Assembly (NCBI GenBank): GCA_963761335.1
Contig: CAVXGR010000004.1
Coordinates: forward strand, 134,992 to 198,991
DNA length: 64,000 nucleotides
DNA from: an uncultured delta proteobacterium
GTDB lineage: Bacteria > Desulfobacterota > Binatia > HRBIN30 > BPIQ01
Direction: 5' to 3'
Below are positions 1 through 64,000 of this stretch, piece after piece (the stretch's first letter is position 1; every line of letters begins with the position of its first letter). The notes below the pieces were generated by a model that saw only the letters and a program-made list of their open reading frames with translations, searched no databases and was not told the DNA's origin. The translations under genes were made by a program, and so were the position numbers.

Positions 1-2
1 GT

Positions 3-188
3 GCCCGGCGGAACGGACTCTCGACGGTCGATCTTGTGGCTTCCGAAACCGGACGGCGTGCGGAGGAGATCTTCTTTCCCCACGGCCACCTGAACGCGAA
101 GGGGAACGGCGCCGTTGCAGCGGCTCTGGCTTCGTTTATTTCAGACTCCGGCGCGGTCCAGAAGGTCGACTCCACCGCCCCAAGATGA
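3..188 (+). CDS. C-terminal fragment of probable SGNH/GDSL-type hydrolase (gene starts before window)
   Basis: Frame 3 reads ...EIFFPHGHLNAKGNGAVAAALASFI...* (TGA 186-188), resembling SGNH block V (xxHxNxxG) and the following helix. Confidence 0.4.
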   Translation, partial: ARRNGLSTVDLVASETGRRAEEIFFPHGHLNAKGNGAVAAALASFISDSGAVQKVDSTAPR

Positions 189-194
189 CTGGAG

Positions 195-590
195 TCACCA
201 GACGGTCTCGACGTGCCGGTAGGCTCTGAGCTTGTCGTCTCTGGTGACCAGCTTGGCGCCGAGCTGCAGCGCCGTGGAGATGATGATCCGATCGGCGGGG
301 TCGCCGTGGAGCGGCTCCGGCAGGCCGACCGAGCGCAACAAGATGCGGTTGTCGGCCGGGACGAAGAGCAGCTCCGGGAGCGCTTCGCAGGTGGCGATCC
401 AGTCTTCGGCCGGCATGGTCAGGCGCAGCCGGCCCTTCCTGGCGAGCATGGCGATCTCCCAGGCGCTGATGGAGGAGGCGTGGACCGGGTGCTCGGCGGC
501 GTTGCGGTCGATGAGCGCGCCGATGCGCCGCGGGAGCTCCGTGGAGCGCGATGCCCACCAGACGAGGACGTGGGTGTCGAGCACGATCAC
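195..590 (-). CDS. vapC: PIN-domain (VapC-type) toxin
   Basis: IVLDTHVLVWW, SSISAWEIAML, HGDPADRIIISTA and LVTRD PIN motifs; GTG start at 590 overlaps the antitoxin TGA (GTGA). Confidence 0.9.
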   Translation of the reverse strand: MIVLDTHVLVWWASRSTELPRRIGALIDRNAAEHPVHASSISAWEIAMLARKGRLRLTMPAEDWIATCEALPELLFVPADNRILLRSVGLPEPLHGDPADRIIISTALQLGAKLVTRDDKLRAYRHVETVW

Positions 591-817
591 TCGAGCGACT
601 CCCAGTCCTCGACCGCCACCGGGGCGGTGGGGTCGTCGTACTTCAGCACGCTGCCCTTCAAGGCGCGGCGAGCCTGATGCGGTTCGCCGCGATAGGGCAC
701 GATTTTGAGCACCGGCTTTCCCCGATCCGTGACCACCAGGTCCTCTCCGGTACTTTCCACTTGGCGGAAGTAGTCGAGCGCTCTGGCCTTGAACCGCGAC
801 TTGGAGACCGCTTTCAT
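587..817 (-). CDS. Phd/YefM-family antitoxin
   Basis: MKAVSKSRFKARALDYFRQVESTGEDLVVTDRGKPVLKIVP; small gene directly upstream of and coupled to the PIN gene. Confidence 0.88.
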   Translation of the reverse strand: MKAVSKSRFKARALDYFRQVESTGEDLVVTDRGKPVLKIVPYRGEPHQARRALKGSVLKYDDPTAPVAVEDWESLE

Positions 818-842
818 GATCCTGGTCACATACCATGGTCAT
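816..842. promoter_or_regulatory. Possible antitoxin autoregulatory operator
   Basis: Two imperfect palindromes (TGACCATGGTAT and TGACCAGGATCA on the minus strand) abutting the antitoxin start. Confidence 0.3.
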
Positions 843-993
843 GATACCCGTGCAACCGCGCTTTGCCTGCGCGAGAGACCGTAGAGGCTCCAGCCGTTCT
901 CGGGCTGGCGTTCCAGATCCTCGCGGAACACTGCCTCCGCCGCCGCCGCGCGCCCGGACTGAGCAGCAGCGTCCCGAGGGAGCTCCACATTTT

Positions 994-1127
994 CGGTTCT
1001 CATCCCCGGTTCTCATCCCGTCGTTTTCCATTCGCTCTGACAGCCGCGAGAGATCCGCAGCCGACCGGTGTCACGGGGCCCGCAGAACAATGGAGAACGA
1101 CGGGATGAGAACCGGGAATGAGAACGG
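994..1127. repeat. Long intergenic hairpin element, family P1 copy 1
   Basis: Arms GGTTCTCATCCCCGGTTCTCATCCCGTCGTTTTCCATT and AATGGAGAACGACGGGATGAGAACCGGGAATGAGAAC; homologs at 16.1, 20.0 and 52.7 kb. Confidence 0.9.
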
Positions 1128-1246
1128 GGAACGAGGGGATGAAGATGGCCCCATGGCCCGTGCATGTGAAGTGTGCGTGACAGCCTTGTGTCGGTGTCAG
1201 AGCGGTGGTTTGTTGCGTCGCCAATATCAGTTCGGGGGGAATCTTC

Positions 1247-2758
1247 ATGAGTCGAATCGTGTTGCCGAGGCGCGTGAGCGCGCGCGCCATCACTCGCCGG
1301 GAGGCTCTTCGCTATGTCGGCGCCGCCGCGGGCGCGGCGGCCCTGGGGCCGTGGATCTCGGGATGCGGGGACGGGAAGAACCCGGTGCCGCTGCCGAACG
1401 CCACGGCCACCCCGTCGCCGACCTTGCTGCCGTCTCCGACGGCGACGCCGGCGCCGCTGCAGCCCGAGGAGCTCGACATCGAGACGGTGGTCATCATCAT
1501 GATGGAGAACCGCTCCTTTGATCACTACTTCGGGTCTCTGAGCCTGGAGGAGGGGAGCGCCGTCGCCGGCTTGATGCCGGGGCTCAGCAATCCGCTGCCG
1601 GACGGCTCACCCGTCGAGCCGTTCCCCACCGGCCTGCGCTGCATTGCCGACCCGCCGCACAGCTGGGACAGCAGCCACAGACAGGTCAACGGCGGCGCCA
1701 ACGACGGCTTCGTGCGCGAGTACTACCAGAGCCTGATCGGCGACGGCTTCTCGCCGAGAACCGCAAACGAAGTGATGGGATACCAGCGGCGCGCCAACCT
1801 CCCTCTTCTCTACGCGCTCGCCGACGAGTTCGTGCTCTGCGACCAGTGGTTCGCCTCCGTGCTCGGCCCGACCTGGCCGAACCGCTTCTTCCTGCACTCC
1901 GCCCAGTCGAACGGCCGCAAGAACAACGATTTCCCCGAGGATCTGTCGACCGGGTTCACCTGGCCCACCATCTACCATCGGCTCAGCGATGCCGGCATCG
2001 AGTGGAAGGACTACTACGGCGATCTCTCGTTCCTCCTTCTCTGGGGCAGCCTGCGTGCGACCGGACGCCTGCGCCCGATCAGCGAGTTTCTCGACGACGC
2101 CCGCAGCGGCCGGCTGCCGGCGGTGTGTCACGTCGAGCCGACGTTCGATGGCGCCGCGGCCAACGACGACCACCCGCCGCACGACGTGCTGCGCGGCGAG
2201 GCCTTTCTCTCTACCGTCCTGCACGCTCTCGCCGAAGGGCCGCAGTGGTCCCGTTCCATGGTGATCGTCACCTACGACGAGCACGGCGGCTTCTTCGATC
2301 ACGTGCCGCCGCCGACGGTCGAGGACGAGCGCAGCGCCGATGGCTTCGGCCAGCTCGGCGTGCGCGTTCCCGGACTGGTGATCTCTCCCTATGCGCACCG
2401 CGGGCTCGTCTCCCCGGCGCTCTACGAGCACAGCTCGGTGCCGGCCTTTCTCGAGTGGCTGTTCGGCCTGGAGCCGCTCACCGTCCGCGATGCACAGGCG
2501 AACTTCTTCACCGAGGCCTTCGACATCGACCGCGTCCGGCGGCAGGACCCGCGCCCCTTCCCGGACCTGCCGGTCCTCGACGTCGACCCCGACATCAGCC
2601 CCGAGTGTGTTCCCTTCACCGGCGCCTCCGTCGAGCTGGCCCAGCTCGCCGACGCCGGCGGGGTTCCGAGCTCCCTGGATCGCCGCCGCGAGAGCGCGGC
2701 GCTGCTGCGCACGCTCAATCGCGAGCTGATTCGTATGGGCGGCGCCCGCTGGCGCTGA
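1247..2758 (+). CDS. Phosphoesterase / non-specific phospholipase C family; probable Tat-exported lipoprotein
   Basis: MMENRSFDHYFG, PTWPNR, NDDHPP, TYDEHGGFFDHV and GVRVP motifs; TRREALR twin-Arg, ISGC lipobox, PT-rich linker. Confidence 0.9.
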   Translation: MSRIVLPRRVSARAITRREALRYVGAAAGAAALGPWISGCGDGKNPVPLPNATATPSPTLLPSPTATPAPLQPEELDIETVVIIMMENRSFDHYFGSLSLEEGSAVAGLMPGLSNPLPDGSPVEPFPTGLRCIADPPHSWDSSHRQVNGGANDGFVREYYQSLIGDGFSPRTANEVMGYQRRANLPLLYALADEFVLCDQWFASVLGPTWPNRFFLHSAQSNGRKNNDFPEDLSTGFTWPTIYHRLSDAGIEWKDYYGDLSFLLLWGSLRATGRLRPISEFLDDARSGRLPAVCHVEPTFDGAAANDDHPPHDVLRGEAFLSTVLHALAEGPQWSRSMVIVTYDEHGGFFDHVPPPTVEDERSADGFGQLGVRVPGLVISPYAHRGLVSPALYEHSSVPAFLEWLFGLEPLTVRDAQANFFTEAFDIDRVRRQDPRPFPDLPVLDVDPDISPECVPFTGASVELAQLADAGGVPSSLDRRRESAALLRTLNRELIRMGGARWR

Positions 2759-2878
2759 GCCGCCGCCGGCGAGCGCTGGATCCCGTGATTGGGTATCCAC
2801 GAACTCGTCCCCGGCCATGTCGGCGTGGGCCGGGGGTCGCATCAGGTGACCGGGCAGGTGCTGCCGATCTGTTCGCGT

Positions 2879-3217
2879 TCAGATGGCGCGCAGCCCGCCC
2901 CGGAGTCTCTCCATCTCCGCTTCCAGAGCCGCGAAGGTTTCGGCGCCCTCGGTGAAGTCGCCGTCGTGGCCCATGCGCTCGAGGCGCCGGGAGAGCTCAT
3001 AGAGCGCTGGAGCCGCGAAGTTGCCGGCGGATCCCTTGAGGGAATGCGCCGCCAGCTCGAGCTCCGCGCTGTCGCGTGTCGCCAGGGCCTCACGCATGTT
3101 GCCGAGCAGGCGCGGCGTTTCGCCCAGGAAGATGTCGATCAGCTCGAGGAGAAATCCTCGGTCGCCGTCGACCCGCTCCAAAACCTCTTGCACGTTAAAG
3201 ACAGCGTCTGGGGTCAT
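2879..3217 (-). CDS. Hpt (histidine phosphotransfer) protein
   Basis: AAHSLKGSAGNF Hpt motif; GAGAGGA RBS before ATG 3217. Confidence 0.9.
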   Translation of the reverse strand: MTPDAVFNVQEVLERVDGDRGFLLELIDIFLGETPRLLGNMREALATRDSAELELAAHSLKGSAGNFAAPALYELSRRLERMGHDGDFTEGAETFAALEAEMERLRGGLRAI

Positions 3218-3245
3218 TTGTCGATCCTCTCTCCCTCTCGTCCCC

Positions 3246-3262
3246 CGCATCCGGCGTGCCAA
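3246..3262 (-). promoter_or_regulatory. Sigma-54 -24/-12 promoter of the Hpt gene
   Basis: Minus strand TTGGCACGCCGGATGCG = GG-N10-GC with TGGCAC, spaced correctly ahead of the RBS/ATG. Confidence 0.6.
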
Positions 3263-3481
3263 GGCGGAGAGCGCGCCAGAGCGGCTCGCGTCGCCGTCCT
3301 GCCCGAGGCGATGAATTGGCGTTTCCGCGAGAACGTCAGAGATGCATGCCGCCATGGATCGGATGCCGAGCCTCGCCTGCGGACGCTGATGACAGCTCAA
3401 TGAACCCGGGTGAGCCTTCAAGCCGCGCAGCTGTTGGCCGCCGCGGCGCCTGAGAGTCGGCCGCGTAGCGCCGAAGTCCCG

Positions 3482-5575
3482 CTAGCCCTCGGCGGAGCCG
3501 GACCCGACGAAGCGCTCGAGGGCGCTCAGCAGCTCGTTCATCTGGATCGGCTTGGAGAGATAGGCATCCATGCCCGCCTCGAGACAACGCTCCGCGTCAC
3601 CCTTCAGGGCGTGCGCGGTGAGGGCGATGATGGGAATGTGGGCGCCAGTCTCCTGCTCGCGCTTGCGAATCGCCGCGGTCGCTTCGAAGCCGTCCATCAC
3701 CGGCATCTGCACGTCCATGAGGATCAGATCGAAGGAATCGCCTTCCAGGGCGGCGAGGGACTCCGCCCCGTTACCGGCGATGACGACGCTGTGGCCGCGC
3801 TTCTCGAGCATGCGTGAGGTGAGCTTCTGGTTGACGGCGTTGTCCTCCACGAGCAAGGCCCGCAGCGCACGCCGGGGCGGGATTTGGCTCTGCGGCGCGG
3901 CGCCAGCGCTCTGGGTACCGGCCGTCTGCGTGTCGGCGGTGCACGGCGATGTCGGGGCGCAGGCGGCGCGTATGGTGAAATGGAACGTGCTGCCGTGCCC
4001 GCACTCGCTCTCGACCCAGATGCGGCCTCCCATAAGCTCGACCAGACGCGCCGAGATCGCCAGACCGAGGCCGGTGCCCCCATACCGCCGCGTCGTCGAG
4101 TTGTCGGCCTGCTCGAATACGTTGAAGATCACCCGCTGCTTTTCGCGCGGAATACCGATGCCGGTATCGCGTACCGCCACGTGCAGCATGAGCTCCGGCT
4201 CGGGGTCCGGCGCCCCGTTCGGCTGGATTTCCTCCGCCCTCGCCTCGATTGCCACCTCACCGTGCTCGGTGAACTTGATGGCGTTGCCCACCAGATTGAT
4301 GATGACCTGCCGCAAGCGACGCACGTCGCCGATGAGCGCGTCTGCCACATCGGGAGCGACCTCGTAGCGCAGGCGCAGGCCCTTTTGCTCGGCGCGCACC
4401 GCCAGGGCTCGCGTGATCGCCTCCATGCTGTCGCGGATCGAGAACACAGTGGGGTCGAGGTCGAGCCGGCCGGCCTCGATTTTGGAGAAGTCGAGAATGT
4501 CGTCGATGACGCCGAGCAAGCTGTCGGAGCCCTCCTGGATGGTGCGCGCGTAATCGCGCTGCTCGGGCGTGAGTGGGGTGCCGAGCAGCAAGTCGCTCAT
4601 GCCGACGATGGCGTTCATTGGAGTGCGGATCTCGTGACTCATGTTGGCCAGGAATTCGGACTTTGAGCGGTTGCCCGCCTCCGCGGCCTCCTTGGCGCGC
4701 TCCAGGTCGCGGTTCATCGACTGGAGCGACTCGGTGCGGGCGCGGACGCGTTCCTCCAGCTTGTGGCTGTGGTCTTCGAGCTCGGCGTGACTGCGAGCCA
4801 GGCTGAGCACCATGGCGTTGAACGATGCCGCGAGCGCGCCCACTTCGTCGCGCGAGTTGATCGCCACTGTGGTGTTCAGCTCGCCGCGGGCGATGGTGTC
4901 GGCGGCCTTGGCGAGAACGCGCAGCGGCCGGGTGCTGGCGCGCGCCAGCAGAACGGCGCAGATCACGCCGATGAAGGTCACCAGGGCGGTCACCAGCGCG
5001 GAGGTCAGGAAGACGCGACGGCGCATCTCGCGCAGGGGGGCCGTGGAGAGGCCGATCCGGACGACTCCGACCTTCTCGGAGCCGGGTCCTGGAGCCGGCC
5101 CCGAGTCGCCGAGGAACTCGAGCTCCTCGCGCTGGGGCCGGGCACCGGTGGTCAGCACCGGCACGCAGAAGGTCCAGGTCGCGTCTCCAGCGTGCGTGGA
5201 TATGTCCACCAGCTCCTGTGGGCACGGGTCCCGGGGAACCTCTCCGACGGCGGCGAGGATTCGCCCCCGCTTGTCGGTGAAGCCACAGTACACCACATCG
5301 GTCTGACTCCGCGCCCGTTCCGTCAGTTCTCGCAGCGTAGCGATGTCGCCGCTGAGGATGCCGAGCTCGGCTTCACGCGCCAGGTATTCGGCGATCGTTT
5401 GCCCGCGTGCCGCCATCCGTCCGCGGATCTCCTCCAGGTCTCGGGTCACGAGCATCCAGCTGAGGATGATGCAGCTGACGGCGATCAGCGCCGACGTCGC
5501 CAGCGCCAGACGAGTTGTGAACCCGAGCCAGGCGAACGCCGGGGCGGCGGCAATTCGCAGGCGCCGGGGACTCAT
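3482..5575 (-). CDS. Hybrid sensor histidine kinase (TM-HAMP-HisKA-HATPase-REC)
   Basis: [56 protein letters not shown] overlap with upstream gene. Confidence 0.95.
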
Positions 5576-6567
5576 CGTACGGTCTCGGCCGCCGCCCGCA
5601 GATCGGGTGGGATTTCGATGCCGAGGTGAGCGGCGGTGCGCAGGTTCAGCGCCAGCGAAATCTTTCGCGGAGTGGCAATCGGGATCTCTGCGGCGTTTTC
5701 GCCCCGCAGCACGCGCAGGGCGATCTCCGCCGTCTGCCGTCCGATGTCGGCGTAGTCGCAGGCGAGCGCGGCGACGGCCCCGGCGCGCACGTGGGTCGCG
5801 GAAAGGCCGAATAGCGGGATGCGCCGGCGGAGAGTGGCCAAGATGATCGCCGACGCTGTCTGCGGGGTGAACACGTGGCTGTCGGCGACCGTCCACATGA
5901 GATCGACCCGGGAGAGTAGGTCATTGAGCTCGGGCAGCACCTGCATCGGCTCTTCCACCGCATCCGTCTCCAGCTTGAACCCGTACCGAGTGGCCACGCG
6001 TCGGGCGTCTTCGACGATCGAGCCGGTCTCCACCGGGTGGTACAGGACGCCGACCCGCCGGGCCCAGGGAAACAGGCGACGAAGATAGTCGAACTCGACC
6101 TCCAGCGGCATATCCAACGACACGCCGGTCACCTGCTTGCCGCTCGTCCCGGTGAAGCCGCTCTGGCGCGGATAGAGCACCATGGAGAACACCAGGGGCT
6201 CGGCTGCTGGTTCCCTCAGGGCGGCCGCGGTAGCCAGAGACCCAACGGTGATCACCAGGCTGGGGTGGATGCGCCGGATCTCGGCCAGGACGCGCGGTAT
6301 GTTCGCCTCGTCGCCCTCCAGATCTTGGATCGATTGCTCGGGGCGGAGCGGATCGCGTTCGAAGTCCTCGCTGATCGCCTGCAGCGCCTGGTCGAAGGGC
6401 GCGACGGAGCTGCTCTTGATGATGACGACGGTCGGCCTGCCGGCGGCGGAGGCAATCGTGGCCGCCAGACATCCTGTAATCACCGCCCCCATTATTCGAC
6501 GCGTCTTCACCGGCCCTACCAATGACCCGAGCACACGAAGAGGTAGGCGGCGGATTGGGGACCTCAT
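5572..6567 (-). CDS. ABC-type substrate-binding-like periplasmic protein (ABC_sub_bind family); start uncertain (6567 or 6492)
   Basis: [58 protein letters not shown]. Confidence 0.8.
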
Positions 6568-6698
6568 GCTTCGCCGCAAATGCAGCTCCCGTACCGCGGC
6601 GGTAGCGAATCGGTCCGAGCGAAGGGCCCGGGCGCGTGCGTTGCCGCACGCTACCAGATTGACGAGATGGCTGGATCGGCATTTTAGCGATCGCGAGC

Positions 6699-7622
6699 TC
6701 AGGTGGCTCGGCGCCGCCGAGACCTCCTGGCGGGCGCCGCGGAGGTGCCGCCGTCGAGGAGGTGGAGGAGGCGCGCCGCGAGGGTGCGCTGCGGGTCGCC
6801 TTCGCGCTCGCGCCGCAGAGAGGCGATGCCGCCCTCGATGGCCTTCTGCACCCGGGCGCGCAGGCGTAGACAGGATGCCTGGTCCTCGTGCTTGCCGGCA
6901 TAGCGCGTCGTGCCGATCGGCGTCCCGAACCAGAAATAGAAGCGCTGCGGGCGGGGCAGTGGGCCGATGCCGCTGACCACCGGCGGGATCTCGTCGGCTC
7001 GCGGTGCCAGGCGCTCGAGCACCGGACCGATCGGGCTCTGGCGCATCTCGTCGCTGTCGATGAGGACATCGTAGCACTCCTCGGCGCCGACGGCGGCGAA
7101 CGGCACGATCGGATAGCGGTGCTTGATCGCCAGCGCCGCGAAGCCGATGCGGTTCTTCCAGATCAGCTGATACTGCTCGCCCTTGTGCTTGAAGACCTCG
7201 CGGCCGCCCCCGGGGAAGACGAGGATGGGCTCGCCGGCGCGCATCAGGGTCGCGCAGTTCTCGCGGGTACCGTCCACCGTGCCGAAGCGCATCAGCAGAT
7301 CGCGCCACACCGGAACGCGGAAGTGAAGGTGGTCGCCGAGCGAGCGCACGATCACGCCGCGCCGGTCGTAGAGGCCGAGCACCATCAGCGGCACGTCGAG
7401 GACGCCCATGAGCGTATGGTTGCCGACCAGCAGGAAAGGGCGGTCCGCCGGCACGCGCTCGGCGCCGCGGAACACCGGCGCCGTCAGCCACTGCCAGGGC
7501 TCGAGCAGAAGCTTGGCGGCGGCGATGTCGGCCGCCGTGGGGCGATGACCGAGCGGGGTCCCCGAGCGCGCCGCGGGCGGCGCCTGTCGCGGCGGGCGTT
7601 TGCGTGGCTTCGGTGAGCTCAT
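6699..7622 (-). CDS. Lysophospholipid/diacylglycerol acyltransferase family
   Basis: LLVGNHTLMGVLD (HX-D), LVFPGGGRE and YPIVPFAAVG motifs. Confidence 0.85.
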   Translation of the reverse strand: MSSPKPRKRPPRQAPPAARSGTPLGHRPTAADIAAAKLLLEPWQWLTAPVFRGAERVPADRPFLLVGNHTLMGVLDVPLMVLGLYDRRGVIVRSLGDHLHFRVPVWRDLLMRFGTVDGTRENCATLMRAGEPILVFPGGGREVFKHKGEQYQLIWKNRIGFAALAIKHRYPIVPFAAVGAEECYDVLIDSDEMRQSPIGPVLERLAPRADEIPPVVSGIGPLPRPQRFYFWFGTPIGTTRYAGKHEDQASCLRLRARVQKAIEGGIASLRREREGDPQRTLAARLLHLLDGGTSAAPARRSRRRRAT

Positions 7623-7640
7623 GCCGACGAGACCCCGCGG

Positions 7641-9782
<2,142 letters not shown>

Positions 9783-9818
9783 GCAACCTCCACGATTACT
9801 CGCGGCCGGGCTGCGGCT

Positions 9819-9866
9819 CAAGGGCGGAGGAGGAACGGGGGCGCCCCCGTTCCTCCTCCGCCCTTG
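9819..9866. repeat. Perfect 48-bp palindrome with no spacer
   Basis: CAAGGGCGGAGGAGGAACGGGGGC|GCCCCCGTTCCTCCTCCGCCCTTG between divergent glgX and Nudix genes. Confidence 0.95.
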
Positions 9867-9898
9867 GCCCTCGCTCCGCCCCGGTATATTGGAGGCAC

Positions 9899-10519
9899 GT
9901 GGACCCGGACTGGTTAGGGTGGGCGAAGCGCCTGCAGGCGATCGCCCAGAACGGCCTCACTTTCTCGCGCGATCCGTTCGACGTGCAGCGCTACACTCTG
10001 GTGCGGGATCTCGCCGCGGAGATCATGGCGCACGGTTCGGGCACGGAGATCCTGCAGATTCGCGAGCTGTTCGCCGAGCAGGTTGGCTATGCGACGCCGA
10101 AGGTCGACGTGCGCGGCGTGGTCTTCCGCGACCAGCGCATCCTGCTGGTGCGCGAGCGACTCGACGGCGGCTGGACCCTTCCCGGCGGCTGGGTGGATGT
10201 GTGCGAGTCGCCGAGCGAGAGCGTGGCACGCGAGATTCGCGAGGAGTCCGGTTATCTGGCGCGCCCCCTCAAGCTCCTGGCGGTGTACGACCGCAGCAAG
10301 CACCCGCACGTGCCGCCGCTCCCCTTCCACATCTACAAGCTGTTCTTCCTCTGTGAGCTGCTCGGCGGCGAGGCCAGCCCCAGTCTCGAGACCAGCGACG
10401 TCGGCTTCTTCGCCGAGGACGAGATTCCGCCGCTGTCGATCTCGCGTACCACCGAGGCGCAGCTGGTGCGCATGTTCGCCCACCTCCGCCACCCGCACTG
10501 GCCCGCCGATTTCGACTAG
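9899..10519 (+). CDS. Nudix hydrolase with Nudix_N domain (ADP-ribose pyrophosphatase-like)
   Basis: [24 protein letters not shown], Nudix box [24 protein letters not shown] before GTG. Confidence 0.92.
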
Positions 10520-10532
10520 CCGGGAGACTTTG

Positions 10533-11039
10533 GCCCGCGGGCCGGCGGAAGCGTCTTGCCCGGGTCGTGGGAGAGCGTAGAAGCGCCGTCCCGGCGCTTT
10601 CTGAAGCGGCGAGACGCCGCTTCTACTTTGCCCGCAGGCCGGCGGAAGCGTCTTGCCCGGGTCGTGGGAGAGCGTAGAAGCGCCGTCCCGGCGCTTTCCG
10701 AAGCGGCGAGACGCCGCTTCTACTTTGCCCGCAGGCCGGCGGAAGCGTCTTGCCCGGGTCGTGGGAGAGCGTAGAAGCGCCGTCCCGGCGCTTTCCGAAG
10801 CGGCGAGACGCCGCTTCTACTTTGCCCGCAGGCCGGCGGAAGCGTCTTGCCCGGGTCGTGGGAGAGCGTAGAAGCGCCGTCCCGGCGCTTTCCGAAGCGG
10901 CGAGACGCCGCTTCTACTTTGCCCGCGGGCCGGCGGAAGTGTCTTGCCCGGGTCGTGGGAGAGCGTAGAAGCGCCAAGCGCCGTCCCGGCGCTTTCCGAA
11001 GCGGCGAGACGCCGCTTCTACTTTGCCCGCAGGCCGGCG
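10533..11039. repeat. Tandem array of 5 x 97-bp units, each containing an inverted GTAG-REP doublet (BIME-like)
   Basis: Units start at 10533, 10630, 10727, 10824 and 10921 (the last has a 7-bp AAGCGCC duplication); each holds GTAGAAGCGCCGTCCCGGCGCTT and AAGCGGCGAGACGCCGCTTCTAC. Confidence 0.93.
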
Positions 11040-11102
11040 TCCCGCGGTTTGCAGCGTCCTCGCCATGGACGTATGAGGTCGGTTTCGATGATGGAGGTGC
11101 GC

Positions 11103-11981
11103 ATGGCAGGAAGACTCGAGGGCAAGGTAGCACTGGTCACCGGCGGCGCCAGCGGTATCGGTCGCGCCACGGCGTTGCGCTTTCTCGACGAGGGCGCGCG
11201 GGTGGTGATCGCCGACATGAATCAGCAGACGGCCTCGGAGACTCTGGACCTGGCCGCTCAGGCGAACGCCGCCGAGCGGATCCGCTTCCTGCGGACCGAC
11301 GTGTCTCGGGAGGAGGAGGTGGAGGCGGCGGTGCGGCTCGCGGTATCGGCGTTCGGCCGCCTCGACTGCGTCTTCAACAACGCCGGCGTCGCCGGCGCCT
11401 TCGGCCCGATCACGCACGTCTCGGCGGAGGACTGGGACTACACCTTCGCGGTGCTGGTGCGCGGTGTCTTCCTCGGCATCAAGCACGGCGCCCGCGTCAT
11501 GAAGCGGCAGGGGCAGGGCGGCTCGATCATCAACATCGCCTCGGTTGCCGGCCTGAGCGGCGGCGATGGGCCACAGGCGTATTCGGCGGCGAAGGCGGCG
11601 GTGATCAACCTGACCCGTGCCGTCGCCATCGAGCTGGCTGCGTCGCGCATCCGCGTGAACGCCATCTGCCCCGGTGGCATCCTCACGCCGCTGCTGCATC
11701 GCGGCAGCCCGGAGGCGATGGAGGCCGTGCTGGCGCAGGCGCAGCCCTGGCCCGAGGCCGGTCGCCCGGAGCATATCGCCGGCGCGGCTCTCTTCCTCGC
11801 CAGCGAGGACGCGGGCTTCGTGACCGGCAGCGCCCTGGTCGTCGACGGCGGTCTGACGGCGACCGGAGGCAACGCCATGCGCATCCTCGGTCAGACGGAC
11901 GCGCTCATGCTCGCCACCGGCGTGGATCGCGGCACCACCGGCGAGGAGGGCCGCGCCGAGATGGTCGAGCCCGAGAAGTAG
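11103..11981 (+). CDS. Short-chain dehydrogenase/reductase
   Basis: TGGASGIG, NNAG, YSAAK, IRVNAICPG, VDGG. Confidence 0.95.
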   Translation: MAGRLEGKVALVTGGASGIGRATALRFLDEGARVVIADMNQQTASETLDLAAQANAAERIRFLRTDVSREEEVEAAVRLAVSAFGRLDCVFNNAGVAGAFGPITHVSAEDWDYTFAVLVRGVFLGIKHGARVMKRQGQGGSIINIASVAGLSGGDGPQAYSAAKAAVINLTRAVAIELAASRIRVNAICPGGILTPLLHRGSPEAMEAVLAQAQPWPEAGRPEHIAGAALFLASEDAGFVTGSALVVDGGLTATGGNAMRILGQTDALMLATGVDRGTTGEEGRAEMVEPEK

Positions 11982-12054
11982 AGCCGGGAGCGCGGCCATC
12001 CTGGCCGCCTCTGCTCTTTGAGACCATCGGCCGGGACGGCCGCGCTCCGGGCTC
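11981..12054. repeat. REP-like inverted doublet, family R2; possible bidirectional terminator
   Basis: GAGCCGGGAGCGCGGCCATCCTGGCCG ... CGGCCGGGACGGCCGCGCTCCGGGCTC fills the gap between convergent stops. Confidence 0.75.
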
Positions 12055-12982
12055 AAGACCGGGCGGTGGCCGGGCGGGTGGTCACGTAGACGCCGAGCAG
12101 CACGGCGGCGCCGCCGATTGCCTGCGGCAGCTCGAAGGACTCGCCGAGGAGCACCGTGGCCAGGCCCGCGGTGAGCACGGGGACGAGATAGACGAACACC
12201 ACCGTGCGGCCGACACCGAAGGTCCGCACACCGCCGAGGAAGAACTGCCCGGCCAGCACCGAGGAGAAGACGGCCAACACCAGAAGCGCGCCGATGGCGA
12301 CGCTGCTCGCCCCGCTGATCTGCTGCCAGGGCGCTTCGCCGGCGCCGAGCAGTCCGAGAGCGACACCGCCGAGGCCATAGACGACGAAGTTGATGAACGA
12401 CGAAGGCAGGTGCGTCACCGTTCCCCGCGACGCCAGGTTGAAGGTCGCCCAGGTGAGCGCGCCGGCAACGGCGAAGAGGTCCCCGGAGTGAAGAGAGATC
12501 TCGGCCAGATGCCGCACCTGGCCGTGGGTGATGACCGTCACCGCTCCCGCCAGCGCCAGGCCGACGCCGCCCAACCGCCGCGCCGTCAGCCGCTCGCCGA
12601 CGATCGGCGCCAGCAGCACGGTGAAGACCGGGTTGAGGGCGACGAGCAGGGCGGTATTGGTGGCGCTGGTGCGCGACAGAGCCGAGAAGAAGAGGAACGG
12701 GTAGAGAACGCCGCCGCAGGCGGTCATGAGCGCCAGCGGCGCGATGACGGGGCGGGCTCTGGCGAGGTTGCCGCGGCGCGCCGCAAAGGGGAGGAGCACC
12801 AGCGCCGCGATGCCGTAGCGGCAGCTCGCGGCGACCAGGGGCGTCATCTCGGCGAGCACCAGCTTGCCGGCGATGAATGCGGCCGCCCAACAGAGAGTCG
12901 CCGACACCAGTCCGGCGTAGGCCAGCGCCTCCGACTCGAAGGGCTTCACGGCGGCGGCAGTGGTGGCGGTGCTGGCGCTCAT
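12053..12982 (-). CDS. DMT/EamA family transporter
   Basis: About 10 hydrophobic helices; CWAAAFIAGK, LNPVFTVLLA, YLVPVLTAGLATVLLGE. Confidence 0.92.
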   Translation of the reverse strand: MSASTATTAAAVKPFESEALAYAGLVSATLCWAAAFIAGKLVLAEMTPLVAASCRYGIAALVLLPFAARRGNLARARPVIAPLALMTACGGVLYPFLFFSALSRTSATNTALLVALNPVFTVLLAPIVGERLTARRLGGVGLALAGAVTVITHGQVRHLAEISLHSGDLFAVAGALTWATFNLASRGTVTHLPSSFINFVVYGLGGVALGLLGAGEAPWQQISGASSVAIGALLVLAVFSSVLAGQFFLGGVRTFGVGRTVVFVYLVPVLTAGLATVLLGESFELPQAIGGAAVLLGVYVTTRPATARS

Positions 12983-13036
12983 CGCTGCTGATTATCACCG
13001 CCAAGGGCGGGCGGGGAGAGGGAGTCTACGAGGGTG

Positions 13037-13177
13037 GAGAAGAGAAAAGTAAAATGAAGAACCGGTGACCGGTGACGTAAAACGGCGAGCCGCGCGCTGA
13101 CCGGACGCCGCAAGCGAAACGGTTGCCCGGTTCTCCATCGCCGGTCACCGGTTCTTCATTCTACATTTTCTCTTCTT
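13037..13177. repeat. Long hairpin element, family P2 copy A
   Basis: AAAATGAAGAACCGGTGACCGG ... CCGGTCACCGGTTCTTCATTCTACATTTTCTC; homologs at 18.2 and 24.2 kb. Confidence 0.88.
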
Positions 13178-16055
13178 CCTCCCCGACGAGAATCGCCACC
13201 GGACACGCGGCAAACACCTCAGCGAGTGCCAGGCTGGAGCCGGCGCCGATCGCGGTGCCGCTCAGGATGTCGCGCGCGCCGGCGATGTCGAAGGGCAGCG
13301 GCAGGCGGGTGTTGCCCCAGACGTCGGCGCCGATCGGCAGCGGCGTCTCGCGTGTGAGCGCCGCGCTGAGGCGGGTGACGGCGGCGATCACGGTCGTGCC
13401 CCGATGGCGGCGCGCCACGGCGACGACGTGGTGTGCTCCTTCGCCGAAAGGGTCGAGCGCCTCATAGCTGCCCTCGTGGAACAGCGGTGCCAGCGCCCGC
13501 CGCAGGCGCAGCGAAGCGGCGGTGATGAACAGCTTGATGCGGCCGTCCTCCCAATGCTCCAGCATCTCGCGCAGCGCCGCCCCGCGTCCGCCGCGGCCTT
13601 CTTCGGCCAGCAGCGACTCGAGATCGCCGAGCATGCGGCGTCGCTCCTGGTAATCCACCGGGCGGCGGTTGTCGGGATCGACCAGCGACAGATCCCAGAG
13701 CTCGGTGCCCTGATAGAAATCCGGAACGCCGGGAGAGACCACCTTCAGCACCAGCTGCGACAGCGAGTTGATCATCCCCAGACGCGCCAGGCGCGCCTGG
13801 AAGGGCAGAAAGGTGCCGAGGAAGCGGCGCGAGGTGGGTCCGGCGAGCACGCGCTCGACGAAACGCGCCAGCGCCGCCTCGTAGGCCTGATTCTCGGTCA
13901 CCCAGCTGGTGTGCACCTTGGCTTCCTTCACCGCCTTGCACATATACTGCTGCAGGCGCTCGATCAGCATCCCGTCCGCCGCCGCCGCTCCCGGTGGCCA
14001 GGTGCCGAGCAGCGTCTGATAGAAGAGGTACTCGTCGTTGCGGTCGGGAGCGGGCTCGCCATCCACCTCCGAGCGATGCGCGGCGTTGGTGCGCGCCCAA
14101 ACCGTCAGCTGCCGGCCCCACTCGTCGGGGATCTCCGCCAGGGCGTTGAGCCGCGCCCGCACGTCCTCGCCGCGCTTGGTGTCGTGAGTCGCCGAGCCCA
14201 GCATGGAGAGCGGCCAGTCCTGCCGCCGCTGGAGGTTCAGCTCGTGAAAGGCCTGGGGGGTCAGTCCGAAGCGCTGCGGATCGCCACCGACCTCGTTCAG
14301 GCTGGCGAGCATGTTGTAGCGGTAGAAGGCCGTATCCTCGGCCCCCTTGGCCTGCACCGGCCCGGTGTACTGCTGGAACTTCATGGCGCAGTTCAGGCAC
14401 TGGCGCCGGCTTTCGGGCGCCTTCGCCTCCAGATCCGGGAGCAGCACGTTGACCGCGAAATCGAAGATCGATCGCTCCATGCTCGGATTGCGCCGCCGGG
14501 CGCGGCCGACCGCCGTGAGAATGGCCTCGCGGTCGGCATCGGTGAAGCCGTCCGGCGACACGTAGGTCCGGTAGATCGGGAAGCAGGCGACGATCTCGCG
14601 CAGCGCCTCGCGCAAGCTGTTCAGGGTGAAGTCGCGGGTGCGCCGGTCGCTCTCCGAGATGCGGTTGAGGGCGTGCGCCAGCACGTTGAGCTCGCTGGCC
14701 ATCGAGGTGTCGGTGATCAGTCGCTTGGTCTCGTAGACCAGCTCGCGGTAGTCGGTGCGCAGGTGCGTGAAGCGGCGATAGATGCGCGCCAGGGAGCGCT
14801 GGCTGCGCCCGTCGATGAAGACGCCGTTCAGCTGATTGAGGAAGTCGTAGCCGCTGGTGCCGGCAACCGGCCAATGCGCCGGCAATACCTCCCCCGGGGA
14901 GAGAATCTTCTCGACGACGACATAGAGCGCCTGGGCCGATTCACCGGCGCTCTGGCGCGACCCGCCGAGCACGGCGGCAATCGCCGTCTGCAAGCGGGTC
15001 AGGTACTGCAGCGGGTCGAACAGGCCGTCGATGTGGTCGAGGCGCAAGCCGGTGATCTTGCCCTCGCCGATGAGGCGCAGCACCAACCCGTGCGTGGCGC
15101 GAAACACCTCGGGATCGTCCATGCGGATGCCGGCCAGCTCGTTGATGTCGAAGAATCGGCGGTAGTTGATCTCGTGGGACGCCGTGCGCCAGTAGGAGAG
15201 CCGGTAGGGTTGCAGCTCCAGAAGCTGGTGCAGCTGATCGAAGCTCTCCGGCGCGCCCGGCCGCCCGTTGAAGGCGAGAACCGCCGCCTCGATGTGAGCG
15301 CGCACCGCGGGCGAGGCCTCCACCAGGCGCCGTAGGCGCTCCTTGGCCACCTCCTTCTCGCGATGGCGTTCCATGACGTGCTCGGGCTCGGTGTCGGTGT
15401 AGTGCGGCAGGTTGCGCAGCCCGGTGGCGATGCTCAGGTACTCGGCCAGATCCGCGTCCGCCTCGCCGAGCTGGGCGCGCAGGCGATCGAGATCGTGCTC
15501 GAGGAGGCGCGGGAACTGCCGCGGATTGATGGGCAGGTCATGATCGAAGTAGCGCAGCGAGAAGGCGCCGCCGTCAAACGCGAGCCGCAGCTCGCCGCGC
15601 TCCAGCACGCGGCCGTACTGGTCGCCGAGAATCGGCAGGAGGATACGCTCCTCGAGCTCGTCCTTGACGGGGCTCCAGTCGATGTCGAAGAAGCGGGCGT
15701 GCGGCGAGCAGCGGCCGTTCTCCAGCACGTCGCGCCACCGCTCGTTGATGCTCGCCTGCACCCCCATGTGGTTCGGCACCCAGTCGAGGATCAGCCCCAT
15801 GTCGCGGCGCCGCAGCTCGGCGGTGAGGGCGTCGTAGTCGGCCTCGCTGCCGATCTCGGGGTTGAGCTGATTGTGGTCGCAGATGTCGTAGCCGTGGGCA
15901 CTGCCCGGGCGTGCCTTCAGATAGGGAGAGGAGTAGCAGTCGGTGACGCCCAGGGCGGCCAGGTACGGCACCAGCTCGCGCGCCTCGGCGAAAGTGAAGG
16001 CGGAGTGGAACTGCAGCCGATAGGTGCTCACCGGAACGCGCGGAAGGCCAACCAT
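13161..16055 (-). CDS. treY: Malto-oligosyltrehalose synthase
   Basis: [75 protein letters not shown]. Confidence 0.97.
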
Positions 16056-16117
16056 GCTCGTTCCGAGTCTTGCATCTTTTGCGCCCCAGCCCCAGGAGGG
16101 CGGGCTATCCCCTCGTC

Positions 16118-16238
16118 CCCGGTTCTCATTCCCGGTTCTCATGCCGTCGTTTTCCATTGTTCTGCAGGCCTCATCAGGGCCCGCGGCTGTCAGAGCGAAT
16201 GGAAGACGACGGCATGAGAACCGGGAATGAGAACTGGG
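16118..16238. repeat. Family P1 copy 2 (opposite orientation to copy 1)
   Basis: GGTTCTCATTCCCGGTTCTCATGCCGTCGTTTTCCATT ... AATGGAAGACGACGGCATGAGAACCGGGAATGAGAAC. Confidence 0.9.
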
Positions 16239-16323
16239 AATGGGAGCCCGCCCCACCACCCCACCACCTTGTGAAGCGGCGCCTGGGAAACGAACGGCGG
16301 GATTGATAGAACTGGAAGCCATC

Positions 16324-17205
16324 ATGCTGAAGCGAATCGACCGGGTTCAGGTGATTACGGCAAACCGCCGGGCGACTGCGGAGAGATATCGGCTCCTGCT
16401 CGGGGCCGAGGTGGTTGGCGCCGATCGCGTGCCGCTGCTCGGCGCGCAGCGCAGTGTGCTGCGCTTGGGCGAGAGCGACGTGGAGCTGCTCGAGCCGGAC
16501 GGCACCGGTGCCGCGGCCGACTTCCTGGCGGCCACCGGCGGCGGCCTCTTCGCGGCCGGTGCCAGTGTCGACGACGTCGACGAGGCGCGGCGGCGCTTGC
16601 GGCAGAACGGCGTCGAGGCCAGCGCCGCCGGCGACCAGCTGTTCGTAAGCGACGCCGGGAGCGCGGCCCGCTTGGCCGCCCTCGGTCTGCCGGGCCTGCG
16701 CTTGGTCCTCTCCCCGGAGGCGAAGAGGAGCTCGGCCGGGCTGGTGCGCTTTCTCTACGAGGTCACCTATCTGGTCGAGGCGTTCGCGCCGGCGACCCAG
16801 TGCGCCGCCCGGGTGCTGGGCCTCGACCCGGTGCATTTCGCGCCAATCCGCTCGCCGGAGTTCGGCTACCAGGGGACCTTGGCGCTCTTCGATGCGGAGC
16901 GGCTCGACCGCCTGGAGATCATCGCGCCGGAAGACGCGACCAAGGCCATGGGGCGCTTCTTCGCCCGCCGCGGCCCGAGCCTGTACATGTGCTACGCCGA
17001 GGCCGATGACCTGCGCCCGATCCGGGAGCGACTGGAAGAGCATGCGCGGCGCGACTGGAGTGGCGCGCCGGCGCCCGCGGCCCTCGACAATCTCTTCCTG
17101 CATCCGAAGGCGCTGGGCGGCATGATGATGGGCGTCAGCCGAGCCAGCTTCGCCTGGATCTGGTCCGGACATCCGGAGCGCGTGCAGCCCGCGTCCAGCA
17201 GATGA
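16324..17205 (+). CDS. VOC/glyoxalase superfamily protein (two domains)
   Basis: IDRVQVI, VELLEPDG, RLEIIAP, FLHPKALGG patterns resembling methylmalonyl-CoA epimerase-like VOC domains. Confidence 0.65.
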   Translation: MLKRIDRVQVITANRRATAERYRLLLGAEVVGADRVPLLGAQRSVLRLGESDVELLEPDGTGAAADFLAATGGGLFAAGASVDDVDEARRRLRQNGVEASAAGDQLFVSDAGSAARLAALGLPGLRLVLSPEAKRSSAGLVRFLYEVTYLVEAFAPATQCAARVLGLDPVHFAPIRSPEFGYQGTLALFDAERLDRLEIIAPEDATKAMGRFFARRGPSLYMCYAEADDLRPIRERLEEHARRDWSGAPAPAALDNLFLHPKALGGMMMGVSRASFAWIWSGHPERVQPASSR

Positions 17206-17936
17206 GCCCCTCGACGATCATCACCGACATCGGCGACGGGGTCGCCACCTTCACGCTGAACCGGCCGCAGCGCCGCAATGCCTTCAACGACGAGCTCTAC
17301 GACGGCCTGCGCGAGGCGCTGGCGACGGTGCAGCGCGACGACACCGTGCGAGTCGCCGTGGTCACCGGAGCCCCGGGGGCGTTCTCCGCCGGCCAGGACA
17401 TCTCCGAGATGGGCCAGGCGCGTGCCTTTGCCCCCTTCGTCGATCAGCTGGCCGCCTTCGACAAGCCCCTGATCGCGGCGGTGAACGGCGTCGCCGTCGG
17501 CATCGGCTTCACCATGCTGCTGCACTGCGACATCGTCTACGTCGCCGAGGGGGCGCGGCTGCGTGCCCCATTCGTGTCGCTCGGCCTGGTGCCCGAAGCC
17601 GGCAGCAGTCTCTTGCTCGGCCTGATCGTCGGCCCGCAGCGTGCCGCCGAGATCCTCTACACGGATGAGTGGATCGAGGCGCGCGGCGCCGTGGCCCTAG
17701 GGCTTGCCGCCGGCGCCGTCGCCGGAAACGCGCTCATGAAGACGGCGCTTTCGCGGGCGCGGCAGATCGCGGTGCAGCCGCTCCCGGCCCTGCGCAAGAC
17801 CAAGCAGCTGCTGCTGGCGGCGCGCGCCGAGGCCTTGCAGGCGGCGCGCCGCCGGGAGGACGCTGACATGGCGGTGCAGCTGGGCTCGCCCGAGAACCTC
17901 GCGGCCATCCAGGCCTTCCGCCGGCGCAAGACGTAG
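17202..17936 (+). CDS. Enoyl-CoA hydratase/isomerase
   Basis: LNRPQRRNAF, FSAGQD, KPLIAAVNGVAVGIG, LGLVPEAGSS; ATGA-coupled. Confidence 0.93.
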   Translation: MSPSTIITDIGDGVATFTLNRPQRRNAFNDELYDGLREALATVQRDDTVRVAVVTGAPGAFSAGQDISEMGQARAFAPFVDQLAAFDKPLIAAVNGVAVGIGFTMLLHCDIVYVAEGARLRAPFVSLGLVPEAGSSLLLGLIVGPQRAAEILYTDEWIEARGAVALGLAAGAVAGNALMKTALSRARQIAVQPLPALRKTKQLLLAARAEALQAARRREDADMAVQLGSPENLAAIQAFRRRKT

Positions 17937-18026
17937 TCGCGGAATCGACAACGACCGGATATTGATTTATCCATTCGATTTCGGAAGGGCGCCGCTCGGG
18001 CGCCCGAGCGCGGAGGTCAGCTGAAG

Positions 18027-18221
18027 ATGTCCAGCCAGAAGGTCCTGTTCGTGTGCACCGGCAACTCGTGTCGCAGCCAGATGGCGGAAGGTCTGCTGCG
18101 CCACATCGCCGGCGATCGATTCGAGGTGGCCAGCGGCGGCACCGAGGCCGAGCGCATGTCGGTCTTTCGCCGGGTTCGCGATCAGATCGCCGAGCGGGTT
18201 CGGAAGTTTGCGGCGGAGTGA
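18027..18221 (+). pseudogene. arsC: Internally deleted arsenate reductase (LMW-PTP fold ArsC)
   Basis: [18 protein letters not shown]-loop joined via SGGTE directly to the C-terminal helix [14 protein letters not shown]; only 64 aa. Confidence 0.8.
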
Positions 18222-18222
18222 A

Positions 18223-18352
18223 GAGAAGAAAATGTAGAATGAAAAACCGGTGACCGGTGATTGAGAACTGGCCAACTGCGGAAGCTCCGAAGGGAATCAT
18301 TGACCGGTTCTGCATCACCGGTCACCGGTTTTTCATTCTACATTTTCTTCTC
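18223..18352. repeat. Family P2 copy B, perfect 39-bp arms
   Basis: 18223-18261 GAGAAGAAAATGTAGAATGAAAAACCGGTGACCGGTGAT is the exact reverse complement of 18314-18352. Confidence 0.95.
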
Positions 18353-18357
18353 CCCCC

Positions 18358-18951
18358 TCACGGCAGCAGCCCCTTTCGCATGACCTCCCAGAGCGGCGGC
18401 CAGTGGCGCCGTGCGTCGAAGTCGGCGTCGACCATGGCCTGGAGCAGCAGGCCCTCGATGGCGCCGACGAATCCGGCGGCGACGCGGGCGGTGTCGAGCT
18501 TGCGCAGCTGACCGGAGGCGACACCGCGGCGCAGGGCGGCGGCGGTGCGCTTGCGGGCCTCGCGGTAGAGATGGGCGAAGCGCTCGCGCAGGCCGCGGTG
18601 CACGAAGAAATCGACCCAGGCGCGCAGCAGGGAGTGCTGTCCGCCGAGGGTGCCGACGACGATCTCGCCCTGGAGGCGCAGCAGCTCGAGGGCATCGTCG
18701 GTCTCCGCGGCGACTCGATCCCAGGAGGCGAAGATTTCGCTCTCGAAGGTGTCGAAGAGGGCCAGGAAGACCTCATCCTTGCTGCGGAAGAAGCGGTAGA
18801 GGCTTCCCTTCGAGAGCCCGGAGGCGTGCACCACGTCGTCCATGGTGGTGTTGCCGTAGCCGCGCTCCGAGAAGCAGCGCAGCGCCGCCTCGAGGATCTG
18901 CGCGCGGCGCACGTCGGGAGTCGCGTGCGGAGTTCCTTTGTGCGCCGCCAT
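18358..18951 (-). CDS. TetR/AcrR family transcriptional regulator
   Basis: RRAQILEAALRCFSERGYGNTTMDDVVHASGLSKGSLYRFFRSKDEVF HTH. Confidence 0.95.
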   Translation of the reverse strand: MAAHKGTPHATPDVRRAQILEAALRCFSERGYGNTTMDDVVHASGLSKGSLYRFFRSKDEVFLALFDTFESEIFASWDRVAAETDDALELLRLQGEIVVGTLGGQHSLLRAWVDFFVHRGLRERFAHLYREARKRTAAALRRGVASGQLRKLDTARVAAGFVGAIEGLLLQAMVDADFDARRHWPPLWEVMRKGLLP

Positions 18952-18966
18952 GCGCCGCGCCCCGGC

Positions 18967-19950
18967 TCAGCCCGCCGCCCGCCGTTCGCCCGCCTCGGCG
19001 TCGAGCTGGTGCAGGACGCGGTCGCGCATCGCGAAGTACGCGGTGATGCCCTTGTCGGCGGGAACCAGGCGGAAGGCATGGCGATCGAAGTCGCGCGGCC
19101 GCATGTGATCGAAGATGCGCCAGTCCTGCGGCTGCACGACGTGCATCTCGAAGGCGATGGCGACCCAGGAGAGGAACTTTCGCAGCAGCGGCAGGTCCGT
19201 GTACCTCTGGTAGTAGCGCGCCAGGATCCAGGTGTGCTCGTCGTCGACGGCGGTGGCGATGACCAGGAGGAGCAGCTTCGGCGTCAGATGGATGCAGATG
19301 AGGTTCGGAAAGATGACGTCGAGGCGGAAGGGCATGCCGGGCGATTCGGCGGCGCCGCGGCCGTCGTCGCGCCGCAGGTTGCCGCGGGTGTGGATGCGCT
19401 CGCCGTCGACCTCGACCTCGTACGGATCGAGCAGCGTCCCGACGCCGGGGACGGACCAGCGGTGCACGAAGGGCGTGTGGTGGATGTCGATGTTGGTCTC
19501 CATCATTCGCTCCCAACGGTACGGCAGCTCGTACGAGCGGGTGACGGCGTGCGAGAGGCCGTGGGGCAGCTCGTCGAACCACGGCAGGGGCGGGTACTGG
19601 CGCTGCGGCTCGCCCCACCAGAGCCAGACGAGACCGCGCTCTTCTCGCAGCGGCAGCGAGCGGGTGGCGAGCGCCTCGGAGAGGTGCGCGCCGCGGCCAC
19701 TGCACGGCGCCAGGGTGCAGTGGCCGCCGGCGTCGAACTGGAAGCCGTGCCACGGGCAGGCGATGCAGTCGCCGGCGACGCGGCCGCGGCTGAGCGCGGC
19801 GCCGCGGTGGGGGCAGCGATCGGGCATGCACACCGCGGTGCCGTCGGCGCGCCGCCAGAGCACCAGGTCCTCGCCGAGGCGGCGGACGCCGAGCGGCCGG
19901 CGCTTCAGGTGGTGCGATTCGAGGACGGCGTACCAGCGATTGGGAATCAT
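18967..19950 (-). CDS. Rieske non-heme iron oxygenase alpha subunit (VanA/demethylase-like)
   Basis: DRCPHRGA...CPWHG Rieske motif; ETNIDIHHTPFVH mononuclear Fe site; AAAGGAG RBS before ATG 19950. Confidence 0.92.
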   Translation of the reverse strand: MIPNRWYAVLESHHLKRRPLGVRRLGEDLVLWRRADGTAVCMPDRCPHRGAALSRGRVAGDCIACPWHGFQFDAGGHCTLAPCSGRGAHLSEALATRSLPLREERGLVWLWWGEPQRQYPPLPWFDELPHGLSHAVTRSYELPYRWERMMETNIDIHHTPFVHRWSVPGVGTLLDPYEVEVDGERIHTRGNLRRDDGRGAAESPGMPFRLDVIFPNLICIHLTPKLLLLVIATAVDDEHTWILARYYQRYTDLPLLRKFLSWVAIAFEMHVVQPQDWRIFDHMRPRDFDRHAFRLVPADKGITAYFAMRDRVLHQLDAEAGERRAAG

Positions 19951-19970
19951 CGGCGATGCTCCTTTCAAAA

Positions 19971-19988
19971 AGACTGACTGGTCAGTTT
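19971..19988. promoter_or_regulatory. Probable TetR operator
   Basis: Palindrome ACTGAC-TG-GTCAGT just upstream of the RBS of the Rieske-TetR operon. Confidence 0.6.
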
Positions 19989-20037
19989 CTTTCATGATCG
20001 AAGCTGCCAGTCAACCGGGGGCATCAGGCGTCTCCCG

Positions 20038-20180
20038 CATTTTCGGTTCTCATTCCCGGTTCTCGTTCCGTCGTTTTCCATTTCGCTCTGACAGCCGCGA
20101 AGGCCCACAGCTGAGCCTGTCTCACGCGGCTCGCAGAACAATGGAAAACGACGGAACGAGAACCGGGAATGAGAACCGGG
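20038..20180. repeat. Family P1 copy 3
   Basis: CGGTTCTCATTCCCGGTTCTCGTTCCGTCGTTTTCCATT ... AATGGAAAACGACGGAACGAGAACCGGGAATGAGAACCG. Confidence 0.92.
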
Positions 20181-20274
20181 AACGGCGAAATAGAGTATGA
20201 GGGTTCCTTGATCGTCTCGCCCCGCAGCCGGCCCCCAATCTCGCCATGCCTTGATTCGCCGGGGCGGCTGTTGG

Positions 20275-20715
20275 ATGAGTGCCGCCATGGAGCACGTGGA
20301 GGTCAGGCAGGTGATCGAGGCGCCGGTGGAGGCGGTGTGGAGCCGCTACACGGACCACGTCTCATGGACGCAGTGGGCGGGACTCGGCACCGTACGCCTC
20401 GACCGGCAGGGGACGCCGACCCCGAACGGTGTCGGCAGCGTGCGCGAGATCTCCACGGCGGGCTTCAAGGTGTACGAGGAGGTGATCTCCTTCGAGCCGC
20501 CGCGGCGCGTGACCTACAAGGTCGTGCGCGGCTTGCTGCCGTTCAAGAATCACCTCGGCGAAGTCCTCTTCGAGCCGCACGCGCGCGGCACGCTGGTCAC
20601 CTGGCGCTGCCAGTTCGAGTCACGCCTGCCCGGCATGGGCGGCGCCATCCGCATCTTCATCACCCGCCTCTTCCGCAAGGCGCTGGTCGGTCTCTCGCGG
20701 CAGTTCCCGCGTTGA
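20275..20715 (+). CDS. SRPBCC (polyketide cyclase/START-like) protein
   Basis: IEAPVEAVWSRYTD, GVGSVRE, EEVISFEPPRRVTY, GTLVTW. Confidence 0.88.
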   Translation: MSAAMEHVEVRQVIEAPVEAVWSRYTDHVSWTQWAGLGTVRLDRQGTPTPNGVGSVREISTAGFKVYEEVISFEPPRRVTYKVVRGLLPFKNHLGEVLFEPHARGTLVTWRCQFESRLPGMGGAIRIFITRLFRKALVGLSRQFPR

Positions 20716-20737
20716 GGGGGCCAGCGGCGTCGAAAAC

Positions 20738-21118
20738 CTACTTCTCTCCCAGATCGGCGATGGTCTTCCGGCAGGCCTCCGACAGCTCGAGCTCGTGGTT
20801 GCGCAGGCATTTCACCAGAGCGGTGCGGCTCAACGGCTCCCCGGTGCAGAGCTTCTTGGCGTCGGCCTCGCAGCCGCTCAGCTGGCCGCGCGCCTCCCGT
20901 GGCGCGCCACCGAGGCTCTGCCGGCAGGCTTCGGAGAGGTGCTCGTCGTGCGCCCGCAGACAGTCGCGCAGGGGCACGCCCATGGGCACACCGCTGCAGT
21001 ACGCCTCCATGGCGTCGGCGCACGGAGCGCCGAGCTCCGGCGCCGGCTGGGCGCGCAGCGGCGCGCCGATCATCAGCAAGAGCAGCGCCGCCGTCGATAC
21101 CAGAGCCGTGCGTGTCAT
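20738..21118 (-). CDS. Secreted cysteine-rich repeat protein (Cys_rich_FGFR/GLG1-like, 2 repeats)
   Basis: Signal peptide followed by two C-x7-C...CL-x-H-x-LSEACR repeats. Confidence 0.75.
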   Translation of the reverse strand: MTRTALVSTAALLLLMIGAPLRAQPAPELGAPCADAMEAYCSGVPMGVPLRDCLRAHDEHLSEACRQSLGGAPREARGQLSGCEADAKKLCTGEPLSRTALVKCLRNHELELSEACRKTIADLGEK

Positions 21119-21183
21119 CGCCTCCGATTCTCCCACGCCGCCGCGCCGGAGGGAAGACGCGCCCCAGGGCCGCGGCCCGCTGG

Positions 21184-21248
21184 CGAGGCGAGACGCCTCG
21201 TCTACCTCGTTGGCGCGGCGCCGAGTAGAAGCGGCGTCTCGCCGCTTC
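21184..21248. repeat. GTAG-REP pair (family R1)
   Basis: CGAGGCGAGACGCCTCGTCTAC (minus strand) and GTAGAAGCGGCGTCTCGCCGCTTC (plus strand). Confidence 0.8.
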
Positions 21249-21308
21249 GGGTTGCTTGGCACCAGAAGCGGCGCCCCGGCCTTGACGCGCTGGTCGCCTC
21301 GTCTCTCT

Positions 21309-24068
<2,760 letters not shown>

Positions 24069-24123
24069 GGCGCTCTCCTCTATTCCTCCCGCGCATCATA
24101 GGGAGATGGCGCGGCAAGTCCAA

Positions 24124-24147
24124 TGGGAGCGCGGCCGGCCCGACCGC
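24124..24147 (+). repeat. Single R2 REP-like unit
   Basis: TGGGAGCGCGGCCGGCCCGACCGC resembles the arms at 11984 and 63117. Confidence 0.5.
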
Positions 24148-24161
24148 CCGAACCGGCAAAG

Positions 24162-24228
24162 GAGAGGAGAATGTAAAATGGAGAACCGGTGACCGGGAAT
24201 GGAGAACTGGCTAACGCTCGAAGCTCCC
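24162..24228. repeat. Family P2 half-copy (left arm plus part of loop)
   Basis: GAGAGGAGAATGTAAAATGGAGAACCGGTGACCGGGAATGGAGAACTGGCTAAC..GAAGCTCC aligns to 18223-18290. Confidence 0.75.
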
Positions 24229-24270
24229 AGGCTGGCGTTCGCGCCGCGATCATCGTAGAAAAACTGGACG

Positions 24271-25665
24271 ATGAGTAGCAGCAGCTCCCCGTCCGCGGCG
24301 CGCGACGACGCCCCAGTCCCCGACGCCGGCCCGCCCGACAACCTTCCTCTGAGCGAGCTCAGCGGCTGGGGCCGCTATCCGATCGTCGAGGGCTACGAGC
24401 GCCGGGGCGAGGACCTGGAGGCCCTCACCGCGGGCGTGAGCCTGACTCGCGGGCTGGGGCGTTCCTACGGCGACGCCTCGCTCCCGGCCGGTCCCAAGCT
24501 GGTCGCCGGCACTCCTCTCGCCGACCGCCTGCTGGCCTTCGATGCAGAGGCGGGCGTGGTGCGCGCCGAGGCCGGCTTTCCGCTGATGAAGCTCAACCGC
24601 ATCTTCTTCTCCCGCGGCTGGTTTACGCCGGTGACCCCGGGTACGCACTACGTCACCGTCGGTGGCATGGTGGCCGCGGACGTGCACGGCAAGAATCACC
24701 ACGTGCGCGGCTGCTTCGGCGAGCACGTGCGCGGGCTGCGCATGCGAGTCGCCGACGGCCGCGTCCTCGAATGCGATGACGAGCGCCACCGCGATCTCTT
24801 TCGCGCCACGCTCGGCGGCATGGGGCTCACCGGCCACATCCTCGAGGTCGAGTTCCAGATGGAGCACATCGCCTCGCCGTGGATCTGGCAGGAGAGCGAG
24901 CGCATCGCCGACTTCGACGGCGTTCTCGAGCGCCTGGAAGAGGCGGGCAAGAGCTGGCCGTACACCGTCTGCTGGGCCGACTTCCTCAGCCGCGGAGCGG
25001 GTGCCGGCCGCGGCCTGCTGATGAAGGGCCGCTGGGCCGAGCCATCCGAGGCGCCGCCGCGACAGCCGCGCTGGCGCAGCACTCTCGAGCTCCCCTTCCC
25101 GCTGCCGAGCTGGGCGGTGCAGCCGTGGATGGTCGGCCTCGGCAACCGGCTGAACTACTGGAAGCACGGCGCCCGAACCCGCACCGGCATCATCCATCCC
25201 GAGACCTTCTTCTACCCGCTCGACGTGGTTCGCCAGTGGAACCGCCTCTACGGGCGGCGCGGCTTCACGCAGTTCCAATGCGTGCTGCCGCCGCCGCACG
25301 GGCACCCGCGGCACCGCCGTCTCCTGCAGCTGCTGCAGGAGAGGCGTGCGCCCATCTACCTCTGCGTGATCAAGGACTGCGGCGCCGAGGGCAAGGGCAT
25401 GCTCTCCTTCCCCAGGCCCGGCGTGTCCTACGCCCTCGACATGCCCGTCTTCGACGGAATCCAGCCGCTGATCGACGAGCTCAACGAGCTGGTGATCGCC
25501 GAGGGCGGCCGCATCTACCTCGCCAAGGACGCCTTCACGCGCGCCGAGCACTTCCGCGCCATGGAGCCGCGCCTGGACGACTGGCTGGCCGTCCGTCGCC
25601 GCTGGGATCCGCAGGGTCGGCTGCGCAGCGCCCAGTCGGTACGGGTCCTCGGGGACGAGCCGTGA
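24271..25665 (+). CDS. FAD-binding oxidoreductase, DprE1-like
   Basis: RGLGRSYGDAS, PVTPGTHYVTVGGMVAADVHGKNHH, GGMGLTG, GGRIYLAKD. Confidence 0.9.
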   Translation: MSSSSSPSAARDDAPVPDAGPPDNLPLSELSGWGRYPIVEGYERRGEDLEALTAGVSLTRGLGRSYGDASLPAGPKLVAGTPLADRLLAFDAEAGVVRAEAGFPLMKLNRIFFSRGWFTPVTPGTHYVTVGGMVAADVHGKNHHVRGCFGEHVRGLRMRVADGRVLECDDERHRDLFRATLGGMGLTGHILEVEFQMEHIASPWIWQESERIADFDGVLERLEEAGKSWPYTVCWADFLSRGAGAGRGLLMKGRWAEPSEAPPRQPRWRSTLELPFPLPSWAVQPWMVGLGNRLNYWKHGARTRTGIIHPETFFYPLDVVRQWNRLYGRRGFTQFQCVLPPPHGHPRHRRLLQLLQERRAPIYLCVIKDCGAEGKGMLSFPRPGVSYALDMPVFDGIQPLIDELNELVIAEGGRIYLAKDAFTRAEHFRAMEPRLDDWLAVRRRWDPQGRLRSAQSVRVLGDEP

Positions 25666-26399
25666 AGGCGGTTCTCCTCGGCGGCTCGCGCGGCATGGGC
25701 CGCGCGCTGGCGCGTCTGATGGCCGAGCGCGGCGATCGCATCTGCCTGCTCGGCCGCGATCTCGACGACCTGCGGCGCAGCGCCCGCGATCTCGAGATTC
25801 GCGGCGCCGCCGGCGAGGTGGGCGTCGCTCATTGCGATCTGCTCGACCCCGGCAGCTTCGCTCCCGCCCTGGACGAGGCGGCGCGGCAGCTCGGCGGCTT
25901 CGACACCGCGGTGCTCACCGCTGGCCTCTTCGCCAGTCAGGACGATCTCGAGCGCGACGCCGAGCTACGCTCCCGGCTGCTCACCGCCAACTTCGTCAAC
26001 AGCATTCAGTTCTGCGAGGAGGTGCGCCATCGCCTGCTCGCCGCCGGGGGCGGCACGCTCTGCGTCTTCAGCTCGGTGGCCGGCGAGCGCGGCCGCAAGC
26101 CGGTGATCCTCTACGGCGCTTCGAAGGCCGGTCTGTCGCGCTATCTCGAAGGGCTCGACCACAAGTACCGCGCCCAGGGCCTGCGCACGGTGACCGTGAA
26201 GCCGGGCTTCGTGAAGACGGGAATGACCGCCAACCTGAAGCCGCCGCCGTTTGCGGGCGAGCCGGAGGACGTTGCCCGCGTCGTCTTGAAGGCCATCGAC
26301 CGCGGCACGCCGGAGGTCTTCGCGCCGGCTCCCTGGCGCTGGATCATGCTGGTCATCCGCAACCTGCCGCGCGCCGTCATGCGCCGCATCGGCTTCTGA
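25662..26399 (+). CDS. SDR oxidoreductase, DprE2-like
   Basis: GGSRGMG, FSSVAGERGR, YGASKAG, VKPGFVKTGMT; GTGA coupling. Confidence 0.88.
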   Translation: MKAVLLGGSRGMGRALARLMAERGDRICLLGRDLDDLRRSARDLEIRGAAGEVGVAHCDLLDPGSFAPALDEAARQLGGFDTAVLTAGLFASQDDLERDAELRSRLLTANFVNSIQFCEEVRHRLLAAGGGTLCVFSSVAGERGRKPVILYGASKAGLSRYLEGLDHKYRAQGLRTVTVKPGFVKTGMTANLKPPPFAGEPEDVARVVLKAIDRGTPEVFAPAPWRWIMLVIRNLPRAVMRRIGF

Positions 26400-26406
26400 G
26401 ACGACC

Positions 26407-26658
26407 TCAGAGCAAGAGGAAGGGCAGTGCCGCGCCGAGGACGATGAGGCCGATGCCGACGATGATCACCGCGATCTCACCGGCCTTATCGTTCCAGCCC
26501 TCCTCCTCTTCGACGGGAACGACCGGTCGGGTAGTGGACATTGTCCCTTCCTGTTCCAGCCGCACCATCTCCCGGTGATCGCGGGCGCCGCAGCCGGCCT
26601 CGAGCATCAGACCGCCGCCCAGCGCGAGAACCAGCAACAGCACGTACATCGCTCTCAT
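26407..26658 (-). CDS. Small membrane protein/lipoprotein, hypothetical
   Basis: N-terminal hydrophobic segment with EAGC lipobox-like site; C-terminal TM helix. Confidence 0.6.
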   Translation of the reverse strand: MRAMYVLLLVLALGGGLMLEAGCGARDHREMVRLEQEGTMSTTRPVVPVEEEEGWNDKAGEIAVIIVGIGLIVLGAALPFLLL

Positions 26659-26781
26659 CGGATTCGATACCTCGACCCCGATGATTAGATGCCCTCTGAC
26701 GGGGAGTCAAACGGAGAAGGTTGTCGCATCGGGCGGCGGGAGGGCGAATCTCCTGCTGAGCCTCGCGGCTCGCCCTCCAAC

Positions 26782-27309
26782 TCATCGCCGCCGCAGGGCC
26801 TCGTCCATGAACGGCCGAAAGGCCGCCGCCTCGGGGCTCTCCGCGCCGGTGGGCACGGCGCGCAGGAGCTCGACGTACTGCTGCGGCAGCCCGTGCTCGC
26901 TGGCGCCGTCGATCAGCAGACCGAGATAACGTTGCGACGGCAGCAGCGTCGGATCGGCGCGATCGGACGTCAGCGTGAAAGCGACGCGGCACTGGCTGCG
27001 GGGCGGACACAGCACTTCGATCTCGGCGCGTTCGTAGTTGCCGATGAGCACGCCTTCGGTGAGCTCGACGTGGGCGAGATCGTCGTCGCTGATCTCGTAG
27101 ACGACGCCCCACACGGCGGCGTTGGGGTCGCGCACGATGTTGGCGTAGGCCTCCCTCATCGGAACGATCGGCGGCTTGTCGAAGACGATTCTCCAGCCGC
27201 GCGCGTAGCCGGCGACGGCGGCGCGGAACTCGATACCGCGACGGCCGCGAAAGGTCGCCGTCTGCATGTTGGAGCCGTAGGCGAAGTACCAGGGCACGAT
27301 CGATTGCAT
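26782..27309 (-). CDS. Gamma-glutamylcyclotransferase family
   Basis: YFAYGSNM, VWGVVYEI, TEG, PSQRYLGLLIDGASEHGLP. Confidence 0.88.
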   Translation of the reverse strand: MQSIVPWYFAYGSNMQTATFRGRRGIEFRAAVAGYARGWRIVFDKPPIVPMREAYANIVRDPNAAVWGVVYEISDDDLAHVELTEGVLIGNYERAEIEVLCPPRSQCRVAFTLTSDRADPTLLPSQRYLGLLIDGASEHGLPQQYVELLRAVPTGAESPEAAAFRPFMDEALRRR

Positions 27310-27344
27310 AGGCAGAGCGCCGCGGGAACGCAACGGAAGGGCGT

Positions 27345-27389
27345 CTCGGTGTCTCAGTGGCTCGGTTTGTGGGTTGTCGGGTTTGCGGG
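27345..27389. repeat. Octamer-register array, single arm (E1)
   Basis: CTCGGTGT|CTCAGTGG|CTCGGTTT|GTGGGTTG|TCGGGTTT; GT recurs every 8 nt (27349, 57, 65, 73, 81). Confidence 0.7.
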
Positions 27390-27499
27390 AGGCCTTGATC
27401 CTTGTGTGAGAGAAGGAGTTGTAAGAAGAGGAGTTGCATGCACCCGCGGCGTTGACCATAATTTCTACGTTGACACCCTGGGGCCGATCCGGGGGAATC

Positions 27500-28804
27500 A
27501 TGGACAATCGAATCGCAGGGAAGATGGTGGTCATGGCGAGCGCCCTCGTCGCCATAGTGTTCGCGCGTCCGGCATGTGCCGGCCGATTTGTCGCCAGCGG
27601 AGAGGGGGTTCCCTCTTGCTCCAGCTGTGCCGCCCCTGGCCAAGCATGCGTGCTCGACTACGGCGCCTATGGGCACCTCACCGAGCAGGCAACCGGAATG
27701 CCGGTCGCCGGAGCGCGCGTCGAGATCGACGGCTTGCCCGCAGTGATCACCGGCGAGGACGGCGCCTACGATATCCGCGGTGCCCGCGACGACATGTGCA
27801 ACTTGGATTACTCGCTGCAGCTGACGGTCGATGCGGCCGGCTTCGACCTCTTTGAGTTCACCGGGTATTTCTCCGCCGTGGCGCTGCCGCTCTCGTTCGA
27901 TGTGCAGCTGCACCCGTTCGCGACCCGGACGCCGACGCGTGAAGCTTCCTGCACGCCAGGGCCGAACCCGCCACCGGGATGCCCGTACGAAGGGGGTACT
28001 TTCACGCCGACCCCTATGGCGACTGTAACGCCCGGGGACTGTCCGCCGAGTTGCCAGTACCTGGCGCACTGCCGGGAATACTGGGGTGCCGTCGTCATGG
28101 ACGGATTCTGTCTTCCAGAAGAGGGATGCAGATGCGCGGTTGAGCTGGTGCCGACGGCGATTCCGGCCACGCCGACGCCGACTGCGGTGGGCGATCTGCC
28201 CGATCTGATTCCGTCGCGGGTCTCTCTGTTCGCGCCGCCGCCCCCAGGGGGCTGTCTGCCGCCGGGGGGATCGATCCCTACGCCGCAGGACGAGGTGTGC
28301 GTGATGAACCGCGGTGCCGCAGCCTCCGGGTCGTTTGCCGTCACGGTGGAGTCCTCGCAGTCGGTCGAGGTTGATCGCTTCGACGTTGGACCTCTCGCGG
28401 CGGGCGAGGAGCGTTGCGTGCGTCGCGCCTACACGCCGTTTCAGGTTGAGGTTGCGGTCGACGTGGACAATGTCGTCCCCGAGAGTGACGAGACCAACAA
28501 CCGCGGCGACTTCTTCGTGCCGGTGCTGACGCCGCCGCCGGCGTGTACCGGGGCGCCGTCACCGAGCCCGACGCCGAGTCCGACGCTCAGCCCGATCGAG
28601 CCGCAACCGAGCTCGACGCCCACGGCGACCCGCACCGCCGGCGTGACGCCGAGCCCCGGCGGAAACGCCGCTACGGCGACGCCGACCGAGACGCCCGAGC
28701 CCGCGCCGGGCGGGAGCGGCTGCGCCGTGATTCCGGCCGCCGCCAACGGCTGGCCGACGGCCCTGCTGGGAATGCTCCTGCTGGCCTTTCGCCGCCGCCG
28801 GTGA
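27500..28804 (+). CDS. Secreted/surface protein: carboxypeptidase-regulatory-like domain, Cys-rich segment, CARDB domain, PT linkers, MYXO-CTERM-like anchor
   Basis: TGMPVAGARVEI..TGEDGAY; LPDL..VMNRG..VDVDNVVPESDETNN; C-terminus GSGCAV..LLGMLLLAFRRRR. Confidence 0.8.
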   Translation: MDNRIAGKMVVMASALVAIVFARPACAGRFVASGEGVPSCSSCAAPGQACVLDYGAYGHLTEQATGMPVAGARVEIDGLPAVITGEDGAYDIRGARDDMCNLDYSLQLTVDAAGFDLFEFTGYFSAVALPLSFDVQLHPFATRTPTREASCTPGPNPPPGCPYEGGTFTPTPMATVTPGDCPPSCQYLAHCREYWGAVVMDGFCLPEEGCRCAVELVPTAIPATPTPTAVGDLPDLIPSRVSLFAPPPPGGCLPPGGSIPTPQDEVCVMNRGAAASGSFAVTVESSQSVEVDRFDVGPLAAGEERCVRRAYTPFQVEVAVDVDNVVPESDETNNRGDFFVPVLTPPPACTGAPSPSPTPSPTLSPIEPQPSSTPTATRTAGVTPSPGGNAATATPTETPEPAPGGSGCAVIPAAANGWPTALLGMLLLAFRRRR

Positions 28805-28814
28805 TCCATGGATC

Positions 28815-29866
28815 TCAGCCCGGCGGCGGCCAGAGCCTTCTCCAGCTGCTTCTCCGTCGAGCCGTAGTGCTGCTCGAGGCTCTTGGCGCGCTTGAAGTAG
28901 AGGTGCAGGTCGAGCTCCCAGGTGAAGCCGATGCCGCCGTGCATCTGGATCGATTCGCCACAGACGAGGCGGGCGGCGTCGCCGGCGTAGGCCTTGGCGG
29001 TGGCCGCGGTGAGCGGCGCCTCGAGGATCGCCGGTGTCGTGGCACCACGCGGCGCGGTAGACGGCGGAGCGGCTCGACTCGGTCTTCAGCAGCATGTCGG
29101 CGAGGCGGTGCTGGAGCGCCTGGAAGGCGCCGATCGGCTTGCGAAACGCCTGGCGTGTCTGGACATACTCGAGGGTCATTTCCAGGCAGCGGCTCATGAT
29201 GCCGAGCAGCAGTGCCGCGGCGCCGAGGGAGCCGAGTCGCTCGACCGGCTCGAGCAGGGTGGCCGGACCGACGACCGTTGCCGGATGGTCGAGAGAGACG
29301 GCGCCGAAGCGCGCCGCCAGGTCGATGGTCGGCTCGGGGGTGACCTCGAACGGGCCGCGGACCAGGCAGACCTCGGTCGGCGTGGTCACCAGCAGGGCGT
29401 CGGCGTACGCCGCGAAGGGCACGTAGTGCTTGCGGCCGCGCACGCGTCCGCCGGCGACGCGCGTCGGCTCGGGCGCCGCGCCGGCGAAGGCGCTCTCGTC
29501 GCGGGCGATGGTCAGGAGCTTCTTGCCGGCGATCACCTCGGCGAGCAGCTCCGGGTTGCTGCCGCTGCCGTGCAGCAGCGAGGCGGCGAGCACCGCGTCG
29601 AGGTAGGGCCCCGGCATGCAGGCCCGGCCGATCTCCTCGAGGACGATGGCGAGCTCGATGGCGCCGAGCCCCTGGCCGCCGGCCTCGACCGGGAGCGTCA
29701 GGCCGAGATAGCCCATCTCCGCGAGCCGCGCCCACTCGGACGGATCGTAGCCGCGCTCGTCGTGCTCCAGCAGACGGCGACTTCGCTCGAGGGGCCACTC
29801 GCTGGCGAGAAAGTCGCGGGTCGAGTTGCGCAACAGTGCCTGGTCTTCGGAGAGCTCGAACTTCAT
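28815..29866 (-). pseudogene. Acyl-CoA dehydrogenase (beta-type partner), +1 frameshift near 29024; 3' end uncertain
   Basis: MKFELSEDQ..RQAFRKPIGAFQALQHRLAD..DTGDP, then frame change to EAPLTAATAKAYAG..QMHGGIGFTWE. Confidence 0.8.
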
Positions 29867-29868
29867 GG

Positions 29869-31042
29869 TCACACCTGCGGCAGCTTGAGAACCCGCTTGG
29901 AGATGATGTTTCGCTGAATCTCGGAAGATCCAGAGAAGATCGTCTCGGCGCGCGACCAGAGGAACTCGCGCGCCCAGACGACCTCGCTGCGCGCCGCAGG
30001 GCTCTGGCGCAGCGAGCTGAGCGCCCGGGCCGAGCAGGTCGATGGCGGTCTCGCGGAAGCGGCGGTCGAACTCGCTCCAGAAGATCTTCTCGATGGACGC
30101 CTCCGGTCCCGGCACCTTGCCGTCGGCGAGGTTGGCGAGCATGCGGATGCCGTTGGCGCGCAGCACCTCGTTCTCGACCAGCAGGCGTGCCAGCTTCTCA
30201 CGCACGGCGCTGCCGCCGCGGCCGAGCTCGCGGCAGGTCGCGGCGAGCTGCGCCAGATCGCGGCTGAAACGCGCCGCGAAGGAGAGCGAGGAGGCGCCGC
30301 GCTCGAAGGCGAGCACGGTCATGGCGATGCGCCAACCCTCGCCGATCTCGCCCAGCAGGTTCTCGCGGGGGACGCGAGCGTCCTCGAAGAACACCTCGCC
30401 GAACTCGCTCTCGCCGGTGATCTGGCGCAGCGGGCGCACGGTCACCCCTGGAGTGTCGAGCTTGCAGAGAATGAAGGAGATGCCGCCGTAGCGGTCGGCG
30501 GCGTCGGTACGTGCCAGGACGAAGATCCAGTCGGCCCAGGGGCCGAAGGTAGTCCAGATCTTCTGGCCGTTGAGGACGAAGGAGTCGCCGTCGATGCGGG
30601 CGCTGGTGCGCAGCGCCGCGAGGTCGCTGCCGGCGCCGGGCTCGCTGAACCCCTGGCACCAGATCTCGTCGGCGGCGAGCATCGGCGGGATGAAGCGGCG
30701 GCGCTGCTCCTCGGTGCCGTGATGGATCAGCGCCGGGCCGAGGAGCGAGATGCCCAGCAGGTTGAGAACCTGTGGCGCGTCGGCGCGCGCCGTCTCCTCG
30801 TCGAAGATCGATTCCTCGACCTCGCCGGCGCCGCGCCCACCCCACTCCACCGGCCAGCCCATGCCCAGATAGCCGGCGGCGTGCAGCTTGCGCTGCCACT
30901 CGCGGCGCAGCTCCATGAGGCTATCCTCGGTGTGCTTGGGGTCGCGCACGTCCTCGCGCCAAGACGGCGGCAGGTTGTCGCGCAGTCAGCCGCGCAGCTG
31001 GTCGCGAAACTGCTCGTGCCTTTCCGACAGATGTAGATCCAT
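29869..31042 (-). pseudogene. Acyl-CoA dehydrogenase (alpha-type), in-frame TGA at 30986-30988 and +1 frameshift near 30014
   Basis: MDLHLSERHEQFRDQLRG*LRDNLP; WCQGFSEPGAGSDLA, NGQKIWT, GEGWRIAMTVLAFER; tail TIFSGSSEIQRNII lies in another frame. Confidence 0.85.
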
Positions 31043-31130
31043 GCGAATTGCATGGGGGGCGCACGGACCGGTCAAGCCACCTGGGGGGCGGGGGCCCCAA
31101 CAGCCCCAACACGACCCCAGGTGGCGCCGA

Positions 31131-31260
31131 AGGTTGTTGGGTTGTTACGTTGTTGGTTGTTGGTAAGAAGGGGTGAACTGATCTAACAACCTAACAACGT
31201 AGCAACCAACAACCGTGCAGCCAACGGGCATCCCGGGAAACCTCAAGACCCAACACCTCG
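31131..31260. repeat. Inverted octamer-array element (E2)
   Basis: GGTTGTTG-type left arm and CCTAACAA-type right arm; extended homology to 59436-59636. Confidence 0.85.
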
Positions 31261-31301
31261 TCCCTTGATCCGCTTCCGCCCGGCAGGTAGCTATTTCCGC
31301 C

Positions 31302-32183
31302 ATGAAGGAAGACAACGGATTTCTGCGCTTTCGGGGGACTCCCGGCTACATTGCCGCCGGGCCGTTGATCGATGCGGTCAACTGCGCCATTGCCCTGCAG
31401 CGGCCGCTGCTGCTCAAGGGGGAGCCGGGCACGGGGAAGACGGTGTTGGCCGGTCACGTCGCCGCGGGGTTGGGCATGCCGATGCTGTCGTGGCACATCA
31501 AGTCGACCACCAAGGCCGCCGACGGCCTCTACGTCTACGACACCGTGCAGCGGCTCAACGACAGCCGCTTCGGCACCGGGGACGTCGCCGATATCCGCCG
31601 CTACATCAAGCTCGGACCGCTGGGAGAGTCGTTCGCCGCCGAGGAGCGTCAGGTGCTGCTCATCGACGAGATCGACAAGGCCGATCTCGAGTTTCCCAAC
31701 GACCTCCTGCGCGAGCTCGACGAGATGCGCTTCTCCATCTCCGAGACCGGCGAGGAGGTCGTCGCCAAGCATCGCCCGGTGGTGCTGATCACCTCCAATA
31801 ACGAGAAGGAGCTCCCGGACGCCTTCCTGCGCCGCTGCATCTTCCACTACATCGAGTTCCCCGACCCGGCGCTGATGCGCCAGATCGTCGACGTGCACCA
31901 CCCCCACCTCGACACCAAGCTCCTCGACCAGGTGCTGATCAAGTTCTACTGGCTGCGCGAGCAGGGCGACCTGCGCAAGAAGCCATCGACATCCGAGCTG
32001 GTCGACTGGATCGCGGCGCTGCTGCGCTCGGGCGTGAGCCTCGACAAGGTCGAGACCCACATCCCCTTCGTCGGCGCCCTCCTGAAGAAGGAGCAGGACG
32101 TCGATGCCCTGCAGCGCTACAACGCCGCCGACGGCCGCTACCCGAAGAGCTGGGCCGATCTCGGCCCCCGGTACAACCAGTGA
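31302..32183 (+). CDS. MoxR-like AAA+ ATPase
   Basis: GEPGTGKT Walker A, LLIDEIDKAD Walker B, ITSNNEKELPDAFLRRC. Confidence 0.95.
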   Translation: MKEDNGFLRFRGTPGYIAAGPLIDAVNCAIALQRPLLLKGEPGTGKTVLAGHVAAGLGMPMLSWHIKSTTKAADGLYVYDTVQRLNDSRFGTGDVADIRRYIKLGPLGESFAAEERQVLLIDEIDKADLEFPNDLLRELDEMRFSISETGEEVVAKHRPVVLITSNNEKELPDAFLRRCIFHYIEFPDPALMRQIVDVHHPHLDTKLLDQVLIKFYWLREQGDLRKKPSTSELVDWIAALLRSGVSLDKVETHIPFVGALLKKEQDVDALQRYNAADGRYPKSWADLGPRYNQ

Positions 32184-32190
32184 AGAAGAA

Positions 32191-32303
32191 GGTTGTTAGG
32201 TTGTTGAGTTGTTGGTTGTTGGGTTCCCCCGGCCCCGCCCTTTCAACTAGCAACGCAAACAACCTAGCAACCTAACAGCCTAACAACTCAACAACCCAAC
32301 AAC
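32191..32303. repeat. Inverted octamer-array element (E3)
   Basis: GGTTGTTAGGTTGTTGAGTTGTTGG ... CAACCTAGCAACCTAACAGCCTAACAACTCAACAACCCAACAAC directly before ATG 32304. Confidence 0.85.
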
Positions 32304-33491
32304 ATGTTTCTCGATCTCTTCTACGGATTGCGCAGCGAAGGGGTTCCGCTTGCCATTCAGGAATGGCAGACGTTCCTGCGGGCTCTCGAGGAAGGGTTGC
32401 ACGGCTCGAGCCTGCTGCGCTTCTACCATCTCGGGCGCGCCTGCCTGATCAAGAGCGAGACCTACTTCGACGCCTACGACCGGGTTTTCGCGCGGGTCTT
32501 CAAGGGCGTCGAGGGGGCGCTCGGCGACGACGTGACCGAGAAGGTCCTCGAGTGGCTGCGCGATTCGAAGAACTTCCCGAACCTGTCGCCGGAGGATCTG
32601 GCGAAGCTCGAGAGCCTGTCGTCGGATGAGCTCATGCGCCGCTTTCTCGAGACCCTCGAGAAGCAGACGGAACGCCACGACGGCGGCGACCGCTGGGTGG
32701 GCACCGGCGGCAAGTCGCCCTTCGGTCACGGCGGACAGCACCCGACCGGCATTCGCGTCGGTGGCCCGGCGAAGAGCCGCTCGGCGATGAAGGTGGCCGA
32801 GGAGCGCCGCTTCAAGAACTACCGCACCGACCTCTCTCTCGACCTGCGGCAGATGCGCGTCGCTCTGCGGCGCCTGCGCCAGCTGACCCGCAGCGGCGAC
32901 GCCACCGAGCTCGACCTCGACACCACCATCGACGAGACCTGCAAGAACGCCGGCGAGATCGAGCTGGTGTTTCGCCCGCCGCGGCGCAACGACGTGCGCG
33001 TGCTGCTGCTCATGGACGTGGGGGGTACCATGGACCCGTACTTCGAGCCGGTGAGTCAGCTGCTGACCGCCCTGCACGAGGAGCACAGCCTGCGCGACCT
33101 GCAGCCGTACTACTTCCACAACTGCATCTACGACGCCATCTACACCCAGGCGCGCATGATGCGCGAGGACGCCGTGCCCACGGGCGACGTCCTGCGGCGC
33201 CTGGATCACCGCTGGAAGGCGATCGTCGTCGGCGATGCCGCCATGCACCCGGCGGAGCTACTGGAGCCGTACGGCAACATCGATCCGCGCCGCACCGCGC
33301 CGACCCCGGGGGTCGTCTGGCTGCGGCGGATCGCCGAGCACTTCGACCGCAGCGTCTGGTTGAATCCGGAGGACCGTCCCTACTGGGAGACCCACACCAC
33401 CCGCGTCGTGCGGCGCCTCTTCCCGATGTTTCATCTCAGCGTCGATGGCTTAACGGAGGCGCTCAGGGCGCTGGTCGGGGCGCGGATCTGA
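32304..33491 (+). CDS. VWA/CoxE-like protein, partner of MoxR
   Basis: LLLMDVGGTMDP MIDAS-like motif, YYFHNCIY, VVGDAAMHP, WLNPE. Confidence 0.9.
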   Translation: MFLDLFYGLRSEGVPLAIQEWQTFLRALEEGLHGSSLLRFYHLGRACLIKSETYFDAYDRVFARVFKGVEGALGDDVTEKVLEWLRDSKNFPNLSPEDLAKLESLSSDELMRRFLETLEKQTERHDGGDRWVGTGGKSPFGHGGQHPTGIRVGGPAKSRSAMKVAEERRFKNYRTDLSLDLRQMRVALRRLRQLTRSGDATELDLDTTIDETCKNAGEIELVFRPPRRNDVRVLLLMDVGGTMDPYFEPVSQLLTALHEEHSLRDLQPYYFHNCIYDAIYTQARMMREDAVPTGDVLRRLDHRWKAIVVGDAAMHPAELLEPYGNIDPRRTAPTPGVVWLRRIAEHFDRSVWLNPEDRPYWETHTTRVVRRLFPMFHLSVDGLTEALRALVGARI

Positions 33492-33496
33492 AGTTG

Positions 33497-33592
33497 CTCG
33501 GTTTCTCAGTGGCTAGGTTCCTCGGTATCTCAGTGGTTCGGTTCCTCGGTGGCTCAGTGGCTCAGTTTCTCGGTGGCTCAGTGGTTCGGTGG
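33497..33592. repeat. 12 degenerate octamers (consensus CTCRGTGG), left arm of E4
   Basis: ctcggttt|ctcagtgg|ctaggttc|ctcggtat|ctcagtgg|ttcggttc|ctcggtgg|ctcagtgg|ctcagttt|ctcggtgg|ctcagtgg|ttcggtgg. Confidence 0.92.
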
Positions 33593-33992
33593 CTGGGGAT
33601 CGCCTGCGAGTGGGACTGGCGGCGATTTGACGGGCCGCGACGTGGCGCCGGAGGCCGCCGATGAGCCTCCGCGTGGTTTCGGATAAGGCATAGAGGGATT
33701 GGAGCTCGGCCGAGGTGATGTAGGATTGGTCCGCGGCGATGTAGAGCTGGGTCTCCAGCTCGCCGAGCGAAGCGATGGCAATCGTCAGGAAGCGGCAGAA
33801 CTCGGCTCGGACTCCGCGTTCGAATCCTTCAGCGATATTAGACATCACCGAAATCGCCGCGCGGCGAATCTGATCGCGGAGGGGGAAGTCTACCCGAAAC
33901 CCTGACTGGCGAGAGCAGGAGTACACAGAGTTGCAGAGATGTCTTGCTGCCTGCCAGGCATGCAACTCCTCGAATTTACTGATTGCGGCCAT
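33513..33992 (-). CDS. Four-helix-bundle protein (23S rRNA IVP / TIGR02436-type, Avd-related fold)
   Basis: FEELHAWQAA, LRDQIRRAAISVMSNIAEGFER, FLTIAIASLGELETQLYIAADQSYI; AGGAGG RBS. Confidence 0.93.
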   Translation of the reverse strand: MAAISKFEELHAWQAARHLCNSVYSCSRQSGFRVDFPLRDQIRRAAISVMSNIAEGFERGVRAEFCRFLTIAIASLGELETQLYIAADQSYITSAELQSLYALSETTRRLIGGLRRHVAARQIAASPTRRRSPATEPLSHRETEPLSHRGTEPLRYRGT

Positions 33993-34017
33993 CCATAGCC
34001 TCCTTCTCTTCTCACCG

Positions 34018-34105
34018 TCACCGAGCCACTGAGTCACCGAGCCACTGAGTCACCGAGTCACTGAGTCACCGAGTCACTGAGTCACTGAGTCACTGAGCCA
34101 CTGAG
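34018..34105. repeat. 11 octamers (YCACYGAG), right arm of E4, inverted relative to 33497-33592
   Basis: tcaccgag|ccactgag|tcaccgag|ccactgag|tcaccgag|tcactgag|tcaccgag|tcactgag|tcactgag|tcactgag|ccactgag. Confidence 0.93.
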
Positions 34106-34604
34106 TCACGCCGTAGCAGCGGCTTTCTTCGCAGGCTGATGCACGATCACTCTGGGCGGCTTTTCCAAGGCCGGCTTGGGGTCGGCGAGCAGGCGCTGCG
34201 CTTCTTCGCGGTCGGCGGCGTTCATCGCTCGGGTCGAGGTGCAGAACTCGACGAGGATGCCGTTGGGGTCGACGACGTAGATCGAGCGGCACCAGCCGTG
34301 ATCGATCTCGCTGGCGTTGAGGTCGTGGTCGAGCCAGCGGCGCAGGCGCGCCTGGAGGTCGTCCAGGCTCGAGGCGCGGAAGGCGATGTGGTTGACCCAG
34401 ATCGGCAGCCCCATCCCGGTGGAGATGGCCGGCGACAGGAGGAGGGGATGCTGTCGTCGTGCAGGTCCCAGAAGGCGATGTACTCGTCCTTGCTGATCTC
34501 GTAGAAGACATGCTTGGCCAGCCACCGCCCTCGGTGGGCGCGGTCACCACCTTGAGAGCTGAAGATGTGTGTAAAGGTAGCGAGGCGGCGTGATGAAAAC
34601 CCAT
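34106..34604 (-). pseudogene. VOC/glyoxalase family gene with several frameshifts/deletions in the 5' half
   Basis: MGFHH.., KVVTAPTEGG, AKHVFYE..IAFWDLHDD and WVNHIAF..DHGWCRSIYVVDPNGILVEFC occur in three different frames. Confidence 0.75.
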
Positions 34605-34680
34605 GGTTCCCTCTTTCTTCTCCGCGGAGGCTATTTCCGCCGGGGCGGGTTTTCAAGGCGATTTGCGCCGCCCCCGACTC

Positions 34681-35250
34681 TCAGGCACGGCGGACGCAGA
34701 GGATCATGCCGCTGGCCTCGGCCAGCTCGGCGCTCTGCAGCTGCAGGTGATCGAGCAACGTCTTGCGAACCCGAGCGGTGTGCTGCCGGTGCTCGTCGTT
34801 GATCCAGGTCGATGGCGTCATGTCGTCGACCAGCAGCAGGCCCTGGGGCCGCAGCGCCGCGATGGTGCGCTCGAGCCCGTACCACTTGCCTCCCTGAGCG
34901 TCGGCGAAGATGAGGTCGAAGCGCCCCAGCTCGTCGAGCAGGGTGAGGATGTCGCCGGTGCGCAGCGACACCGACTCCGGCCAGGCCTCGCGGCGCGCGA
35001 TGGCCGCCGTCGCCGGATCGAGCTCGACGGAGATCAGCGAGACCTCGGAGCGGTCGCGCAGGCCGTGCACCAGCCACGAGGTGCCGACGCCGGCGCCGGA
35101 GCCGATCTCGAGAATGCGTCCGCCCGCGGGCACCGCCGCGGCGAGAACCGCCAGGAGGCGGCCGACCCCGGGCTCGCAGGACAGCGAGAAGTCGGCGTCA
35201 CGGGCCCTCTGCTCAGCGCGGGCGACAATCTCCGGCAGAGGGTGACCCAT
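34681..35250 (-). CDS. Class I SAM-dependent O-methyltransferase
   Basis: RILEIGSGAGVGT, SVELD, FDLIFADA, GLLLVDD. Confidence 0.9.
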   Translation of the reverse strand: MGHPLPEIVARAEQRARDADFSLSCEPGVGRLLAVLAAAVPAGGRILEIGSGAGVGTSWLVHGLRDRSEVSLISVELDPATAAIARREAWPESVSLRTGDILTLLDELGRFDLIFADAQGGKWYGLERTIAALRPQGLLLVDDMTPSTWINDEHRQHTARVRKTLLDHLQLQSAELAEASGMILCVRRA

Positions 35251-35324
35251 GGCCGCGGAGACTAGGACGGCCGCCGGCACAACGCCAGCAAATCGTCGAG
35301 ACTTCGTGTATAGAGTCACGGCGA

Positions 35325-35936
35325 ATGGAAGAGAGGGAATCGCGCCGGCACTTCTCGATGATCCGCAGCTTTCGGCTGGCGGATGTGTTCACCATCGCCA
35401 ACGGGTTCTGCGGCGTCGCCGCTGTCTTCCGCGCCATGCGCTTTCTCGAGGACGGTGGCGTTCGTCATCTCTACGAGGCCGTGGGGTTGATCGCCGCCGC
35501 CATCGCCGCCGATTTCCTCGACGGGCGGGTGGCGCGCTGGCGGCACCAGCCATCGCCGATGGGCCGCGAGATGGATTCGCTGGCGGACGTCATCTCCTTC
35601 GGCGTGGCGCCGGCGAGCCTCGCCTTCGCCGTCGGTCTCAACACGGTTCTCGATCAGCTGCTGCTCATGTACTTCGTGGCCTGCGGCCTCAGCCGCCTGG
35701 CGCGCTACAACATCACCGCCGAGGATCTCGCCGCCGGTAGCGACAAGGTGGAGTACTACGAGGGGATGCCGATTCCCACGAGCTTCCTGCCGCTGCTGCT
35801 CCTTCTCCTCGCCTACGCCGCCGATATCCTGCTGCCGGTGCGCACCCTCGGCGTCCGCTGGCATCTTGCCTCTCTGCTCTTCGTCGTTTCCGGAAGCTTG
35901 ATGATCAGCAAGACGCTGCGCATACCGAAGCCGTAA
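35325..35936 (+). CDS. pssA: CDP-diacylglycerol--serine O-phosphatidyltransferase (CDP-alcohol phosphotransferase)
   Basis: DFLDGRVAR..GREMDSLADVISFGVAP, RLARYN, GMPIP. Confidence 0.88.
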   Translation: MEERESRRHFSMIRSFRLADVFTIANGFCGVAAVFRAMRFLEDGGVRHLYEAVGLIAAAIAADFLDGRVARWRHQPSPMGREMDSLADVISFGVAPASLAFAVGLNTVLDQLLLMYFVACGLSRLARYNITAEDLAAGSDKVEYYEGMPIPTSFLPLLLLLLAYAADILLPVRTLGVRWHLASLLFVVSGSLMISKTLRIPKP

Positions 35937-35967
35937 GCGCGCCTGGCGCGTTTACGGCTTCGGTATG

Positions 35968-36086
35968 CGGTTCTCGAGTTGTGCAGTTGGAGGGTTTGCG
36001 AGTTCAGAAGCGGCGGTTGCCGGGTACGGATTGTCGATGCGCAACCCGACAACCCGCGAACCCGCCAACCGGGAACTTGCAATTGC
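35968..36086. repeat. Inverted octamer-array element (E5)
   Basis: cggttctc|gagttgtg|cagttgga|gggtttgc|gagttcag ... gcaacccg|acaacccg|cgaacccg|ccaaccgg. Confidence 0.75.
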
Positions 36087-36119
36087 TTCGAGCCCCGCAG
36101 ACAGCCAGAATCTCCATTC

Positions 36120-36704
36120 ATGCGCAGCGTCTGTGTCTTTTGCGGCTCCAGCCCGGGGGCTCGGCCCCTGTATGCGGAGACGGCGCGGGCCCTCGCCGCC
36201 TCGCTGGCGCGGCGCGGGATGGCGCTCGTCTACGGCGGCGGCAAGGTCGGGCTCATGGGGCTGCTCGCCGACGCCTTGCTCGAGCGCGGCGGCCGCGCGG
36301 TCGGTGTGATCCCCGAGAGCCTGCGCTCCCTCGAGGTGGCGCACGAGGGGCTGACGGAGCTCCACGTGGTGGAGAGCATGCACGCGCGCAAGGCGATGAT
36401 GGCCGATCTCGCCGATGGCTTCGTCGCCCTGCCGGGCGGCCTCGGCACCCTCGAGGAGCTCCTCGAGATCACCACTTGGGCACAGCTCGGCTTGCACACC
36501 AAGCCGATCGGTGTCCTCAACGCCGGTGGCTACTTCGCGCCCCTGCTTTCGCTGCTCGACCACGCCGTCGAGGAACGCTTCCTGCGTCCCGAGCACCGCC
36601 GCCTCCTCCTGGTCGCCACCTCCGCCGACGAGTTGCTCGAGGCGATGGGAGAATTCAAAGCGCCCGAGAGCGGCGGCAAATGGATCGATCGGGAGCAGAC
36701 GTAG
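36120..36704 (+). CDS. LOG family (TIGR00730) nucleotide phosphoribohydrolase
   Basis: VCVFCGSS, VYGGGKVGLMG, MHARK, LPGGLGTLEE. Confidence 0.95.
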   Translation: MRSVCVFCGSSPGARPLYAETARALAASLARRGMALVYGGGKVGLMGLLADALLERGGRAVGVIPESLRSLEVAHEGLTELHVVESMHARKAMMADLADGFVALPGGLGTLEELLEITTWAQLGLHTKPIGVLNAGGYFAPLLSLLDHAVEERFLRPEHRRLLLVATSADELLEAMGEFKAPESGGKWIDREQT

Positions 36705-36705
36705 T

Positions 36706-36817
36706 AAGTTGACGAGTTTGTGAGTTGTGGAGTTGTCGAGTTAGGCTAGTCAGTAGGACATTGTCGGATTCACAAGAACCCGGTAACCCTCAACTCGGTA
36801 ACCCGCCAACCTGCAAA
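36706..36817. repeat. Inverted octamer-array element (E6)
   Basis: aagttgac|gagtttgt|gagttgtg|gagttgtc|gagttagg ... agaacccg|gtaaccct|caactcg|gtaacccg|ccaacctg. Confidence 0.75.
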
Positions 36818-36830
36818 GCGGAGCGAAGCG

Positions 36831-39065
36831 ATGATTGAGACGAAATACCGCATCTGCCCTCTGTGCGAGGCGACCTGTGGGCTGGAGATCCGTGTCGCCG
36901 GCGGAGAGGTCGCGGCGATTCGCGGCGATGATGCCGATGTCTTCAGCGGCGGCTTCATCTGTCCGAAGGGCGTGGCGCTGGCGCAGCTGCACGCGGATCC
37001 CGACCGCCTGCGCCACCCCCTGGTTCGCCGCGACGGCGTCCTCGTCCCGGCGTCCTGGGAGGATGCGTTCGCCGAGGTGGAGCGCCGCCTGCTGCCGATC
37101 GTCGAGGAGCACGGTCGCGACGCGGTCGCCGTCTACCTGGGGAACCCCAACGTCCACAACCTCTCGCTGGCCATCTACGGTCAGGTGCTGCTGCGCACCC
37201 TGCGCACCACCAATATCTTCACCGCCAGCACCGTGGATCAGATTCCGAAGCAGCTGGCCTCCGGGCTGATGTTCGGGACCTTCACCAGCGTTGCGGTACC
37301 CGACATCGACCACACCGACTACCTGCTCATGCTGGGCGCCAATCCGCTCGATTCGAACGGCAGCTTGTGGACCGTTCCGGATTTTCCCGGGCGGCTGCGC
37401 GCCCTGCAGAAACGCGGCGGCCGCTGCGTCGTCGTCGACCCGCGTCGCAGCCGCACGGCCGAGGCGGCGGACCGGCATCTGTTCATTCGCCCCGGAACCG
37501 ACGCGTTGTTTCTGATGTCGCTGGTGCATGTGCTTTTCGCCGAGGGCCTGGTGGCCGCCGGGCGCCTGGCGGAGCAGACCAACGGCCTTGCCGAGGTCGA
37601 GGCGGCGGCAGGCGATTTCTCCCCGGCGCAGGTGGCGTCTGTCTGCGGCATTCCGGCTGCAGCGATCGGCGAGGTGGCGCGAGAGCTGGCGGCGGCGAAG
37701 CGCGCCGTCGTCTACGGCCGCATCGGCACCTGCACCCAGGAGTTCGGGACCCTGGCGAGCTGGCTCGTGGATGTGCTCAACCTGCTCACCGGCAACCTCG
37801 ATCGGCAAGGCGGCGCCATGTTTCCGCTGGCGGCGGGCTTCGCGGCCAACAGCCGCGGCGAGGAGGGGGTCGGCCGCGGCGTTCCCCTGGGCCGCCGGCG
37901 CAGCCGCGTGCGAAATTGCCCCGAGGTGCAGGGGGAGCTGCCGGTTGCCTGTCTCGCCGAGGAGATCGAGACGCCGGGGTCGGGGCAGGTGCGCGCCCTG
38001 ATCACCATCGCCGGCAATCCGGCGCTGAGCACGCCCAACAGCGGCCGCCTGCAGCGCGCCCTCGCCTCGCTCGAGTTCATGCTGAGCCTCGACATCTATC
38101 TGAACGAGACGGCGCGCCATGCCGACGTGATTCTCCCCGGTCTCTCGCCGCTCGAGGAGAGTCACTACGATGCGGTCTTCCCGCAGTTCGGCTATCGCAA
38201 CGCGGCGCGCTTCTCGCCCTCGGTCTTCGCCGCCCCCGCGGATCGCCCGGCAGAGTGGCAGACTCTCCTCCGCCTGGCGGCGATTCTCTCCGGCCAGGGC
38301 GCCGGCGCCGACATCGCCGCCCTGGACGACTTCGTCGCCATGTCGCAGGCGCAGGCGGCGATCGCCAGTCCGTCTTCGCCCGTCTTCGGCCGCGACGCCG
38401 GCGAGATCCTCGCGGCGCTGAGCCCGCGCCGCGGACCCGAGCGCATCGTCGACCTCGCTTTGCGCTCCGGTCCCTACGGAGATGGGTTCGGGGCACGCCC
38501 GGGTGGCCTCAGTCTCGCGGCTCTGGAGAGCCAGCCACACGGAATCGATCTGGGTCCGCTGCAGCCGCGCCTTCCCGGGGCGCTGCGCACCCCGTCGGGG
38601 AAGATCGAGCTGGCGCCAAAGCCCTTGCTCGACGACGTGCCGCGACTGCGCCAGCGGCTGCAGCAGCGCCGCGACGAGGGCATGCTCCTCGTCGGCCGGC
38701 GGCACCTGCGCACCAACAACTCCTGGATGCACAACCTGCCGCTGCTGGCCGGCGGCCGGCCGCTGTGCACGCTGCAGGTGCATCCCGACGATGCGGCGCG
38801 CCTCGGCTTGCGCGAGGGCGAGCTGGCGCGAGTGGCGTCGCGCGCTGGCCGAGTCGAGGTGCCGGTCGAGCTCACCGACCGCATCATGCCGGGCGTGGTC
38901 AGCATGCCCCACGGCTGGGGTCACGCCCAGGAGGGTGTCCGCCTGCACCTCGCGTCCAGCCGTCCGGGCGCCAACAGCAACGAGCTTGCCGACGAGGAGG
39001 CTCTCGATCCGCTCTCGGGCAACGCCGTGCTGAACGGTATCCCGGTCACCGTCGAGCCCGCCTGA
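36831..39065 (+). CDS. Molybdopterin-dependent oxidoreductase (DMSO reductase/MopB superfamily)
   Basis: CPLCEATC..CPKG Fe-S motif, GANP, VVDPRRS, RPGTD, ADVILP, NSWMHN, HPDDAARLG. Confidence 0.93.
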   Translation: MIETKYRICPLCEATCGLEIRVAGGEVAAIRGDDADVFSGGFICPKGVALAQLHADPDRLRHPLVRRDGVLVPASWEDAFAEVERRLLPIVEEHGRDAVAVYLGNPNVHNLSLAIYGQVLLRTLRTTNIFTASTVDQIPKQLASGLMFGTFTSVAVPDIDHTDYLLMLGANPLDSNGSLWTVPDFPGRLRALQKRGGRCVVVDPRRSRTAEAADRHLFIRPGTDALFLMSLVHVLFAEGLVAAGRLAEQTNGLAEVEAAAGDFSPAQVASVCGIPAAAIGEVARELAAAKRAVVYGRIGTCTQEFGTLASWLVDVLNLLTGNLDRQGGAMFPLAAGFAANSRGEEGVGRGVPLGRRRSRVRNCPEVQGELPVACLAEEIETPGSGQVRALITIAGNPALSTPNSGRLQRALASLEFMLSLDIYLNETARHADVILPGLSPLEESHYDAVFPQFGYRNAARFSPSVFAAPADRPAEWQTLLRLAAILSGQGAGADIAALDDFVAMSQAQAAIASPSSPVFGRDAGEILAALSPRRGPERIVDLALRSGPYGDGFGARPGGLSLAALESQPHGIDLGPLQPRLPGALRTPSGKIELAPKPLLDDVPRLRQRLQQRRDEGMLLVGRRHLRTNNSWMHNLPLLAGGRPLCTLQVHPDDAARLGLREGELARVASRAGRVEVPVELTDRIMPGVVSMPHGWGHAQEGVRLHLASSRPGANSNELADEEALDPLSGNAVLNGIPVTVEPA

Positions 39066-39112
39066 CCTGGGCGTGCCGCCGGCGCCGCCCGGCTGTCGAA
39101 CGCGGCGCGCCG

Positions 39113-40900
39113 CTACAGCGGCGCGGTTGCCGTGCTCCCGCCGGCGCGTGCTGCCCGCTCCCCGTCGACCATCAGTCCCTCCGGGCCGCGGCGGCGCAAG
39201 GCGCCCTCCAGCTTGGCGTCGACACCGTAGATGTCCTGGTAGAAATTGATCTGGTCGAGGTCGTCGACGCTGGCCGTCCAGTAGAGGATGTAGACCGGTA
39301 CGGGCGCCGGTAGGTTCACGCGCTGGTTGCGCAGCGAGTCGATCGCGGCGCGGATGTGGTCGCTCGACCACTCCGGGCGCGAGCGCAGCAGATAGGTCGC
39401 CAGCTCGAACGGTTTCTCGATGCGAATGCAGCCGTGGCTGAAGGCGCGGTCGGTCCGCCGGAAGAGGGCCTTGCTCGGAGTATCGTGCAAGTAGACGTTG
39501 AACTGGTTGGGAAACATGAACTTGATACGGCCCAGAGGGTTGGCCGGGCCGGGGCGTTGGCGAAAGCGGAACGGCAGGTTGGTGGCCGAGATCTGCGACC
39601 AGTCGACGGCATCCTCGTGCGGCGCGCCACCGCCGGCGAGCTCGAATTCGTTGCGGCTGAGATAGGAGGGATCGCTCTTCACCTTGGGGAGAATGTCGTC
39701 GACGGCGATACTGGGTGGGACGTTCCAGTAGGGATTGAGGATGATGTACTGGAGCTTGTCGCTGAAGAAGGGCGTGCCCCAGCCTTCCTTGCCGACGATC
39801 ACCGCCATCTGCATCACCTGTCGGTCGTCTTCGTAGACTCCCAGATCGAAGCCGGCGACATTGACGCGGATGTGCGGGTTTCCGAGGTCGGTGGGCAGCC
39901 AGCGCCAGCGTTCCATGTTGAGCGCGATCTGGCGCACGCGCACAGTCGCCGGGATATTGAGCTCCTGCATGGTGGCGCGGCCGAGAATGCCGTCCGGAGT
40001 GATCCCGTGGTGCTGCTGGAAGACGCGCAGGGCATCCGCGATCCGCCCCCCGTAGCGCGCCGGCGCAACCGAGGTGCTCACTCGCCGCTGGCGGGCGTCC
40101 GCCGCTCCATCTTCCCGCGGCGGTGGATAGCCTTCGGTGCTCAGGCGTTCCTCGAGGGAATACAGTCGGCTCGCGGCTATCGCATCGCCGGGGTGTATCG
40201 TCGGCCCGTCGGGGACCCGCGGCCAGCCGCCGGTCGCGGCGATCTGCCGATACTGAGCCAGCTCGCGCGCCAGGCGGCGATACTCCGGATGCGGCGGGTC
40301 GAGGCCCTGCAGCGCCGCGGCGACGTCTCCCTGGTCGATCCCGGCCTCGAGCACGGACGCGACGTCCGCCCGCCGGGCGCTGGTGTGCCAGGTGACGCCG
40401 ATCGCCGCCGGCTTGACGCGCCCGCGTAGCAGGTCGGTGGCGTAGACGATGAACGTTTCGGTCAGCGCCAGCTCGAGAGCGTAGCGTGCCGGGCTCGGCG
40501 GCGTGCCGTTGGCGTAGGTGCTGTGAATCTCGCGGGCCAGCTCGGCGGCGCGGTAGTCCGCCGGTTCGAGGCCTTCGTCGTCGGCTCGGAGCAGCTGCTC
40601 GACAAAGCGATACGCCTGCGGCGACAACGAGGACTCGGACGTCCAGGCGGGAGCGTAGTCGCGCCTTTCGTAGAAAGCCCGAACCGCCGCGTCAACATCG
40701 CCGCGCTCGTCGAAGCTGGCGATGCGGCGCGGGTCGATCGGCACCTGCCCCAGAAAGGACGCGAATGGGTCGACGGTACGGGTTGCGGCGGCGGTGTCAG
40801 AGGCGAGCGACGCCGATGGCGCGCCGGCCGTGCAGCCGCCGGCACAGAGCGAGACCGCGAGAACCCAATGAAGCAGGCGGATGGCGCTATTTTTTTTCAT
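39113..40900 (-). CDS. L,D-transpeptidase, YcbB/LdtD type
   Basis: LNMERWRW, NPYWNVPPSI, PGPANPLGRIKFMFPN, YLHDTP, SHGCIRIE; PG-binding FQQHHGITPDG. Confidence 0.93.
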   Translation of the reverse strand: MKKNSAIRLLHWVLAVSLCAGGCTAGAPSASLASDTAAATRTVDPFASFLGQVPIDPRRIASFDERGDVDAAVRAFYERRDYAPAWTSESSLSPQAYRFVEQLLRADDEGLEPADYRAAELAREIHSTYANGTPPSPARYALELALTETFIVYATDLLRGRVKPAAIGVTWHTSARRADVASVLEAGIDQGDVAAALQGLDPPHPEYRRLARELAQYRQIAATGGWPRVPDGPTIHPGDAIAASRLYSLEERLSTEGYPPPREDGAADARQRRVSTSVAPARYGGRIADALRVFQQHHGITPDGILGRATMQELNIPATVRVRQIALNMERWRWLPTDLGNPHIRVNVAGFDLGVYEDDRQVMQMAVIVGKEGWGTPFFSDKLQYIILNPYWNVPPSIAVDDILPKVKSDPSYLSRNEFELAGGGAPHEDAVDWSQISATNLPFRFRQRPGPANPLGRIKFMFPNQFNVYLHDTPSKALFRRTDRAFSHGCIRIEKPFELATYLLRSRPEWSSDHIRAAIDSLRNQRVNLPAPVPVYILYWTASVDDLDQINFYQDIYGVDAKLEGALRRRGPEGLMVDGERAARAGGSTATAPL

Positions 40901-41085
40901 CTCGATCGGTATTTCGTCCCGCAAGATCAATGCCTGGTCTGTATACAAGGAAATTCTGTCCAGGTCTCCCTGTGGGTATCGGTTCAGGTACTCCGGATTG
41001 TCCGGGTCTTTGTAGCTTTGGGGCGATCCACAGCCCACAAGGAAGGATTCCCGGGGTGATTGTGGCGATAGCGACGTACGCCCGG

Positions 41086-41101
41086 TGGCACGTGCTCTGC
41101 T
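41086..41101 (+). promoter_or_regulatory. Possible sigma-54 promoter upstream of the DUF2254 gene
   Basis: TGGCACGTGCTCTGCT = GG-N10-GC. Confidence 0.45.
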
Positions 41102-41226
41102 CTGCACCGCCCGCCGGGTCTTCCCCGGGCGTTGCCGGCAGGGGATCGATCGCGGTTCGACGAGCTCGGAGTGACGGACCGGGTGCTGCTGCCCGGCACG
41201 CGCATGCGCTATAGTTGACAGCACCG

Positions 41227-42561
41227 ATGAAGACGAAGCTGCTGAACCTCTGGTACTCGCTGTACTCGAACTTCTGGTTCGCGCCATTGGTCCTCAGCTG
41301 CTTGGCGCTCGGCCTCTACTTCGGCATGATCCAGCTCGACCGCACCTTGAAAGAGGAGTTCCTGCGGCAGCTCGGCTGGGCGTACAGCGGCGGCGCCGAT
41401 GGGGCGCGGGCGGTGCTCTCGGCGATCGCCGGCTCGATGATCACGGTCGCCGGCGTCGTCTTCTCGATCACCATCGTCGTTCTGCAGCTGGCGTCGTCGC
41501 AGTTCGGCCCGCGGCTGATCCGGGAGTTCATGCGCGACCGGGGAAATCAGCTGGTTCTCGGCACCTTCGTCGCCACCTTCATCTACTGCGTGCTCGTGCT
41601 CCGCTCGGTGCGTGGTGGCACTGACGCCAGCTTCGTGCCGGGCATATCGGTGACTGTCGGGGTGCTGCTGTCTCTGGTGAGCCTGGGAGTCCTGATCTAC
41701 TTCATCCATCACATCGCCCGATCAATCCAGGTGGACAACGTCATCGCCGCGGTCGCCGGCGACCTTCACCATACGATCGACCGGCTCATCCCGTCGGAGC
41801 CGCCGGAGGCGGCGCAGGTCGCGGCCTCGAGTGAGCCCTTCGCCGCCGGAGCCGCGGCGATCGAGTCGGTGGCCGACGGCTATCTGCAGGCAATCGACTT
41901 CGACTCCCTCGTGGGCCTCTGCGGCGAGCGCAATCTGCTCGTGCAAATCAGCCGGCGGCCCGGCGAGTTCGTGTTCCCCGGAGGTTTGCTTGCGAAGGTC
42001 TGGCCGGAGGCGGAGGTCGACGACGCAACGGCCGAGGCCATCCGCGGCACCTTCATCCTCGGAGGGCAGCGCACCCCCACCCAGGACCTCGACTTCATCA
42101 TCAGCCAGCTCGTCGAGATCGCGGTGCGCGCCCTCTCCCCCGGCATCAACGACCCGACCACGGCGATGCAGTGCATCGATCGGCTCGGTGCCGGCCTCTG
42201 CCGCATCGGCACGCGGCCGCCGCCGTCGGCCTATCGGTTCGACGAAGGCCACCAGCTGCGCGTCGTGGCGCCGGTGGAGAGCTTCGGACACGCCGTGGGC
42301 AACTCTTTAGATCAGATCCGCGAGCACTCGCGCGGCAACGTGGCCGTGACCCTGCACCTGCTGCACACTCTCGCCGTCATCGCCCGCTCCGCCCGCCGCG
42401 GAGAGGATCGGGCGGCGCTGCGCGCCCAGGCGGAAAAGATTCTGCGCGGTGCCCGCGAATCGCTGCCGATCGAGGACCGGGAGCAGATGGAGGCTGAATA
42501 CCGCCAGGTGATCGAGCAGACCGACGAGGATACGCCGGAATCGCAGACGGCGACAGGCTAG
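41227..42561 (+). CDS. DUF2254 family membrane protein
   Basis: LASSQFGPRLI, LIYFIHHIARSIQ, EIAVRALSPGINDPTTA. Confidence 0.9.
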   Translation: MKTKLLNLWYSLYSNFWFAPLVLSCLALGLYFGMIQLDRTLKEEFLRQLGWAYSGGADGARAVLSAIAGSMITVAGVVFSITIVVLQLASSQFGPRLIREFMRDRGNQLVLGTFVATFIYCVLVLRSVRGGTDASFVPGISVTVGVLLSLVSLGVLIYFIHHIARSIQVDNVIAAVAGDLHHTIDRLIPSEPPEAAQVAASSEPFAAGAAAIESVADGYLQAIDFDSLVGLCGERNLLVQISRRPGEFVFPGGLLAKVWPEAEVDDATAEAIRGTFILGGQRTPTQDLDFIISQLVEIAVRALSPGINDPTTAMQCIDRLGAGLCRIGTRPPPSAYRFDEGHQLRVVAPVESFGHAVGNSLDQIREHSRGNVAVTLHLLHTLAVIARSARRGEDRAALRAQAEKILRGARESLPIEDREQMEAEYRQVIEQTDEDTPESQTATG

Positions 42562-42566
42562 CAGCC

Positions 42567-43466
42567 TCAGCGGCGCAGGTGGAGCTTGCCAGCGTCGTCC
42601 GCGTAACGGCGGACGTGGTCGCCGTCGAACTCCACCCGCGAGGAGTCGTACTGCCAGGTGTCGCCGATGACGGCGGATGGGGTTCCCTGGGCGGCGAGCA
42701 CCTCATCGCGGCTCGAGCCCACGGCGAAGCCGCGGCTCGACGAGCCCGCCGTCTCTCCGCCCATGCGAACGCGGAGATTGCGCGAGATGTTGGCGTAGCC
42801 GACCACGCGACCGTCGGCGAAGGTCACGAACGAGAATCCGTATCGCCACGAGTCGCCCACCACCGCCGTCGGGTTGCCCTGTGCCGCCAGCACCTGCTCG
42901 CGGGTGGAGCCGATGGTGAAGCTGGAGGGCACGCCAGGGGGCTGCGGGCGCAGCCACACGAGGGCTGCCGCGGCCGCCACGGCCCCGGCAACGGCGGCGG
43001 CGAGGAGCCACTTCTTCGCCTGGTGCAGGGCGGGGCGGGTGTCGGGCGCCGGGCGCGCTGCCGGCGGTGTCCAGACCTCCGTCGGCCGGCGGCCGACGTC
43101 GGTGATCTGCAGCTCGATCTCGTTGGTCGGCTTCAATTGGGCGCGAAACGCCGAGCCGCACTCGGGGCAGCGATGCGGCTCATCGCCGAGCGGGTAGGGC
43201 AGATGGTTGGGCTCCAGGCAGACCGGACAGCGAACCAGCACGCTGCGGTCGGCGGCATTGGCGGCGGCGATGGCGCCAATCCGCTCGCTGAGCCAGGTGT
43301 ACGCGGCGTTCAGCTCTCGCAGCTTCTTCTCGGCGGCGGCCCGCAGACGCGCCTCCGATGCCGGGAAGCGATCGGGATGCCACACCTTCACCAGGTCGCG
43401 GTACGCCTGCCGCATCTCATCCAGGGTGGCGCCCGGAGAGAGATCCAGAACCGAAAGGTAATGCAT
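42567..43466 (-). CDS. J-domain protein with Zn-ribbon, TM helix and two BamE/SmpA-like repeats
   Basis: AYRDLVKVWHPDRF..LNAAY; CPVC..CPEC; TM; two GS(T/S)R.(Q/E)VLAAQG.P..V.GD.W.Y repeats. Confidence 0.8.
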   Translation of the reverse strand: MHYLSVLDLSPGATLDEMRQAYRDLVKVWHPDRFPASEARLRAAAEKKLRELNAAYTWLSERIGAIAAANAADRSVLVRCPVCLEPNHLPYPLGDEPHRCPECGSAFRAQLKPTNEIELQITDVGRRPTEVWTPPAARPAPDTRPALHQAKKWLLAAAVAGAVAAAAALVWLRPQPPGVPSSFTIGSTREQVLAAQGNPTAVVGDSWRYGFSFVTFADGRVVGYANISRNLRVRMGGETAGSSSRGFAVGSSRDEVLAAQGTPSAVIGDTWQYDSSRVEFDGDHVRRYADDAGKLHLRR

Positions 43467-43606
43467 CGAGTCGTCGTTTCGGTCTGCAGTCACGGTTGCC
43501 GTCCCGGTCCCCGGCTCCTTGTGCGCCCAAGTGGCCGTCCAGATCAAGGGGCGGGGGCGGAGCCTTCCCGCTCGCCGGGGGTTGAAGAGGCTGTGGCGAA
43601 ACCGGA

Positions 43607-43652
43607 GCAGAAGCGCCGTCCCGGCGCGTCCGAAGCGGTGGGACGCCGCTTC
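43607..43652. repeat. Degenerate R1 REP doublet
   Basis: GCAGAAGCGCCGTCCCGGCGCGTCCGAAGCGGTGGGACGCCGCTTC matches the core of the 97-bp unit. Confidence 0.75.
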
Positions 43653-43709
43653 GGCTCCGGGGGCTGAAGCGGGTCCAAACCCGAGAGCGAGGGAGAGGTC
43701 CTGGCTTCC

Positions 43710-44693
43710 TCAGCTCTCCGGGCGGGAGACGGCGAGGCGCAGCACCTCGTAGTAGCTGCCGGCGATGCAGGAGTCGCGCAGGGCACCGCGGTCGCGCAGC
43801 ATGCGGTGCATGCGCGGCAGATTGTGGTGCGGTACGGTCATGATCAGGTGGTGCTCGAGGTGGTAGTTCACCCGGTTCGGGGCCATGAGCAGGCGCTCCC
43901 ACCAGCGCACTTGCGTGGTGCGCGTGTTGCGCATCGGATCCGCCTGGTCGGGGACCATGCCGTGCTCGGCGATCGAGCGCAGCCGTGTGACCAGCCGGTA
44001 GGTGGTGAGCCAGGAGGCGACCCAGAGCAGGTAGAGAAGCGGATAGCCGACGGCGGTGAGGATGGCCAGCAACACGGCGTTGGTTATCGCCACCGGCGCG
44101 ATCTTCTGCCAGCCGACGTCGGCTCGCTGGCCGTTGTGCATGCCGAGGTCGCGCTGGGTGCGCCTCGTGGCGATGCCGAGGTCGCGCTTGAAGACGGCGA
44201 CCGCCTGCTTCCAGCCCGTCTGCCCGGAGAGATCGCGCCAGACCTTGCGGCGGAAGCTGCTGGGCGTGATGGGAAATGGGGCGGCGAGGCCGAGGTCGGG
44301 ATCCTCGAATGTACCCGTCTTGGCGTGGTGCAGGAGATGGTAGTTGCGATACGGGTGAAGATCGGTCCAGATCGGGAAGGCCGCCAGCCAGTTGCCGGCC
44401 CAGTCGTTCAGCTTGCGGCTCTTGAACAGCGTGCGGTGCGCGGCTTCGTGCATGACCACCGCCATGCCGAGCTGGCGAGCGGCGATGACGAAGAGGGCGA
44501 CGATCACGGTGAGCGGGTTGGGACGCCAGGCCACCAGGGCCATGGCGGCGAAGACCAGCGCCCAGTTGACGGCGATGGTCATCCACGAGCGCAGTGGATT
44601 GATGCGGAGAAGCTCCTTGCGCTCCTCGAGGCTCAAGACCTGCTTCCAATGAGGCGTCTGATTCTCAATGGGTGTGGCGACGGCGGTGCTCAT
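43710..44693 (-). CDS. Fatty acid desaturase family protein
   Basis: His boxes HEAAH, HLLHH, EH and HLEHH; ATGA coupling to PaaX-like gene. Confidence 0.9.
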   Translation of the reverse strand: MSTAVATPIENQTPHWKQVLSLEERKELLRINPLRSWMTIAVNWALVFAAMALVAWRPNPLTVIVALFVIAARQLGMAVVMHEAAHRTLFKSRKLNDWAGNWLAAFPIWTDLHPYRNYHLLHHAKTGTFEDPDLGLAAPFPITPSSFRRKVWRDLSGQTGWKQAVAVFKRDLGIATRRTQRDLGMHNGQRADVGWQKIAPVAITNAVLLAILTAVGYPLLYLLWVASWLTTYRLVTRLRSIAEHGMVPDQADPMRNTRTTQVRWWERLLMAPNRVNYHLEHHLIMTVPHHNLPRMHRMLRDRGALRDSCIAGSYYEVLRLAVSRPES

Positions 44694-45568
44694 GCGTAAC
44701 TCCCCGTGGCGGCCGGCAGCTCGCCGGCCGGATGGACGTGGCGCAGGTTCACGGGCGTGTGGCGGGAGAGGGCGCCGTGCTCCTGCATGAAGCGCCGCCA
44801 GCACTGGCGGCCGAGGCGGTCGTAGCGACTCATGGTCTCCACCAGGGCGCGCCGTTCGGCGGCCGGCAGAATGGGCTCGGGCAGCAGGGGATCGAAGGCG
44901 AGCAGGCGGATGGCTCGGCCGCCGAGGAGGAAGGTCTCCACCATCCCCTCGCTCGACGGCGCTGCGGCGACGCGGCGCTCGCTGCGCTCGAGGGTGCGGC
45001 GCATGTCGCGGTATCCGGCGAGCAGCGTCTCGACGTCCCACAGGGCGCGGGCGCGGCGCTCGCTGTGCTGGTCGAGCTGATCGAGAACGAAGATCGGCGC
45101 CGTCCGCTCGAGCCCGAGCTCGTGCAGCTGGCGCCGCGCTTCGGCGACGCCGCCGCGCAGATTGTCCGGGCGGATCCACAGTCCGCCCTCGAGCTCGCGC
45201 AGGCCGAGGAACTGCAGGGCGCGCTGCCGGCGCGGCGCCGCCTGGCGTTGGTGGCGCGGCAGCCCGGCGGTGTGCACCCCGACCCAGCCGCCGCTCCAGG
45301 CGACGACCCGTTCCTCGGCGCGCGTCCAGGAGGCGACGCGCGCCTGCACGGCGGCCGCGCCGTGCGCCAACCGGTACAGGCCGCGCTCGTCGCGAGTCAC
45401 CAGCCCGCGACGGGTCAGGCGCGCCAGCTCGACGCGCAGGCTGTTCTCGGCAATATCGAACAGCGCCGCCGCCGCCACCATGGCGCGCACCGGCATGGCG
45501 CCGCCGCGCAAAGTGGACAGCAGGTCGAGGATGAGACTCTTGGCCGAAGGCTGCACTGCCGCGAACAT
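44690..45568 (-). CDS. PaaX-family transcriptional regulator
   Basis: SAKSLILDLL, ENSLRVELARL..RGL, GLWIRPD, ALWD, DPLLPEPILP. Confidence 0.85.
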   Translation of the reverse strand: MFAAVQPSAKSLILDLLSTLRGGAMPVRAMVAAAALFDIAENSLRVELARLTRRGLVTRDERGLYRLAHGAAAVQARVASWTRAEERVVAWSGGWVGVHTAGLPRHQRQAAPRRQRALQFLGLRELEGGLWIRPDNLRGGVAEARRQLHELGLERTAPIFVLDQLDQHSERRARALWDVETLLAGYRDMRRTLERSERRVAAAPSSEGMVETFLLGGRAIRLLAFDPLLPEPILPAAERRALVETMSRYDRLGRQCWRRFMQEHGALSRHTPVNLRHVHPAGELPAATGSYA

Positions 45569-45717
45569 TACGAGATGGATACGCGTCTGTCAACAACTTG
45601 TAATAAGCCGAGCCCGGCATCGCGGTGCCCCGGAATCGTGTTGAGCTCCTGGGAGGGCTGGATTAGACTCCCCGACTCCGCAGCCCGCGGACCCATCCCC
45701 TCTGGAGGAAACGGAAA

Positions 45718-47538
45718 GTGACAGAACCGCTGGTTTTCAATGCGCCGCTGACCGTCGGCGGACAGATCGAAGCGCGCGCCGAGCACCCGGCGACGGCCGA
45801 CAAGGTCGTGCTGATGCACGGCGACCGCAGCTGGACCTACCGGCAGTATCGCGACGAGTCGGTGCGCCTGGCGCACCTGCTCCTCCGCCGCCTCGGTCGC
45901 ATCGATGAGGCGCGGCCCGGACACGTGGCCATGATCCTCGAGAATCATCTCGAGCTCATGTCGCTGTACGGCGGCTGCGCCTATGCCGGGCTGACGCTCT
46001 TCGGCGTGAATACCGGCTTGCGCGGCGAGGTGCTGGCCGGCGTGCTGAAGGTCTCGGGCGCACGGCTGCTGGTGGTCGGCCAGAAGTTCCTGCCCGAGGT
46101 GGAGCGCGTGCGCGATCAGCTGCCCGGCATCGCCCCCGAGAACATCCTGGTGCTGGCCGAGGGCCCCGGAGCCGTGCCCGCCAGCGCCGATCTGCGGGCC
46201 TGTCTGGATGCGGAGGTCGGTGGCGCGGGGAAATCGCTGCAGGCTCCGGCGGTCGACGTCACTCCGGATCGCAATCTGATGGTGATCTACACTTCCGGCA
46301 CCACCGGCCTTCCCAAGGGCATCAACAACAACCACCTCAAGCTCTGCGCCACCGGCCTCGGCGTCTCCTCCAACCTCGGCCTGACCTCGGAGGACGTCGG
46401 CTACACCTGCATGCCTCTCTTCCACTCGAACTCGATGTTCGTGGGCTTCATGCCTGCCTTCTGGGTCGGCGGCGCCGTCGGCATGCGCGAGCGCTTCAGC
46501 GCCACGCAGTTCGTTCCCGACGTCCTTCGCTACGGCGTCACCTTCTGGAACTACGTGGGCGAGCCGGTACACTACGTCCTCGCCGCCATCGAGAAGGAGT
46601 ACGGCGGCGACGCGGCGCGCATCGCCGCGGAGGTGACCCACAATCCGCGCAACAAGCTGCGCTACGCGGTCGGCAACGGCGCCGCCCCGCCGGACATCGA
46701 CCGCTTCACGCGATGGCTCGGCCTCGAGGACATGTACGAGCTCTACGGCTCCACGGAGGCGGCGATCAGCACCTTCCGCCGCAAGGGAAACCCGCGCGGT
46801 AGCGTCGGTGAGATCAGCGATCCGGCGGTGAAGATTCTCGACCCGAGCGGCAACGAGTGCCCGCCGGCGCAGCTCGACGCCGACGGCAAGCTGCTCAACT
46901 ATGAGCAGTGCGTCGGCGAGATCTGTCGGGTGGCCTCCGACACCGGCCTCTTTCAGGGGTACTTCGGCAACGAGAAGGCGAACTCGGAGAAGTACCGCGA
47001 CGGCGTCTACCACTCCGGCGACCTCGGCCACGTCCTCGAGCGCGACGGCACCCGCTTCCTCTTCTTCGACGGCCGCACCGACGATTGGATCCGCAAGGAC
47101 GGCGAGAACTTCTCCGCCGGGCAGGTTGGGCGACTGCTCACCGAGCATCCCGACGTGGCGTTGGCGGTCGCCTACGGCGTCCCCTGTGCTATCTCCGACG
47201 AGCTGGTGATGGCCGCCGTGAAGATGCGGCCGGGCGCCGCCTTCGATCCCAAGGGTTTCTTCGACTGGTGCGAGCGAGAGGTCCGTGGTGGGAGCATGGA
47301 CCGCAAGTGGTTTCCCGACTTCGTGCGCGTGGTCCACGACTTCGAGTACACGCAGACGCAGAAGGTGCTGGTGCGCAACATGAAGAAGGTGCATTTCGAC
47401 CTGCGCCGGCTGCCGGAGGAGCCCATCTACTTCCGCGGGCGCGGCGATTCCGCCTTCCGGCCATTCACCGCCGAGGAGTATCGACGCCTGCGCGAGGAGT
47501 TTGCCGCCGCCGAGCGCGCCGACCTGCTCGACCGTTAG
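45718..47538 (+). CDS. Acyl-CoA synthetase (AMP-binding; FadD17/FATP-like)
   Basis: IYTSGTTGLPKG, MPLFHSNS, YGSTE, YHSGDLG, GRTDDWIRKDGEN. Confidence 0.93.
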   Translation: MTEPLVFNAPLTVGGQIEARAEHPATADKVVLMHGDRSWTYRQYRDESVRLAHLLLRRLGRIDEARPGHVAMILENHLELMSLYGGCAYAGLTLFGVNTGLRGEVLAGVLKVSGARLLVVGQKFLPEVERVRDQLPGIAPENILVLAEGPGAVPASADLRACLDAEVGGAGKSLQAPAVDVTPDRNLMVIYTSGTTGLPKGINNNHLKLCATGLGVSSNLGLTSEDVGYTCMPLFHSNSMFVGFMPAFWVGGAVGMRERFSATQFVPDVLRYGVTFWNYVGEPVHYVLAAIEKEYGGDAARIAAEVTHNPRNKLRYAVGNGAAPPDIDRFTRWLGLEDMYELYGSTEAAISTFRRKGNPRGSVGEISDPAVKILDPSGNECPPAQLDADGKLLNYEQCVGEICRVASDTGLFQGYFGNEKANSEKYRDGVYHSGDLGHVLERDGTRFLFFDGRTDDWIRKDGENFSAGQVGRLLTEHPDVALAVAYGVPCAISDELVMAAVKMRPGAAFDPKGFFDWCEREVRGGSMDRKWFPDFVRVVHDFEYTQTQKVLVRNMKKVHFDLRRLPEEPIYFRGRGDSAFRPFTAEEYRRLREEFAAAERADLLDR

Positions 47539-47555
47539 CCAACGGCTGCTGGCCG

Positions 47556-47628
47556 CCCGGAGCGCCGCCAGCTCCGCCGCCTCGCGGTTCTGGATGGCCA
47601 GTGGCGTCCGGGCCGGCGGCGCTCCCGG
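47556..47628. repeat. Degenerate R2-like inverted doublet downstream of the acyl-CoA synthetase
   Basis: CCCGGAGCGCCGCC ... GGCGGCGCTCCCGG. Confidence 0.5.
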
Positions 47629-47748
47629 AGAGTGTAACTTTTCCCGGCCACGATTGGCCGCCGTCGATCGCCTCCCTTGCCCACGGTAGTGGAAACCGCC
47701 GGCATCCTTCTTGCGAATGCCTCACCGGCAACCTAGAGGGATCGAGAA

Positions 47749-48291
47749 ATGCGTTTGCCACCAATCGTCCTTGCCCTGGTGATGGCGTGCGGCGGAGCTG
47801 TCTCGGCTGCCAGCGGGCAGGCCTTGCCGGCGCCGCGCCAGCGCGCCTGTCCGTACGACTTTCACGCCGAGATGCCGCCCGGGGCGTTCTGTGTGTATCG
47901 CGGTGACGTGCGCGGCGGAAATGGCGAGGTATGTGCCAAGGACGTGGTCCTTCTGTGGAGCACCTACGGGTCTCCGCCCGCCGCCGAGCCCCGGGAGCAC
48001 GAAATTTACATCGGCTTTGCGGGCATCCCCGACCTGGTGATGCACGCCGCCGTGGAGCCCGAGCACGCGGATCGCGCCGAGATGAAGGAGTTCGCCTTCA
48101 GCGGAGACCAGGCGCCGACGCCCCTCGACGGCGAGCTCAGCACGCCGTCGGCCCGCCCCGGGACGCGCCTGTATCTGGCACTGCCGCATCCGCCGCGCGA
48201 GTTCCAGCGCGGCGACGGCTGCTCCTTCGCCTCCTACGAGGGCGACTTCATGGGCTTGATCCGCGGGCGCGACGCCCTGGCGCAGCGCTGA
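47749..48291 (+). CDS. Hypothetical secreted protein
   Basis: Signal-peptide-like N-terminus, GC3-biased codons, 4 Cys in the mature part. Confidence 0.6.
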   Translation: MRLPPIVLALVMACGGAVSAASGQALPAPRQRACPYDFHAEMPPGAFCVYRGDVRGGNGEVCAKDVVLLWSTYGSPPAAEPREHEIYIGFAGIPDLVMHAAVEPEHADRAEMKEFAFSGDQAPTPLDGELSTPSARPGTRLYLALPHPPREFQRGDGCSFASYEGDFMGLIRGRDALAQR

Positions 48292-48373
48292 GCCCAGCCG
48301 GCTTCGCCGCTTGTGCTCTTTCAATCCAAGTGCAGTCGGCAAGTGCAGTGGGGACGACGGGCGCGTTTCCCGC

Positions 48374-50059
<1,686 letters not shown>

Positions 50060-50130
50060 GGTGAACTGCGAACCCTAGCACAGCTGCCGGGGCGGTTCGA
50101 GAAGGCGGAAGAGGAGGGCGTTTCGCGAGT

Positions 50131-50164
50131 CGGGTTCCTTCTCCCGCTCGGGAGAAGGAACCCG
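50131..50164. repeat. Perfect 16-bp inverted repeat with 2-nt loop
   Basis: CGGGTTCCTTCTCCCG-CT-CGGGAGAAGGAACCCG between divergent ettA and DUF423 genes. Confidence 0.9.
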
Positions 50165-50216
50165 CGCCAGACGCCGCCGCTTGCGCGCCGACCGAAAACC
50201 AGCGACAGAGGATCGC

Positions 50217-50585
50217 ATGGCTCGCCTGTTTCTCCTCCTCGGAGCGCTGTCGGGGTTTCTCGGCGTGGCACTCGGTGCCTTCGCGGCGCATGGGTTGGAG
50301 GGACGGCTCGCCCCCGACCTGCTGCACGTTTTCGAAGTCGGCGTGCGTTACCAGATGTACCATGCGCTCGCTCTCGTCGGCGTTGCCGCGGTGGCGCAGC
50401 GCTCGCCGTCGGCGGCCACGGCGGCCGCCGGCTGGTGCTTCGTCGCCGGGATCGCCGTCTTCTCCGGCAGCCTCTATGCCCTCAGCCTCTCCGGAATACG
50501 TTGGCTCGGCGCGGTCACGCCGCTGGGTGGTCTGGCGTTTCTCTCGGGATGGCTCTGTCTGGCCTGGGCGGCATGGCGCGCCTGA
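50217..50585 (+). CDS. DUF423 (YgdD/TMEM256) membrane protein
   Basis: LGAFAAHGL, YQMYHALAL, FSGSLY, GAVTPLGG. Confidence 0.93.
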   Translation: MARLFLLLGALSGFLGVALGAFAAHGLEGRLAPDLLHVFEVGVRYQMYHALALVGVAAVAQRSPSAATAAAGWCFVAGIAVFSGSLYALSLSGIRWLGAVTPLGGLAFLSGWLCLAWAAWRA

Positions 50586-50702
50586 GGGGCGCGACGTCAT
50601 CGCGCGCCGGAATTCCCGCCGCCCTGGTTGCGGACGCGCGTCGAGCCGCTATAGATACCCTTTGACCGATCGGCCCGCGCCGGTCGAGGAGGCACAGCGA
50701 GA

Positions 50703-52610
50703 GTGATGCGAGGATGGACTGTCCGCGACAGTCTCGAGCTCTATAACGTCGCCAACTGGGGCGCGGGATTCTTCACCGTCAACAACCGCGGACATGTCGA
50801 GGTGCGACCGCGCGGCCCGCAGGAGCGGGGCATCGATCTTCTCGATCTGGTGCTCGACCTCGATCAACGCGGCCTGCGCACGCCGATGCTGGTGCGCTTC
50901 TCCGATATCCTGGCGTCGCGAGTGCAGGGCCTGTGCGCCGCCTTCGAGAACGCCATCGGCGAGTACGGCTACGGCGGCGGCTATCGCGGGGTCTATCCGA
51001 TCAAGGTGAATCAGCAGCGCCACGTGGTCGAGGAGATCGTCCAGTACGGTGCCGCCCAGCGCATCGGTCTGGAGGCGGGCAGCAAGCCCGAGCTGCTCAT
51101 TGCCCTCGCCATCCTGGAGACGCCCGGGGCGCTGATCATCTGCAACGGGTACAAGGACCGCGCCTACATCGAGACGGCCCTCTTCGCCCAGCGCCTGGGG
51201 CGCACGCCGATCATCGTCGTCGATCGCTTCCACGAGGTCGATCTCATCGTGCGCACGGCGCGCGCCGTCGGTATCCAACCCAACATCGGCCTGCGCGCCC
51301 GGCTGAGCACCAAGGGGGCCGGCAAGTGGATCGAGTCGACCGGCGACCGCTCCAAGTTCGGGCTCACCGCCGTGGAGATCGTCGAGGCGGTGGAGCGCTT
51401 GCGCGCCGAGGGGATGCTCGACTGCTTGCAGCTTCTGCACTTCCACATCGGCTCGCAGATCACCGCGATTCGCGCTCACAAGGATGCCCTGCGCGAGGCC
51501 AGCCGCATCTTCGTCGGCCTGCACCAGATGGGGGCCAGCAATGCCCGCTTCATCGATGTCGGCGGCGGCCTCGGAGTGGACTACGACGGCTCGCAGACGA
51601 ACTTCCACTCGTCGATGAACTACTCCGTTCAGGAGTACGCCAACGACGTGGTGGCCTCGATCCAGGAGGCCTGCGAGCAGGAGAACGTGCCGCACCCCGA
51701 CATCATCACCGAGGCGGGGCGCGCCATGGTGGCGCACCACTCGGTGCTGATCTTCGACGTCCTCGGGGTCAGCGAGATGATCTCCGGCAAGCCGCCGGAG
51801 CCCGTGGGCGAGAACGATCCGAAGGTGATCCAGGATCTGGCCGAGGTGTGGGCGGGAATCTCGCAGAAGAACGTCCAGGAGGCGTACCACGACAGCCTGC
51901 AGCTGAAGGAGGAAGCCTCGACCCTCTTCTCGCTCGGCTACCTCGACCTGCGCGCCCGGGCGCGGGTCGAGCGCCTGTTCTGGGATTGCTGCGAGAAGAT
52001 CCTGCGCATCGTCCGCGACCTCCCCTACCTGCCGGACGAGCTGGAGCCGCTGGAGAAGGGCCTGGCCGACACCTACTACGGGAACTTCTCCGTCTTTCAA
52101 TCGGCTCCCGACCACTGGGCGGTGAAGCAGCTCTTCCCGGTGATGCCCATCCAGCGCCTGGACGAGAAGCCGACCCGGCGGGGTGTGTTCGCCGACCTCA
52201 CCTGCGACAGCGACGGCAAGATCGACAAGTTCATCGACCAGCGCGATGTGAAGGACGTCCTCGAGCTGCACCCCTGGAACGGCAGCCCGTACTACGTCGG
52301 CGTCTTTCTGGTCGGCGCCTACCAGGAGATTCTCGGCGACATGCACAATCTCTTCGGCGACACCGATGCGGTGCACGTGCGCCTCGGCGCCGACGGCCGC
52401 TACGAGGTGGAGCACGTCGTCGAGGGCGACGAGGTGGCCGACGTGCTGCGCTACGTGCAGTACGACAAGGGCACGCTCATCGAGAAGGTGCGCCGTACCA
52501 TCGAGGTGGCCATGCGCGACGGGCAGCTCACGCTGGAAGACTCGGCGCGGCTGCGGCGCTACTACGAGCAGGGGCTGGGAGAGTACACGTACCTGGTCCG
52601 CGGCGATTGA
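50703..52610 (+). CDS. speA: Biosynthetic arginine decarboxylase
   Basis: YPIKVNQ, GLEAGSKPEL, CNGYKD, HFHIGSQ, DVGGGLG, DLTCDSDG, GAYQEILG. Confidence 0.97.
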   Translation: MMRGWTVRDSLELYNVANWGAGFFTVNNRGHVEVRPRGPQERGIDLLDLVLDLDQRGLRTPMLVRFSDILASRVQGLCAAFENAIGEYGYGGGYRGVYPIKVNQQRHVVEEIVQYGAAQRIGLEAGSKPELLIALAILETPGALIICNGYKDRAYIETALFAQRLGRTPIIVVDRFHEVDLIVRTARAVGIQPNIGLRARLSTKGAGKWIESTGDRSKFGLTAVEIVEAVERLRAEGMLDCLQLLHFHIGSQITAIRAHKDALREASRIFVGLHQMGASNARFIDVGGGLGVDYDGSQTNFHSSMNYSVQEYANDVVASIQEACEQENVPHPDIITEAGRAMVAHHSVLIFDVLGVSEMISGKPPEPVGENDPKVIQDLAEVWAGISQKNVQEAYHDSLQLKEEASTLFSLGYLDLRARARVERLFWDCCEKILRIVRDLPYLPDELEPLEKGLADTYYGNFSVFQSAPDHWAVKQLFPVMPIQRLDEKPTRRGVFADLTCDSDGKIDKFIDQRDVKDVLELHPWNGSPYYVGVFLVGAYQEILGDMHNLFGDTDAVHVRLGADGRYEVEHVVEGDEVADVLRYVQYDKGTLIEKVRRTIEVAMRDGQLTLEDSARLRRYYEQGLGEYTYLVRGD

Positions 52611-52635
52611 GTCGCCAGCGTCGGCGCCGGCGGGT

Positions 52636-52896
52636 GGATCAGTGGCTCAGTTTCTCGGTGGCTCGGTCATCGGGTTGATGGGTTTGGGGGGGCATTCTCA
52701 TTCTCAATTCTCATTCTCATCCCGTCGTTTTCCATTGTTCTGAACGCCGGGGAATGTCGCCGCGCCCGCCGGAAAGCACCGCGCCGATCAGAGAAATGGA
52801 AAACGACGGGATGAGAATGAGAATTGAGAATGAGAATGGCACCCATCAACCCGGTAACCCATCAACCCGGTAACCCGGTAACCGAGTCACCGATCC
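52636..52896. repeat. Composite: inverted octamer arms (E7) enclosing P1 copy 4
   Basis: Left atcagtgg|ctcagttt|ctcggtgg|ctcggtca|tcgggttg|atgggttt; right acccatca|acccggta|acccatca|acccggta|acccggta|accgagtc|accgatcc. Confidence 0.88.
52693..52838. repeat. Family P1 copy 4, perfect 44-bp arms
   Basis: 52693-52736 is the exact reverse complement of 52795-52838, including the expanded ATTCTC words. Confidence 0.93.
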
Positions 52897-52910
52897 ACGC
52901 GCGGAACGGG

Positions 52911-53696
52911 CTAGCTCTTCGATTCGCGCAGCAGAAACTTCGGGGTGAACATCTCGTCCTTGAGATCGGCGTTGTACTTGATGTCGAGGATCTGCAGCTT
53001 CGACTGGGTCTTGTCCTGCACGTCCTGCATCGTCTGGTCCATCATTGTCCAGAAGCCGTCGATCTTCTCCACCCGATCCACCGACCACACCTTCTGTAGC
53101 TTCCCCTGGTGGTCGAAGAGCTGCCGGCGCAGGATCAGCAAGTCGTTGGGATCGATGGCGACGATGACCTTGCCGTAGACCTCCTTGGTGGGGTCCTTGG
53201 GGGTCACCTCGATGAGCTTGGTGCGGCGGCCGGCGACGTCCTCCTCGCCGACCAGCGTGTAGTTGAAATCGTCGATTGCCGGCTCGACCAGGTCGGCGAC
53301 ATAGAAGATCGAGCCGAGGAACGGCTGCTTGCGAACCTCGTTGGCGACGCGCACGGTGGTGCGCGAGGCCGCGACCTTCATGTACTGCTCCGGGGACTTG
53401 TCCGGGTGCTCGAGGAAGAGGAAGCGGACCCCCTGTAGGTCCTCGGGCGCGGTGACCTCGAGGTAGCTGGCGCGCGAGCCGTTGACGAGCTTGTGGCTCA
53501 GCCGCAGCATGCGCTCCTTGTCGTTGTTCGTGGTCAGCTTCATCTTGGCCACGAAGGGTGCATGCGGCAGGGCTTCGAGAGCGCGCTTCACCAGATCACG
53601 GGCGTCGTCGGCGGCTCGGCTGGGAATCGCCGTGGTCAGAATGAGCGCGATGGGCAGCGCCAGCCCAAGGACGAGTCGTCGGAGGTCTGTTCTCAT
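52911..53696 (-). CDS. Outer-membrane lipoprotein-sorting (LolA-like) protein
   Basis: Signal peptide; APEDLQGVRFL, PFLGSIFYVADL, YGKVIVAID, EKIDGFW, DEMFTPKFL; follows the MMPL gene. Confidence 0.8.
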   Translation of the reverse strand: MRTDLRRLVLGLALPIALILTTAIPSRAADDARDLVKRALEALPHAPFVAKMKLTTNNDKERMLRLSHKLVNGSRASYLEVTAPEDLQGVRFLFLEHPDKSPEQYMKVAASRTTVRVANEVRKQPFLGSIFYVADLVEPAIDDFNYTLVGEEDVAGRRTKLIEVTPKDPTKEVYGKVIVAIDPNDLLILRRQLFDHQGKLQKVWSVDRVEKIDGFWTMMDQTMQDVQDKTQSKLQILDIKYNADLKDEMFTPKFLLRESKS

Positions 53697-53785
53697 CTTC
53701 TTCGCTTCTCCCCTTTGTGGCGGCAGCTGCCGCAGTGCCCACCGCTTAGCGTATTTCCCGCGCAAGACCAAATGCGGCGGCTCCT

Positions 53786-56560
53786 TCAGGAGGAGCGCGC
53801 CGCCCGGCCCGGCGTCGGCGCGCCGCTGGCCAGGGCGAGCTGCTCGGTGGTGTTCTCCAGGCGGTCGCTGAGGATGCGCGTGAGGTTGAGGAACACCTTG
53901 GCCGCGATCCGCGGATAGCGCCGCTGGATGCGGTCGAGGAAGCCGCTGTCGAGGACCAGGTACTCGGCCCGTTCCGCCACCTGCACGTCGGCGGAGCGCG
54001 GCCGGGCTCGCACCAGGCCCATCTCGCCGATGACGTCGCCGCGGCCGAGGCTGCGGATGACGCGCTCGCCGGCGCTGTGGCGGACCTCGACGCGGCCGCT
54101 GAGCAGGACGTAGAGCTCGGCTTTGAGCTCGCCCCGGCGGGTGATCAGCGCCCCCGGAGACGCCGACGCCAGGTGGGCCATGAGCACGACGATTCTCGCC
54201 TGGAACGGCCGCAGGCCCTCGAACAACGGGATCTCCTTCTCCGGCTGCGGCCCGAGCTTGACGTAGAGCAGGTCCCAGAGAGTGATGATCGTGCGCGTCA
54301 TCAGAAGCGCCGGCGTGATCAGCAGATCGGCGAGCAGTGCCACGACCATGGTGATGCTGGCCAGCAGGCCGAAGTGTCGGATCGGCTGGAAGTTCGAGAG
54401 ACAGACGATGAGGAAACCGGCGGTGAGCGCGATCGAGGTGAAGACGATCGGACGGCCGACGGCGCGCCCGGTGCGCAGGATCGCGAGCTCCTGATCGCCG
54501 GTGCGGTGGATCTGCTTGTTGAAGGCGGTCAGGTAGTGGATGGTGTCGTCGACGGCGATGCCGACGGCGATCACGGCGATCATGCTGGTGGAGACGTTGA
54601 GGGTGATGCCCGACCAGCCCATCACTCCGAAGAGGACGGCGATGGGCACGACGTTGGGGATCAGCGACAGGGCGCCGGCGCGCACCGAGAGAAAGAGCAG
54701 CGACATCAGTGCCAGCAGGACGCTGAGTACCTGCACCAGACCCCAGATCTGCCCGTGCGCCAGAGCGTCGGCGGAGCGGTCGAGCAGGACCACGGTGCCC
54801 GTGGCGCGTACGGTGATGCCGCGGCGAAAACGGGTGCGGGCGTACTTCTCGACCCGGGCGACGAAGTCGTTTACTTCTGCCGACGCCGACAGTCGGGTGC
54901 GCACGATGATGTTGGCCCGCGAGAACTTGTCATTCAGCACCGGCTTGAAGTCGGCGGGATCGACGAAGAGCAGCAGCTGATCGAGGTCTGCCTGCCGGTC
55001 CGGCAGGATCGTGGTCGCGTCCGGGTTCACCACGTGCCAGATGACCGATAGGTAGTCGACCACGGAGAGGCTGCCGTCGACCTCGGGTTGCTCGCCGATG
55101 AACTGCTGCAGGTCGCTGATCGCACCCAGGGTCTCGAGATGGGTGATCGACCCCGGCTCCTGGGAGTCGACGACGACGTAGATCGGCTGCGTGCCGCCGA
55201 GGCTCTGGGCGATGCGCGCGTTGTCGCGGCGGAAGACACTGGTCGGGCTGAAGAAGCCGAGGTAGTCGGTCTCCACCCGGATGTGGGTGGCCCCCCACAC
55301 CCCCAACCCGCACACCAGGGCGGTCGCCAGCAGGACGGCGCGCCGGTGGCGGACGGCGCCGTAGCCGAGCCGTCCGAGCAGAAGCGTGATCCAGGTGTGC
55401 TGCTCCTCCTCGCGGCGCGGCAGCGGCGGCACGGGCATCACCATCAGCATCGCCGGAATGAAGCCCAGCGAGACGACGAAGATGCTGAAGACGCCGAACA
55501 CCGAGTAGATGCCAAAATCGCGGATGGCGCGGATGGGGCTGATGATCAGCGAAGCGAAGCCGAGCATTGTGGTCAACGAGGCGACCGCCACCGGGACGCG
55601 GATGTCCGCCATGGTGGCACCGACCACGGCCGGGCGGGAGCGCTCGCCCTGGAGATGGTGCTCGTACGCAAAGGTGATCTGGTGGTAGTAGGCGCTGACG
55701 ATGTGGGTGGCGTAGGCGATGCCGATGGCCATCAGCAGCGGCGGCAGCACCAGAGTGCCGATGTTGATGGCGCTCCCCGCCAGCACCATCACCCCGGTGG
55801 TCCAGACGACGCCGATCAGCACCGACGCCAGCGGCAGGAACACGCCGCGGCGTGTGCGAAACTCGACGGCGAGGACCGCGATCACCAGGAGGACGGCCAG
55901 AGGAATGAACTTGGCGAGATCCTCCTGCATCAGACGGGCGCCGTTCACCTTGAGCGTCTGCAGTCCGGTGATGGCGTACTCTTCCGGTCCGCTGCCGAAC
56001 ACCTGGCGGGTCGCCGCCTCGATCTTCTGCTGGATGTTGCGCTGCAGGAACTCCTCGTCGCTCATCGCCTCGAAGAGGACGACGATCCCCGTGGCCGTGC
56101 CCTCGGCGTTGATGATACTGCCGACAGTGAGCGGGTTGGCGAGGACCGCCTGCTTGAAGGCGGCGACTTGCTGGCGCGTCTTCGGCGGCTCCTTCATCAG
56201 CACGCCGACGTGAACGCCGAGGTCGTCGGACACCACGCCCTTCATGGTGCTGAGGCTGAGGACGTCGCGCACTCCGTCGACCTTGCGCAGGCGCTGCGAC
56301 AGATCGTCGATCTTCTCCAGGGTTCCGGCGGCGAACACGTCCGGGGCAAAGACGCCGATGACGGTGGCCTCCTCGCTGCCGAAGACGCGCTTGACCTCTT
56401 CGTAATAGAGGCGGTCGGGGTCGCGCAGGGGCAGCAGGTTCTCCACCGAGCTGTCGACCTGGATGGAGCGCGCGAAGAAGCCCAGGAACAGCGTCAGGCC
56501 GAGGAGTAGCGCCAGGGTCGTCTTCGGGGCGTTCAGCGGCAGCGACACCAGGCGACTCAT
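53786..56560 (-). CDS. MMPL/RND family transporter with C-terminal cyclic-nucleotide-binding-like domain
   Basis: Two MMPL repeats (GIAVDDTIH); C-terminal LFEGL..ELYVLLSGRVEV..GDVIGEMGLV..PRSADV. Confidence 0.9.
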   Translation of the reverse strand: MSRLVSLPLNAPKTTLALLLGLTLFLGFFARSIQVDSSVENLLPLRDPDRLYYEEVKRVFGSEEATVIGVFAPDVFAAGTLEKIDDLSQRLRKVDGVRDVLSLSTMKGVVSDDLGVHVGVLMKEPPKTRQQVAAFKQAVLANPLTVGSIINAEGTATGIVVLFEAMSDEEFLQRNIQQKIEAATRQVFGSGPEEYAITGLQTLKVNGARLMQEDLAKFIPLAVLLVIAVLAVEFRTRRGVFLPLASVLIGVVWTTGVMVLAGSAINIGTLVLPPLLMAIGIAYATHIVSAYYHQITFAYEHHLQGERSRPAVVGATMADIRVPVAVASLTTMLGFASLIISPIRAIRDFGIYSVFGVFSIFVVSLGFIPAMLMVMPVPPLPRREEEQHTWITLLLGRLGYGAVRHRRAVLLATALVCGLGVWGATHIRVETDYLGFFSPTSVFRRDNARIAQSLGGTQPIYVVVDSQEPGSITHLETLGAISDLQQFIGEQPEVDGSLSVVDYLSVIWHVVNPDATTILPDRQADLDQLLLFVDPADFKPVLNDKFSRANIIVRTRLSASAEVNDFVARVEKYARTRFRRGITVRATGTVVLLDRSADALAHGQIWGLVQVLSVLLALMSLLFLSVRAGALSLIPNVVPIAVLFGVMGWSGITLNVSTSMIAVIAVGIAVDDTIHYLTAFNKQIHRTGDQELAILRTGRAVGRPIVFTSIALTAGFLIVCLSNFQPIRHFGLLASITMVVALLADLLITPALLMTRTIITLWDLLYVKLGPQPEKEIPLFEGLRPFQARIVVLMAHLASASPGALITRRGELKAELYVLLSGRVEVRHSAGERVIRSLGRGDVIGEMGLVRARPRSADVQVAERAEYLVLDSGFLDRIQRRYPRIAAKVFLNLTRILSDRLENTTEQLALASGAPTPGRAARSS

Positions 56561-56660
56561 CGCGCCACTGTCTAGCCCAGCTTTCCCGCCGCTGAAAGGG
56601 TTTCCCGGCCGGCGCCGCGCCGTGCGCCTATCGCCCCCTGGTGGCGGGCGACGCCAGTCA

Positions 56661-58268
56661 CTACTGGAGCACGTCGACGTCCGCGGCGGCTTCAGCCATA
56701 TCGATGATCAGGTTGCGGTCGACGGTGCCCTCGCTGACCAGGTCGGGGCGCGACACCGCCAGGGCGCGCAGGAAGCGCGGCGGGAAGGGGCGGAAGCGCA
56801 GCTGCGCCGAAACGTGCAGCGGCCCTGAAAGCGCCTCCGGCAGCGGCACGTCGTAGGGAACGCGAATGGTTTGCAGCGGCGGCACCGAGTGGGAGTTGTC
56901 CATGTGATTGGCGATGAAGGGCATGAAGACCTCCCCCGCAGCAGCCTGCCGCACGCGCACGAATTGATTGCCGAAGTTGTAGAGGCCCAGGTTCACCTCG
57001 GGGCGCTGGTTGCGGTCCGGGCCGTCGACCAGATCGGCCTCCATGGTCGCCGCATCAACACTGCCCCAGAAATCGTTCAGGTCCTCGTCGTTGAGGCGGC
57101 CGTCAGGGGCGATCTCTCCGGTGTCGGGGTGTGCCTGGTCGACCAGGTATCCCGATTGGTAGATGAGGGTGCCGCCGGCATCGGTGACCCGCAGGTCGAT
57201 CCACATCTGCCGTTCCTGGGAGAATCCGCTCGGCACGTTGTGACCGGCACCGACGTTGGTGACGTCGACCGCGATCGGCAGGACCTCTCCCGGGGCGACC
57301 TCGGCCGGGGTCTCCACGGCTACGGTGCAGGCGGCGCGCAACAGATCGCCGCGGCGCTGCGCCTGGCCGATGGGAATTCTGTGGGCGTCGAGGCCGTCGT
57401 CGAGCTGGCCGGGGAAGTCGATCAGGGCGACATCCACGCCGGTGAAGTAGTGACTGCTCACCGCACGCGTGGGCGCGTTGAAGCGGATGGCGGCGACGTC
57501 CTGGAAGTAGGTCCCCGGGGGCGCGTACGGATACGCCGACATGTGGCAGTCCTGGCAGGTGATCACGCGACCGTAGGGGTTGTCGGCGGTGGCGTAGGGC
57601 CCGGAGCGCCACTCGGTGAAGGCGTTCTCCAGGCGGAGGAAGGGCTCGCCGGTGACCGTGTCGGTCGGTGCCAGGCGCACGTCGTGGCAGGAGCCGCAGA
57701 ACTCCGGGCTGCGGATGTAGTCGCTCGGCTGCGACTCGTGCACCGGATTGGCGACGGGCTGGGTGAACGGTCCGAGCTTGACCACGCCCGGGTCGAGGAT
57801 GAAAGCGGCGTTGGCAATGCCGTCGCCGAGAAGGCTGCCGGCGAGGTTGGCGTGCGCCACCTGATGGCAGAAGTCGCACGACAGGCCGTGCTGGCCGACG
57901 GCGCCGAGGAAGTCGCGCGACGGTCTTCCGGCGGTATCGGCGTAGGGCGGGAACTCGTCGAGGGCGACGCTGATGGGGCTGTGGCAGCCCTGGCAGAAGA
58001 GGCGCTCCCTGCCGTCGGCGGCGAAGTCCCCGGCGGTGAAGGCATTTCCCGCCGCCTCGAGAGCGTTGAAGACGGGGCTGACGGCGGCGTAGGCCATCAT
58101 CGATCCCTGCCATTCGCGGTACTGGCGCTCGTGGCAGCTGGCGCAGTCGGCGGGGTGGGCGAAGCGGGCCTGGATCTGGCTGCTGCCGTCAGTGGACGGC
58201 GAGCCGGCACATCCTGCCAGCAACACACCGGTGGCTACCCAGAGCCACAGAGATACCCGCTGAGACAT
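56661..58268 (-). CDS. Pentaheme c-type cytochrome lipoprotein (c554-like) with C-terminal beta domain
   Basis: LAGC lipobox; CASCH, CQGCH, CDFCH, CGSCH, CQDCH; NVGAGHNVPSG. Confidence 0.88.
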   Translation of the reverse strand: MSQRVSLWLWVATGVLLAGCAGSPSTDGSSQIQARFAHPADCASCHERQYREWQGSMMAYAAVSPVFNALEAAGNAFTAGDFAADGRERLFCQGCHSPISVALDEFPPYADTAGRPSRDFLGAVGQHGLSCDFCHQVAHANLAGSLLGDGIANAAFILDPGVVKLGPFTQPVANPVHESQPSDYIRSPEFCGSCHDVRLAPTDTVTGEPFLRLENAFTEWRSGPYATADNPYGRVITCQDCHMSAYPYAPPGTYFQDVAAIRFNAPTRAVSSHYFTGVDVALIDFPGQLDDGLDAHRIPIGQAQRRGDLLRAACTVAVETPAEVAPGEVLPIAVDVTNVGAGHNVPSGFSQERQMWIDLRVTDAGGTLIYQSGYLVDQAHPDTGEIAPDGRLNDEDLNDFWGSVDAATMEADLVDGPDRNQRPEVNLGLYNFGNQFVRVRQAAAGEVFMPFIANHMDNSHSVPPLQTIRVPYDVPLPEALSGPLHVSAQLRFRPFPPRFLRALAVSRPDLVSEGTVDRNLIIDMAEAAADVDVLQ

Positions 58269-58356
58269 CGATTCGTTCCCGCCTCGGGGCTCGACCCATC
58301 CCCGCCCGCCGAGTCACCACAGCTTCCTCTTTGGCAGGCTTTCGGGCTTCTAGCAA

Positions 58357-59367
58357 TCAGCCGCGTGAACCCGCGGGCTGCGGATAGTGGACGTAGCTGT
58401 CGATGATGATGTCGACCAGCTCGTGGTCCGGCGGCCGCTCCTCGATGACGCCGCGCTCGCGCAGATCGGCGACCATGCGGTCGAGAACGACGCCGACCTC
58501 GAGGTCGTCGCTGTGGCTGTGCCAGGCGCGGCATTCCGCCTCGTCGGCAAAGCAGTAGGCCTTCCAGGAGACCGAAAAGCGCAGATCTTCCCAGTCGTAC
58601 TCCGCGATCGTCTCCTCCCCGTCGATGACCCGCCAGCGGCGCTTGCCGGCGAAGCCGAGCCGCATTCCCGGGCGCAGGCGATCGACGCTTGCGGCGCTCT
58701 CGGCGACGCGGTCGACACCGTGAAAGACCGAGTCGGTATCCAGCAGTACGGCGGTGTTGAAGCGGACCGGCTGCGCCACCGGCGGGGCCTCGGGGCCATC
58801 CGGGTAGAAGGCGAACTCGCCGCCGCGGCAGTCGTGGAACCAGGCAACTCCCGTGGCGATCGGCGCACGCCATTTCTCGAAGAGGCCGGAATGACGCATG
58901 GCGACGATCAGCCACTGCGGATGGGTCTTGCGACTGACACCGCGGAACTCGGGGACATCGGTGTGTACCGCCAGCTCCTGGCCGGGAACCAACAGATTGG
59001 CGAAGACGATGGCGGGCTCGACCAGCGGCCGGCCGTGCAGAGCGCGCGCCGCCTCGGCGAATCCGGGGTGATCGCGGAAGCCGCGGATTCCCTCGGCGGC
59101 GACCTCGTCGCCGTACGCATAGGTCTCGCGGAAGTAGTTGGTGCGCGCCGCCAGAACCTGCACCGGCTCGCTGCGCCCAAAGCGGCCGCCGCCGCGAATG
59201 AAGTTGCGTACCGCATCCCAGCGCGCCGGCAGCCCTTCGCCGATGCCGGCGAAGGTCGGCTCCTCCGAGTACATGCCATACGAGCCGAAGCGCTCGCAGA
59301 GATCGACCATGGCGTCGGCCGCGCTCGGCAACAGCAGCGGATCGAATACGGTGTAATCGTGCTTCAT
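58357..59367 (-). CDS. Hypothetical protein, probable Fe(II)/2-oxoglutarate-oxygenase fold
   Basis: HTD ... GGEF ... FHGV ... RFS pattern (HxD..H..RxS). Confidence 0.5.
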   Translation of the reverse strand: MKHDYTVFDPLLLPSAADAMVDLCERFGSYGMYSEEPTFAGIGEGLPARWDAVRNFIRGGGRFGRSEPVQVLAARTNYFRETYAYGDEVAAEGIRGFRDHPGFAEAARALHGRPLVEPAIVFANLLVPGQELAVHTDVPEFRGVSRKTHPQWLIVAMRHSGLFEKWRAPIATGVAWFHDCRGGEFAFYPDGPEAPPVAQPVRFNTAVLLDTDSVFHGVDRVAESAASVDRLRPGMRLGFAGKRRWRVIDGEETIAEYDWEDLRFSVSWKAYCFADEAECRAWHSHSDDLEVGVVLDRMVADLRERGVIEERPPDHELVDIIIDSYVHYPQPAGSRG

Positions 59368-59435
59368 GCGCCTCTCCCACCCCGACGCCTAGCACGGCTT
59401 TGCCCAACGAATCGAGCCCACGGGGACGTCGCCGA

Positions 59436-59636
59436 GGGTTGTTGGGTTGTTGCGTTGTTGGTTGTTGGTGAAAAGGGGTGATGACCTAACAACCTAACAA
59501 CCTAACAACCTAACAACCTAACAACCTAACAACCTAACAACCTAACAACGTAGCAGCCAACAACCCGCCCGCAGCCAACGGGCATCCCGTTGTGGCAAAG
59601 CCCGCCTAGCGCCCTCACACCCAACACCTCAACACC
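59436..59636. repeat. Inverted octamer-array element (E8) with 8 perfect ACCTAACA copies
   Basis: 59484-59547 = (ACCTAACA)x8; flanks homologous to E2. Confidence 0.93.
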
Positions 59637-59662
59637 GTGGGGCGGGTGGGGCCATCGCAAGC

Positions 59663-62008
59663 TCACGCCGGACGGGGGTCCTCGGGGACCCAGACGCGGA
59701 AGCTGGAGCCGGCGCCTTCGCGGCTTTCGAAGCTGATGCGCCCCCCGAGCATCTCCAGAAGCCGGCGGGCGATGTAGAGGCCGAGGCCGACCCCCTGGGA
59801 CGGCGGCCCGGCGCTGACCTGGTGGAACGGCTCGAAGATGGCCTCGCGCGCCGATTGCGGGATGCCGATTCCCGTGTCGCGGATCTCGACCTCGATGCCG
59901 CCGCGGGTCGCCGCGGCGCTGACCTCGACGCTTCCCCGCTGCGTGAACTTCAGCGCGTTGCCGACCAGGTTCTTGATCACCACCTTGAGCTTCACCGCGT
60001 CGGTGAGCACGGCCGGCAGCTCCTCGGGGACCTCCCATTCGAGCGCCACGCCGGGATTGCGTGCCAGCGACTCGGCCTCGTGCGCCAGCTCGCGGAGCAG
60101 CTGGGCGACGTCCGTGGCCCTGAGATCGAGAGAGAAGCGCTGGCGATCGATGCGGCTGAGGTCGAGCGTCGTGTCGATCAGCTCGCGCATGCGTTGCACG
60201 TGCTGCTGCATCTCCCCCATCTGCGCTTCCTGCTCGGGGCTCAGCGAGCCGAACTCCTTGTGCAGCAGCAGCTCGCTGAGCATGGCGATGCTCGCCAGCG
60301 GCGAGCGCAGCTCGTGCGACAGGGTCGCCATCAGATCGGACTTGAGCCGGCTGGCGCGTTCCAGCTCCTGCATGAGACGGGCGTGGTCGAGCGCCAGCGA
60401 TGCGGCCTGCCCGATCCCCTCGGCGATGCGCTTCTGCTGATCGCTGAACCCCTGCCGGCGACCGCGATAGCCGGCGGTCTGCACGCCGATCATCTCGCCA
60501 CCGCGGTGCAGGCCGACGTAGAGGGCCACGGTGATGCCGTACTTCTGCGGCAGAACCGCGGGCAGGAGCTGCTGCTGCTCCGACATGACGATCTCCGCGG
60601 TCTTCTCCGTCCGCAGGCGCTGCATCAGACCGCTGACCACTGCGGCCGGTACCTTGAGCGCCCGCATCGACTCCCAGCTCTCCTGGGCGTCGCCGTGGCC
60701 GGCGACCGTCGCGTAGACCTGCTCCTCGGGGTCCCACAGCCAGGTGTGGCTGAAGTCGCACTTCAGGACCTCCGCCGTCACCCGACAGAGTCGGTCGAGG
60801 AGGTCGGAGCTGTCGAGGGCGGCGATGGTCTCCTGGCCGACGCGCGCCAGCGCCTCCGTCACCGCGTACTCCTGCCTCAGCTTGTCCTCCGCCTCCTTGC
60901 GCTCGGTGATGTCGCGGACGTTGACGACGATGTGCTCTCCCTGGGGGACGTCGAAGCGGCGGCTGCCGGCGGCCTCGAGGACGCGCCAGGCGCCGTCTTC
61001 GCGCCGGGCGCGGATCTCGATCGTGCCCTCCTGCTCGCCGACGTAGGCGAGCAGCTGGGACGCCCTGCCGACGTCGTCCTCGTGCACGACGGACAGGGCG
61101 TTCTCCCCGAGCAGGTCGGCGGGGTTGTAGCCGAGCACGCGCTCGATCGACGGGCTGGCATAGTAGACGGTGCCGTCGCGGTCGAGAACCAGGATGACGT
61201 CCGAGGTCTTCTCGATGAGCGAGCGAAAGTGGGCTTCGCGCTCGCGCAGCGCCTCTTCTGTGCGCCGCCGCGCGGCGATGCCGTGGAAGGCCCACACGAA
61301 TCCGGTGATCTGCTCGGTGTCGTCGCGGGCGACGGTTGCGGACACCTCGATGGGAGTCTCGCCGCCACGTCCGAGGAGCAGGACCTGCTTCGGCTCTGCG
61401 GCCTTCTGGTCGGGAGGCTGGCGGGTCCCGGGCGCGCCTCCGGGCAGCGGCGCCGTGCGAAATACCTGCGCCAGCTCCTTGCCGCGCGCCGCCGCGGCCG
61501 TCCAGCCGGTGAGGGCCTCGGCGACCGGGTTCATGAGGCGAACGAAACCCTCTCCGTCGGTGGCGATGATGGCGTCGCCGACAGCGCTGAGCACCGTCTC
61601 CAGCCAGCACTGCCCCTCTTCGACCTGTTTCTCCAGCGAGTGACGATGCAGAGCCATCTGGATGGTGGCGTGCAGCTCGCGCTCGCCGAACGGCTTGACC
61701 ACGTAGCCGTACGGGCCGGTGTCCTGCGCCCGCGCCAGGGTGGCGTCGTCGGCGTAGGCGGTGAGGTAGGCGACCGGAACGCGAAAGCGCGCGTGAAGCT
61801 GGCGGGCGGCCTCGATGCCGTCGGTGTCACCGCTCAGGTGGATGTCCATCAGCACCAGGTCCGGAGGTGACGCCTCGGCTCGCTCCATCGCTTCCGCGGC
61901 GGAGTGGGCGATACCGCTGACGTCGTAGCCCATGCGCCGCAGGCGCGCCTCGATGTCCTTGGCGGTGATCGCTTCGTCTTCGACCACGAGGATGCGCGCT
62001 TCGATCAT
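59663..62008 (-). CDS. Cytoplasmic hybrid kinase REC-PAS-PAS-GAF-HisKA-HATPase
   Basis: ILVVEDE/LMDIHL/YVVKPF; PAS-like MNPVAEALTGW and SPSIERVLGY; SHELRSPL, NLVGNALKFT, GVGLGL. Confidence 0.93.
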   Translation of the reverse strand: MIEARILVVEDEAITAKDIEARLRRMGYDVSGIAHSAAEAMERAEASPPDLVLMDIHLSGDTDGIEAARQLHARFRVPVAYLTAYADDATLARAQDTGPYGYVVKPFGERELHATIQMALHRHSLEKQVEEGQCWLETVLSAVGDAIIATDGEGFVRLMNPVAEALTGWTAAAARGKELAQVFRTAPLPGGAPGTRQPPDQKAAEPKQVLLLGRGGETPIEVSATVARDDTEQITGFVWAFHGIAARRRTEEALREREAHFRSLIEKTSDVILVLDRDGTVYYASPSIERVLGYNPADLLGENALSVVHEDDVGRASQLLAYVGEQEGTIEIRARREDGAWRVLEAAGSRRFDVPQGEHIVVNVRDITERKEAEDKLRQEYAVTEALARVGQETIAALDSSDLLDRLCRVTAEVLKCDFSHTWLWDPEEQVYATVAGHGDAQESWESMRALKVPAAVVSGLMQRLRTEKTAEIVMSEQQQLLPAVLPQKYGITVALYVGLHRGGEMIGVQTAGYRGRRQGFSDQQKRIAEGIGQAASLALDHARLMQELERASRLKSDLMATLSHELRSPLASIAMLSELLLHKEFGSLSPEQEAQMGEMQQHVQRMRELIDTTLDLSRIDRQRFSLDLRATDVAQLLRELAHEAESLARNPGVALEWEVPEELPAVLTDAVKLKVVIKNLVGNALKFTQRGSVEVSAAATRGGIEVEIRDTGIGIPQSAREAIFEPFHQVSAGPPSQGVGLGLYIARRLLEMLGGRISFESREGAGSSFRVWVPEDPRPA

Positions 62009-62043
62009 CGGCTTGCTCAGCCTTGCCGTTGGGTCGGGACTTT

Positions 62044-63033
62044 TCAAGGGCGATGCGGAAAGGTGATGGTGAACTCGGTTCCCGCCCGGGTGCGGGTCTC
62101 GATGCGGCCGCCCAGCTGTCGGGTGAGCGCCTCGACCAGCTGCCAGCCGAGACCGGCGCAGTCGCGCCAGTCGGCGCCGTTCGCCAGGCCGACGCCGTCA
62201 TCGCCGACGCGCAGCACGTGCTCGTCTCCCGCCTCGCGGAGCTCGACCTGTATCTCCCCGGGTGCATCGGCCGGAAAGGCGTGGCGCAGGGAGTTGGACA
62301 CCAGCTCGTTGATGATCAGGCCACAGGGCAGGGCGGTCTCCAGGTCGAGCCATTCCGGCTCGACGGCGATGTGCAGCTGCACGGCGCTCGGCGAGGCGGC
62401 CGAGCGCACCAGCCGCTGGGCAATGTCGCGGACGAAAGGCTCGGCTTCGAGGCGGGTGAGGTTGTGCGAGCGGTACAAAGCCTCGTGAATGGAGGCGATC
62501 AGGCGCACGCGGTTCTCGCTTTCGCGAAACTGCGCCAGCGCTTCGGGGTCCTGGACGCGCGTGCTCTGCAGGCTGAGGAGACTGGAGACCACCTGTAGGT
62601 TGTTTTTCACCCGGTGGTGCAGCTGCTTGATCAAGCTCTCGTTCTCGCGGGCCGCCTCCAGCTCGGCGGGGTAGGGCAGCGCCAGGGCCCGCGGCACGAG
62701 GCGGACGAGAAGGGCGGCGGCGGCCACCGACAGCACGGCGGTGGCCAGCTTGAGGATGCCTTCGAAGGCATAGGCGGGCCGCCAGAGAGTCCAGATGGCC
62801 AGCAGGTGGGCGGCGCCGGCGGCGAGGATGAAGGCGCCGAAGAAGAGGTAGATGCGCGGGAAGGGCAGGTCGCGGCGGCGGCGCACGTAGTAGAAGAGGG
62901 TGGCGGCGATGACGAAGTAGGCGGCGGCGATCAGCGCATCGGAGATCACGTGCAGCCAGACGAGCCCCGGAGCGCCGCCGTACGGCTGACCGTGCGAGAC
63001 CAGCTCAGCCGGAATGTCGTTCAACCCGGACAT
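62044..63033 (-). CDS. Sensor histidine kinase (HisKA_2) with ethylene-receptor-like 3-TM N-terminal domain
   Basis: SDALIAAAYFVI..FGAFILAAGAAHLL..KLATAVLS..LVPRALALP; HHRVKNNLQ, ELVSNSLRHAF, DDGVG, GLG. Confidence 0.88.
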   Translation of the reverse strand: MSGLNDIPAELVSHGQPYGGAPGLVWLHVISDALIAAAYFVIAATLFYYVRRRRDLPFPRIYLFFGAFILAAGAAHLLAIWTLWRPAYAFEGILKLATAVLSVAAAALLVRLVPRALALPYPAELEAARENESLIKQLHHRVKNNLQVVSSLLSLQSTRVQDPEALAQFRESENRVRLIASIHEALYRSHNLTRLEAEPFVRDIAQRLVRSAASPSAVQLHIAVEPEWLDLETALPCGLIINELVSNSLRHAFPADAPGEIQVELREAGDEHVLRVGDDGVGLANGADWRDCAGLGWQLVEALTRQLGGRIETRTRAGTEFTITFPHRP

Positions 63034-63116
63034 CGTTCGCGCACCCGACAACGCGGTCGCCGACGCATGAGAAGAGATGATAGCCCATTGCTGCCCGACT
63101 GCGAAGCTCCGGGGCG

Positions 63117-63187
63117 CTGGGAGCGCGGCCGTCTCGGCCGCAACGGCGGAGCGGCGGGGGAAGCGGCCGGGACGACCGCGCTCCCAG
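63117..63187. repeat. R2 REP-like inverted doublet
   Basis: CTGGGAGCGCGGCCGTCTCGGCCGC ... GCGGCCGGGACGACCGCGCTCCCAG. Confidence 0.8.
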
Positions 63188-63285
63188 GGGCGATGAGGCT
63201 CCGTCGCATCTGCCGAGCATCCTTGAAGCCACGGTCCCCCTGTGGTAGCTGCTTCGGTTTCCAGCGCACGAGGCGCGCAAACCAT

Positions 63286-63358
63286 TCCCCGGTAGCTCAG
63301 TCGGTAGAGCGATCGGCTGTTAACCGATTGGTCGCTGGTTCGAATCCGGCCCGGGGAG
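63286..63358 (+). tRNA. tRNA-Asn (GTT), CCA not encoded
   Basis: Acceptor stem TCCCCGG/CCGGGGA, D-arm AGCTCAGTCGGTAGAGC, anticodon loop CTGTTAA, T-loop GGTTCGAATCC. Confidence 0.97.
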
Positions 63359-63439
63359 CTGGAAAATCAAGGGTTTGGGGGCAGGGATGCCCCGAGTTTT
63401 CGGTTCGACTTTCGGCCGGTCCGTCGATATTTTCGCGCC

Positions 63440-64000
63440 GTGGCGAAGCTGGGCCTCGTCGGGCGGCTCCGGGAGAGCGTGCGGGATTCGGGGCTGCGGT
63501 GGACGGCATCGCTCATCCTCGACCGTGTCCTGCCCATCGGCCCTCTCGGCCGGTCACGTGCCCGCGGACACCGCGATGAAGCTGAGCTGAATGCGCCGGA
63601 GCTCATCCGGAGGCAGCACCCGCGACGACCTCTATGCGCGCATCCTGGCGCGCGCCTACTGGTTCAATCTGCGCGGCAACACGAGCAACTATGTCTATGA
63701 GGTTCCCCGCCAGTGGGAGGGGCGTTTCGCGGCGCTGCAGGTGATCGGCGACAAACGCGGTGGCGCGCTGCCTCGCCGCACATCCGGACTTCCTGCAACG
63801 TGTCCGCGCCCGGCGAGCTGATCACCGTGCGCCACGAAGAGATGGTGCGCGCCCCGGCGACGGTCCTGTCCGACCTCTGTGCTTTTCTCGGGCTGGAGCG
63901 GGACCGGGGATACCTCGAGGACTGCTCCCGGATCGTCTTCAGGGTTCCGACCTATACGCGGCGCCGGGTCGAGTGGACGCCGGCACAGATTCGCGACGTC
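63440..64000 (+). pseudogene. Disrupted sulfotransferase-like gene running off the window end
   Basis: Segments in different frames: ELNAPELIRR / DDLYARILA..QVIGDKRGG / LITVRHEEMVRAPATVLSDLCAFLGL (typical sulfotransferase C-terminal motif). Confidence 0.5.

What the first reader, a model, noticed from the sequence alone, without database searches (positions are those of the whole stretch)
33497..34108. Four-helix-bundle (Avd/IVP-like) gene bracketed by inverted octamer arrays: candidate loaded unit of an undescribed repeat-associated element
Seen: 12 degenerate CTCRGTGG octamers on the left and 11 reverse-complement YCACYGAG octamers on the right enclose only this ~480-bp gene. The cassette fits between the stop codons of two convergent genes (VWA TGA ends 33491; VOC TGA at 34106-34108 abuts the array). 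The gene has more A/T-ending codons than its neighbours (by eye). Known: this family was first found in 23S rRNA intervening sequences and shares a fold with bAvd, the nucleic-acid-binding partner of DGR reverse transcriptase; its function is unknown. Inference: the arms could pair in RNA/ssDNA and loop out the gene, as an IVS stem does, making this a mobile or RNA-processed module. No transposase or RT is present in the window.
Basis: partly seen in the sequence, partly recalled or inferred. Interest (0 to 1): 0.85.

Follow-up and report, generated by a model that had tools for sequence, protein, structure and literature searches.

The report
Hairpin-framed four-helix-bundle gene cassette
A small gene of the family first seen inside ribosomal-RNA "intervening sequences" sits here between two mirror-image runs of an 8-base repeat, and this gene-plus-mirror-repeat package behaves as one transferable unit that recurs across bacterial phyla but seems undescribed outside ribosomal RNA.

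Summary
A 159-codon PF05635/TIGR02436 gene (33513-33992, minus strand) fills the space between a 12-unit octamer array (33493-33594) and an 11.6-unit reverse-complement array (34017-34109). The arrays reach the stop codons of the VWA and VOC genes.

It is not chance.
- All 5 PF05635 matches and both GxxExxY nuclease genes of this genome have such arms. Its DGR-type Avd does not.
- In the same order, 54 of 68 related loci have arms, against 21 of 500 random places.
- In other phyla, 71 of 76 loci have arms.

Gene and arms travel together. Arm units change in both arms in step at one shared site. The G-rich arm almost always lies 5'. The gene is under purifying selection.

One paralog lies inside the error-prone polymerase gene dnaE2. 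That host frame has no stop across the inserted gene in 9 of 9 genomes, so removal from the RNA cannot be obligatory.

RNA processing and mobility mechanism remain untested: no RNA run held the stretch.

I read it as an intervening-sequence-type cassette outside rRNA: a new variant of a known kind. This scan has noted the same architecture before on other DNA (54 notes). Four literature searches found no description of it.

The parts
33493..33594 (.). Left array: 12 degenerate octamers (CTCRGTGG type). In the gene's sense it is the C-rich 3' arm, and it encodes the last ~25 codons and the TAG stop of the gene.
   Evidence: ORF translation
33513..33992 (-). Four-helix-bundle gene (23S_rRNA_IVP / TIGR02436), 159 codons plus stop
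   Evidence: PF05635 E 3.5e-31. TIGR02436 102 bits. Model pLDDT 97.3. TM 0.92 to 2GSC.
33657..33971 (-). Part of the gene that matches the PF05635 profile (positions 1-105 of 106). It holds the conserved Q-x2-R-x3-S-x3-N-x2-E-G stripe and a conserved E.
33999..34005 (-). Shine-Dalgarno sequence AAGGAGG, 6 nt before the ATG
   Evidence: read
34017..34109 (.). Right array: 11.6 octamers (GTCACYGA). In the gene's sense it is the 5' arm (GTGACTCA/GTGGCTCA units). Its outermost unit holds the TGA stop of the VOC gene.
33489..33491 (+). Stop codon of the VWA (CoxE-like) gene. The cassette starts 2 nt after it.
   Evidence: Matches in 38 of 40 relatives end at this stop.
34106..34108 (-). Stop codon of the VOC/glyoxalase-family gene, the co-oriented upstream neighbour of the cassette gene

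Best explanation
This is an intervening-sequence-type gene cassette that lies between protein-coding genes and not in rRNA.

**What is shown**
- A conserved small gene for a four-helix-bundle protein of the S23p/IVP family, together with two complementary arms built from short tandem words, forms one heritable and transferable unit.
- This copy was acquired in the lineage of this genome.
- It is an expanded, octamer-period member: 12 units per arm, where the usual arm has about 4.4 heptamers.

**What I infer**
- The gene has no promoter of its own and is transcribed by read-through from the co-oriented VOC gene.
- In that transcript the G-richer 5' arm and the C-richer 3' arm can form an imperfect duplex of about 90 bp that loops out the gene.
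- As in 23S rRNA intervening sequences, this duplex is the working part. It is a substrate for RNase III or another structure-dependent step that uncouples the cassette from its host transcript.
- The ring-forming protein acts on nucleic acid for the cassette's own upkeep or spread, possibly by binding the periodic arms.

**My odds**
- Gene plus arms is one acquired unit: about 0.85.
- Pairing of the arms is the constrained property: about 0.7.
- The pairing acts at RNA level with RNase III-type processing: about 0.4.
- The protein binds the arm repeats: about 0.25.
For: **Architecture**
- Arms of 87 nt are 78% complementary and enclose only this gene.
- The 631-nt sense RNA folds with the arms paired: -282.4 kcal/mol against -228.7 +/- 8.7 in 20 shuffles, z -6.2.
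- No sigma-70-like promoter was found in 33300-34700. A strong AAGGAGG lies before the ATG.

**Association**
- 5 of 5 PF05635 matches of this genome are bracketed by inverted word-arrays. Its bAvd, which lies next to an RT, is not: score 19.5.
- In the order, 54 of 68 loci score 32 or more, against 21 of 500 random places.
- Across 14 phylum-level groups, 71 of 76 loci exceed the 95th percentile of 140 shifted controls, and 66 exceed all 30 shuffles.

**Gene and arms as one unit**
- G004 and G034 share gene and arms but not flanks. Two paralogs 3 kb apart in G010 share gene and arms only.

**Constraint on pairing**
- At the shared dnaE2 site the unit differs between genomes in both arms in step: GGTTGTTA/TAACAACC, GGCTGTTA/TAACAGCC, GGCGGTTA/TAACCGCC, GGGGTTA/TAACCCC.
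- Arm length is narrow: median 4.4 units, interquartile range 3.9-5.0.

**Dependence on host transcription**
- The upstream gene is co-oriented in 40 of 44 callable loci.

**Acquisition here**
- GC3 is 0.73 against 0.91-0.93 in neighbours.
- VWA matches in relatives stop at the VWA stop codon, and VOC homologues lie elsewhere.
- The nearest relative with the VWA gene, G002, has no array there.

**Working protein**
- dN/dS is 0.053/0.695 between orthologues.
- There are invariant polar residues.
- Fold as in 2GSC, 2RLD and Avd.

**Precedent**
- The Coxiella IVS has a 28-bp terminal stem cut by RNase III and variable GACAGAT heptamers before its S23p ORF (PMC4990558, passages read).
Against: - There are no RNA data. 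No listed run holding the stretch is RNA, and the DNA contigs were too fragmentary to show anything.
- Arm mismatches are not biased towards G:U in the sense RNA. Over 22 loci there are 24 sense against 37 antisense wobble-type mismatches; at this locus 2 against 9. Pairing could therefore be kept at DNA level, or by copying between the arms.
- In the dnaE2-embedded relatives the host frame has no stop over the whole inserted gene in 9 of 9 genomes. It is open to the next conserved host motif in 8 of 9. That transcript must therefore be translated through, not cut or spliced.
- A second, unrelated cargo (GxxExxY, PD-(D/E)XK fold) sits in the same kind of arms, 2 of 2 in this genome. The arms are therefore not specific to this protein family.
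- No decayed gene remnants were found in the gene-less hairpins of this genome.
- Some cassettes have private arms with no other copy in their genome.
- The rule that the G-rich arm lies 5' is not explained by this model.
Confidence: 0.55

Rival explanations
1. The arms are ordinary host intergenic hairpin repeats (REP-, STRR- or insulator-like). Small selfish genes merely land, or survive, in hairpin loops, so the arms are not part of a mobile unit.
For: - This genome has 299 period-7/8 arrays and 50 adjacent inverted pairs, most with short gene-less loops.
- The arm family of this cassette gives 188 pattern matches at many loci in G000 and 0 in four relatives.
- Gene-less arrays occupy the same dnaE2 site in G013, G016 and G017.
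- Two unrelated cargo families use such arms.
- The gene-less hairpins hold no gene remnants.
- rRNA intervening sequences also sit at helix tips (passage).
Against: - Arms move with the gene into unrelated contexts.
- Arms similar to those of a related gene are found in a different genome (G004 and G034).
- The AAGGTCG arms in G038 occur nowhere else in that genome.
- 71 of 76 loci across phyla have arms. That would need loop-specific insertion everywhere.
Confidence: 0.2
2. The arms work as DNA. They extrude as a cruciform or single-strand hairpin that a host or cassette enzyme uses for recombination, transposition or precise deletion. This would parallel REPIN/RAYT elements or integron attC sites. 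RNA pairing would be incidental.
For: - There is no sense-strand wobble bias.
- Complementarity is kept by concerted change of whole arrays, which copying between arms would give.
- Orientation of the gene relative to VWA differs between G000 and G004, as inversion between inverted arms would allow.
- The second cargo is a PD-(D/E)XK nuclease-fold protein.
- Presence at the dnaE2 and VWA sites is patchy.
Against: - A DNA hairpin should not care which arm is G-rich. Yet polarity is 62 to 5 across phyla and 47 to 0 in this genome.
- The gene is co-oriented with its upstream neighbour in 40 of 44 loci, which points to transcription.
- No recombinase is in the cassette.
Confidence: 0.2
3. The gene is an Avd-type accessory factor of a diversity-generating retroelement, and the repeats are unrelated to it.
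For: The fold is similar to Avd: TM 0.81 to 4DWL, and matches to DGR ribonucleoprotein structures.
Against: - This genome has its own bAvd (PF22296, E 4.7e-14) directly before its only RVT_1 gene, on contig C18. That Avd has no inverted arms.
- The cassette gene matches PF05635 and not bAvd at E up to 0.001.
- It is on a different contig (C4) from the genome's only RT match, on C18.
Confidence: 0.02
4. The arrays are neutral slippage products, or a contingency (phase-variation) tract, that stand by chance on both sides of the gene.
For: Array length varies. This copy has 12 units per arm where most have about 4.4. Coxiella strains differ in heptamer number.
Against: - Enrichment over controls is very large.
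- The arms are complementary and change in step.
- The distribution of arm length is narrow.
Confidence: 0.03

Closest known systems
ORF-bearing intervening sequences (IVS) of 23S rRNA (Coxiella burnetii helix 45; Leptospira and others), PMC4990558 (passages read)
   Same: - An S23p/IVP-family ORF sits in the loop of a stem made by terminal inverted repeats.
- Tandem heptamers of variable number stand before the ORF.
- The element has no transposase and is regarded as selfish.
   Different: - This cassette is not in rRNA. It lies between two protein-coding genes, and no Rfam match was found.
- Its arms are 90-100-nt arrays of octamers, not a 28-bp stem.
- It has a strong ribosome-binding site.
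- RNase III cutting is documented for the IVS and untested here.
GGGAATC heptamer arrays of Xanthomonas and GGGGA(C/T)T arrays of Nostoc (Rehm et al. 2015, PMC4692102, passages read); the cyanobacterial STRR repeats (name recalled)
   Same: - Tandem 7-mers lie between genes, often as convergent pairs on opposite strands.
- They lie at or over stop codons, with the G-rich strand on the sense side after a stop codon.
- There is a preference for about 4 units.
   Different: - They were described as quadruplex-forming repeats. The passages I read mention no gene in the loop.
- The units here are octamers without G-runs.
- Here the pair encloses a gene.
REPIN/RAYT systems
   Same: A single-copy gene is flanked by inverted copies of a short palindromic repeat family that is also scattered gene-less through the same genome and is lineage-specific.
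   Different: - The cargo here is a four-helix bundle (or, in other cassettes, a GxxExxY protein), not a Y1 transposase.
- The arms are tandem arrays of 7-8-nt words.
bAvd, accessory variability determinant of diversity-generating retroelements (PDB 4DWL, 8UBE)
   Same: - Four-helix-bundle fold (TM 0.81).
- The solved relatives 2GSC and 2RLD have five chains per entry, as in the Avd pentamer.
   Different: - Separate Pfam family (PF22296).
- No reverse transcriptase is nearby.
- The genome's real bAvd has no repeat arms.
23S_rRNA_IVP genes reported inside cas operons (Zhang, Doak and Ye 2014, PMC3936711, one passage read)
   Same: Members of the family are wedged between genes of unrelated operons, for example between cmr3 and cmr2. 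The same conserved R-S-N-E motif is noted.
   Different: They were interpreted as CRISPR-associated. The passage I read does not mention flanking inverted repeat arrays.

Membership tests
23S_rRNA_IVP / four helix bundle protein (PF05635, TIGR02436) | Profile score above the curated cut-offs | tested here: met
   PF05635 108 bits against a cut-off of 33.8. TIGR02436 102 bits against a cut-off of 24.
23S_rRNA_IVP / four helix bundle protein (PF05635, TIGR02436) | Four-helix-bundle fold like XCC0516 (2GSC) and BT_0352 (2RLD) | tested here: met
   Model pLDDT 97.3. TM 0.92 to 2GSC and 0.85 to 2RLD.
23S_rRNA_IVP / four helix bundle protein (PF05635, TIGR02436) | Conserved R-x3-S-x3-N-x2-E stripe on helix 2 | tested here: met
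   Q34, R37, S41, E48 and E71 are invariant, and N45, A47, G49 and R52 are at 90% or more, in 35 sequences that include this one.
23S_rRNA_IVP / four helix bundle protein (PF05635, TIGR02436) | Homopentameric ring | not tested
   Indirect only: both solved relatives have 5 chains per entry.
Intervening sequence (IVS) of 23S rRNA | Inserted in an rRNA helix | tested here: not met
   It lies between the VWA and VOC genes. No Rfam family matches in 30500-37000 at E up to 1.
Intervening sequence (IVS) of 23S rRNA | Complementary termini that form a stem around the ORF | tested here: met
Intervening sequence (IVS) of 23S rRNA | Excision by RNase III | not testable with these tools
   No RNA run holds the stretch.
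bAvd of diversity-generating retroelements | bAvd profile match and an adjacent reverse transcriptase | tested here: not met
   Only PF05635 is listed for this protein at E up to 0.001. The sole RVT_1 match of the genome is on contig C18, next to a true bAvd.
REPIN/RAYT | Cargo is a Y1 (IS200/IS605-like) transposase | tested here: not met
   The cargo matches only PF05635.
Heptamer/octamer inverted tandem arrays (Xanthomonas GGGAATC type) | Tandem 7-8-nt units in convergent pairs, abutting stop codons, G-rich strand after the stop on the sense strand | tested here: met
   The period here is 8. Across phyla the period is 7 in 64 of 71 loci.

The most novel reading that the evidence does not exclude
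Four-helix-bundle (IVP) cassettes, and in parallel GxxExxY nuclease cassettes, are a so far unrecognised class of mobile hairpin elements.
- Their periodic arms are the binding sites of the ring-shaped cargo protein, one ~7-nt word per subunit. This would explain the modal 4-5 words per arm.
- The many gene-less heptamer/octamer hairpins of bacterial genomes (STRR, the GGGAATC arrays, and more than 50 pairs in this genome) are their non-autonomous relatives.
- The classic 23S rRNA intervening sequences are only the rRNA-inserted special case.
- The strict rule that the G-rich arm lies 5' reflects how these elements are made or read.
Probability: 0.2. Interest if true: 0.9.

Novelty: new variant of a known kind. 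Interest (0 to 1): 0.75.

Why it matters
The IVP/S23p family is very large and its function has been unknown since the 1990s. Heptamer tandem repeats of bacteria are likewise unexplained.

Showing that the two belong together turns both puzzles into one testable system. The evidence here is threefold:
- The gene is almost always framed by complementary periodic arms.
- The arms evolve in step.
- The arms obey a fixed polarity.

Cultured carriers are available for experiments, for example Mesorhizobium sp. ISC25, Microcoleus asticus and Pseudoxanthomonas wuyuanensis.

The dnaE2 case adds a rare example of a selfish gene kept inside a host gene, with the host frame open across it.

For annotation, these cassettes explain three things:
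- odd C-terminal repeat tails;
- 'CRISPR-associated' IVP genes;
- breaks of synteny at stop codons.

Tried and rejected
- **RNA evidence.** No RNA holder was listed for 32900-34600. Contigs of four DNA runs were laid on it. They were short and broke at the arrays. One joint skipping 33493-34580 had only 21 letters on one side, so I disregard it.
- **Wobble test for RNA-level selection.** No bias was found.
- **Decayed IVP genes in gene-less hairpins.** A six-frame profile search of the whole genome found only the 5 known matches plus the bAvd.
- **'One master gene per repeat family' idea.** It fits G000, but the G038 AAGGTCG cassette has private arms. I dropped it as a rule.
- **Stop-codon provision as the reason for the polarity.** Enrichment is only modest: 1.68 frames with a stop against 1.33 in shuffles.
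- **Rho avoidance as the reason for the polarity.** It is attractive, but cyanobacterial cassettes show the same polarity, and cyanobacteria are said to lack Rho (recalled, not checked).
- **Empty VWA-VOC junction.** None exists among 40 relatives, because VOC is elsewhere in all of them.
- **Rfam and promoter/terminator scan.** Nothing relevant.
- **Not done.**
  - I did not run complex prediction, because pentamer formation would pass by likeness to 2GSC.
  - I looked at no supplementary files, so the gene tables of Rehm 2015 or Zhang 2014 might hold relevant cases that I did not see.
Full report
**1. What is at the coordinates.**
The window is contig C4, 134992-198991, of a 6.26-Mb genome with 67.8% G+C. 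Earlier notes of this scan call the organism Binatia; I did not test that label.

- At 33493-34109, two tandem arrays of 8-nt units stand in inverted orientation around one ORF.
- Read in register, the left arm has 12 units, 6 of them exact CTCRGTGG. The right arm has 11 exact YCACYGAG.
- The best inverted pair is 87 nt long, 78% complementary, with 427 nt between the arms.
- The ORF is on the minus strand, 33992 to 33513 (480 nt). It matches PF05635 at E 3.5e-31 and TIGR02436 at 102 bits. An AAGGAGG lies 6 nt before its ATG.
- Its last ~25 codons and its stop codon lie inside the left array.
- The cassette fills the whole space between the VWA TGA (33489-33491) and the VOC TGA (34106-34108). 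The VOC stop is part of the outermost repeat unit.
- GC3 of the gene is 0.73, against 0.91 and 0.93 for the VWA and AAA genes.

**2. More than chance, in this genome.**
Tandem Repeats Finder over the genome gave 299 merged arrays of period 7 or 8. They fall into a few unit families: AACAACCT 52, ACCGAGCC 37, AACAACC 33 and others.

- Fifty adjacent arrays form inverted pairs with at most 800 nt between them. Most have short, gene-less loops.
- The window itself holds several such empty hairpins, for example on both sides of the AAA gene (31132-31214 and 32190-32303).
- All 5 PF05635 matches of the genome are bracketed by inverted arms built from short words, when 500 nt of flank are read.
- Both PD-(D/E)XK GxxExxY genes are bracketed too, with scores 72.5 and 47.
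- The DGR-type bAvd, which stands before the genome's only RVT_1 gene, is not bracketed: score 19.5.
- At 500 random places, the score reached 32 in 21 cases.
- Three units of this cassette's arm family, with up to 2 mismatches, match 188 times at many loci in G000. They match nowhere in four genomes of the same order.

**3. Relatives in the same order.**
PF05635 occurs in 44 of 52 genomes searched.

- I read 72 loci of the more than 200 matches: the best one per genome, plus further listed ones from 10 genomes.
- 68 had enough flank, and 54 of these score 32 or more.
- Units differ from locus to locus, even within one genome.
- The upstream neighbour is co-oriented with the gene in 40 of 44 loci where a GC3-based call was possible. 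The downstream neighbour is co-oriented in 28 of 39.
- The null for this survey comes from G000 only.

**4. The junction in relatives.**
The VWA gene is found in 38 of 40 relatives, and every match ends at its stop codon. VOC homologues lie on other contigs or far away. There is therefore no true empty VWA-VOC site. I read the VWA 3' flank in 12 relatives.

| Relative | What follows the VWA stop |
|---|---|
| G004 | A different cassette exactly at the stop: heptamer GGTCTCT arms, gene in the opposite orientation relative to VWA, protein 54% identical, followed by a P450-like gene |
| G016 | The same VWA-P450 pair with a spacer of about 38 nt, which still resembles the G004 5' arm |
| G014 | A gene-less GGGGTTA/TAACCCC pair with a loop of about 200 nt |
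| G002 (same family as G000) | A plain spacer and another convergent gene |
| Seven others | No array directly at the stop |
| G029 | Flank ends with its contig; unpublished, and not used |

**5. Gene and arms move as one unit.**
- The G004 cassette and one in G034 share the gene (78% over 254 nt) and both arms (84-90%), but not the flanks.
- Two cassettes 3 kb apart in G010 share only gene and arms.
- G050 and G010 share an orthologous locus at 85% identity over all 1515 nt. For that pair dN/dS is 0.053/0.695.

**6. A paralog inside dnaE2.**
The second canonical paralog (C17:200953-201326) lies inside the gene for the error-prone DNA polymerase, between its helix-hairpin-helix and OB domains. 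The host gene matches NF004225 at 1144 bits against a cut-off of 939, and has the Pfam domains of DNA polymerase III alpha.

- The same site is loaded in 9 genomes of three families. A tenth (G039) looks alike but is interrupted by masked bases.
- The inserted gene is always in the +2 frame relative to the host.
- The host frame has no stop across the whole inserted ORF in 9 of 9. It is open up to the RTLADY motif in 8 of 9; in G019 the frame breaks in greatly expanded arrays.
- In G034 the inserted gene itself carries a TAG, while the host frame stays open.
- Among 61 non-embedded genes, that frame is open in 16. Synonymous-codon shuffles of the nine embedded genes leave it open with probability 0.07-0.41 each.
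- The nine are kin, so this is not nine independent trials. Their proteins are only 60-72% identical.
- G001 and G002 have a plain linker at the site. G013, G016 and G017 have gene-less arrays there, in frame.
- At this shared site the units differ between genomes in both arms in step: GGTTGTTA/TAACAACC, GGCTGTTA/TAACAGCC, GGCGGTTA/TAACCGCC, GGGGTTA/TAACCCC.

I conclude two things. Complementarity is maintained. And in this setting the transcript is translated through, so excision or cutting cannot be obligatory.

**7. Other phyla.**
A scan of one genome per species, with a profile of eight order-level sequences, returned the best 80 of more than 600 loci. They come from Cyanobacteria, Alpha-, Beta- and Gammaproteobacteria, Bacteroidota, Firmicutes, Acidobacteria, Planctomycetes, Chloroflexi and others, including one archaeal bin.

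- 76 loci had at least 200 nt on both sides.
- 71 of them exceed the 95th percentile (24.0) of 140 shifted controls (maximum 27), and 66 exceed all 30 shuffles.
- Among the 71, the best period is 7 in 64, 8 in 5 and 11 in 2.
- Arrays next to the gene have a median of 4.4 copies upstream (interquartile range 3.9-5.0, 64 arrays) and 4.3 downstream (60 arrays).
- The present cassette, with about 12 octamers per arm, is at the upper end of that range.
- These 80 loci are the nearest relatives of the query profile. They are not a random sample of the family.

**8. A polarity rule.**
An inverted repeat looks the same from both strands, so each cassette has one binary property: which arm is G-rich.

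| Set | G-rich arm 5' | C-rich arm 5' | Neutral |
|---|---|---|---|
| Cross-phylum loci | 62 | 5 | 4 |
| Order-level loci tested | 18 | 3 (by one base each) | 1 |
| Adjacent inverted 7/8-mer pairs of G000 | 47 | 0 | 3 |

- A separate 13-mer hairpin family of G000 has the opposite polarity, 16 of 16. These look like copies of one element.
- Stop codons are only mildly enriched in the 5' arm.
- Avoidance of Rho loading is possible, but it does not fit cyanobacteria if they lack Rho (recalled).

**9. The protein.**
- The model is a confident four-helix bundle with pLDDT 97.3.
- The nearest solved structures are XCC0516 (2GSC, TM 0.92, 36% identity), BT_0352 (2RLD, 0.85) and Avd of the Bordetella phage DGR (4DWL, 0.81).
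- Thirty-five order-level sequences share invariant Q34, R37, S41, E48 and E71 and near-invariant N45, A47, G49 and R52. By their 3-4-residue spacing these should lie on one face of helix 2, which is my inference.

**10. What I could not show.**
- No RNA run holds the stretch, and the DNA contigs were uninformative.
- Arm mismatches show no wobble bias for the sense RNA: 24 against 37.
- No promoter-like site and no Rfam family lies in the region.

**11. Literature.**
Four full-text searches found no paper that describes IVP genes framed by inverted tandem arrays outside rRNA. I read passages of:
- Warrier 2016 on the Coxiella IVS: a 28-bp stem, RNase III cutting, and variable GACAGAT heptamers;
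- Rehm 2015 on GGGAATC arrays: 70-75 convergent pairs, close to stop codons, with a preference for 4 units;
- MacGregor 2015 on TAACTGA repeats;
- Zhang 2014 on 18 IVP genes inside cas loci;
- a legend of Altae-Tran 2023;
- a preprint on rRNA insertions in CPR bacteria.

I opened no supplements.

**12. Earlier notes of this scan.**
- Fifty-four notes in at least 53 genomes describe the same architecture. This is therefore a repeat finding on new DNA.
- My own tests agree with their main claim.
- As far as my look-ups show, three things are new here: the conserved host frame across an embedded cassette, the compensatory change of arm units at one shared site, and the polarity rule.

**13. Verdict.**
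- The 'loaded unit' reading is supported.
- RNA processing is plausible by analogy but untested, and it cannot be obligatory.

Noticed in passing
G000:C17:200595-201361 (locus L001/L047); same site in G021, G050, G034, G033, G046, G004, G014, G019: A whole IVP cassette lies inside the error-prone polymerase gene dnaE2, between the HhH and OB domains. The host frame has no stop across the inserted gene in 9 of 9 genomes, although the inserted gene is read in another frame. In G034 the inserted gene is broken but the host frame is intact.
   Followed up: yes
Genome-wide in G000; loci L095-L174: There is a polarity rule: the G-rich arm of inverted 7/8-mer arrays lies 5' on either strand. The counts are 47 to 0 in G000 and 62 to 5 across phyla. 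It is unexplained.
   Followed up: partly
G000:C5:114214-114908 and G000:C17:188695-189336: Both GxxExxY (PDDEXK_3, TIGR04256) genes of the genome sit between long inverted arms of short repeated words. They are a second cargo type for the same architecture. At C5 a second, gene-deleted copy of the unit follows in tandem.
   Followed up: partly
G000:C18:1172117-1174443 (L176:618-2943): A bAvd-like gene (PF22296) stands directly before a reverse transcriptase (RVT_1). It is probably a diversity-generating retroelement. I did not look for template and variable repeats.
   Followed up: no
window 34106-34656: The VOC/glyoxalase gene appears split between two frames (ORFs 34222-34656 and 34106-34525), with the switch near 34440-34450 in a C-rich run. 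This is either a frameshifted gene or an assembly error. Its GC3 (0.77) is also low.
   Followed up: no
window 994-1135, 16118-16242, 20044-20184, 52693-52838: These are copies of a 13-mer-armed hairpin family (CGGTTCTCATCCC / GGGATGAGAACCG) with the opposite polarity (C-rich arm first, 16 of 16 pairs in the genome). Complete copies flank the divergent IVP-like gene at C17:87212-87478.
   Followed up: partly
window 31132-31214, 32190-32303, 59436-59565, 52633-52667 with 52848-52883: These are gene-less inverted octamer arrays (GGTTGTT/AACAACC and others). Two of them stand on either side of the AAA (MoxR-like) gene just upstream of the VWA gene.
   Followed up: no
window 10527-11039: A tandem repeat of 97-nt units, 5.2 copies at 96% identity. 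I did not examine it.
   Followed up: no
L015 (G004:C16) and L008 (G016:C43): This is a filled and near-empty pair at the VWA-P450 junction. G004 carries a heptamer-armed IVP cassette. G016 has a spacer of about 38 nt that still resembles the 5' arm.
   Followed up: partly
L049 (G013), L051 (G016), L050 (G017), L054 (G019): Gene-less arrays of different units lie in frame at two fixed sites of dnaE2. In G019 they have expanded into several hundred bases of repeats. In several genomes the adjacent host Pro-Leu-Phe codons resemble the repeat unit.
   Followed up: partly
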